DNA from: a virus
Reading direction: 5' to 3' (one strand)
Length of the DNA: 29,509 bases
Virus record (IMG/VR): IMGVR_UViG_3300002641_002026
In this document: positions 1-29,509 of the stretch, in pieces
Position numbering within the stretch: the stretch's first letter is position 1
Layout: each line of letters begins with the position of its first letter
Position numbers and translations under genes: made by a program
Notes under the pieces: generated by a model
Seen by the model: the letters and a program-made list of their open reading frames with translations, nothing else
Databases searched by the model: none
What the model was told of the DNA's origin: nothing

Positions 1-133
1 TACTTTATCAGCACTATCTTTAAATAATGTTTCAACACCACCTAGATTTTGTTCTAGGTCTGCATATGACTTAACTCCTGCACCAACTACACCTGCCAAT
101 GCACCTGTAATTCCTACAGTCACTGTGGCTAGT
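1..133. repeat. Terminal direct repeat, copy 1; identical to 29377-29509 (circular-assembly overlap)
   Basis: I compared the first 133 nt with the last 133 nt base by base and they are identical. Both lie inside one continuous minus-strand reading frame. Confidence 0.95.
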
Positions 134-564
134 TTTTTACTCACATTTAAAGCAACATCACCAACTTTAGATAGTCCATCTTTTACTTTAGAAAAATCTA
201 TACTAGATTGACTTTTTAATTCTTTATTCATACTTTTTAGTGCAGATTCACCTTTTGCTATTTCTACACTTAAGGCTCTATATTTTTCTTTTTGTTCATC
301 AGTTAAAGATGAATAACTTCCCATTTGTTTTTGAGCCTCTTTAAGAGTATTTAATCTATCAGTTGTTGCCTTTATATTATTTTTTAAAACATCTTGTTTT
401 TGAGATAATATTTCAGTATTTTTGGGGTCAAGTTTTAATGCTTGATTAAGTTGTCTTAATTCAGTATTTGTAGAATATACAACCTTATTAACATTTTTTA
501 AGGCATCTTCTAATTTTGATGTATTACCACCAATATCAATAGTTATACCTTTTATATTAGCCAT
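1..564 (-). CDS. Tail tape measure protein, exon 1, 5' part (continues across the circular junction into 29134-29376)
   Basis: ATG at 564-562 follows the RBS GGAGGTGAAACT. Translation reads MANIKGITIDIGGNTSKLEDALK...KKLATVTVGITGALAGVVGAGVKSYADLEQNLGGVETLFKDSADKV, in frame with ORF 29131-29499 through the 133-nt overlap. It is a coiled-coil-rich N-terminus typical of a tape measure protein (TMP). Confidence 0.9.
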   Translation of the reverse strand, partial: MANIKGITIDIGGNTSKLEDALKNVNKVVYSTNTELRQLNQALKLDPKNTEILSQKQDVLKNNIKATTDRLNTLKEAQKQMGSYSSLTDEQKEKYRALSVEIAKGESALKSMNKELKSQSSIDFSKVKDGLSKVGDVALNVSKKLATVTVGITGALAGVVGAGVKSYADLEQNLGGVETLFKDSADKV

Positions 565-587
565 AGTTTCACCTCCTTATAAATACT

Positions 588-645
588 AAAAAAACTACTC
601 TTTAGAGTAGCAATGAGTAGTCTTTTTACTACTCATAAGAGTAGT
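588..645 (-). terminator. Hairpin cluster and rho-independent terminator after the major tail gene
   Basis: On the minus strand, CTACTC-TAAA-GAGTAG is followed by T7 (plus-strand 588-610). Further ACTACTC/GAGTAGT heptamers lie at 615-621, 628-634 and 639-645. Confidence 0.6.
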
Positions 646-651
646 GTTTAA

Positions 652-1221
652 TTATGCTGATACTACTGGTTCATAAACTTCTTCAAAGAAACCATCATAT
701 GCAGTTGCATTTTCAGTTGTTCTTTCTAAGAATGTTCTAACTTTATTATCAGTAATTCTTGGTGTAGCAGTAATATTTAATGTATCAGTGCTAGGTTCTT
801 TAGATGTCTCAATTGTTTGTCCAGCAGTTGATGGTCTTTGAGCAGATACATTATAGTACCAATATCTACGATTAGTCTTATCACCATCAATTTGGAATCC
901 TAATGCAAAGTCCTTAATTGTATCGTTAGTACTTTCAGTCATTGCACCATTTGAGTCAGTACTTTCTCCTAATATTTTAGTTCTAAATTCATCAGAAATT
1001 AATGCTATTTCTAATGAACCACTATAACCTTGATTAGCAAACTCACTAAAATATTTAGTATTATCACCAAAGAAGTCTGCACTTTCACCCTCAGGGTCAA
1101 GTGTTAAATTAACTGCTCCTGGTATTGCAAATGGTGTATCATAAGTGATTGATGAACCATTTACTGCAGTAATTGGTGCTATATGTACATTACATAATCC
1201 AAATTTAACTTTATTCTTCAT
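652..1221 (-). CDS. Major tail protein (phi13-like family)
   Basis: 189 aa. The N-terminus KFGLCNVHIAPIT...YDTPFAIPGAVNLTLDPEGESADFFGDN is typical of Firmicute siphovirus major tail proteins. It sits directly upstream of the TMP. Confidence 0.85.
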   Translation of the reverse strand: MKNKVKFGLCNVHIAPITAVNGSSITYDTPFAIPGAVNLTLDPEGESADFFGDNTKYFSEFANQGYSGSLEIALISDEFRTKILGESTDSNGAMTESTNDTIKDFALGFQIDGDKTNRRYWYYNVSAQRPSTAGQTIETSKEPSTDTLNITATPRITDNKVRTFLERTTENATAYDGFFEEVYEPVVSA

Positions 1222-1230
1222 TTTATCCTC

Positions 1231-1545
1231 CTATATTTCATAAAAATTATGATAAATTTTTTCATCTTCATCCCATACTTCATCTAATTTGTCATATGGA
1301 ATGCTATTTATATTTAATAATTCCTCAATAGTTTTTTCTAATGCAATATCTTTCTTTTCAGTCACAAGTTCTATTTCAAACTCGTAAGGTCTATAATAAG
1401 TTTTGCCATCTGCTTTAAATGTTTCAGGAGCAGTTTCTCTATAAGCCACAAAAGGTGGTACTACATTTAAACTTACATCAAAGCAATTGTATGCAACTGG
1501 TATATTCAAAGTTTTCAATAAATCATAAATATCTTTATGTTCCAT
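1231..1545 (-). CDS. Tail completion / tail terminator-like protein
   Basis: 104 aa, located between the gp10-like protein and the major tail protein. The call rests on synteny. Confidence 0.55.
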   Translation of the reverse strand: MEHKDIYDLLKTLNIPVAYNCFDVSLNVVPPFVAYRETAPETFKADGKTYYRPYEFEIELVTEKKDIALEKTIEELLNINSIPYDKLDEVWDEDEKIYHNFYEI

Positions 1546-1931
1546 TAATTACCCTTTCTAATGCCATTTTCGACATTTTTTAAATATTCAGATATACATT
1601 GTTCTTCTACTGGTTTTATATGAACTATTGGTTTTGTATATCCACCATTTCTTTTTAAATGAGGCTTTTCAAGTAAATGTGTAAGTTGATAATCAGTTGC
1701 ATTATGTATAATACAATGAACTTCACCTCTACGATTTTCTTTTTTTACTCTCCAACCTCTAGCATATTTTCCTCGATTTGCAGTTGCTTTTTTATTTTTT
1801 GGTGATGTTGCTTTTAAAGTTTTAACACCCTCATTTGCTATTTTCTCTGCCTCTTCTTGAATTAATGACTGAATATCATCACCATAACCAGCAAGTATTT
1901 CATTTATATCTAATATCGAACTTTTAGCCAT
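1545..1931 (-). CDS. HK97 gp10-family head-tail joining protein
   Basis: Motif GKYARGWRVKKE...HNATDYQLTHLLEKPH, plus position in the connector module. Confidence 0.75.
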   Translation of the reverse strand: MAKSSILDINEILAGYGDDIQSLIQEEAEKIANEGVKTLKATSPKNKKATANRGKYARGWRVKKENRRGEVHCIIHNATDYQLTHLLEKPHLKRNGGYTKPIVHIKPVEEQCISEYLKNVENGIRKGN

Positions 1932-2259
1932 TTACACCAATTCTTTTAGTACATACTAAAACAATATCAAATTTATTTTTAGGGTCTATTGTCCTAATTA
2001 TTTGAAATCTTTCATTGTTCCACTCTAATTCAGTTTCTCCATTATAGTTAAGTCTTTTAATAATAAACTCACAATTTGGATTAAGTCCAACTTCTAGAGC
2101 ATTATAGTATTCTCCTGTTTTAACACTTTGTTTTTTGGCATAACATTTATTTCTAGTTTCAGAGGACTTGATAACATTACCTATCTCATCCTCTGTTTTA
2201 ACTAGATTTATCAAATAAATAATCTCATTATATTCCATTGTTTTCCTCTTCTGATTCAT
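1924..2259 (-). CDS. Head closure / head-tail adaptor protein
   Basis: 111 aa. Size, position and sequence pattern resemble SPP1 gp15 / HK97 gp7. It overlaps its neighbours, consistent with translational coupling. Confidence 0.7.
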   Translation of the reverse strand: MNQKRKTMEYNEIIYLINLVKTEDEIGNVIKSSETRNKCYAKKQSVKTGEYYNALEVGLNPNCEFIIKRLNYNGETELEWNNERFQIIRTIDPKNKFDIVLVCTKRIGVNG

Positions 2260-2542
2260 CTTTCAATAAACCATCTACGATATATTCTGAGGTATGTCTT
2301 AATACATCTTTTTGTAATGCATAACTATTTGCATACAATTCAGCATTAGAAACATCAATAAAACTTAGAACATAAGTGATTATTGCAGTTTGTATTAAAC
2401 TATTAGGATTATCAATTAAAGTACCGACTATGCCGATACTTTTAAGGTCTAATTTTGCTGATTCAATCCAAATATTTATGGTGTCATCAAAATCAGAATG
2501 ATTTATACCTTGTATTTTTTTAATATCTTCTAGCATAGTCAA
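2228..2542 (-). CDS. gp6-like head-tail connector protein
   Basis: 104 aa, immediately downstream of the capsid gene. Helical N-terminus LEDIKKIQGINHSDFDDTINIWIESAK is typical of the gp6-like family. Confidence 0.7.
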   Translation of the reverse strand: MTMLEDIKKIQGINHSDFDDTINIWIESAKLDLKSIGIVGTLIDNPNSLIQTAIITYVLSFIDVSNAELYANSYALQKDVLRHTSEYIVDGLLKDESEEENNGI

Positions 2543-2559
2543 CTTCCTTTCTTACTTAA

Positions 2560-3615
2560 TTATGCACTAACATTTAAAACTTGGAATGCAGTTGCATCAG
2601 CAAGTTTACCATCATAGATAGCAACACCTGAATAAGAGTAAGTATTATTACCGATATTATATTGAGTATGAATATTAATATCTTCTGCTAAATTACCAAC
2701 GAATTTTTTAGCATTTCCGAATGATACTTTATTAGCCTTATCACTTATAGATACTTCATATCCTAAAATGAAATATTTACCATTTTCACGAGTCACTAAT
2801 TCATTTTTAGATATATCTTGTAATGCTAAGATATTGTTATAGAATAATGATTTATTAACATACCATTTAGCACCATTTTCATATCCTGCAGGTAGTCCTG
2901 CTACTAAACTTCTTAATCCACTAGCATCTAATGAACCATTTACTGGAGTTCCAGTAGTTTCAATCTTATTTAAGATTTTACTTTCAATAGCATTAGCAAT
3001 TGAATCAGATAACATATCAGTTAACCATTCTTCAAATGCATCAATAGACATTGTTTTAACAGTATCACTGATAGTCACTAATTTAACTATTTCAGTACCT
3101 GCTAAATCAACTTTTAATAAAGGTACTTCTGATTCAGTAATAGATGCACCCTCTACATGGTCAGCACCATCAGTTCTAGTACCCTCTACATAGAATGATA
3201 CATTTCCTTTTACATTTAATAATGTAATTTCATCTAACATAGGTGCTTTTTTTACTACTTTCTCAAATATTGTATTTTGAGTTTCAGTTGGGATAGCACC
3301 ATCTTCTGCAACTAGAATATCTCTTTCTTCTTCGTTTAATTCTTTTCCCATTAACTTAGATAAGTATATATCTCTATACTCTTTTTTCTTTTCCATTTTT
3401 CTTTCCTCCATTTTAATTTCTTTTACTGCAGATTTTTCTTCTTTCATTTCTTCTGCAACTTCTTCATTTTTTTCTTGTTCCTCGATTTGAGTTTCTTCTT
3501 CGTTTAAAGCATCAACTTCTTTTTCAAGTTCTTCTACTTGTTCAGTTGTTTCTGCTTTATCTACTTCTTCACGAATTTCCACTTTACGAGCCTCAATTTC
3601 TTCTTTTCTTGTCAT
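2560..3615 (-). CDS. Major capsid protein, HK97 family, with an N-terminal E/K-rich delta (scaffold) domain
   Basis: 351 aa. The first ~80 aa form an E/K coiled coil, followed by an HK97-fold-like body. It follows the prohead protease and has the RBS GGAGG. Confidence 0.9.
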   Translation of the reverse strand: MTRKEEIEARKVEIREEVDKAETTEQVEELEKEVDALNEEETQIEEQEKNEEVAEEMKEEKSAVKEIKMEERKMEKKKEYRDIYLSKLMGKELNEEERDILVAEDGAIPTETQNTIFEKVVKKAPMLDEITLLNVKGNVSFYVEGTRTDGADHVEGASITESEVPLLKVDLAGTEIVKLVTISDTVKTMSIDAFEEWLTDMLSDSIANAIESKILNKIETTGTPVNGSLDASGLRSLVAGLPAGYENGAKWYVNKSLFYNNILALQDISKNELVTRENGKYFILGYEVSISDKANKVSFGNAKKFVGNLAEDINIHTQYNIGNNTYSYSGVAIYDGKLADATAFQVLNVSA

Positions 3616-3711
3616 AATTGACCTCCTATTCTTTTAGTACTCTTTAGGGCGATACAATTCCCATTATGGCTCTCCAGCCTTTATTAAAACGACTTAGTTA
3701 GTTTTGACCAA

Positions 3712-3737
3712 CAAAAAAGAGAACTCTCCAGTTCTCT
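3712..3737 (-). terminator. Rho-independent terminator between the protease and capsid genes
   Basis: Minus strand: AGAGAACT-GGAG-AGTTCTCT, an 8-bp stem, followed by TTTTTTG. Confidence 0.75.
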
Positions 3738-3751
3738 TTTTCTTCATCGTA

Positions 3752-4339
3752 TTAACCTAATTTAGCAATTAGTTTTGTTTTAGCCTCTTCTAAGGCTTTC
3801 TTTTCTTCATATTCTTTTCTTAGTTCTTTTCTTTTCTCTAAGAAATCATCATTTTTACTTGCAACACTTACATCAGTTGCATTATAAAATGGTTGGTCTA
3901 CAACTGATACATCAAATAATTTACCAATTTTAGTTATTGTTCTAGTATCAGTTTCATAGTCATATTCATCTTCTTCTACTGTGAATGCAAACGATTGCTT
4001 ATCTATTAAACCACTCTTTATAGCATTAAATATATTTTTATGTTCAGTAATATCATCTTGTAATATTGCATCTATTTTTAAACCTTTTTTATCTTTTTCT
4101 AATTTTAAACTACCATTTCTAGTTCTTGCTAGTACCATAAATGAATCATTATGATTATATCTTAAAACCACATCTGACATATCAGCATTATCTAATGCTC
4201 TATCACTAATAATTTCAGTATATCCATAAGTTTCGGGGCTATTAAATACTACTGCATATCCTTTAATTTCCATTTTTTCTTCTTCATTAGTTTCTGCTCT
4301 AAATTGGATATCTAATTTTCTTATTTCTTTTTCTTTCAT
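3752..4339 (-). CDS. Prohead maturation protease, HK97 family (S78/U35)
   Basis: Motifs IKGYAVVFNSP...LRYNHN...ARTRNGSLKLEKDKKGL...KQSFAFTV. The likely start is MKEKEIRK behind GGAGGAAGTG; the ORF track starts 10 codons earlier at 4369. Confidence 0.88.
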   Translation of the reverse strand: MKEKEIRKLDIQFRAETNEEEKMEIKGYAVVFNSPETYGYTEIISDRALDNADMSDVVLRYNHNDSFMVLARTRNGSLKLEKDKKGLKIDAILQDDITEHKNIFNAIKSGLIDKQSFAFTVEEDEYDYETDTRTITKIGKLFDVSVVDQPFYNATDVSVASKNDDFLEKRKELRKEYEEKKALEEAKTKLIAKLG

Positions 4340-4381
4340 ATATTTCACTTCCTCCCATAATAAAAACACTCTTTTGAGTGT

Positions 4382-4612
4382 TTATTCATCTTCTTCGACT
4401 CCATCGATATATTCAAAGTCATCGCACAATTCAATTCCATAATCATAAATATCATCGGTATCAGTAATATTATTATCAACTATATAATCATACATTTTTT
4501 GCATATCTTCTTCAGTATCAAGTAAACCCATAATGCCTGAAATATCATTATTTTCGTAATCGAAAGTATATTCTTTCAATTTTTTTCTTAATTTTTCTTC
4601 TATTTCGCTCAT
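4382..4612 (-). CDS. Small, highly acidic protein of unknown function
   Basis: 76 aa with 26 D/E residues against 7 K/R. Its ATGA overlaps the portal stop, consistent with translational coupling. Confidence 0.7.
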   Translation of the reverse strand: MSEIEEKLRKKLKEYTFDYENNDISGIMGLLDTEEDMQKMYDYIVDNNITDTDDIYDYGIELCDDFEYIDGVEEDE

Positions 4613-6078
4613 TTTTTATACTTTCTCCTCCCTATAACATTAAAGTTATCATAACTATTATACTTAAAAATATATTCTTTGTCGCCAATTATTTGTGAAT
4701 TTTTTCCTTTTTTCCATTTATCAGGATTAGAATTTATTAAATGTGCTAATCTACCATATTCTTTTTTAGATAATTTCTTTTTCCCTCCACCTGTAGTAAA
4801 CTTGCCATGTTTATCGTGATTTGGATTAGATTTAGTTTCTTTATTTTTTTTATTTTCTTCTTTTTCTTCATTATTCTGATTATTTTGATTATCATTACCT
4901 GTTTGATAATCATTCGCTATATCGCTATCAATATGATTTAAGTCTTGCATAATTTTGTCACCATCTTCTCTAGGTGCAAGATTAAATACTTCTCTTAATT
5001 CATTGATAGTCATTATATTGTTGGCATATCTTAACAAACTAATTTTTGTATTATTAGATACATATTGTAATCTATTACTTTCAAATACTATTTCATTTCC
5101 AAAATATTTTTCAGTTGGTGTAAAAATTTTATTAGTAAACTCTAAACTCATTTGTAATCCAATTGGTTCTAGTACTGATTCATAGAATGCATTCCACTCA
5201 TCTTCATTATATTTAGATTGAACGATTGCCTCGTTCACACCAAAATAAGAGAGTATTTTACTATCAATACTCTTTATTTGACTATCACTAGCAGTAGTAG
5301 GTTCGATTTTAACAGGTGTAAAATCTGATGTTGCATCTAAACCACCAATACCACTTTTATCTCCATTATTTATAAAATCTTTTACAAATTGGTCTCGCAT
5401 TCTTTTAACATCATCTGGTTTTAACATAGCCTTAGTAGATTTTATAATACCTTTTATTGATTGTGTTGTTTTTATTGCATTTATAATTCCCTCATCAAGC
5501 ACATGTTTCATTGATAAAGTTTTAATTATTGGTATTGTAGAACCACCAATAATTCCATTATCACTTATAAATCTTGTTAAATGAATACAACTATCATATG
5601 GTACAAATCTTTCTTTAGAACGACCAAATTTAAATTTAATCCATATCTTATTTTGGTATTCATATAATTTTCCCTCGCTAAAGTCTAATGGATATAAACC
5701 TGTTATTTTTAAATCTTTATCTCTTTGCATATATATAAAACTATCATTATATAATTCCAAGTTGGATATTACTTGATAATAAAATTGATATGCATTTTGT
5801 AATTCATTTGGTTGTTTGGCTAATATTTTATATAAATTACCAGTTAAATTTTCAAATTTATTCGCAAAATTTCTTATATGTTTAGGATGCATTTTAGCAC
5901 CATTTCTTGCAATAGCATCTACACATGCTCTAATATCAGTATCATTTTTGAAATCACCATTATACTTTGTAAATACTGCTTTATCTCCATTCAATAATGT
6001 GAACTCAGTCGCATTTTGTGGATTCTTACTATTATCATCGCTACCAAATAACCTACTGAACAAACTTCTTCTAGCCAT
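4609..6078 (-). CDS. Portal protein, HK97 family, with a basic/N-rich C-terminal extension
   Basis: 489 aa, directly downstream of TerL. Portal-like core (IRACVDAIARNGAKM...) plus about 100 aa of tail sequence, NQNNQNNEEKEENKK...HDKHGKFTTGGGKKK... Confidence 0.88.
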   Translation of the reverse strand: MARRSLFSRLFGSDDNSKNPQNATEFTLLNGDKAVFTKYNGDFKNDTDIRACVDAIARNGAKMHPKHIRNFANKFENLTGNLYKILAKQPNELQNAYQFYYQVISNLELYNDSFIYMQRDKDLKITGLYPLDFSEGKLYEYQNKIWIKFKFGRSKERFVPYDSCIHLTRFISDNGIIGGSTIPIIKTLSMKHVLDEGIINAIKTTQSIKGIIKSTKAMLKPDDVKRMRDQFVKDFINNGDKSGIGGLDATSDFTPVKIEPTTASDSQIKSIDSKILSYFGVNEAIVQSKYNEDEWNAFYESVLEPIGLQMSLEFTNKIFTPTEKYFGNEIVFESNRLQYVSNNTKISLLRYANNIMTINELREVFNLAPREDGDKIMQDLNHIDSDIANDYQTGNDNQNNQNNEEKEENKKNKETKSNPNHDKHGKFTTGGGKKKLSKKEYGRLAHLINSNPDKWKKGKNSQIIGDKEYIFKYNSYDNFNVIGRRKYKK

Positions 6079-7763
6079 TATTTAACCTCCTCACTAACAT
6101 AGTCTAAATATTCTTGTTGTTTATTTACATATATGACATATGCATCCATTAAACTTGATGCACCATCAATTCTTTGTCTTGATTTTTCTTTTGATAACAT
6201 AATATTTTCATTATCATCAACTTTTACAACCACATTTGATAAATTCCATTTTAATATTGGATTATTATTATAATTAATTTTTTTATCCATCAAATCGGCT
6301 TTCATTTGCTTAAGTGGTGCTGATTCAGTTTTATAACCTTGTCTTACCTCTATCATGTCAAAGCCCTCACTCTTCATTTCATCACACCAAAATTGTGCAT
6401 TCCAACTATCATATCCTACCCATAGTGGTCTTAAATCATTTTCTTGTACTTGCTCTATAAACCACTTTGTAATATCGTGATAGTCTATTTTTGAATCACC
6501 ACTTAATCTTAACCATCCAGCCTTTAACCATTTATCATATGGAATTTTATCTTCTAAAACTTTTTTTTCTAATAAATTGGTTGGAATCCAATACATTTGC
6601 TTAACTCTGACTTTTCCTTTTACTACACCAAGTATACTTGCACAGGTCAAGTCAGTAGTACTAGACAAGTCACATCCACCGATACAATAAGAATCTTTCC
6701 AATCTGAATATATTTCTTCATTATTCAAATCATCAAATGTTAACCAAGCATTAACACTATTTTGTCTTACATTAAAATCTTTGCATAATAAATTAACTAA
6801 TTCTATTGGATTTACCTTTGCTCTTTGTACCTTTTCTCTTAATGCTTTAACTGATTTAATCTTTCCTAATGATGGATTTGGTTTATACCATGACTCTTCA
6901 TTTACCCATTCTTTTTCATCATCTAATTCATAGATAACTGGTAGTAATACTTCATCAGGAATAGTTCCATCTATTACTTGCGAGGCATATTCATATTCAA
7001 TATCGAATACATTTTGTCTGATTGTTCCCATTGTACTTGTTTCAAGCAAAATAGGTTGTTGCCTTGCACTCATCGAATCATACATAACATCCAATAAATT
7101 TTTATCTTTCCATGCATGTACTTCATCTGCAATTACCAAATGACTATTTAATCCATCTAACGAATTACTATCACTTGCTAATGCTCTAAATGTAGAATCA
7201 GTCGCATCATAATATATTCCTCCAATCAAACATCTAATCCTTTTAGCCAAGCAGGGCGATTTTTTAATCATTTTCTTTGATTCTTCCCATACAATCTTTG
7301 ATTGGTCTCTTTTTGTAGCAACCGAATATATCTCTGCACCACCCTCACCATCTTTTGTTAACATAAAGTTAGCAATAGCAGAGTCTAATACCGATTTACC
7401 ATTTTTTCTTGCAACAAATAATATTGCTTTTCTATATTTTCTAAAACCTGTATCTTTATCAACAAAGCCAAAAAGTGCTTGAACAAATGCTTTTTGAAAT
7501 AATTCGAGTTTTAAAGGTTTTCCATTCCATTGACCTTTGGATTGCCTACAATATTTTTCTATAAAATGAATACACCTTAAACTCTTTTTTTCATCAAAAA
7601 TATAAGTGTGTGTTTCAATTTCACCTGTTTCTTGATTAGTAAAAGACACCTTTTTTGGTGTCTTTATATCATCAACTAATCGTTTATATATTGTTCTTAC
7701 TTTCTTACATACTTTATTAGGATTATCTTCAATCCACTTGTAATATTCCTCTATATATGTCAT
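6078..7763 (-). CDS. terL: Terminase large subunit (Terminase_1 type)
   Basis: 561 aa. Walker A-like ARKNGKS, Walker B-like HLVIADEVHAW, and a C-terminal nuclease region. Confidence 0.93.
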   Translation of the reverse strand: MTYIEEYYKWIEDNPNKVCKKVRTIYKRLVDDIKTPKKVSFTNQETGEIETHTYIFDEKKSLRCIHFIEKYCRQSKGQWNGKPLKLELFQKAFVQALFGFVDKDTGFRKYRKAILFVARKNGKSVLDSAIANFMLTKDGEGGAEIYSVATKRDQSKIVWEESKKMIKKSPCLAKRIRCLIGGIYYDATDSTFRALASDSNSLDGLNSHLVIADEVHAWKDKNLLDVMYDSMSARQQPILLETSTMGTIRQNVFDIEYEYASQVIDGTIPDEVLLPVIYELDDEKEWVNEESWYKPNPSLGKIKSVKALREKVQRAKVNPIELVNLLCKDFNVRQNSVNAWLTFDDLNNEEIYSDWKDSYCIGGCDLSSTTDLTCASILGVVKGKVRVKQMYWIPTNLLEKKVLEDKIPYDKWLKAGWLRLSGDSKIDYHDITKWFIEQVQENDLRPLWVGYDSWNAQFWCDEMKSEGFDMIEVRQGYKTESAPLKQMKADLMDKKINYNNNPILKWNLSNVVVKVDDNENIMLSKEKSRQRIDGASSLMDAYVIYVNKQQEYLDYVSEEVK

Positions 7764-8086
7764 AGTTCATCATTGTCAAAATCATCATAATTATCTATTG
7801 AATCTTTTGGCAATAAGTCATTTATTTGTTTAACTGTGGATTGATAATTTTTAATCATAGAATTATATTGTGTTAGTGCTGGATTTGCCCTATCAATACT
7901 ATACTTACCTTGCGACATTTCAGTCACTACACCATCATCAGAAATTTCTTTTTTTAATTTTGTTAAAGTTTTTCTCATAAACTCTAACTCTTTAATTAAT
8001 GCTAATCCTAACATACCTTTTTCATTACTCATTTCATTAAAGGTATTTTTTAAAGATTTAAAATTAATTGACTTAATTTTCTCCAT
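7760..8086 (-). CDS. terS: Terminase small subunit, P27 family
   Basis: The likely start is MEKIKSINFK behind GAGGTGAAAAA; the ORF track begins at 8134. P27-like motif RANPALTQYNSMIKNY. The gene overlaps the terL start. Confidence 0.8.
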   Translation of the reverse strand: MEKIKSINFKSLKNTFNEMSNEKGMLGLALIKELEFMRKTLTKLKKEISDDGVVTEMSQGKYSIDRANPALTQYNSMIKNYQSTVKQINDLLPKDSIDNYDDFDNDEL

Positions 8087-8108
8087 TTTTTCACCTCTTT
8101 CACAAAAG

Positions 8109-8199
8109 TAGGGGGGATATGCACGAATCTGCACATTTTTTGAAGGCTCTCTCCTCGGTTTCTCATTAAGACTTGATTTATCACCTCTAGGGGGGATAT
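8109..8199. other. Candidate cos / terminase recognition region
   Basis: The 12-mer TAGGGGGGATAT occurs twice as a direct repeat (8109-8120 and 8188-8199), flanking locally GC-rich DNA in the HNH-TerS gap. Confidence 0.4.
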
Positions 8200-8540
8200 T
8201 AGTCTTTTTTTATTAGGTTTCCATCAGAATCAAACATATAATCTTTTCTTGTCACTTGGTCTTGATGATGTTCCAACTCATGACACTCTTTACATAATCC
8301 CTCTAGGTTATCTTCATTAAGTGTAATGTTATCATCATATACATTAATATTATTTAAGTACTCTTTATGATGAACTATTCCAGTTCTTCTTTTTTCTTTT
8401 GGAATCCACTCACTTAATCCATCAACATACACAGGCTTATGACATCTATTGCATAATAAATTTTGTTTTATCCAAATATTTTTTCTTGCAATTTTCCATG
8501 CTTTAGAATTATAGAAATCTTTTCTTATTCCATAACTCAT
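8199..8540 (-). CDS. HNH endonuclease (packaging-associated type)
   Basis: CNRCHKP...GIVHHKEY...CKECHELEHH gives Cys pairs plus H-N-H. It lies immediately upstream of terS, as in HK97-like cos phages. Confidence 0.88.
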   Translation of the reverse strand: MSYGIRKDFYNSKAWKIARKNIWIKQNLLCNRCHKPVYVDGLSEWIPKEKRRTGIVHHKEYLNNINVYDDNITLNEDNLEGLCKECHELEHHQDQVTRKDYMFDSDGNLIKKD

Positions 8541-8755
8541 TTTGTTTTCTTACTTCTTACTGCTTTTTCAGTTTTAGTTTCTAATTTAGTATTTTCTTTT
8601 TTTTCTTCTTTAATGACTTCTATTTGTCTAACTAATCCTAAAGATATTAATTCATCTGCTCTTTCTTTAGATACTACGAATTGTTCTCCTTTATTGATTT
8701 GTTTTTTTAATTGTAAGTCATTATATGTAGTTATACATTCTATTTTTACTTTCAT
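8537..8755 (-). CDS. Hypothetical protein
   Basis: 72 aa with RBS AAAGGAG. Its ATGA overlaps the HNH start. Confidence 0.6.
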   Translation of the reverse strand: MKVKIECITTYNDLQLKKQINKGEQFVVSKERADELISLGLVRQIEVIKEEKKENTKLETKTEKAVRSKKTK

Positions 8756-8772
8756 TCTATATTCTCCTTTCT

Positions 8773-8968
8773 TTATCCAAATACTCTATCTATATCTTCT
8801 TGAGTTGCTTTTCTAGTTCCATCTGATGATTCTATACTAGATAATAGTATATTTAATAAACTAACAAATGACATTTCTTTCATATCATCAATAGTTATAT
8901 TTAATCTTTTAGCGAGAGCCATTATTTCATATTCATCTATTGGTTCATCACTTTGCGAATTGTTGGGG
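8773..8968 (-). CDS. +1-frame extension of the chaperone-like gene (putative gpGT-like C-terminal part)
   Basis: The frame is open from 8993 to TAA 8775-8773 and encodes ...SDEPIDEYEIMALAKRLNITIDDMKEMSFVSLLNILLSSIESSDGTRKATQEDIDRVFG. It has no SD of its own. C4 (8965-8968) and G5 (8982-8986) runs lie in the overlap window. Confidence 0.4.
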
Positions 8969-9310
8969 ATTTCCTTTATTTCCCCCTGATATGGGTGTCA
9001 CTGCTAAATCAATAACTTCATCCACCCACTTTACATCATCAAATAATTTTTCTATTCCTTTTAAGAAATCTTCAAATGAGCCTACTTGTTTAACATCAGA
9101 TTCTATTATCATTACATATGTTATTTGTAATAATATTTCTAAAAAGTCATCTAATACTGAGAGTATGTCATCGTTCTTTTCTCTTAAATCTTTTATTTTA
9201 TTAATATCTTGCATTAATTTTCTACCAGTCATGTCTCTATATTTGAATTGTGTTAATGCACTTGATTGCATAGTGTAATCTTTTCCACCAATATTAATTA
9301 TTTTTTTCAT
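8948..9310 (-). CDS. Putative tail assembly chaperone (gpG-like), 0-frame product
   Basis: The likely start is MKKIINIGGKDYTMQSSALTQFKYRDMTGRKL behind AAAGGAGAAATAATT. This N-terminal pattern resembles siphovirus chaperones. The ORF track starts at 9343. Confidence 0.5.
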   Translation of the reverse strand: MKKIINIGGKDYTMQSSALTQFKYRDMTGRKLMQDINKIKDLREKNDDILSVLDDFLEILLQITYVMIIESDVKQVGSFEDFLKGIEKLFDDVKWVDEVIDLAVTPISGGNKGNPQQFAK

Positions 9311-9340
9311 AATTATTTCTCCTTTACAATTATTTTTAAA

Positions 9341-9369
9341 CAAAATAAAAGAGGTTTTATTAAAACCTC
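9341..9369 (-). terminator. Rho-independent terminator at the early/late boundary
   Basis: Minus strand: GAGGTTTTA-A-TAAAACCTC followed by TTTTATTTTG. Confidence 0.8.
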
Positions 9370-9431
9370 AAAATAAATGAAAATCTATTTTATAGATAAT
9401 TTTCTACTTTACTATTATCTCATATAAATTC

Positions 9432-9460
9432 TATCATTTTTTATCATTTTCTATCATTTT
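9432..9460. repeat. Three perfect TATCATTTT units at 10-bp phasing
   Basis: Units at 9432-9440, 9442-9450 and 9452-9460. They read AAAAUGAUA x3 on the transcript and lie directly after the stop of ORF 9463-9669. Confidence 0.9.
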
Positions 9461-9462
9461 TA

Positions 9463-9669
9463 TTACATATAAATATGTTTTTCAAATTTTGTTTCATTAT
9501 CCCCTAATAATTTGCATATTCTTTTTAAATCTTTTTCATTCAGATAACATTCTAAGTACATAACTGAACTATTGCGATTCATTTCAGCATGATGCATATT
9601 CTTTTTCAAAATTTTTAAAACTATTTTATTATTTCTTTTTAATTTGGCATTCTCTAATATTCTTCTCAT
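9463..9669 (-). CDS. Hypothetical basic protein, last gene of the early operon
   Basis: 68-aa ORF in operon context. No motif recognised. Confidence 0.5.
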   Translation of the reverse strand: MRRILENAKLKRNNKIVLKILKKNMHHAEMNRNSSVMYLECYLNEKDLKRICKLLGDNETKFEKHIYM

Positions 9670-9681
9670 ATTTACACCATT

Positions 9682-9918
9682 TTAGTTGTTGCAAAGATGT
9701 GCTTTTGCATTTTTCTTTAAATCACTTAAATTAATTTCATATAATTTATAATCTTCTTCTAAATCAGATAGTCTTTCTTCTAACTTTATATTTTTTTTAT
9801 TTATTTCATTCATTTTTATAGTAGTTAAATAACTAATTAATAAAAATTCAATAATTATTAAGAAGTATAATATATTTCTAATAGTTATTAATAATTTATA
9901 TTTCATCTTACTTTCCAC
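9682..9918 (-). CDS. Small membrane protein with a coiled-coil tail
   Basis: 78 aa with one hydrophobic helix, ILYFLIIIEFLLISYL. Confidence 0.55.
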   Translation of the reverse strand: MESKMKYKLLITIRNILYFLIIIEFLLISYLTTIKMNEINKKNIKLEERLSDLEEDYKLYEINLSDLKKNAKAHLCNN

Positions 9919-10342
9919 CTACTTCAGTTTTAATTTCAATAGGCACTATTGCCTCAGGTCTAAATAATATTTCATAATTATATTTTGATACTTCATTATA
10001 TTCTAATTGTTCAACTATATAAGTCACTTCCGTTGTTTCTTTTAAAAAATGTTTTTGATATTTATCTTCTCCTACTTTACATGTCACTTCCAGTTGCTTA
10101 TCTGCACTATCTTCCTCTATTGAACAACAACCTGTAATTGAAAATAAATAAGAATCAGTTCTTAAATTTATAAATGTTATTCTTCTTTTAACTTTAAAAC
10201 TATCTGCCTCTTTACTTAAGTTGTAAGATACTGTCTCAGCATCAGTGCATCCAGTTAACAAACTAACTATAAATATAATTCCAATTATTGTAATTGCCGT
10301 TAAAAATATTTTTTCTATTTTACTTAATTTATTAAATTTCAT
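9908..10342 (-). CDS. Putative lipoprotein
   Basis: Signal peptide plus lipobox SLLTGC, followed by a beta-rich body. Confidence 0.7.
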   Translation of the reverse strand: MKFNKLSKIEKIFLTAITIIGIIFIVSLLTGCTDAETVSYNLSKEADSFKVKRRITFINLRTDSYLFSITGCCSIEEDSADKQLEVTCKVGEDKYQKHFLKETTEVTYIVEQLEYNEVSKYNYEILFRPEAIVPIEIKTEVGGK

Positions 10343-10647
10343 TTTATCCCCTCCAAATAATCTAATATTTCATTTATTTTAATTGCAGTTTTTTTCAAAC
10401 TATTATTATGCCTTGGGAAGTTAGAAATATTTAATTTTTCAGGTATTTTATGTTCTTGTGGTTCTTCTATTATTTCTACTTCATTGTTTAAATCTTCAAA
10501 AATAAACTGACTTTCAAATATATCATTTATATCATCACTTCTATAACATTTTTCTTTTTGTAGATAATATAAATTACCTTCATAAATAAATTTTTTTGGT
10601 GTTTCTTCCCCATTTGCTATTTTATTTAATAAATCTATTACTTTCAT
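10339..10647 (-). CDS. Hypothetical protein
   Basis: 102-aa ORF with coupled overlaps to both neighbours. Confidence 0.6.
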   Translation of the reverse strand: MKVIDLLNKIANGEETPKKFIYEGNLYYLQKEKCYRSDDINDIFESQFIFEDLNNEVEIIEEPQEHKIPEKLNISNFPRHNNSLKKTAIKINEILDYLEGIK

Positions 10648-10889
10648 TCTATTTCCTCCAAAACTATATTTTGTACTTCTTCTGCACTATCATTAAAATT
10701 ATATTCTCCATTTTTTCTTTCCATAGCATATAATTTTTTAAATGAATTATGTACCATACTTCCTACTACACAATTTTCTTTTTGACCTGTTCTAATATTT
10801 TTAAATTCTATTGTAGGTTGTTCAGAATATCCAATACATAAATATATTTCTCCATCTTTAATAAAATATTTTCCTAAATCATCTCTCAT
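10644..10889 (-). CDS. Hypothetical protein
   Basis: 81-aa ORF with RBS GGAGGAAAACG. Confidence 0.6.
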   Translation of the reverse strand: MRDDLGKYFIKDGEIYLCIGYSEQPTIEFKNIRTGQKENCVVGSMVHNSFKKLYAMERKNGEYNFNDSAEEVQNIVLEEIE

Positions 10890-11010
10890 CGTTTTCCTCC
10901 AATAATCTTAATATTTCTTTTAAATGTTTAATTGCTATATTACTTTTTTTATCAGAACTCATATAATTGTTTATGTATTTTTTTATCTTTTTTTCTTTAA
11001 ATTCTTTTTT

Positions 11011-11337
11011 TTATAGTTTTTCTTTATATTTACTTTCAAGTTCTTTTTTTTCTTGAAATAATTTATTTTCATTTGCTATACTTTTACTTTGATAATTTTC
11101 AAATCTATTTTTTAATTCAGTATATTCTTTTTTAATATCATCTTTTACTTGTTCATCATTTTTAAATATTATTTTAAATCTAATTTTATTTACTTCTCTA
11201 CAATAAGGACATTTGATATTTTTTTTACCATAAGAATAATCACTATAATAATCTTCATTTTCATAAATAAATGTTGACTTGCAATATTTACATTTTTTTA
11301 TGTATTGAGTTTCATTTTTTTTATATTCTTTAATCAT
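11011..11337 (-). CDS. Zinc-ribbon protein with a coiled-coil C-terminus
   Basis: CKYC...(22 aa)...CPYC four-Cys ribbon. Confidence 0.6.
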   Translation of the reverse strand: MIKEYKKNETQYIKKCKYCKSTFIYENEDYYSDYSYGKKNIKCPYCREVNKIRFKIIFKNDEQVKDDIKKEYTELKNRFENYQSKSIANENKLFQEKKELESKYKEKL

Positions 11338-11630
11338 TATTCTATTTCCTCCACACTTAATATTTTTAATACATAATATTCTTTATAAGGATTTGCTCCC
11401 CATTCAGGTTTACCTTTACCAAGTGTTAATTCTATATTACATTTCATTGATGGGCTATTTTTTGAATATCCATTTCTAAAAAGTATATCAAAATTGAAAC
11501 TTCTGTTATTCCTTTTCCATTCATTCATAAATCTAGTTATATAGTATTCTTTAATTTCTCTATATTCTTCTTTCTTTTCTCCTGATTTAATCATATCAAA
11601 CCATTTCTTCTTAATTGGTAGTGTTAACAT
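11337..11630 (-). CDS. ASCH domain protein
   Basis: The likely start is MLTLPIKKKWFDMIKSGEKKEEYR behind GGAGGAAATAGAATA, an ASCH-like N-terminal motif. The ORF track start at 11678 lies inside an upstream regulatory repeat. Confidence 0.65.
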   Translation of the reverse strand: MLTLPIKKKWFDMIKSGEKKEEYREIKEYYITRFMNEWKRNNRSFNFDILFRNGYSKNSPSMKCNIELTLGKGKPEWGANPYKEYYVLKILSVEEIE

Positions 11631-11662
11631 TATTCTATTTCCTCCAATAATTCTAAAAATTT

Positions 11663-11699
11663 TGTGTATCAAACTCATAAATCAACAAACTCATACACA
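11663..11699 (-). promoter_or_regulatory. Conserved hairpin element, copy 1 (7-bp stem, 23-nt conserved core)
   Basis: Plus strand: TGTGTAT-CAAACTCATAAATCAACAAACTC-ATACACA. The core matches copy 2 at 22/23 positions. Confidence 0.6.
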
Positions 11700-11737
11700 C
11701 AAGGTAAATTCAGCAGATATGATTTATTTTTAATACT

Positions 11738-12169
11738 TTATTTTGTTTCTTCTATCATTTCTAAAATATGATTTAATATATCTCTTGTATATTTTTTCTC
11801 ACTTAATCCTAATAAAATATTTCTTTTAAAATTTTCGTGTTCTATATATTCTTTTATCTTATCTAATAATTCTTTTTGTTTATCATTTATATCTTTTAAT
11901 AAATCTACTCTATTTTCTAATTCTTCTATTTTTTCTTTTTGTGTTGCAATTATATCAGTACTATCAAATCTTGTTTTATTTGTACCAAACTCTATAATTT
12001 CATATTTTTCTGTATGTAAGAATAAATCTAAATCACTTAACATTTTTAAATCATTATCACTAATAAACTCTTTTGCATAAGGTGTATGATGTATTAAATA
12101 TACTACTTTTGCAATTAAATCTTTATATTCATGACCTAATCTTTTACATTCTACTTTTTCTTCTATCAT
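11738..12169 (-). CDS. Hypothetical protein
   Basis: 143-aa ORF in operon context. Confidence 0.6.
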   Translation of the reverse strand: MIEEKVECKRLGHEYKDLIAKVVYLIHHTPYAKEFISDNDLKMLSDLDLFLHTEKYEIIEFGTNKTRFDSTDIIATQKEKIEELENRVDLLKDINDKQKELLDKIKEYIEHENFKRNILLGLSEKKYTRDILNHILEMIEETK

Positions 12170-12183
12170 ATTTACTCCTTTAC

Positions 12184-12453
12184 TTATGCATAACCTTTAG
12201 TTATTCCATATAATCTCCATTTGCCATCATCATAGTTGCCATATTCATAAATAAATCCCTCTAATCCTAAATCACTTATTACTCTTACAGGAAATTTTAC
12301 TTGTTCTTTTATTTCTTTTAATGTTAAATAATCATCATAATCACTTTTATTCCAAGTTAAATCTTCTATAACTCTATTAAATCCTATATAGTAAATCATA
12401 CTTCCATTTTTATATATAGTAGTATTTTCATCAACAACTGAATTTAATTTCAT
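12184..12453 (-). CDS. Hypothetical protein
   Basis: 89-aa ORF. Confidence 0.6.
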   Translation of the reverse strand: MKLNSVVDENTTIYKNGSMIYYIGFNRVIEDLTWNKSDYDDYLTLKEIKEQVKFPVRVISDLGLEGFIYEYGNYDDGKWRLYGITKGYA

Positions 12454-12689
12454 ATTTCCTCCAATAATTTATATATATATTCCAATTCTTGTGTATCAGC
12501 CATTGTAAAACATTTATATCCTACTTCTTTTGATACCTTTTGATTTACACAATGCTTATTTATATATTTTTTTATTTTATCAGTTATAAATCTATATTTA
12601 TATCTTTCCACTTGTAATTCACATATTACTTGTTGCAATTCTTCATATGTTGCTTTCACTAATGGTATCTCTATTGATTCTTTACTCAT
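12450..12689 (-). CDS. Hypothetical protein
   Basis: 79-aa ORF with coupled overlaps. Confidence 0.6.
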   Translation of the reverse strand: MSKESIEIPLVKATYEELQQVICELQVERYKYRFITDKIKKYINKHCVNQKVSKEVGYKCFTMADTQELEYIYKLLEEI

Positions 12690-12867
12690 TTATTTCCTCC
12701 GATAATTTCTCCACATAGTAAATAAGACCATCATATGCATATTTATTATGTGCTATATCATTCCTACCTACTATTTCATCTCTATATTTATCAGTTAAAG
12801 GATTATATATTACATATTTACTTCCTTTTGGTAGTTTTAATATATAATTTTTAGTGACTTGTATCAT
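12682..12867 (-). CDS. Hypothetical protein
   Basis: The likely start is MIQVTKNY behind GGAGGTAATT. The ORF track starts at 12879. Confidence 0.55.
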   Translation of the reverse strand: MIQVTKNYILKLPKGSKYVIYNPLTDKYRDEIVGRNDIAHNKYAYDGLIYYVEKLSEEINE

Positions 12868-12888
12868 AATTACCTCCATAATTTTTAA

Positions 12889-12919
12889 GTGCCAAACTCA
12901 TAACTCAACAAACTCGCAC
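12889..12919 (-). promoter_or_regulatory. Conserved hairpin element, copy 2 (4-bp stem, 23-nt conserved core)
   Basis: Plus strand: GTGC-CAAACTCATAACTCAACAAACTC-GCAC. Confidence 0.6.
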
Positions 12920-13031
12920 AAAAAATATAATAATAAAAATAGTATAAGTGCATAAATTCAAAAACAAAAAATAGTATTTATTGATTAAAGCATGTCATAA
13001 CAAATATTTAAACTGAGTTATTTTTAATTAT

Positions 13032-13463
13032 TTATTTATTTATAATGTTCTTTTTTATTTCATCTAATTTTCTATATATTTGAGCCTCTTCATAAGGCAC
13101 TAAATGAATTATTTTTTTTACTGGATATTTATCTAAATATTTATATACATATATTTTGTCTATCCATTCTTTACTTTCTCTTAATTCCTTTTCTTTTATA
13201 TCTAATAATTTTTTTCTATCTTCTGATATTTTTATAATTTCATTTAGTCTTTTATCTATTTGTTTCTTATCTTTTAAGACTAAATAATCATCAAAGGAAT
13301 TACTAGGTTTACCACCCTCTACACAAATTTTGTCGAACTTTGTCGATTTTGGTTGAGTCTTTTCAAACAATAATTCTTTTTCTTCAAGAATCTGATTATA
13401 CAATCTCTGAACTTTATAATAATTTTTCTTACATTCTTCATACCCTATATATACATTACTCAT
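13032..13463 (-). CDS. Putative phage transcriptional regulator (sigma region-4 / RinA-ArpU-like C-terminal HTH)
   Basis: The C-terminus IYVYKYLDKYPVKKIIHLVPYEEAQIYRKLDEIKK resembles small phage sigma-like activators. The likely start is MSNVYIGY behind GGAG. Confidence 0.4.
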   Translation of the reverse strand: MSNVYIGYEECKKNYYKVQRLYNQILEEKELLFEKTQPKSTKFDKICVEGGKPSNSFDDYLVLKDKKQIDKRLNEIIKISEDRKKLLDIKEKELRESKEWIDKIYVYKYLDKYPVKKIIHLVPYEEAQIYRKLDEIKKNIINK

Positions 13464-13719
13464 AATATTCTCCATTATATTCACTTGCATTCATATAATA
13501 GTTATCCCATAGAGATTCATTTTCATATCTTAATTTTATAATTTCAGTTCCTTGATTTTTAATTATTTCATCTTTCTTTTCAATTTGTTTTTTATAATCA
13601 TTTATAATTAATTGATTATCTCTTTCATTTACTTTTATTGTTGCAAATAGACCTATTATAATTAAAATTAATCCTATAAATATAAGAGTATGTGCTAGTT
13701 TTTTACTCACATTAATCAC
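13456..13719 (-). CDS. Membrane-anchored coiled-coil protein
   Basis: 87 aa with N-terminal TM helix LIFIGLILIIIGLFATI. Confidence 0.55.
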   Translation of the reverse strand: MINVSKKLAHTLIFIGLILIIIGLFATIKVNERDNQLIINDYKKQIEKKDEIIKNQGTEIIKLRYENESLWDNYYMNASEYNGEYYE

Positions 13720-13730
13720 CTGCCTTATTT

Positions 13731-13985
13731 TTAATCATCAAAATTACCTTGTAGAATATTTAATATAATATCTAATGCTGATTCATCAGGAAATTTAGAT
13801 TTTAGACTTCTTACATATAAATCAGCATGTGTTATTATATTTCGTGATATTTCATTATCTCTTTTTAACATCTTATTTTCATCAGATAATTTGATATTAG
13901 CCTCTAGCATATTTTTATCTACTTTTTTCTCTTGAACTTTTCTAGCAGTTTCTAAACTTAAAAATTCACCTTTCATTTTATTCAC
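13731..13985 (-). CDS. Hypothetical protein
   Basis: 84-aa ORF. Confidence 0.55.
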   Translation of the reverse strand: MNKMKGEFLSLETARKVQEKKVDKNMLEANIKLSDENKMLKRDNEISRNIITHADLYVRSLKSKFPDESALDIILNILQGNFDD

Positions 13986-13991
13986 CTCTTT

Positions 13992-14348
13992 TTATTCTTT
14001 TGGCATTTCGTAATACACAATATTTGGATTTAGTGGATTTATATCATACATTGGTGGGTTCATTATAAATTCACCATTATATTCTTTTTCAAGATAAATT
14101 CTTTCTTTTTCCATATCTGATTTTCTCATCAAACCATTCATTTTAACAAGATATTGATTTTTTACCTTATTACTAATTTCATCTAATACTTCTAATGCTC
14201 TTTCCTTTGTTTTATATATTCCTAATGTATAAGTATCAACAATGAAATAATTTATTTCGTTATTTTCATTTCTATCTTCTCTTATAACTAAATCATGTGC
14301 TTTACTTAATATTGTTTTATTTTGACTTCTAATCCATAATTCCATCAT
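13992..14348 (-). CDS. Hypothetical phage protein
   Basis: 118-aa ORF. Confidence 0.6.
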   Translation of the reverse strand: MMELWIRSQNKTILSKAHDLVIREDRNENNEINYFIVDTYTLGIYKTKERALEVLDEISNKVKNQYLVKMNGLMRKSDMEKERIYLEKEYNGEFIMNPPMYDINPLNPNIVYYEMPKE

Positions 14349-14533
14349 TTCACCTCTTTGCTTTTTAATTCATTTATTGTTTTTGATAAATTATTATTTT
14401 CTTTTTGCAAATAATAAATAATTCCCATAATATAATCAAATTTTAAAAGTCTTATATAATAAATATCACGATGCATATAATCAACTATAATATCTTTATT
14501 TTTTTCTATAAATTCTAATTCTTGTTCAGACAT
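14345..14533 (-). CDS. Hypothetical protein
   Basis: 62-aa ORF with coupled overlap. Confidence 0.5.
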   Translation of the reverse strand: MSEQELEFIEKNKDIIVDYMHRDIYYIRLLKFDYIMGIIYYLQKENNNLSKTINELKSKEVK

Positions 14534-14535
14534 AA

Positions 14536-15378
14536 TTAATACTTAATCCTTTCTAATTTGTTTTTCTTTTCTTTGTTAGATGTCATAGTATATATTGCAG
14601 TAGTTTTTATATCATTGTGTCCTAATATATCTCTTAACTCATCTAAATCAATTCCACTTTCTTTACATTTCTTAGCAAATAAATGTCGCCATGCATGAGG
14701 ATGTATTTTGTTAGGATTTATTTTTGCCGACTTAGATATTTTTTTTAATCTTCGCCAAATAGTACTATTATTTAACATCTGACCTTTTTTTACTGGACTA
14801 ACAAATATATAGCCACTCTTAATCTTATTTTCTTTACAATAATTCTTTAATTCTCTTCTTAATTCGTTAGTCATAATAAGAGTTCTTTCCTTACCTTTGT
14901 TGTAAGCACCTTTTATAAAATTACTATCTAGCGATTCTACTGTGAAATACTTTAATTCATCTATTCTTGCTCCTGAATGAGCAAATACTTTAATTATGTA
15001 ATACATATCCATCATATTTAATTTTTTTGCCCATCTTAGCATTCTTTTATGTTCTTGTTCCCATATAGGGTCATCAATAGATGTTTTTTGTTGTTCTTTA
15101 AATTTCTTTAATGTGCAATTATCTAATTTTAAATATTTTAAAAATTTATTAATTATAACAATGTATTTATTTTTTGATTTAACTTTAAATCCTTTTTCAG
15201 TTAAATCTTCTTTAAAATCTATCATCAGACTTTTTGTTATTTCAAATTCATCAGGCAAGAAGTCAATTAACTTATTAACTGCATTTCTATAATCAACTAT
15301 TGTTCTTCTTGATTTTTCATCTAATCTTTCAGTATCAATAAAATTATCTAATTCTTTTTTTATTGATTCTTTAGTCAT
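14536..15378 (-). CDS. Tyrosine site-specific recombinase (Xer/phage-integrase family)
   Basis: 280 aa. The catalytic set is readable: GARIDEL (Arg), HPHAWRH (His-x-x-Arg), LGHNDIKTT (His) and AIYT (Tyr). There is an N-terminal SAM-like core-binding domain. Confidence 0.88.
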   Translation of the reverse strand: MTKESIKKELDNFIDTERLDEKSRRTIVDYRNAVNKLIDFLPDEFEITKSLMIDFKEDLTEKGFKVKSKNKYIVIINKFLKYLKLDNCTLKKFKEQQKTSIDDPIWEQEHKRMLRWAKKLNMMDMYYIIKVFAHSGARIDELKYFTVESLDSNFIKGAYNKGKERTLIMTNELRRELKNYCKENKIKSGYIFVSPVKKGQMLNNSTIWRRLKKISKSAKINPNKIHPHAWRHLFAKKCKESGIDLDELRDILGHNDIKTTAIYTMTSNKEKKNKLERIKY

Positions 15379-15512
15379 ATTAACTTCACCTCTTTTTTTC
15401 TCTTTATATCACTAGCAAGATAACCATAATATTATATTGCACCTATCAAATATCTATCTTTGCTTTATTTAATAAGGTTTTTTTAGCATTTTTTAATAAT
15501 CTATACTTTTTG

Positions 15513-15713
15513 CTATTTTTTGATAGGTTTTATTTTTGATAAATCAACTAATGAACTACCACTTTTATCAGATGAACATGTATTAATAATTGGTTTTGGA
15601 AATAAATTTTCTTTAAAATAGAAAAATGTATTTAATACTTCTTCTTTAGTAGATGAAGTGTCCTTTTTGGATTCAATATATATTCTAGTAAGTTCAACTG
15701 CTATATCATTCAT
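15513..15713 (-). CDS. Hypothetical protein
   Basis: 66-aa ORF. Confidence 0.5.
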   Translation of the reverse strand: MNDIAVELTRIYIESKKDTSSTKEEVLNTFFYFKENLFPKPIINTCSSDKSGSSLVDLSKIKPIKK

Positions 15714-15924
15714 ATAATTTTTCCTTTTCTATACATCTCTTTGATACAATTTCTATAGTGTTTTTTAATACAACATATTTTTTATCAAACCCAATGCTAT
15801 AAAACTCATCTTCTATTTGATTTGGAATAAAATTAATAATTACATTTTCATCTTTTTCTATTTCTTTTAATTCTTTTATTATTTTTTTAATAGTTTCTTT
15901 ATTGTTATTAACCATTTTCATCAC
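15706..15924 (-). CDS. Hypothetical protein
   Basis: 72-aa ORF. Confidence 0.5.
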   Translation of the reverse strand: MMKMVNNNKETIKKIIKELKEIEKDENVIINFIPNQIEDEFYSIGFDKKYVVLKNTIEIVSKRCIEKEKLYE

Positions 15925-15931
15925 CTGCTAT

Positions 15932-16168
15932 TTATAAACCATGTATTGCATTATACTGCCATTCTTGTTCTTCTTCTGATAGATATTTATGTCTAACCAT
16001 GTATCTTTGAATATCTTCTTCTTTATATTCTCGTATAGAATTATAATTTCTTACATATACTTCGTAGTAAAACTCTTTGCCATTAGGTATAGGATGAATC
16101 CAACATTTTACGATTACACCTATTTGATTATCTTCAACAACTACAATATCACCAAATGTAAATTTCAT
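15932..16168 (-). CDS. Hypothetical protein
   Basis: 78-aa ORF. Confidence 0.55.
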   Translation of the reverse strand: MKFTFGDIVVVEDNQIGVIVKCWIHPIPNGKEFYYEVYVRNYNSIREYKEEDIQRYMVRHKYLSEEEQEWQYNAIHGL

Positions 16169-16449
16169 GATTTTACCTCTTTCTTATATGCTATTTTTAA
16201 TTCATTTGTTAATTCATCTATTATTTCTTTGCTTTCTTTTATTTGCTTTTCTACTTCTTTATATTTCTTATGTTCATTTAAAAATTTAGTTTTATAACTC
16301 ATATCTTTATATTCATTTAATATAGTCATTTGATATGCTTGGGCTTGTGCTAATGTATTTAAAATATTATGTATTTCTTTTATTTCTTTTTTTAAACTTT
16401 TTTTACATTCAATACTGAGTTTTAAATATTTAATTATTAAATCTTTCAT
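16165..16449 (-). CDS. Hypothetical coiled-coil protein
   Basis: 94-aa ORF with coupled overlaps. Confidence 0.55.
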   Translation of the reverse strand: MKDLIIKYLKLSIECKKSLKKEIKEIHNILNTLAQAQAYQMTILNEYKDMSYKTKFLNEHKKYKEVEKQIKESKEIIDELTNELKIAYKKEVKS

Positions 16450-17273
16450 TCTTCCTCCTTTTCTGAATCATTTAACCAATCATAATCAAATATTTCTTCA
16501 TCCATCCAATTTGGAATATCAATTTGATTATTATTTGATAAATCTTTAAAACTTGAATTTTCATTATCTTTTATTTCTTGTAATGTTTTATATCCTGCAG
16601 TTTTCCAATTTCTTAAAATTCCATTTACATAATTAAATGTTCTTTTATTATTTAATGTAGATATTTGTATTGCATATTTGATTATTTCTTCATCAAACGA
16701 CAACAACCAACTATCTATTTTTTCAATTTCTATAGAACTTAATGTTCTTCCAAAATTATTTTCGACATACTCGTATATATCTTTAGTTGTAGTTTTAGAT
16801 ATAACTATATCTTTATCTTTAGTTTTATCTTTATCTTTTATCTCTAGTTCTATCTTTGGTGGACACTTGTCCACCTCTTGTCCTCTTAATAACCTTTGTT
16901 GTTGTTTTTTAAATGCTCCTACACTTTTTGAACCTATTAAATTTTCTAATTGTGTAAGATATATTTCACCATTATCTAATATTTTTATAAGTCCTATTTT
17001 TTTTAATAATTCCATAGCAATTGTGACAGTATCAAAATCAATTTTAGTCATTTCTGATAGTTTTTTATTATCATATGGTATTAACATATTACCTACATTT
17101 CTTATCAAAACACCATTTGTTTTTAAACTCTTTAAACATAATTTAAGATAAAAATAGGCATAGTCACGACCATTTGGTTTTTGACTTTCTAACCAATCAA
17201 TGGCATCATCATCAAAAAAATCTTCTTTTAATAATAACCAATAAAACTTTGTATCTTTATCATATTTAGCCAT
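16446..17273 (-). CDS. Phage replisome organizer / DnaD-domain replication protein
   Basis: The N-terminus FYWLLLKEDFFDDDAIDWLESQKPNGRDYAYFYLKL matches the replisome-organizer N-domain pattern. The C-terminus IYEYVENNFGRTLSSIEIEKIDSW...NYVNGILRNW matches the DnaD repeat. Confidence 0.82.
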   Translation of the reverse strand: MAKYDKDTKFYWLLLKEDFFDDDAIDWLESQKPNGRDYAYFYLKLCLKSLKTNGVLIRNVGNMLIPYDNKKLSEMTKIDFDTVTIAMELLKKIGLIKILDNGEIYLTQLENLIGSKSVGAFKKQQQRLLRGQEVDKCPPKIELEIKDKDKTKDKDIVISKTTTKDIYEYVENNFGRTLSSIEIEKIDSWLLSFDEEIIKYAIQISTLNNKRTFNYVNGILRNWKTAGYKTLQEIKDNENSSFKDLSNNNQIDIPNWMDEEIFDYDWLNDSEKEEE

Positions 17274-17274
17274 G

Positions 17275-17385
17275 CTATTTTTTCCTTAATGCATTAATCA
17301 TTGATTTAACCATCACGAGGAATATAAATAGTCCTAAAGTAATTATTATTACTAATGCGAATATTTCTAATGTTTTTAATATCAT
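17275..17385 (-). CDS. Small hydrophobic peptide (36 aa), not in the ORF track
   Basis: I translated MILKTLEIFALVIIITLGLFIFLVMVKSMINALRKK behind the RBS AGAGGAGG. It fills the gap between two genes. Confidence 0.4.
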   Translation of the reverse strand: MILKTLEIFALVIIITLGLFIFLVMVKSMINALRKK

Positions 17386-17387
17386 TG

Positions 17388-17630
17388 CTAAACCTCCTCT
17401 ATATCTTTTGTTAAGTGATAAATAGCATAATTAGTCATGTGACCATATCTATTTTTACCTTGTATCATTTCAGTTTCTATGCCGAATCCTCTTTCTCGTA
17501 AAATATATATTATTCCTGAAAGTCTTGTAGCACCATATTTTTTAATAGCCTCATATGATGTAATTGTTTTATATTTTCTTAAGTGCTTAATTACATCACT
17601 GATTTGGCTTTTATTATTTGTTGCAAACAT
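17388..17630 (-). CDS. Winged-helix/HTH DNA-binding protein
   Basis: The pattern ITSYEAIKKYGATRLSGIIYILRERGFGIETEM...NRYGHMTNYAIY is typical of small phage wHTH proteins. The likely start is MFATNN behind GGAG. Confidence 0.65.
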   Translation of the reverse strand: MFATNNKSQISDVIKHLRKYKTITSYEAIKKYGATRLSGIIYILRERGFGIETEMIQGKNRYGHMTNYAIYHLTKDIEEV

Positions 17631-17820
17631 AATATTTTTCTCCATCGTTTCCATATGTTGCAATAATTCCATATCCTTGTTCTGAACATTCTTTTGACAC
17701 TCTTTCTATATGTCTTTCTTCATCAGCATTTACTTTTTGTATTAATCCAACTAATACTATTGTTAAAACTATTGTAATTAATGAGTATACTACCCATGAT
17801 TTTAATTTTCTTCTTTTCAT
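17614..17820 (-). CDS. Small membrane-anchored protein
   Basis: 68 aa with TM helix VVYSLITIVLTIVLVGLI. Confidence 0.55.
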   Translation of the reverse strand: MKRRKLKSWVVYSLITIVLTIVLVGLIQKVNADEERHIERVSKECSEQGYGIIATYGNDGEKYYVCNK

Positions 17821-17921
17821 TCTTTTTTTCCTCTTTTCTTAATTTTATATTTAACTTTTATGTTTTCCTGTTTTTCATAAAGTTCTATAAGTTTTTTTAA
17901 GAGGCTTTTTTCATCTATCAT
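17817..17921 (-). CDS. Small basic ORF (34 aa), not in the ORF track
   Basis: I translated MIDEKSLLKKLIELYEKQENIKVKYKIKKRGKKE behind AAGGAGG. Its ATGA overlaps the next gene. Confidence 0.4.
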   Translation of the reverse strand: MIDEKSLLKKLIELYEKQENIKVKYKIKKRGKKE

Positions 17922-17930
17922 AAAAATCCT

Positions 17931-17963
17931 CCTTATTTTGTTTGCTTAGTTTGTCGACTAATT
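17931..17963. repeat. Inverted repeat, left arm (IR-L), flanking the immunity cassette
   Basis: The reverse complement reads AATTAGTCGACAAACTAAGCAAACAAAATAAGG and matches 19052-19084 at 31/33 positions. Confidence 0.9.
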
Positions 17964-18155
17964 ATTTTTTATTTCAAATAGATAATCAATTGTTGAATTT
18001 AACCATATGGCTATCTTTTTACATTCAATTAACTTAAAATCCCTAATTCCATTCATTTTGTTGCTAATTGTTGATTTGTTTAGATTTAATAATTTACACA
18101 AATCATTTTGAGTTAATCCATTTCTTGTTAATTCTGCCTCAAGATTCTTATACAT
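17958..18155 (-). CDS. Cro-like XRE-family HTH regulator
   Basis: LTQNDLCKLLNLNKSTISNKMNG is an HTH. The gene is divergent from the repressor gene. The likely start is MYKNLEAEL; the ORF track uses GTG at 18179. Confidence 0.8.
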   Translation of the reverse strand: MYKNLEAELTRNGLTQNDLCKLLNLNKSTISNKMNGIRDFKLIECKKIAIWLNSTIDYLFEIKNN

Positions 18156-18179
18156 TCTTTCAATAAATCCTCCTTTCAC

Positions 18180-18227
18180 GATACGATACTCCGTATCTTT
18201 AATTTGATTATATTACGAGGTTTCGTA
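18180..18227. promoter_or_regulatory. Candidate operator palindromes in the switch region
   Basis: GATACG-N6-CGTATC lies at 18180-18197 and TACGA-N4-TCGTA at 18214-18227. Extra CGTAT half-sites occur near 18266 and 18306. Confidence 0.55.
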
Positions 18228-18236
18228 TTTTGTCAA
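18207..18236 (-). promoter_or_regulatory. Leftward early promoter (PR-like)
   Basis: Minus strand: TTGACA, 18-nt spacer, TATAAT. The spacer contains the TACGAAACCTCGTA palindrome. Confidence 0.65.
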
Positions 18237-18276
18237 CACCTTTTTGTAAAAATAATATGTTTTTTCGTATTTTGTG

Positions 18277-18305
18277 TTTACAAGTGTATAGTCGAGGTGT
18301 ATAAT
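18277..18305 (+). promoter_or_regulatory. Rightward repressor promoter
   Basis: TTTACA, 17-nt spacer, TATAAT, followed by RBS GGAGGTG and ATG at 18332. Confidence 0.65.
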
Positions 18306-18331
18306 CGTATTATATATATAGGAGGTGCATT

Positions 18332-18985
18332 ATGAATTTTAATGATAAAGTTGACAAATATATGAAAGAACATGACATCAAAGATTTAAAAAGATTAGCC
18401 ACTTTATCTGATATACCCTATACTACTTTGAGAGATTTTTACAATAAAAAAAGTGCCGATAATTCTAGATTATCGACAATTAGGAAGTTATCAGAGTATA
18501 TGAAATGTTCACTAGATTACCTCGCCTTTGATGAAAATATGGTATTTGATAATGCTGAGATTCTTTCAACTCCTAGCGAAATTGTTTCAATACCTATTTA
18601 TGGAACGATTAAAGCAGGTATTCCACTTGAAAGTCAAACTGATATAATTGAATACATGGATATACCAAAAGACTGGACTAAAGGAAATAAAAAGTTATTT
18701 GGATTGAGAATTAGTGGTGATAGCATGTATCCTAAATATCAAGATGGAGAAAAAGTAATCTTTGAACAAACTAATGATTTAGAATCATATAAAAATAAAG
18801 ATTGTGCAGTAATGGTTAATCATACTGAATCAACTTTTAAAAAAGTTATAATAAAAGAAAGTGGTATGTTATTACAACCTTATAATAGTAATTATGATAT
18901 TATGACTTTTACAAATGAAGAAATAAATAATTTACCAATAACAATTCTAGGTGTTGCTAGAAAAAAAGTAAGTGACATTGAATAA
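18332..18985 (+). CDS. CI/LexA-like repressor (XRE HTH plus S24 autopeptidase domain)
   Basis: N-terminal HTH, and a C-terminal domain with GTIKAGIP, GDSMYP (catalytic Ser) and FKKV (Lys). Confidence 0.9.
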   Translation: MNFNDKVDKYMKEHDIKDLKRLATLSDIPYTTLRDFYNKKSADNSRLSTIRKLSEYMKCSLDYLAFDENMVFDNAEILSTPSEIVSIPIYGTIKAGIPLESQTDIIEYMDIPKDWTKGNKKLFGLRISGDSMYPKYQDGEKVIFEQTNDLESYKNKDCAVMVNHTESTFKKVIIKESGMLLQPYNSNYDIMTFTNEEINNLPITILGVARKKVSDIE

Positions 18986-19012
18986 AATAATATAATTTAT
19001 AGCACAAAAAAA

Positions 19013-19036
19013 GACTTACTGCAGGAACAGTAAGCC
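19013..19036. terminator. Hairpin downstream of the repressor gene (better terminator on the minus strand)
   Basis: GACTTACTG-CAGGAA-CAGTAAGCC. An A7 run precedes it on the plus strand, which gives a T7 run after it on the minus strand. Confidence 0.5.
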
Positions 19037-19051
19037 AATTTGAAAAATCAC

Positions 19052-19084
19052 AATTAGTCGACAAACTAAAAAAACAAAATAAGG
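19052..19084. repeat. Inverted repeat, right arm (IR-R), flanking the immunity cassette
   Basis: AATTAGTCGACAAACTAAAAAAACAAAATAAGG. The first 18 nt are perfect, followed by 2 mismatches and then 13 matches against IR-L. Confidence 0.9.
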
Positions 19085-19155
19085 TTATAATGTTTTTGGA
19101 TTTTTCTATTACATTATAACAAATTTTCACTAAAAAGAAAAGAGGTTATAATAAA

Positions 19156-20556
19156 ATGAATAAAATAATTAGAGTCGCAATTTACATTAGAGTATCTACT
19201 GATGAACAAGCAAAACATGGGTATTCTATTGATAGTCAAACTCAAAGATTAAAATCATATGCAAAGGAAAAAGGATATAAAATATATAAAATATATGCCG
19301 ATGAGGGAAAGTCTGCTCGAAGTAATATTTCGGCTAGAAAAGAACTATTAAATTTACTTAATGATGTTAGACAACATAAAGTTGATAGAATAATATTTTG
19401 GAGATTAGATAGATGGTTTAGAAATATTCAAGATTATTATAAAGTTCAAGAAATATTGGATAAAAATAATGTAGATTGGGAATGTACGGATGAAGAATAT
19501 AATACTACTACATCAAATGGAAGATTATATCTTAATATTAAATTATCTATTGCCCAAAACGAATCTGACCAAACAGGAGATAGAATTAGATTCAATTTTG
19601 AAAACATGATTAAAAATAAAAAAGCAATTATTGGAACAAGGAATTGTCCAATAGGATATAAGGTTGAGGGAACACCAAAAGATAAACATATAGTTAAGAA
19701 TCCTGATGATGAAGATTTTATTAATGACTTGTTTTCAAAATATATTGATACAATGAGTATAAATGCTACTACAAAGTTTTTATCAGAAAAATATCCTAAT
19801 TATCATTTTGTTTATAGAAGTATAAGGAATATATTAACTAATCCCCTCTTCTATGGTTGCTACAGAGATGTAGAAAATTATTGTGAACCATATTTAACAA
19901 AAAAAGAGTGGGATAATATTCAAAACATATTAAAAACTAAAAATCAAAAATGTAAAACAGGCAAAGTAAGAGATTATATTTTTACTGGTTTATTAACTTG
20001 CCCTGAATGTGGTCGAAGATTAGGTGCTAATGGAAGTGTAAGAACAAGACCAAATGGTGAAACTTATACTAGGGCTAATTATAGATGCCCAAAACACTGG
20101 ACTGATGGGCAGTGTTCAAATAAAAGAGTATTACAAGAAAATTTAATAGAGGAATGGTTATTAAATAACTATAAGCAATTATTACAGGAATATATATATC
20201 AAGTTGATGAAATTAAAGAACAAATTGAAAAGAAAGACAATTCAAAAAAAATTAAAAATTTAGAGGAGAAAGTTAGTAGATTAAATGAATTATATATAGA
20301 TGGATTAATTGATAGAAAGAAATATGATGAGGATAGATTAAGATATACTAATGAAATTAATAATTTAAAACAAACAATTGAAGATGTATCAAATGTGGAT
20401 ATTGAAAATATAAAAAATATTATTAATGACTCTACCCCATTAGAAATATATAAAGAATTATCTATTGCTAATAAAAGGGCTTTTTGGAATAGTTTTATTG
20501 ATAGAATAGTATTTTGTGGAAATAGAGATTATGATTTCATAGTCTATTTAAAATAA
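19156..20556 (+). CDS. Large serine recombinase (phage integrase)
   Basis: 466 aa. Resolvase catalytic N-domain VAIYIRVSTDEQ, a recombinase domain, a zinc ribbon CPECGRRL...YRCPKHW and a C-terminal coiled coil. Confidence 0.92.
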   Translation: MNKIIRVAIYIRVSTDEQAKHGYSIDSQTQRLKSYAKEKGYKIYKIYADEGKSARSNISARKELLNLLNDVRQHKVDRIIFWRLDRWFRNIQDYYKVQEILDKNNVDWECTDEEYNTTTSNGRLYLNIKLSIAQNESDQTGDRIRFNFENMIKNKKAIIGTRNCPIGYKVEGTPKDKHIVKNPDDEDFINDLFSKYIDTMSINATTKFLSEKYPNYHFVYRSIRNILTNPLFYGCYRDVENYCEPYLTKKEWDNIQNILKTKNQKCKTGKVRDYIFTGLLTCPECGRRLGANGSVRTRPNGETYTRANYRCPKHWTDGQCSNKRVLQENLIEEWLLNNYKQLLQEYIYQVDEIKEQIEKKDNSKKIKNLEEKVSRLNELYIDGLIDRKKYDEDRLRYTNEINNLKQTIEDVSNVDIENIKNIINDSTPLEIYKELSIANKRAFWNSFIDRIVFCGNRDYDFIVYLK

Positions 20557-20562
20557 ATGCTG

Positions 20563-20610
20563 GGCTTACTAACATACTATCTCCTTTCGGCAAGTGTGAT
20601 TTAGTAAGCC
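20563..20610. other. Candidate attP
   Basis: Perfect 10-bp inverted arms GGCTTACTAA / TTAGTAAGCC flank a 28-bp, relatively GC-rich core. The element starts 7 bp after the integrase stop. Confidence 0.35.
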
Positions 20611-20646
20611 AAAAAAAAGAAGTCAGATATTACTCTGACTTTTGTT
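20611..20646. terminator. Bidirectional terminator between the integrase and endolysin genes
   Basis: AGTCAGA-TATTAC-TCTGACT is flanked by an A8 run on one side and TTTG on the other. Confidence 0.7.
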
Positions 20647-20687
20647 ATATATTATAATTTTTGTTAAATTTTTCAAATAAAAAAATA

Positions 20688-21656
20688 TTATCTTACTCTT
20701 ATTTTTTGACCTGCATATATCAAATTAGGATTTTTAATATTATTCCAAGCAACTAACTGATTAACTGATGTTCCATATCTTTTTGCTATCATAGTTAAAT
20801 TATCACCTTTTTGAACTACATAGTATTCTGCACCACTTGGTTTTCCACTTAACTTTTGATTAACTATGGATTGTATAGCATTATAATCATAACCAGCCTG
20901 TGTTAATCTATTATATCTATCATCACCATTTCCCCACATACCTGCGATTACTTCATTGGCAATTTCTTCATTTGATTTTTTGCTAGGTGTTGGTTGTGGT
21001 GTTGGACTAGGTGGATTAGGATTTTTAGAATAACCATTAAATCCACCATTTTTTATTACACTTGGGAAATCTACATAACAATAATCTTGGTCACAAGTCA
21101 CACCTGCTATTTTATTTGTTCTGATATAGTTAGTTTCTCCTCCAAATTGCCACATTGGAAATCCACTTGGTTCTGAACTTGACCATTGTGCTAACCAACA
21201 AGTAAATCTTTTAGCAAGTGATGAACCATTACAATAATTATTATACCAATTTCTATTCATATAGAATCCAGCATAATACCCTGCTCTTTCAAGAGTAGTT
21301 AATGCACTTGTTATAATAGCATCTACTTTTGCTTTACCTAAATTTTGTAAAAGACTATCTTCTACATCAATATATATAGGATATTCAAATTGTTTACCTC
21401 TTAGCACATTATCAATTAATATTTGAGCCTCTTCACTTGCTTGAGCCTCATTTACTGCTCTAGTCAACCAATATACACCTACACCTAGACCATTTGCTTT
21501 TGCTCTTTGATATAATGTTTCAAATGCAGTGTCTTTTTGATTTCCATAAGCACCTCTAATTATTGTGAAGTTTACACCCTCTGCTTTTGCTTGAGTTAAG
21601 TTTATATCTCTTTGCCATACTGATATATCTATTCCGAATAATTTCATCTTATTCAC
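20688..21656 (-). CDS. Endolysin: GH25 muramidase plus Cpl-7-like (CW_7) motif plus C-terminal LysM
   Basis: GIDISVWQ...IYIDVEDS is GH25-like. [32 protein letters not shown] is CW_7-like. [28 protein letters not shown] is LysM. Confidence 0.9.
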
Positions 21657-21909
21657 CTACCTTATTTCTAATTATTTTTTCTAAATTATGAATTATATCA
21701 TAAGTTCCACCAGCAATAAGTCCACTTAATGCTATTGCAGAATTAAAATCTTTAGTTATAATCCATTCAACTATTGCAACTATTGTTCCAACTAATAAAT
21801 TTTGTATTGGTATCAAATTATTTTTAATCTTCGGAATTTTTTTTGATACTTCACCCAATATTAAAGTCACAATAATTGTTATTAAACTAATTAATTCTTC
21901 TAAATTCAT
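21649..21909 (-). CDS. Putative holin
   Basis: The likely start is MNLEELISL. There are two or three hydrophobic helices, and the gene lies immediately upstream of the endolysin. Confidence 0.65.
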
Positions 21910-21910
21910 C

Positions 21911-22216
21911 TTATTCACCATCCTTTCTACTTGGCAATTCAAATGTATTATTAACTAAAATTTCAATACCATGATTTCCACCTAATGCTTTATATTGTTT
22001 AAATAAATCTTCTAAACAATATCTTGCATATTCAGGCAAATAGCCTTTATTTTGATAACTTTCACATTTAGATACTATTTGACTGCGAATTATAGATAAT
22101 ATTGCAAGTTTTACTGCTTTATTATCTTTATATATTTTTACAATCATAGTGCTGATTCCAGTTAAAATAATTGGTATTGCCCATTTAAAAATTGTCATCA
22201 ATATCTCTTGTTCCAT
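21911..22216 (-). CDS. Membrane protein of the lysis cassette (holin-like or accessory)
   Basis: 101 aa with one N-terminal TM helix WAIPIILTGISTMIV. The call rests on position. Confidence 0.5.
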   Translation of the reverse strand: MEQEILMTIFKWAIPIILTGISTMIVKIYKDNKAVKLAILSIIRSQIVSKCESYQNKGYLPEYARYCLEDLFKQYKALGGNHGIEILVNNTFELPSRKDGE

Positions 22217-22264
22217 AGTTTCCCCTTTCTTTAAAATTAAAAGAAGAACATATTTCAGTTCTTC

Positions 22265-22669
22265 TTATTGTATTTTTACATATTTTATTGTGAAAACAAA
22301 TTTCTGATTGTTATTATAATGACTACCAAATGTTAATTGAATTTCTTTATTATTAGTACCAAAACGATAATTATTTGCATAATCACCACCACCAGAATAT
22401 GGTATATTCCATGCCCAATCATAATTACTAATACAAAAGCCATAACCATGTATTATCATATCTAAATCAGGCATTGTATCTAATACTTTAGTGCCAACAC
22501 TACAATTTCCTGTATATGATTTTTTATAAATAGTTCTACCATCAACCCATTTTTCATTAGTTGCTATTTCATTTGTTGAATATAAAAAATCTTTTTCAAT
22601 ATTATCAATTTCAGTTTTATTTTCAGTAATTTGTTCTTGTAATTCTTTTGTTAATTTTTCATTTATCAT
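22265..22669 (-). CDS. Small tail-fibre / receptor-binding-like protein, paralog A
   Basis: N-terminal helix MINEKLTKELQEQITENKTEIDNIEKD, followed by the YSTNEIATNEKWVDGRTIYKK motif. Confidence 0.6.
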   Translation of the reverse strand: MINEKLTKELQEQITENKTEIDNIEKDFLYSTNEIATNEKWVDGRTIYKKSYTGNCSVGTKVLDTMPDLDMIIHGYGFCISNYDWAWNIPYSGGGDYANNYRFGTNNKEIQLTFGSHYNNNQKFVFTIKYVKIQ

Positions 22670-22702
22670 ATTAATCTAGTTAATACTAGAAATTAGAATG
22701 TG

Positions 22703-23155
22703 TTATGAAAATAATCCTGTTTTAAATCCTATTGCATATATTGGTTTTAATGCTTTATCATCATAATTTAAAGATGTACTACCACCAGACTGCCTATATT
22801 TAAAACATCTTGAAATATTAAAAGTTGTATCATTTACTCTTTGCATATATCTAAAAATATTAAAGAGTTGTGTTCCAGCACTTCCAACTGCATTATTAAA
22901 ATTCATATAATTTTGTCCTTTAAAATATAAAAAACATCCAGCAGGTGATGTAAAAGCATTATCATCAGAACATACCCAAATAATAAAATCATAATCATCA
23001 CTTTTTAAATTAATGGTTTCACTATCTCCTGATGATGGGAAATTACTTGTAGGATTAGGATTAGTCCATAATAATTTTGCTTTCATTCCATTTATTTCAG
23101 TTTTATTTTCATTTATTAAATCTAATATATCTTTATTTAATTTTTCATTAATCAT
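22703..23155 (-). CDS. Small tail-fibre / receptor-binding-like protein, paralog B (different head domain)
   Basis: It shares the N-terminal helix MINEKLNKDILDLINENKTEINGMK, then continues LLWTNPNPTSNFPS... Confidence 0.6.
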   Translation of the reverse strand: MINEKLNKDILDLINENKTEINGMKAKLLWTNPNPTSNFPSSGDSETINLKSDDYDFIIWVCSDDNAFTSPAGCFLYFKGQNYMNFNNAVGSAGTQLFNIFRYMQRVNDTTFNISRCFKYRQSGGSTSLNYDDKALKPIYAIGFKTGLFS

Positions 23156-23191
23156 AATAACGATACATATTAGTATCTATGTGATGTTTAA

Positions 23192-23581
23192 TTAGTTGTT
23201 TTTTGTATATTCTAATATCATTGTTATTGCTCTATTATTCCACCAAGTATCACTGTGTGATTCTTGGAAATATTTAGTACTAGGATTATAATATAAACTA
23301 ACTGGGCTTGAACCTAAATATATTAAATTTCCTGCTAGAATAGAATGATAACAAGATATTAAAGTGTCAATATATGGAGTTTGAACCAAATTAGTAGCCG
23401 AATTAGTTACTGTAGTAGTATTAACTGTTAAAATTCTTCTATATATTGGTTTATTGTTATAAATTCCGTTTGTTTTTATTTCTGCTGTCGAATATATTTC
23501 TGCATCTTTCATACTTTGTATTTCAGATGTATTATTTCCAACTTGTTCACTTAATTCCTTAATTAATAATTCATTAAGCAT
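23192..23581 (-). CDS. Small tail-fibre / receptor-binding-like protein, paralog C
   Basis: The likely start is MLNELLIKELSEQVGNNTSEIQSMKD, followed by IYSTAEIKTNGIYNNKPIYRR. The ORF track starts at a TTG at 23596. Confidence 0.6.
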   Translation of the reverse strand: MLNELLIKELSEQVGNNTSEIQSMKDAEIYSTAEIKTNGIYNNKPIYRRILTVNTTTVTNSATNLVQTPYIDTLISCYHSILAGNLIYLGSSPVSLYYNPSTKYFQESHSDTWWNNRAITMILEYTKNN

Positions 23582-23717
23582 AAACATCACTGGCAACTGA
23601 TACTAAATAGTACCAATCACCCCACATTCTAATAAAGGAGATTCTAGTAAATAACTTGAACCTCCAATCTTCGATTTTTGTTGATTTTGTATATATATTA
23701 CTTAATATTTTTTTCAT
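23574..23717 (-). CDS. Small ORF (47 aa), not in the ORF track
   Basis: I translated MKKILSNIYTKSTKIEDWRFKLFTRISFIRMWGDWYYLVSVASDVYA behind GAAAGGAAAA. Its stop overlaps the start of paralog C. Confidence 0.35.
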   Translation of the reverse strand: MKKILSNIYTKSTKIEDWRFKLFTRISFIRMWGDWYYLVSVASDVYA

Positions 23718-23731
23718 AATAATTTTCCTTT

Positions 23732-24502
23732 CTAACTATTATTTATTATTGGTACTAAATCCCATTTTGAAGAATCCCATGTACCAGTTGTATTATTAGA
23801 TTTACAACCATATATTTTATGTTCATGTATTGTTAAATCATTTTTACTATATATATGATTTGAATCATAAGTATCAGTGTATAAACCTAATGATAATCTA
23901 ATGTCATTTATTTCATTTTGTAAATGACCTGCTTGGCTAGTATCTAGTTGTTCTTCTAGATTAGCAAACCATTCAGTAAACCAAGCCTCATATTGAGCAA
24001 ATATCTCCGATGTATCTAATTCTAATACTGCTTGAGTGACATTACCACAATCAGCACCAAATCTAGTATCAGTAATATCCTCAGTAGTTATTCTTGTTGA
24101 ACCTGCTGATACTAATATATTTGCTAATCTCAAATCATATATAGTACCAGTTCTAGTGATACTAGGCTGTGATGGTGTTGTTGCATATTGACCCTCTAGT
24201 ATTTGAGTTGTTATTTGTCTATTAGTTAAATCTAATCTGACAATAACTGAGTCGATTCTATCTAATTCACTATCTGCCTCATTAATATCTAATGTAAGCG
24301 ATTCAGTATTTTCATAACTATAACCATTTATATTAGCATTACCAGTTGCTACACTAATAGTCATATTATCATTTGAACTAACTGCCAAACTATTATTAAA
24401 TACACCATTAGTAAAGAATTTAGATAAGAATCTTGCAACATCTGATGCATCATAGACTCTATCATTATTTACTGAATTAAAAAACCCATATTTTTGAGCC
24501 AT
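23732..24502 (-). CDS. Tail fibre / minor structural protein
   Basis: The N-terminus MAQKYGFFNSVNNDRVYDASDVARF is a pattern I recognise from Firmicute phage baseplate/fibre proteins. Strong RBS AGGAGG. Confidence 0.7.
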   Translation of the reverse strand: MAQKYGFFNSVNNDRVYDASDVARFLSKFFTNGVFNNSLAVSSNDNMTISVATGNANINGYSYENTESLTLDINEADSELDRIDSVIVRLDLTNRQITTQILEGQYATTPSQPSITRTGTIYDLRLANILVSAGSTRITTEDITDTRFGADCGNVTQAVLELDTSEIFAQYEAWFTEWFANLEEQLDTSQAGHLQNEINDIRLSLGLYTDTYDSNHIYSKNDLTIHEHKIYGCKSNNTTGTWDSSKWDLVPIINNS

Positions 24503-24514
24503 TTTATTTTCCTC

Positions 24515-26506
24515 CTATTCATCATCCCATGCACTTGATAATGGACTACCAAATGTAGGATATATTGTTTTTTTACCATCTTCTATGGTTTCTTCTACTG
24601 CTATTATTCTATATGTGGTGTAAACACCCCATTTTTCTTTTTTAATATTAACTATATCCCCTAAATTCCATTTTGTTTTATAATCTTGCTGAACTAATGC
24701 AGTCACTTCTAATTGAAATGTTCCATCAGATAGTTTCCCCTCGCCAACTGATTTTAATTTTTCACGATATGCACTATCTGACAAATCTTTATTACTCAAT
24801 GACTTTTGGTCACTAAATACTTCATATCTATCAAATCCAGTTGCTCCATCATTTACTTCAACAAGTACTCTATTATTATCTTCACCTGTTCCACCAACTA
24901 AAACATAACTTGCTTTAGTTTTTTTACTCATTACAAGTTTACCTTGCTCTATATTAAAATTATCATCACTAAATGAATATTCTTCATTTTCGTTTTGTTC
25001 CGATGACCTATCTACACCTTTCCAAACCTCAAACATATAAACTTTTGAATCAACATTAGGAACAACTCTTATTCCAATATTAGAATATTCTGCAAGTTTA
25101 CATAAATAATCATAAACATTTTTATAAGTGACTTGGAACTCAATATGAGGTGATGACATAGTGACAATTTCAGTTTCCCATTGTGAAGTTAATGGTGTCA
25201 TAGCATTTACTAAAGTATTCATACCCTCTATGGTATTTCCAATAAAATTAATTTTATTTTTAACAATTCTTCTTGATAATAAAGCACTTAAAAAGCGACC
25301 ACTGATAGTCACCTCTTCATTTGTTCCATTATCGCTATATTCTATTGTTTCAATAATTCCTGCCTCAGTATAATTATTTCTCATAACTATTACATCAGTT
25401 GCAATAAATTGTTTCATATAATCATTTACTGGCAAAACTATTTCAAATTCCCCTGCCTCAAAGTATTTTCTTAACCACCTTAATGAAATAAAATAATCAA
25501 CTATACCTAGCATATTTAATTCCTTATCAAAAAAGAATAAAGATGAATCGGCATCTCCATCTGCAGATAATTCTCTTGATACATCAAAATATCTTAAAGG
25601 TATTGTATGAGTAGTAGAATAATAATTACTTGTCATAACAAATCTATCATTATGAACACATAATCCATAAATTACACCTGAATGATTATTTGATATATCT
25701 TGCCAGTTAATGCCATCTATACTTTGCAGTATAGCACCATTATATCCACAGGCAATATACATACCATTTGCATATCTTGACCTCATTAATAATGAAGTAG
25801 ATTGAGAATTTTGGATAGTCCAATTTACACCATCAAAAGATGTTAATATTCTTCCTTTATCTCCTGTAATAACAAATTGTCCTTTTCCAAAATTAATACC
25901 ATATAAATATTCACTTACACCTGATTTTTGCTTTTTCCAAGATGATAGATTAGTTGATGTATATATTATTCCATTTCTTCCACAGGCAACATATAAACCT
26001 TTTGCATATGTCATATCTCTTAAAAATTGATTTACTTCACTCGTTTCATATATTCTTCTATTAATATTAATACAATTAGTAGTTTCATATATATTAAATT
26101 TAGAAAATTTATGATTCGGGTCATCTATATAATGACCTGTTGTACAAAAACCAAAAACAAATCTATTATTAATAAATTCTACATAATCTAATGAATATGG
26201 TGTTCTAAGTCCTGTATCTATGGTTTTATAGTTCCAGTGTACACCATCGGTTGAATAACATATATATGTTGGCAAATAATCATGAGGATGATTTGTTCCA
26301 CCAACTATCACGAATATTCCATTTCCATATGCTATATGCATTGGAACAATTTTATTATCATCTAATATATATTCAGTCCAATTTTCTAAATCTTCTGAAA
26401 CGCATACTTTTGCAGGTGATGAGGATAACATATAGTATTTATCATCAACTACTATAATATCTTTACCATTTCCATAGACTCTAGAATCTTTACCAATTAC
26501 TTTCAT
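24515..26506 (-). CDS. Baseplate/tail protein: N-terminal Asp-box (BNR-like) beta-propeller fused to a Sipho_Gp37-like domain
   Basis: The N-terminal ~320 aa contain repeated x-GNG-x-FV...S-x-DG-x-NW units. From about residue 322, LFFFDKELNMLGIVDYFISLRWLRKYFEAGEFEIVLP matches the usual N-terminus of Gp37-like proteins. Confidence 0.7.
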   Translation of the reverse strand: MKVIGKDSRVYGNGKDIIVVDDKYYMLSSSPAKVCVSEDLENWTEYILDDNKIVPMHIAYGNGIFVIVGGTNHPHDYLPTYICYSTDGVHWNYKTIDTGLRTPYSLDYVEFINNRFVFGFCTTGHYIDDPNHKFSKFNIYETTNCININRRIYETSEVNQFLRDMTYAKGLYVACGRNGIIYTSTNLSSWKKQKSGVSEYLYGINFGKGQFVITGDKGRILTSFDGVNWTIQNSQSTSLLMRSRYANGMYIACGYNGAILQSIDGINWQDISNNHSGVIYGLCVHNDRFVMTSNYYSTTHTIPLRYFDVSRELSADGDADSSLFFFDKELNMLGIVDYFISLRWLRKYFEAGEFEIVLPVNDYMKQFIATDVIVMRNNYTEAGIIETIEYSDNGTNEEVTISGRFLSALLSRRIVKNKINFIGNTIEGMNTLVNAMTPLTSQWETEIVTMSSPHIEFQVTYKNVYDYLCKLAEYSNIGIRVVPNVDSKVYMFEVWKGVDRSSEQNENEEYSFSDDNFNIEQGKLVMSKKTKASYVLVGGTGEDNNRVLVEVNDGATGFDRYEVFSDQKSLSNKDLSDSAYREKLKSVGEGKLSDGTFQLEVTALVQQDYKTKWNLGDIVNIKKEKWGVYTTYRIIAVEETIEDGKKTIYPTFGSPLSSAWDDE

Positions 26507-26519
26507 CTAATCACCATCC

Positions 26520-27398
26520 TTAAACTGCCTCATAATAGTTATAATAACTAATAGAACAATCTAAATTTGATAAGCCACTATCAGCATTTGTCACATATTT
26601 ATTTACACCATTTGGTGCTTGTAAGAATTTAGTACCAAATACTAATGCATTAGTTATGTTTGTTTCGACACCATTTGAATCAATATGAGTAATACTTTTT
26701 TCATTATTATATGTTGTGACTACTATTTGTTCTCCTAATTCCAATGTGTAATTTAATCTCATAATTTCATTTGTCTTGGTATTCTTTAATGATGGATTTA
26801 TTACTTCGCCATTTGCAGTAAATGTAATAGTTAATCCATATGGAATATGTGAATTATTTTCTATTTCTATAGCAGTCATACTATTTTTACGACCAAACTC
26901 AATACCTGTTCCATCAGGTATTTCTAATGGAAATTTGAATAACTTATCCCAATTTTGAAGAGTTGCTATTGTTTCTTCTGAATCCATAAAATATGGGCTA
27001 GGACATAATAAATTAATTGTTGCATAAACAAAATTTGCTTTTCTTACCAAATTAACATTTTCAACATAATAATTTATTTTTCTTTCAATATCTCCCTCAT
27101 AATAAAAAAGAGTTCCGTGGTCTTTTAATGGAAATATATTATATAATTGTTGCTTTCTTGTAATTAAATCAGCACCATCTTTAAATGCTATAACTAAATT
27201 AATGTTTCTTTGATTAACTGATGTTCCTATGTACGATACACCTACACCAAATGCACTTTTTATTGTGGCTACATTTCCATCATAACTATGTATTCCTGAA
27301 TAAGAATTAAGGTAGAAAGGAAAAGAATAACCAAATTCTAATTTATAACCATAACTATTTCTACAAATAATTTTTTTAGTTTTTGAAAAATAAGCCAT
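26520..27398 (-). CDS. Distal tail protein (Dit, siphovirus tail component)
   Basis: 292 aa, directly after the TMP with an ATGA-type overlap. The size and beta-rich sequence are typical of Dit. Confidence 0.8.
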   Translation of the reverse strand: MAYFSKTKKIICRNSYGYKLEFGYSFPFYLNSYSGIHSYDGNVATIKSAFGVGVSYIGTSVNQRNINLVIAFKDGADLITRKQQLYNIFPLKDHGTLFYYEGDIERKINYYVENVNLVRKANFVYATINLLCPSPYFMDSEETIATLQNWDKLFKFPLEIPDGTGIEFGRKNSMTAIEIENNSHIPYGLTITFTANGEVINPSLKNTKTNEIMRLNYTLELGEQIVVTTYNNEKSITHIDSNGVETNITNALVFGTKFLQAPNGVNKYVTNADSGLSNLDCSISYYNYYEAV

Positions 27399-28861
27399 TA
27401 TCTAATCCCTCCATACTTTAATTTATATAATTCATATTCTTGTCTTAATAATCTAACATTCTCTGATGGAGATGTGTATTTAGAATTATTATTAATAATA
27501 GCAGTAAATCCATCTTTACCATCATTACCACTAGCATTATCTTGATTTTGTCTATCTAGTAATAAACTATTAGCATTAGGATTAACCATAGGATTAAGTG
27601 AGTTTTGAACACCATAATTAAGTGTTTTCATTGCTTTAGTAGTATTTCCTACTAAATCACTAAAAGATAGTTTATTTGCCATATTTTGAGCCATTTTATC
27701 AGTTGCATTTTCTAATAGATAACTAGATTTATTTATTCCTTTAACCATTCCCTTAATCATATCAGGCATCCAAGTTTCATAATCACGAAGTGGTCCAATA
27801 TCAGGTCTTGAGAAATGTAAGAAACTTTTTATCTTATCTGCAACACCTTTTACTGCATCTTTTACTTTCCCTATCATTTTTTTGATACCATCAATAAATC
27901 CTTGTATCATATCTTTACCCCACTCTAGGGCTTTTGAACCAAGATTACCAATAGTATTTTTTATACTATCTACTATTTTTCCCATCCATTCTCCAATTTT
28001 GCCAAAATATGTCATTATACCCTCACCTAATGATAAAAGTATTCTGCCACCAGCCTCTACTATTTTTGGCAAACTATTTATTACTGCCTCCACAATTTTT
28101 ATAATTAATGTAGGAATAGTTTCCATTAATTTTTCAATAGTGTCAGGGTCAGTCAATCCCTCAATTAATCCGATGATTAGTTGGATTCCAGCATCTATAA
28201 TTAAATCAAGATTGTCGACTAAAACTTCTACTATTTTTAATACACACTCAATTATTTGAGGAATCAAAGTTGGTAGGCTCTCGGCGATGCCTTTGGCAAG
28301 GGCGATGATTAACTGTAAGCCTAATTCGATGATTTTTGGGAGGTTAGTAGTAAAAAATTCTACTATCTTATTTACAAGTAATGTTAGTGTTTTTTGAAGT
28401 CCACTTAGGTCTTGAGTGACCATATTTAACAAACTATCTATCATATTGCTGACTGCATCCAAAAGTTGTGGAACAAGGTCGACCAATATTTTTGCCACCT
28501 TAGGCAATAATTTTTCAACTAGAGTCACAATTCCACTTAGTATATTTGGAGCAAGTTTAACAATAGCATCACTTACATTACTTAAAACATTAGTAATTGA
28601 ATCTGCTAAATCTTCAGCACTACCACTACCATTTAAGAAATTATCAAATGATGCTTTCATTGAATTAATTGAACCACTTATTGTCTTTTCTGCCTCTTCT
28701 GCAGTAGTACCAGTGACACCTAAATTTTCTTGTATTGCATGGATGGCATTGTATACATCACTTAAATTGGATATATCATAATGTACACCAGTAAGTTTTT
28801 CAGCATCAGATAATAATCGTTGCATTTCAGTTTTCGTACCACCATAACCTAATTTTAAATT
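27398..28861 (-). CDS. Tail tape measure protein, exon 2
   Basis: It begins NLKLGYGGTKTEMQRLLSDAEKLTGV..., which continues the conserved TMP motif interrupted at 29134. A long helical repeat region follows. The ORF-track start (GTG at 28873) lies inside the intron. Confidence 0.88.
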   Translation of the reverse strand, partial: NLKLGYGGTKTEMQRLLSDAEKLTGVHYDISNLSDVYNAIHAIQENLGVTGTTAEEAEKTISGSINSMKASFDNFLNGSGSAEDLADSITNVLSNVSDAIVKLAPNILSGIVTLVEKLLPKVAKILVDLVPQLLDAVSNMIDSLLNMVTQDLSGLQKTLTLLVNKIVEFFTTNLPKIIELGLQLIIALAKGIAESLPTLIPQIIECVLKIVEVLVDNLDLIIDAGIQLIIGLIEGLTDPDTIEKLMETIPTLIIKIVEAVINSLPKIVEAGGRILLSLGEGIMTYFGKIGEWMGKIVDSIKNTIGNLGSKALEWGKDMIQGFIDGIKKMIGKVKDAVKGVADKIKSFLHFSRPDIGPLRDYETWMPDMIKGMVKGINKSSYLLENATDKMAQNMANKLSFSDLVGNTTKAMKTLNYGVQNSLNPMVNPNANSLLLDRQNQDNASGNDGKDGFTAIINNNSKYTSPSENVRLLRQEYELYKLKYGGIR

Positions 28862-29133
28862 CCTTGTATTCACATAAGGTCGTTAATCTTATGCCGTTCT
28901 CTTATGAACTGCTATATATTTCTATATAGAGTAGACTATATCTTCATCTCTTTTGAGAGCCTCGCACTTCCACTCACTTGAGTGTACTCTACTCACTTCC
29001 AATATATAAAATATTGTGTTTTCGATAGTCGTTGAACCTTTCTATTTCTAGACTTGGATGCTGATTATCTTCAACATTACTTGTTAAGACTTCCCAGCAA
29101 TTCACGAGGTTTTAGTTGAACTATTTTTAGTTA
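28862..29133 (-). ncRNA. Group I self-splicing intron (IA-like, no internal ORF)
   Basis: P1 pairs GUUGGAU with GUUCAAC, with U.G at the 5' splice site. The cores are P AAUUGCUGGGAAG, Q AAUCAGCAUCC, R GGUUCAACGACUAUCG and S AAGAUAUAGUCUAC. The terminal nucleotide is G at 28862, and the exon junction is in frame. Confidence 0.85.
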
Positions 29134-29509
29134 ATCCAACATAGTATAGTTTTGTTTTGCAAAACCTTGATATGCAGTTTGTATTGATGACATATCAGTA
29201 CCAAACTTATTAGCATTATCTGACATATCTCTGAATGCCATATCAGCGACATCGGCTGCCTTTGAAGTATCTCCACCTAATGATTGTAAAAGCGATGCAC
29301 TAAATGATGTGACACCAGCCATATATTCATTAGCACTAACACCTGCAGTCTTGTAAGCATTTTTGGCATTTTGAACTACTTTATCAGCACTATCTTTAAA
29401 TAATGTTTCAACACCACCTAGATTTTGTTCTAGGTCTGCATATGACTTAACTCCTGCACCAACTACACCTGCCAATGCACCTGTAATTCCTACAGTCACT
29501 GTGGCTAGT
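29134..29509 (-). CDS. Tail tape measure protein, exon 1, 3' part (29377-29509 duplicates 1-133)
   Basis: ...GGVETLFKDSADKVVQNAKNAYKTAGVSANEYMAGVTSF...QTAYQGFAKQNYTMLD, followed by TAA, which is the first codon of the intron. Confidence 0.9.
29377..29509. repeat. Terminal direct repeat, copy 2
   Basis: Identical to 1-133. Confidence 0.95.

Follow-up and report, generated by a model that had tools for sequence, protein, structure and literature searches.

To our knowledge, nearly all RNA-level control of the lysis-lysogeny decision is known from a few Gram-negative phages, through lambda OOP, P22 sar, P1 c4, and the P4 CI RNA. These appear to be the closest analogues of a small RNA (sRNA) that we predict beside the immunity cassette of an uncultured virus. 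In P1 and P7, the c4 antisense RNA controls icd-ant as part of the immI secondary immunity system (reviewed in PMC12197685). As with c4, a small phage RNA would pair with the ribosome-binding region of a lytic-pathway transcript from a different DNA stretch, and short complementary segments that differ and co-vary among related phages would set its specificity, giving an immunity layer (here a predicted one) beyond the protein repressor. However, c4 is processed from its target's own transcript, on the same strand and just upstream, and it regulates an antirepressor in Gram-negative phage-plasmids. By contrast, the predicted sRNA would have its own promoter and terminator, would lie on the opposite strand across the cro/repressor cassette and beside a serine integrase, and would target the first gene after cro; an Rfam scan found no sequence or structure match to c4.

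The CI RNA of satellite phage P4 (seqB with seqA/seqC) likewise confers immunity through an sRNA that pairs with a nascent early transcript, turning downstream replication genes off. Yet it is cut from the early leader transcript and acts by premature transcription termination, and P4 has no CI-type protein repressor, whereas our locus encodes both a CI/LexA-type repressor and cro, with the RNA encoded separately. Lambda OOP and P22 sar are, like the predicted sRNA, short (~70-100 nt) and equipped with their own promoter and intrinsic terminator. OOP pairs near the gene following cro (cII), and sar pairs over a ribosome-binding site (ant), so the target proposed here is comparable; duplex-dependent cleavage is known for OOP. 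Both, however, are cis-antisense RNAs from the opposite strand of their target locus, for which complementarity is automatic. Here, regulator and target would lie at least 1.1 kb apart, so their complementarity must be kept by selection and therefore appears as a co-varying inverted repeat. Short inverted repeats also flank the regulatory segment of the Hin/Gin/Cin, fim, and C. difficile RecV switches, but at our locus only one orientation was found, no cognate recombinase accompanies the repeats, and their sequence does not track either recombinase of the window.

We analyzed a 29,509-nucleotide stretch of viral DNA (IMG/VR record IMGVR_UViG_3300002641_002026; hereafter "the window"), in which a first-pass annotation had described inverted repeats around the cro/repressor cassette. 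Its relevant genes, signals, and repeat arms are as follows:

14536-15378, minus: tyrosine recombinase (PF00589)
17817..17921, minus: 34-aa open reading frame (ORF) from the ORF list, first gene after cro and likely regulated gene
17931-17963, minus-strand sense: left arm (IR-L)
17958..18179, minus: cro-like helix-turn-helix gene (PF01381 HTH_3; PHROG transcriptional repressor families)
18180..18331, both strands: divergent promoters and three operators
18182, 18214, and 18256: operators TACGA-N4-TCGTA
18236..18207, minus: PR-like promoter
18277..18305, plus: repressor promoter
18332..18985, plus: CI/LexA-type repressor (helix-turn-helix and Peptidase_S24)
19052-19084: right arm (IR-R)
19156..20556, plus: large serine integrase (Pfam Resolvase, Recombinase, and Zn_ribbon_recom)

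The arm coordinates were confirmed, and so was the match: both arms read AATTAGTCGACAAACTAA-NN-AAACAAAATAAGG (IR-R on the plus strand), with 31/33 positions identical and the first 18 perfect. Each arm of the window contains TTAGT-N6-ACTAA together with GTCGAC. The repeat search stretches the pair to 40 nt at 88% identity (17931-17970 / 19045-19084), and allowing gaps lengthens it to ~49 nt (42 identities). IR-L takes in the cro-like gene's stop codon (TAG, 17958-17960) and reaches into the Shine-Dalgarno AAGGAGG of the 34-aa ORF, covering its first 4 nt. IR-R begins 66 nt past the repressor stop (18985), and its far end is 72 nt short of the integrase ATG (19156). The "extra tyrosine recombinase" of the first-pass annotation is present, as is the integrase beyond the right arm, although the latter proved to be a large serine recombinase. 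Translational coupling is suggested by the overlap between the stop of the 34-aa ORF and the start of the ORF that follows (17614-17820). Small ORFs homologous to the 34-aa ORF occupy the equivalent position in relatives; Pfam and PHROG searches returned no family for it and no function for it or its neighbors. Among isolate phages, blastn detected no close relative, with the integrase alone matching, at 67%.

The repeat is far above chance. Scored at +1/-2 over spans of up to 3 kb, it outranks every other inverted repeat in the window, at 27 against a mean of 15.3 (sd 1.2) and a maximum of 19 in 116 second-order Markov simulations. As an empirical null, the same search gave scores of 9-13 in 58 loci with only distant integrases (≤39% identity), while loci with an integrase ≥45% identical to the window's scored 15-29. 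The exceptions were L042, which was borderline at 13, and L028 and L036, whose contigs were too short for a second arm. Together with its recurrence in relatives, this score supports the earlier view that the repeat is functional rather than accidental.

In 18 related loci, the top inverted repeat brackets the cro/repressor cassette. Its core differs among lineages (GTCGAC, GTCACC, GTCGGC, GTCGCT, AGTCTAGCAAACTT, AGCTACCAAACTT, and ACTACTAAATCTAA), and both arms shift jointly. Across an 11-lineage alignment, 94.6% of cells pair and 15/22 pairs have changed on both sides, a level reached in 0/500 shuffles, while slid registers gave 0-4 double-changed pairs. We count at least ~14 specificity variants, and even L010, whose integrase is 91% identical to the window's, has quite a different arm sequence. 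An exact 18-mer search of viral and genome collections recovered one true relative (L001); the remaining matches were single chance matches in unrelated genomes, among them a MarR-type operator-like palindrome (L003).

The cassette between the arms is itself highly variable, at 855 to 2584 bp, with many cro/repressor types and, in some loci, extra genes (TM2, lipoproteins), whereas the flanks are conserved. In L018, the core repeat of the window encloses another cassette, and homology to the window begins at the inner arm edges; L038, L039, and L040 have the same arms around three different cassettes. The first-pass annotation had proposed looking in relatives for conserved arms around a variable cassette, and this is the pattern seen in L018 and L038-L040. 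L019 is an integrated prophage in which int is followed at its 3' end directly by bacterial genes (FtsW, def, SMC), so the predicted sRNA gene, repressor, cro, and target stay together in the lysogen. Still, arm co-variation is also expected if the arms act as DNA, whether as recombination sites or as paired protein sites. Only the strand-specific signals flanking the right arm, along with a modest wobble bias whose events are not independent, favor RNA specifically. The elements of the predicted sRNA and its target are:

17922..17929, minus: second, collinear pairing block, mRNA GGAUUUUU (RNAduplex)
17931..17963, minus: IR-L as predicted sRNA target on the early lytic transcript (31/33 positions complementary to the sRNA)
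19003..19036, minus: Rho-independent terminator of the predicted sRNA (10-bp stem, then TTTTTTTGTG; terminator scan)
19006..19106, minus: predicted sRNA gene, ~101 nt (covariance model, fold, consensus structure)
19052-19084, sRNA on minus: IR-R as antisense (seed) segment of the predicted sRNA, CCUUAUUUUGUUUUUUUAGUUUGUCGACUAAUU
19113..19121, minus: extended -10 box of the predicted sRNA, TGTTATAAT (conserved motif; weak -35 region)

From its 5' end, the predicted sRNA would consist of GAAAAAUCC, a 13-nt spacer, the 33-nt antisense segment formed by the right arm, GUGAUUUUUC, the terminator hairpin, and a U7 tail. Relatives conserve a corresponding minus-strand unit of promoter box, 5' GAAAAAUCC, repeat, GAUUUUUC segment, and terminator hairpin with a U7-8 tail. 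The promoter box, from which the transcription start was placed, has the form TGnTA(T/C/A)AAT (n = T, C, or G) and was found on the minus strand at the matching relative position in 19/19 loci inspected. A generic promoter scan made no call here because the -35 is poor. In the window, this box lies in a DNA palindrome with a second TATAAT on the plus strand (19086-19091), so a separate role, such as that of an int promoter or operator, could account for part of its conservation.

At the other end of the unit, the hairpin past the repressor gene had been assigned to the repressor, but its U-tract is on the minus strand only, making it a minus-strand terminator instead. The terminator scan called it at 19036..19013 on the minus strand, as one of 3 sites in the region vs. 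0.2 expected from shuffles. In the 14 aligned lineages and L042, the hairpin sequences differ, yet each is followed by a U6-8 tract, again on the minus strand only; no clean terminator position was obtained for L034 and L035. With promoter box and terminator bracketing IR-R on the minus strand, RNA made there would be complementary, not identical, to the lytic transcript, which we regard as the most likely arrangement.

The window's predicted sRNA folds with z = -4.1 vs. shuffles, and the RNAalifold consensus contains an 8-bp closing stem between the 5' and 3' ends, in which one pair covaries (UA, CG, and UG), and a terminator stem where 5/7 pairs have changed in a compensatory way. A covariance model built from 14 relatives had a single match in the window, at the sRNA gene (103 bits), and one full-length minus-strand match in each of 24 loci, including 8 outside the seed. 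All of these matches lie upstream of the integrase gene and are limited to loci with an integrase ≥45% identical to the window's; distant loci gave no match. By prediction, then, the right arm belongs to a discrete sRNA gene with a promoter and an intrinsic terminator. An Rfam 15 scan (E≤5, 17500-19400) returned noise matches only and no described RNA family, so the predicted sRNA would work like the phage antisense-RNA class while falling outside every family in that collection.

On the target side, co-variation keeps the predicted sRNA complementary, over a long stretch, to the region where translation of a lytic-pathway gene starts. In relatives, the target lies in the leader or first codons of the small ORF after cro, start codon included. 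Most lineages have it at about -45 to +30 relative to the start; in L038-L040, it spans +36 to +54 counted from the annotated start, or -45 to -27 counted from an internal ATG. The bases covered differ between lineages, and target position is thus constant in function, not in sequence. In 15/16 lineages, the predicted sRNA found its best binding partner in its own target, by RNAduplex energies that ignore intramolecular structure. Where transitions have left mismatches between the arms, pairing of lytic mRNA with minus-strand RNA would leave 7 wobble-compatible vs. 1 incompatible in the core and ~19 vs. 7 in extended alignments, in which the events are not all independent; this modestly favors G:U wobble in antisense pairing. 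The second pairing block is less strongly indicated than the main one. Here, mRNA GGAUUUUU, the 3' half of the Shine-Dalgarno and the spacer to the AUG, would pair with nt 2-9 of the sRNA 5' end, forming 8 bp after a 13-nt bulge in the sRNA. In L044, this block shows a compensatory change, with mRNA GAGAUUUC facing sRNA GAAAUCUC.

We propose that the two arms are probably not a flip-switch: one would lie in a gene for a trans-acting antisense sRNA, the other in the early lytic transcript that this sRNA targets. A dedicated minus-strand promoter of the extended -10 type, a short distance upstream of the serine integrase gene, would drive a non-coding RNA of ~100 nt that ends at the Rho-independent terminator just past the repressor-side genes. 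The site it targets would be where cro meets the next gene on the early lytic transcript, 1.1 kb from the sRNA gene. That this RNA is produced and pairs with the transcript we infer from sequence. Pairing over ~33 bp and the 8-bp block by the sRNA 5' end would occlude the 34-aa ORF's ribosome-binding site, or the start codon and first codons instead in other lineages. Translation of the small ORF and its coupled genes would then be blocked, and the long duplex would probably target the polycistronic mRNA for cleavage, separating cro expression from that of the replication and early genes.

Because the sRNA gene sits in the lysogeny module and is intact in the prophage, it is presumably made in lysogens. 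There, it may form a second, RNA-based layer of immunity that damps leaky early expression, and it could also affect superinfecting phages with the same target sequence, irrespective of which repressor they encode. A pro-lysogeny direction is our guess; lambda OOP, by comparison, favors lysis.

More broadly, we see about an even chance that this locus represents an undescribed family of trans-acting antisense sRNAs in uncultured low-GC Firmicutes siphoviruses. The RNA gene would travel with a serine integrase clade and its target with the early operon, with a swappable cassette between them, and fast-diversifying specificities would amount to a second, repressor-independent immunity (incompatibility) code. 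If so, an RNA layer would sit atop the CI/Cro switch across a clade of gut and rumen Firmicutes phages, with regulator and target on opposite sides of an exchangeable immunity cassette. Cassette swapping would be tolerated because the RNA pair lies outside the swapped module. Immunity specificity might then follow two independent codes, one protein-operator and one RNA-RNA, and prophages might exclude relatives that bear a different repressor. For genome scanning, a kilobase-spaced, co-varying inverted repeat could signal a trans-antisense RNA and its target, not a recombination site.

Other readings of the repeat must be weighed against this one; of the three mechanisms put forward in the first-pass annotation, none fits unchanged. 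The arms could be paired DNA sites, perhaps looped together, for one protein encoded outside the cassette (e.g., the conserved winged-helix HTH_39 protein or a recombination directionality factor) that co-regulates the early operon and int, a reading that we consider unlikely. The TTAGT-N6-ACTAA dyad in each window-type arm would suit such a protein, several relatives encode an HTH_39 gene after the small ORF, and a co-evolving protein could make the arms co-vary. However, identity over 25-33 bp or more, at bases that depend on lineage, fits free base-pairing better. The dyad is missing from the L010, L030, and L035 types, its "spacer" co-varies in both arms, and L019 and L026 keep the repeat without a called HTH_39 gene. 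Paired protein sites would also leave unexplained the minus-strand promoter and terminator at one arm, the structural covariation, and the wobble bias.

The first-pass annotation had also suggested that the same RNA motif is present on both divergent transcripts; the appeal to RNA holds up in our analysis, while the strand is probably wrong, with a minus-strand promoter and terminator bracketing IR-R. In this nut-like (or put-like, or shared 5'-leader) arrangement, a phage or host factor would recognize a same-sense element on each transcript. The motif does have the same orientation relative to both transcription directions, and the left arm lies just past cro, like lambda nutR. Moreover, since the hairpin that follows the repressor lacks a U-tract on the plus strand, transcription could continue across IR-R toward int. 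Yet IR-R lies beyond the repressor-side genes and within the conserved minus-strand unit, the plus-sense mini-ORF there is not conserved (with an early stop in L032), and the mismatch bias favors antisense pairing over identity. The boxB-like hairpin proposed for each arm, with a 5-bp stem and a 6-nt loop, is marginal at -0.9 to -2.2 kcal/mol where found and absent from four lineages. Pfam and PHROG scans of the neighboring ORFs found no N-like gene, a class of proteins that is hard to detect, and Rfam gave no match. We consider a nut-like role improbable.

Could the arms instead be conserved linkers at the edges of mosaic modules, used for cassette exchange and similar to each other only incidentally? 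The variable cassette between conserved flanks, the L038-L040 arms, and the L018 homology from the inner arm edges are what linkers would produce, and this part of the earlier suggestion stands. However, exchange requires flank conservation between genomes, not reverse-complement flanks in one genome, and linkers leave both the inverted match and the within-genome co-variation unexplained, making this reading very unlikely.

We give least credence, and only a slight chance, to an invertible DNA switch, with the cro/repressor cassette flipped by recombination at the arms (site-specific or homologous): a perfect 18-bp inverted core exactly brackets the cassette, the window encodes two recombinases, and recombinational homogenization of the arms could mimic co-variation, but all 18 loci have the cassette in one orientation in their assemblies, and 24/24 covariance-model matches are full length and unsplit, although inversion, with the terminator inside the cassette and the promoter outside, would split the sRNA unit. 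The recombinases also fit poorly with inversion. A tyrosine recombinase was found only in the window and L014 and was not called in the ~5-7 kb early regions of L015-L018, L019-L022, L025, and L026, all of which keep the repeat. Large serine integrases do not recombine two identical sites, and the arms differ sharply even between serine integrases that are 91% identical (L010). A flipped state would, moreover, put the early operon under the repressor promoter.

Narrower roles for individual elements were also rejected. The arms are not CI/Cro operators, as TACGA-N4-TCGTA occurs only in the cro-repressor intergenic region and not at the arms, and the same arms flank differing repressor/cro types (window vs. 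L018; L038-L040). That the TTAGT-N6-ACTAA arm hairpin serves as a kissing-loop initiator is no more than a possibility, its stems being too weak and not universal. The palindrome TTATAATGT-N15-ACATTATAA between IR-R and int was rejected as attP because the L019 prophage has bacterial genes at the int 3' end and an intact repressor-to-int region. An attP at this palindrome would mean that integration separates the sRNA promoter from the sRNA body.

The window is AT-rich (26.6% GC) and, from its gene content and order, reads as a temperate siphovirus in its unintegrated form:

29509 to 20688, minus strand: tail genes, holin and endolysin
19156-20556, plus strand: large serine integrase (int)
18332-18985, plus strand: CI/LexA-type repressor
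18179 to 1, minus strand: cro, then early/replication genes, then packaging/head genes
14536-15378, minus strand: XerC/D-like tyrosine recombinase of 280 aa (PF00589), in the early region

The first-pass annotation had reported a 33-bp inverted repeat around the cro/repressor cassette, and we recovered it at the same position, with arms at 17931-17963 and 19052-19084 that are identical at 31 of 33 positions, the first 18 perfectly. An ungapped alignment lengthens the match to 40 nt (88%), and a gapped one to ~49 nt. The left arm includes the cro stop codon and terminates within the Shine-Dalgarno sequence (AAGG/AGG) of a 34-aa ORF, the gene immediately following cro; the right arm is located between the repressor gene and int. 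Among inverted repeats within 3 kb, this pair scored highest across the 29.5-kb window (score 27), compared to a mean of 15.3 (sd 1.2, maximum 19) in 116 Markov simulations. The repeat is real and biologically meaningful. The identical 18-mer also occurs upstream of a MarR-like gene in a Clostridiaceae MAG contig (CAZJHT010000040.1; L003 380-440), as part of an extended palindrome, TTAGTTTGTCGAC-N9-GCTGACAAACTAA. The site resembles an unrelated operator, and this AT-rich dyad can arise independently.

We found no close relative among isolate phage genomes, and many metagenomic loci (L numbers) were retrieved through integrase homologues. Each locus was scanned for its highest-scoring inverted repeat whose int-proximal arm lay ≤260 nt upstream of int and whose other arm lay a further 0.5-3.6 kb upstream. 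The pair recurs in relatives: scores were 15-29 where integrase identity was ≥45%, compared to 9-13 in 58 loci with only distant integrases (≤39% identity). The exceptions were L042 (13, borderline) and L028 and L036, whose contigs were too short for a second arm. Arm sequences vary by lineage, and the two arms of each lineage change jointly:

AATTAGTCGACAAACTAA: window, L014, L018
..GTCACC..: L015
ATTTAGTCGGCAAACTAA: L019
..GTCGCT..: L037
AGTCTAGCAAACTTAATACAAAAAA: L026 (25/25 positions match)
AGCTACCAAACTTAAAAAT: L038-L040 (19/19 match)
TGGAATG.AAAA...ACTACTAAATCTAA: L010
further types: L030, L032, L034, L035

When the left-arm core was aligned with the complement of the right-arm core across 11 lineages, 94.6% of cells paired and 15 of 22 pairs carried two-sided changes. 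None of 500 shuffles reached this level, and slid registers gave only 0-4 two-sided pairs. Transition mismatches almost always placed G/U in the lytic mRNA at positions with A/C on the right-arm plus strand, a pattern that amounts to G:U wobble should the mRNA pair with a minus-strand RNA. In the cores, transitions in the wobble direction outnumbered the opposite (A:C) type by 7 to 1; extended alignments gave about 19 to 7. We regard this bias as supporting rather than decisive because the events are not all independent.

A conserved minus-strand transcription unit surrounds the right arm only. Its elements, all on the minus strand, run in this order:

extended -10 box, TGnTA(T/C/A)AAT, with n = T, C or G
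conserved GAAAAAUCC, ~7 nt past the -10 box
short spacer
antisense segment (the right arm)
conserved GUGAUUUUUC segment
hairpin of lineage-specific sequence, then a U6-8 tract

For the window, the predicted product of this layout is a 101-nt RNA (about 19106 to 19006) that ends in a 10-bp stem followed by TTTTTTTGTG. The hairpin previously assigned to the repressor gene is a terminator for the minus strand, the plus strand having no U-tract. The fold of the predicted RNA is much more stable than that of shuffled sequence (z = -4.1). An RNAalifold consensus from 14 lineages contains two helices: an 8-bp helix closing the 5' end with the GAUUUUUC segment, in which one pair occurs as UA, CG and UG, and the terminator stem, with compensatory changes at five of seven pairs. 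A covariance model built from the same 14-lineage alignment and run on 63 sources (539 kb total) gave 24 matches, one per locus and all full length, on the minus strand immediately upstream of int. Eight fell outside the seed loci, none fell in the distant-integrase loci, and the sole match in the window was 19006-19106. No Rfam family matched the region, and the predicted small RNA belongs to no described family.

At the promoter end of this unit, a palindrome (TTATAATGT-N15-ACATTATAA, 19085-19121) sets a plus-strand TATAAT (19086-19091) facing the minus-strand -10 box (19113-19118), with only ~6-8 nt between the opposed predicted start sites. The plus-strand motif, which most relatives retain and which is weaker in L025, L035 and L038, may be an int promoter competing with that of the small RNA, or an operator. 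A second minus-strand terminator-like hairpin (18454-18478, a 10-bp stem then CTTTTTTTAT) lies antisense within the coding region of the repressor; it may have arisen by chance or may serve as a backstop that keeps antisense transcripts out of the switch region.

In every lineage, the left arm maps to the translation-initiation region of one and the same small ORF downstream of cro. The register shifts: the target spans -43 to -11 in the window type, including the first Shine-Dalgarno bases; the start codon and first nine or so codons in L010, L030 and L032; and codons 2-10 in L026. In the window type, nt 2-9 at the 5' end of the small RNA can additionally pair with GGAUUUUU, the remaining Shine-Dalgarno sequence and spacer. 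This second block is collinear with the main one, from which a 13-nt bulge separates it, and L044 carries a compensatory change in it. Its own target was the best predicted partner of the small RNA in 15 of 16 lineages. Where the right arm mirrors a start-codon target, a plus-sense mini-ORF appears upstream of int (L010 5617-5655, MKNPKTTKSKQK*; L030 1668-1710, plus strand). Because the L032 version stops after four codons, the mini-ORF probably arises as a side effect of complementarity and is not a conserved upstream ORF.

We consider it unlikely that both arms are a shared DNA-binding site, and slightly less likely still that they are a nut-like element read in the same sense at each arm, as had been suggested. 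Neither accounts for a promoter and terminator confined to one strand, covariation in the RNA structure, a register of complementarity that shifts or a mismatch bias toward wobble. Arms acting as repressor operators were rejected: TACGA-N4-TCGTA operators occur solely between cro and the repressor gene, and the same arms surround different repressor types.

We propose instead that a small antisense RNA, encoded beside int in the lysogeny module and driven by a constitutive promoter, would act in trans, pairing with the PR-type transcript where cro meets the early genes. Pairing would mask the ribosome-binding site upstream of the 34-aa ORF, and genes downstream are probably translationally coupled to this ORF because its stop overlaps the next start. 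The >30-bp duplex would probably also be cleaved, uncoupling cro from the replication genes. In L019 (5001-11413), an integrated prophage, FtsW/RodA, peptide deformylase (def) and SMC genes lie directly at the int 3' end, which places the attachment site on that side and leaves the small RNA gene, repressor, cro and target contiguous in the lysogen. This contiguity fits a role in lysogeny maintenance or immunity. By analogy, attP in the window is expected within the 131 bp that separate int from endolysin (20557-20687). A 77-aa ORF overlaps the int stop in L019. The direction of the effect is the weakest step, because Pfam and PHROG searches found no function for the 34-aa ORF and because lambda OOP, an antisense RNA on the gene after cro, can favor lysis.

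Between the arms, cassettes are highly mosaic, ranging from 855 to 2584 bp, with several unrelated cro/repressor types and extra genes (e.g., TM2, lipoproteins). L038, L039 and L040 share small RNA and target arms around wholly different cassettes (1761, 2584 and 2111 bp), as do L018 and the window around entirely different ones, indicating that the immunity module is swapped as a unit between conserved flanks. The terminator hairpin moves with the cassette-side gene, a TM2 gene and hairpin being common to L015 and L018. The expectation of conserved arms around a variable cassette held within such groups; arm sequence is not constant across lineages. Describing the arms as module-boundary linkers locates them correctly and leaves their mutual complementarity unexplained; as a full account, it is very unlikely.

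We give least credence to the proposed lysis-lysogeny lock by cassette inversion, since orientation was identical in 18 of 18 assembled loci (cro at the left arm, repressor side at the right), none of the 24 covariance-model matches was split, arm sequences have diverged even where the serine integrases are 91% identical, serine integrases are not known to recombine identical sites, and the tyrosine recombinase, found in the window and in L014, its 99% relative, was not called in the listed early regions of other repeat-keeping lineages (L015-L018, L019-L022, L025, L026). That separate recombinase, for which dimer resolution is one possible role, had been correctly noted; the integrase beside the right arm is of the serine, not the tyrosine, type.

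Functionally, the predicted RNA resembles the phage antisense regulators P1/P7 c4, P4 CI RNA, P22 sar and lambda OOP (PMC12197685), and its RNA/target diversity among close relatives recalls the specificity variation of P1/P7 c4. Its architecture differs in that it has its own predicted promoter, lies on the opposite strand, is separated from its target by an exchangeable immunity cassette, is linked to a serine integrase and belongs to phages of Firmicutes. A full-text literature search found no description of such a system, which does not disprove that one exists. The window has no equivalent of a reverse transcriptase gene (PF00078) that adjoins the tail genes in L025 (8031-9098; integrase 71% identical), where it suggests a diversity-generating retroelement that targets a receptor-binding protein.

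Follow-up and report, generated by a model that had tools for sequence, protein, structure and literature searches.

The tail region of a viral contig from IMG/VR (record IMGVR_UViG_3300002641_002026; the whole stretch of 29,509 nt is referred to as the window) raises the question of why the reading frame of its tape measure gene stops inside a conserved motif and resumes 272 nt later on the same strand. A first-pass annotation, made from the sequence, had proposed a group I intron lacking an ORF. Alternatively, the 272 nt could be an ordinary spacer between two genes, the relic of an intron, or an assembly error. We conclude that positions 29133-28862 on the minus strand are very probably an ORF-less group I intron of subgroup IA in the tape measure gene, with splicing predicted from the sequence.

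The tape measure gene and its interruption

The window is a circular assembly whose first 133 nt are identical to its last 133 nt (1-133 and 29377-29509), giving a unique length of 29,376 bp, and the tape measure gene crosses its artificial ends. The right end of the window holds only 125 codons of exon 1; because the assembly is circular, the exon wraps to 564..1 and comprises 269 codons. Its 5' part (1-564, minus strand) starts with an ATG at 564, preceded by GGAGG, and joins position 29376 on the circle, while its 3' part (29134-29376, minus strand, 243 nt) ends CAA AAC TAT ACT ATG TTG GAT. Read around the circle, exon 1 is translated as MANIKGITID...KKLATVTVGITG, in agreement with the N-termini of the intron-less homologues P0001 and P0002, and ends ...YQGFAKQNYTMLD before running into a UAA at 29133-29131. 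This stop, in frame directly after the 5' splice site, forms the first three bases of the intron. Exon 2 (27398-28861, minus strand, 487 codons and a stop) starts AAU UUA AAA UUA GGU UAU GGU GGU (NLKLGYGG), and its translation from 28861 begins NLKLGYGGTKTEMQRLL.

Excision of 29133-28862 fuses GAU/AAU in frame (a slash marks a splice junction throughout). The predicted ligated junction reads ACTATGTTGGAT/AATTTAAAATTAGGTTATGG, and the two exons together encode 756 aa (269 + 487), the figure that the first-pass annotation had given; both the circular reading and the existence of intron-less homologues of 756 aa confirm this length. With a U required upstream of the 5' splice site and a G at the end of the intron, no junction other than GAU/AAU recreates the motif. 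The intron does end in such a G, the omega G at 28862 that precedes the 3' splice site, and all relatives inserted at this site and at the site 15 nt downstream that is described below likewise have G as their final base at the junction that restores the frame.

The spliced product was compared with 8,000 scored homologues, the best of which (approximately 40) are 755-760 aa long and share 79-93% identity over 100% of the query. P0001 and P0002, both of 756 aa and 93% identity, have the motif ...QNYTMLDNLKLGYGGT... in one piece and are unbroken across the junction (QNYTMLDNLKLGYGGTKTEMQRLL; in a longer stretch, ...AYQGFAKQNYTMLDNLKLGYG...). After the motif P0002 continues with GTKTEMQRLL, as does the window, and P0001 with ANKTEMQRLL. 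The motif is likewise contiguous in 365 of the 379 phage records that hold the domain. Of the 79 genome loci nearest to the window, two have another middle domain; the remaining 77 carry the domain, in every case without a break at the junction. The contiguity of the motif in other tape measure proteins, which had been stated in the first pass, is borne out by alignment with intron-less homologues.

The 756-aa protein matched PHROG 58 (tail length tape measure protein) in one stretch over residues 1-732 (E 4e-101). The position of the gene also fits a tape measure gene, as it lies between the major tail gene (652-1221) and Dit (26520-27398), with a minor tail gene at 24515-26506. Only 88 nt (564-652) separate the major tail gene from the tape measure start codon, and, unusually for a siphovirus, this gap is devoid of a tail assembly chaperone pair.

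The phage is a temperate siphovirus-type phage with a 29.4-kb circular contig of 26.6% GC. Its genes include a terminase, portal, capsid, LexA-like repressor, serine recombinase and a GH25-CW7-LysM lysin, and a cos-type HNH gene adjoins the terminase genes. Both a tyrosine recombinase (14536-15378, minus strand) and a large serine recombinase (19156-20556, plus strand) are encoded. The nearest intron-less prophages, with 94% and 88% tape-measure identity, are in genomes named "uncultured Bacilli bacterium" from rabbit gut and from Hadza human gut.

Ribozyme structure and covariation

The 272-nt intron matched Rfam family RF00028 (Intron_gpI) at 28912-29181 on the minus strand with 67.4 bits (E 4.7e-17) when a 501-nt slice (28750-29250) was the query. 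The match spans the full model (positions 1-253 of 253), and the gathering score of the family is 50. The outcome of this search, which had been proposed in the first pass, depended on the length of the query: no Rfam intron match was obtained with a 10-kb slice, nor with the whole window at either gathering or E-value thresholds. The misses on the longer queries are a filter artefact and not an absence, as the speed filters of Infernal lose the match in DNA of 26.6% GC. Because of the same effect, Rfam is unable to exclude further introns in the window. An nhmmer profile of the 3' domain of the intron family matched only the 28862-29133 intron, revealing no second family member in the window, and the large terminase, portal, capsid and lysin genes appear intact. 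The minimum free energy of the intron lies below that of its shuffles (z = -3.2). As the first-pass annotation had noted, the intron carries no endonuclease ORF; the longest ORF inside it encodes 9 aa.

Gene callers report two ORFs at this locus, one of 269 aa and one of 491 aa starting at a GTG inside the intron, an outcome foreseen in the first pass, and the GenBank records of relatives are annotated likewise. These annotations would suit a tape measure that is naturally made of two genes with the 272 nt as an intergenic spacer. But this spacer is a full-length group I ribozyme by RF00028, and the interruption lies midway through a motif found unbroken in 365 of the 379 phage records and in all 77 domain-bearing genome loci. 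The GTG, moreover, has no ribosome-binding site and lies within the last 12 nt of the intron, just downstream of P9.2. We consider a natural pair of genes highly improbable and a single gene interrupted by an intron the better reading.

We then drew a secondary structure by hand from the window and examined it in related introns, which were gathered by three routes: GenBank phage similarity, exon-2 ORFs among the protein hits, and the exact 36-mer spanning P9 and P9.1. Twelve tape-measure introns, each with 9 nt of the 5' exon, were aligned with MAFFT (alignment A1) after removal of the HNH inserts of relatives by anchor-based trimming. The drawn structure consists of P1, P3, P4, P5, P6, P6a, P7 (the pseudoknot), P7.2, P9, P9.1 and P9.2; P8 and P5a were excluded from the pair count because the register of these helices varies between subgroups in the MAFFT columns. 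In this structure 98.8% of 651 cells are paired, compared with a shuffle mean of 87.1% that none of 500 shuffles raised to the observed value, and with 31-44% in slid controls. Changes on both sides of a pair occur in 28 of the 56 pairs (shuffle mean 13, reached by 0/500; slid controls 2-7), although some compensatory cells are not independent events, as the 12 sequences include close relatives. The invariance of P9 and P9.1 is built into the search design. A wider alignment of 45 distinct 3' domains likewise supports P7.1, P7.2, P8 and P9.2.

All the elements quoted in the first pass, namely P1, the P, Q, R and S cores, P3, the UAA and the last G, were recovered on the minus strand where it had placed them. 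P1 is formed by the last 7 nt of exon 1, GUUGGAU (29134-29140), and the internal guide GUUCAAC (29115-29121), with a U.G wobble at the splice site. This wobble, a feature claimed from the start, is present in 12/12 related introns, and four of the seven P1 pairs show compensatory changes. P3 pairs CCUCG (29105-29109) with CGAGG (28960-28964); all five pairs are 100% paired and three of them compensatory. The P core (AAUUGCUGGGAAG, 29102-29090) and Q core (AAUCAGCAUCC, 29066-29056) contribute to the P4-P5 domain (29056-29099), which in the Rfam alignment comprises P4 (UGCUGG with UCAGCA), P5 (UCUU with AAGA) and a P5a hairpin. P4 is 100% paired with compensatory changes in 5/6 pairs, and P5 is approximately 96% paired.

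P6 and P6a occupy 29037-29057, P6 pairing CC with GG (2/2 compensatory, 100% paired) and P6a forming UCUA-GAAA-UAGA (3/4 compensatory, approximately 96% paired). Two GAAA-capped hairpins had been assigned to P6 and P9; both are present, and the one assigned to P6 is P6a in the drawn structure. The P6a loop is where the HNH gene is located in the relatives proPhi7, Javan520, L037, L044 and L057.

P7 joins GACUA (29026-29030), inside the R core (GGUUCAACGACUAUCG, 29038-29023), to UAGUC (28934-28938), inside the S core (AAGAUAUAGUCUAC, 28944-28931). This pseudoknot helix is absent from the Rfam model. As had been claimed for the window, it is perfectly paired, and it is invariant both in the 12 sequences and in the 45 family members. 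Between P7 and the 3' strand of P3, the region 28971-29025 forms P7.1 (UC with GA plus CAAUAU-UUUAU-AUAUUG) and P7.2 (CACUC-AAGU-GAGUG). P7.2 is 100% paired with compensatory changes in 4/5 pairs, and the P7.1 stems covary across the 45 family members. The extra hairpins described as IA-like in the first pass are therefore real, and they assign the intron to subgroup IA, a level at which IA1 and IA2 are not separated.

The P8 hairpin, UCUC-AAAA-GAGA at 28947-28958, was read from the sequence; in relatives it is swapped for other complementary sequences, and the 45-sequence alignment backs it. Its UCUC and GAGA strands did not feature in the first-pass list of helices. At the 3' end, P9 (CUAUAUA-GAAA-UAUAUAG), P9.1 (GUUC with GAAC) and P9.2 (GCAUAAG-AUUAACGAC-CUUAUGU) fill 28872-28929, and six of the seven P9.2 pairs are compensatory. 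The P9.2 loop, (A)UUAACGAC at 28879-28887, is near-invariant in the 45 family members, in contrast to its freely covarying stem. The AACGAC of the J6/7-P7 core recurs in this loop, which may take part in a tertiary contact. By inspection, P10 is weak: exon positions +2 to +5 (AUUU) are able to pair with the AAAU just 5' of the guide, forming a helix of 4 bp shifted by one base relative to the splice site.

Splicing of this intron would proceed as follows. The ribozyme would fold in the late transcript, with P1 formed between the last seven exon bases, GUUGGAU, and the internal guide GUUCAAC. The first attack, by an external guanosine, would fall after the wobble-paired U, and the second, by the freed exon, after the terminal G at 28862. 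This would join GAU/AAU and restore ...YTMLD-NLKLGYGGT... of the 756-aa tape measure protein. In unspliced RNA, translation would end at the UAA that constitutes the first three intron bases.

Insertion sites, guide changes and possible spread

The window intron is a member of a widespread family of subgroup IA introns in phages. The 36-mer spanning P9 and P9.1 is found exactly in 60 IMG/VR loci, and members of the family occur in many phage genes, including the staphylococcal amidase gene of IME1367_01. Within the tape measure gene we found four occupied sites within the 43 nt encoding QGFAKQNYTMLDNLKLG/Y. These are the Q-G/F site (GGCU/UU; L008), a site within the Met codon (AU/G; Javan271 intron 1 and L043), the D/N site (GAU/AAU) and the G/Y site (GGU/UAU). 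The D/N site is occupied in the window and in L005, L042, L060 and L148-L166. Its 23 copies come from different assemblies and represent nine distinct sequences; none has an ORF, all being 245-272 nt long and too short for one. Most family members in the same motif lie 15 nt downstream at the G/Y site, and their P6a loop often carries an HNH endonuclease. This site is occupied in proPhi7, Javan520, Javan271 (intron 2) and at least a dozen IMG/VR contigs, with introns that carry either an HNH gene in the P6a loop or none.

The number of copies bears on the assembly of the window, a metagenome-type circular contig with a k-mer-sized overlap of 133 nt, in which foreign sequence could have been joined into the gene to form a chimera. 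But 22 further contigs, from independent samples and built by independent assemblers (Logan, ENA and IMG/VR), have the same intron at the same site. An assembly artefact is thereby effectively refuted, and we treat the intron as a genuine part of the phage genome.

The GenBank relatives proPhi7 (MN534320), Javan520 (MK448972) and Javan271 (MK448723) are 75-86% identical to the window intron in the 3' half, have an identical 36-mer from P9 to P9.1 and are inserted in the same motif. They differ from it by insertion 15 nt downstream (NLKLG/YGG, GGU/UAU). ProPhi7 and Javan520 differ further by a gene for an HNH protein of approximately 186 aa in the P6a loop, and Javan271 by having two introns with a 22-nt exon between them. 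In these records the introns are unannotated, save for one Javan271 HNH product note ('Phage intron'), and the tape-measure halves are separate CDSs. In proPhi7 (L001, 136-1320 and 1677-5127) the tape measure is annotated as two genes around an 'HNH endonuclease', which corresponds to the G/Y-site intron, and an IS-type transposase lies just upstream. In Javan271 (L002, 1920-3133) the two introns are in tandem: the HNH-bearing one follows ACGAU, and after the 22-nt exon GUUAGAUAACUUAAAACUGGGU comes an ORF-less one at GGU/UAC; separate 'minor tail protein' genes are annotated in this record.

Two other inserts in the same region were observed. The L008 family member (2714-3012) sits at GGCU/UUGCU, between the Gly and Phe of YQGF, and has approximately 40 extra nt near its 5' end; no convincing P1 could be drawn for it. 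A close relative of the window phage (L006, 2762-3003, and L007, 1945-2186) has a different, unrelated 242-nt insert at the G/Y site, with a convincing P1 (ACUCGGU with GCCGAGU) and a P7-like pairing (GCAUA with UAUGC). This insert had no Rfam match at E 0.01, and by eye it looks like a different group I intron.

The exon and the guide vary together. At the D/N site the exon is GUUGGAU and the guide GUUCAAC. At the G/Y site, where the guide changes match synonymous exon changes, the corresponding pairs are AAUUGGGU and GCUCAAUU in L014, ACUGGGU and GCUCAGU in proPhi7, and ACUAGGU and GCCUAGU in L033. AUG-UUG-GAU is present in all 23 D/N-site alleles. Of 76 alleles without an intron, only three use UUG for Leu and 54 use GAU for Asp; in the closest intron-less relatives the Leu codon is CUU. 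Either the D/N exon has been selected for P1 pairing or it travelled with the intron; under both readings P1 acts as a working constraint.

This constraint is relevant to whether the intron still splices. A decayed relic that no longer splices would leave the tape measure gene broken and the prophage defective in its tail. In the usual cycle of invasion and decay, a cycle cited in PMC2504315, the endonuclease gene is lost before the intron itself, and the intron studied here has no endonuclease gene; its weak P10 would also suit decay. But its core helices are all intact, its covariance-model score is well over the gathering score, and the nine distinct D/N-site variants preserve pairing through compensatory changes. 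Moreover, UUG-GAU is kept for P1 in all intron-bearing alleles, and both exons are open and 93% identical to intact homologues. We regard a relic as unlikely, and an intron that is still able to splice as the better explanation. The contig itself could be a defective prophage, in which case splicing would be without importance.

We also compared introns between sites. The L060 (D/N) and L014 (G/Y) introns align without gaps at 86.5% identity, and the D/N and L014 guides differ at exactly two positions, which are complementary to the differences between their targets (AUGUUGGAU versus AAAUUGGGU). These sequences make it plausible that two substitutions shifted the intron between similar targets lying 15 nt from each other, a shift that could have gone in either direction. 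Within the D/N site, the intron of IMG/VR contig L042 is identical to that of the window (272/272 nt) and the L005 copy matches at 271/272 nt, while the flanking exons of L042 and the window share 78-83% identity in the first 120 nt, with differences from approximately 10 nt off the junction. This suggests that an intron lacking its own nuclease recently moved laterally from one diverged gene to another, and that co-conversion extended over a very short tract. Such transfer may have occurred by recombination through the conserved motif, by a nuclease acting in trans or by reverse splicing.

Taken further, the motif would be a hot spot at which an endonuclease-less lineage moved 15 nt (UUGGGU to UUGGAU, by two guide substitutions) and still spreads horizontally without its own nuclease. 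We put this forward tentatively, as a scenario that is rather doubtful in its full form. If true, this would indicate reverse splicing, recombination with very short tracts or the action of a nuclease provided in trans as the route of spread. Occupation of one site by an intron might, moreover, shield the gene against the endonuclease encoded by an intron at the adjacent site.

Comparison with known phage introns

Classical phage IA introns, such as those of T4 td, nrdB and nrdD, the SPO1 DNA polymerase gene and Twort orf142, share a self-splicing IA core with P7.1 and P7.2. They lie at highly conserved codons of conserved genes, are sporadic among close relatives, and most are in genes for nucleotide metabolism or replication; their splicing has been demonstrated experimentally. 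In contrast, the window intron sits in a structural gene and its splicing is predicted.

Lysin genes split by introns are known from phages of staphylococci and streptococci, among them those of staphylococcal phages 85, X2 and G1 (PMC9430571). The endolysin intron of staphylococcal IME1367_01 belongs to the same family as the window intron (nhmmer E 8.7e-34 for the 3' domain; identical 36-mer), but differs in its host gene, an amidase, in an ORF near its 5' end and in its guide sequence. Group I introns have also been described in capsid and minor tail genes of cluster J mycobacteriophages, where they are spliced in late expression (PMC3706429). Like the window intron these are in late structural genes, and their tail-gene copies lack endonucleases, whereas their hosts (those of high-GC actinobacteriophages) and genes are different; the likeness is judged by description.

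The closest precedent is the description of TMP-IVS1/2/3, group I introns of subgroups IA1 and IA2 at three tape measure sites of prophages in the Bacillus cereus group (Tourasse and Kolsto 2008; PMC2504315). Some copies are without a complete endonuclease gene, and changes in P1 and the guide have fitted homologous introns to different sites (PMC2504315). The window intron resembles them in its location in the tape measure gene of a Firmicutes prophage, in its subgroup, in the use of several sites per gene, in the occurrence of endonuclease-less copies and in the adjustment of P1 between sites. Compared by description, it appears to differ in insertion site and it differs in host, the hosts here being uncultured gut Bacilli, Streptococcus and Lactococcus. 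The tape-measure domain of the B. cereus prophages probably differs from that of the window; Bacillus does not appear among the ten commonest organism names in the 379 motif-bearing phage records, a list that omits nine minor names. A literature search for this tape-measure site or for introns of these phages found no specific paper, and the terms 'tape measure', 'intron' and 'HNH' are absent from the proPhi7 paper. The insertion site is apparently new, while the kind of intron is known from the B. cereus work. The novelty suggested in the first pass is accordingly lower, given the 2008 report of such introns in the tape measure genes of prophages (PMC2504315) and the presence in GenBank of HNH-bearing relatives in the same motif.

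The finding also has consequences for annotation. Automatic pipelines split the tape measure gene into two ORFs, as happened in the GenBank relatives, so that the length of the tape measure, which sets tail length, is misread and a phage may be called defective when it is intact. Similarly, in AT-rich DNA a clear group I intron can escape a covariance-model scan of the whole contig and yet be detected in a short slice. Here, where the first-pass annotation had named a missing covariance-model hit as grounds for abandoning the intron, a routine Rfam run would have led to the wrong rejection of a true finding.

The window intron leaves the known picture of phage group I introns unchanged, and only the hot spot and the apparent spread without a nuclease go slightly beyond what was described in 2008. 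It contributes a well-populated example, comprising at least 23 copies at one site, dozens at the neighbouring one and 60 IMG/VR contigs across the family, of phage group I introns that target the most conserved codons of conserved genes and are retargetable through P1.
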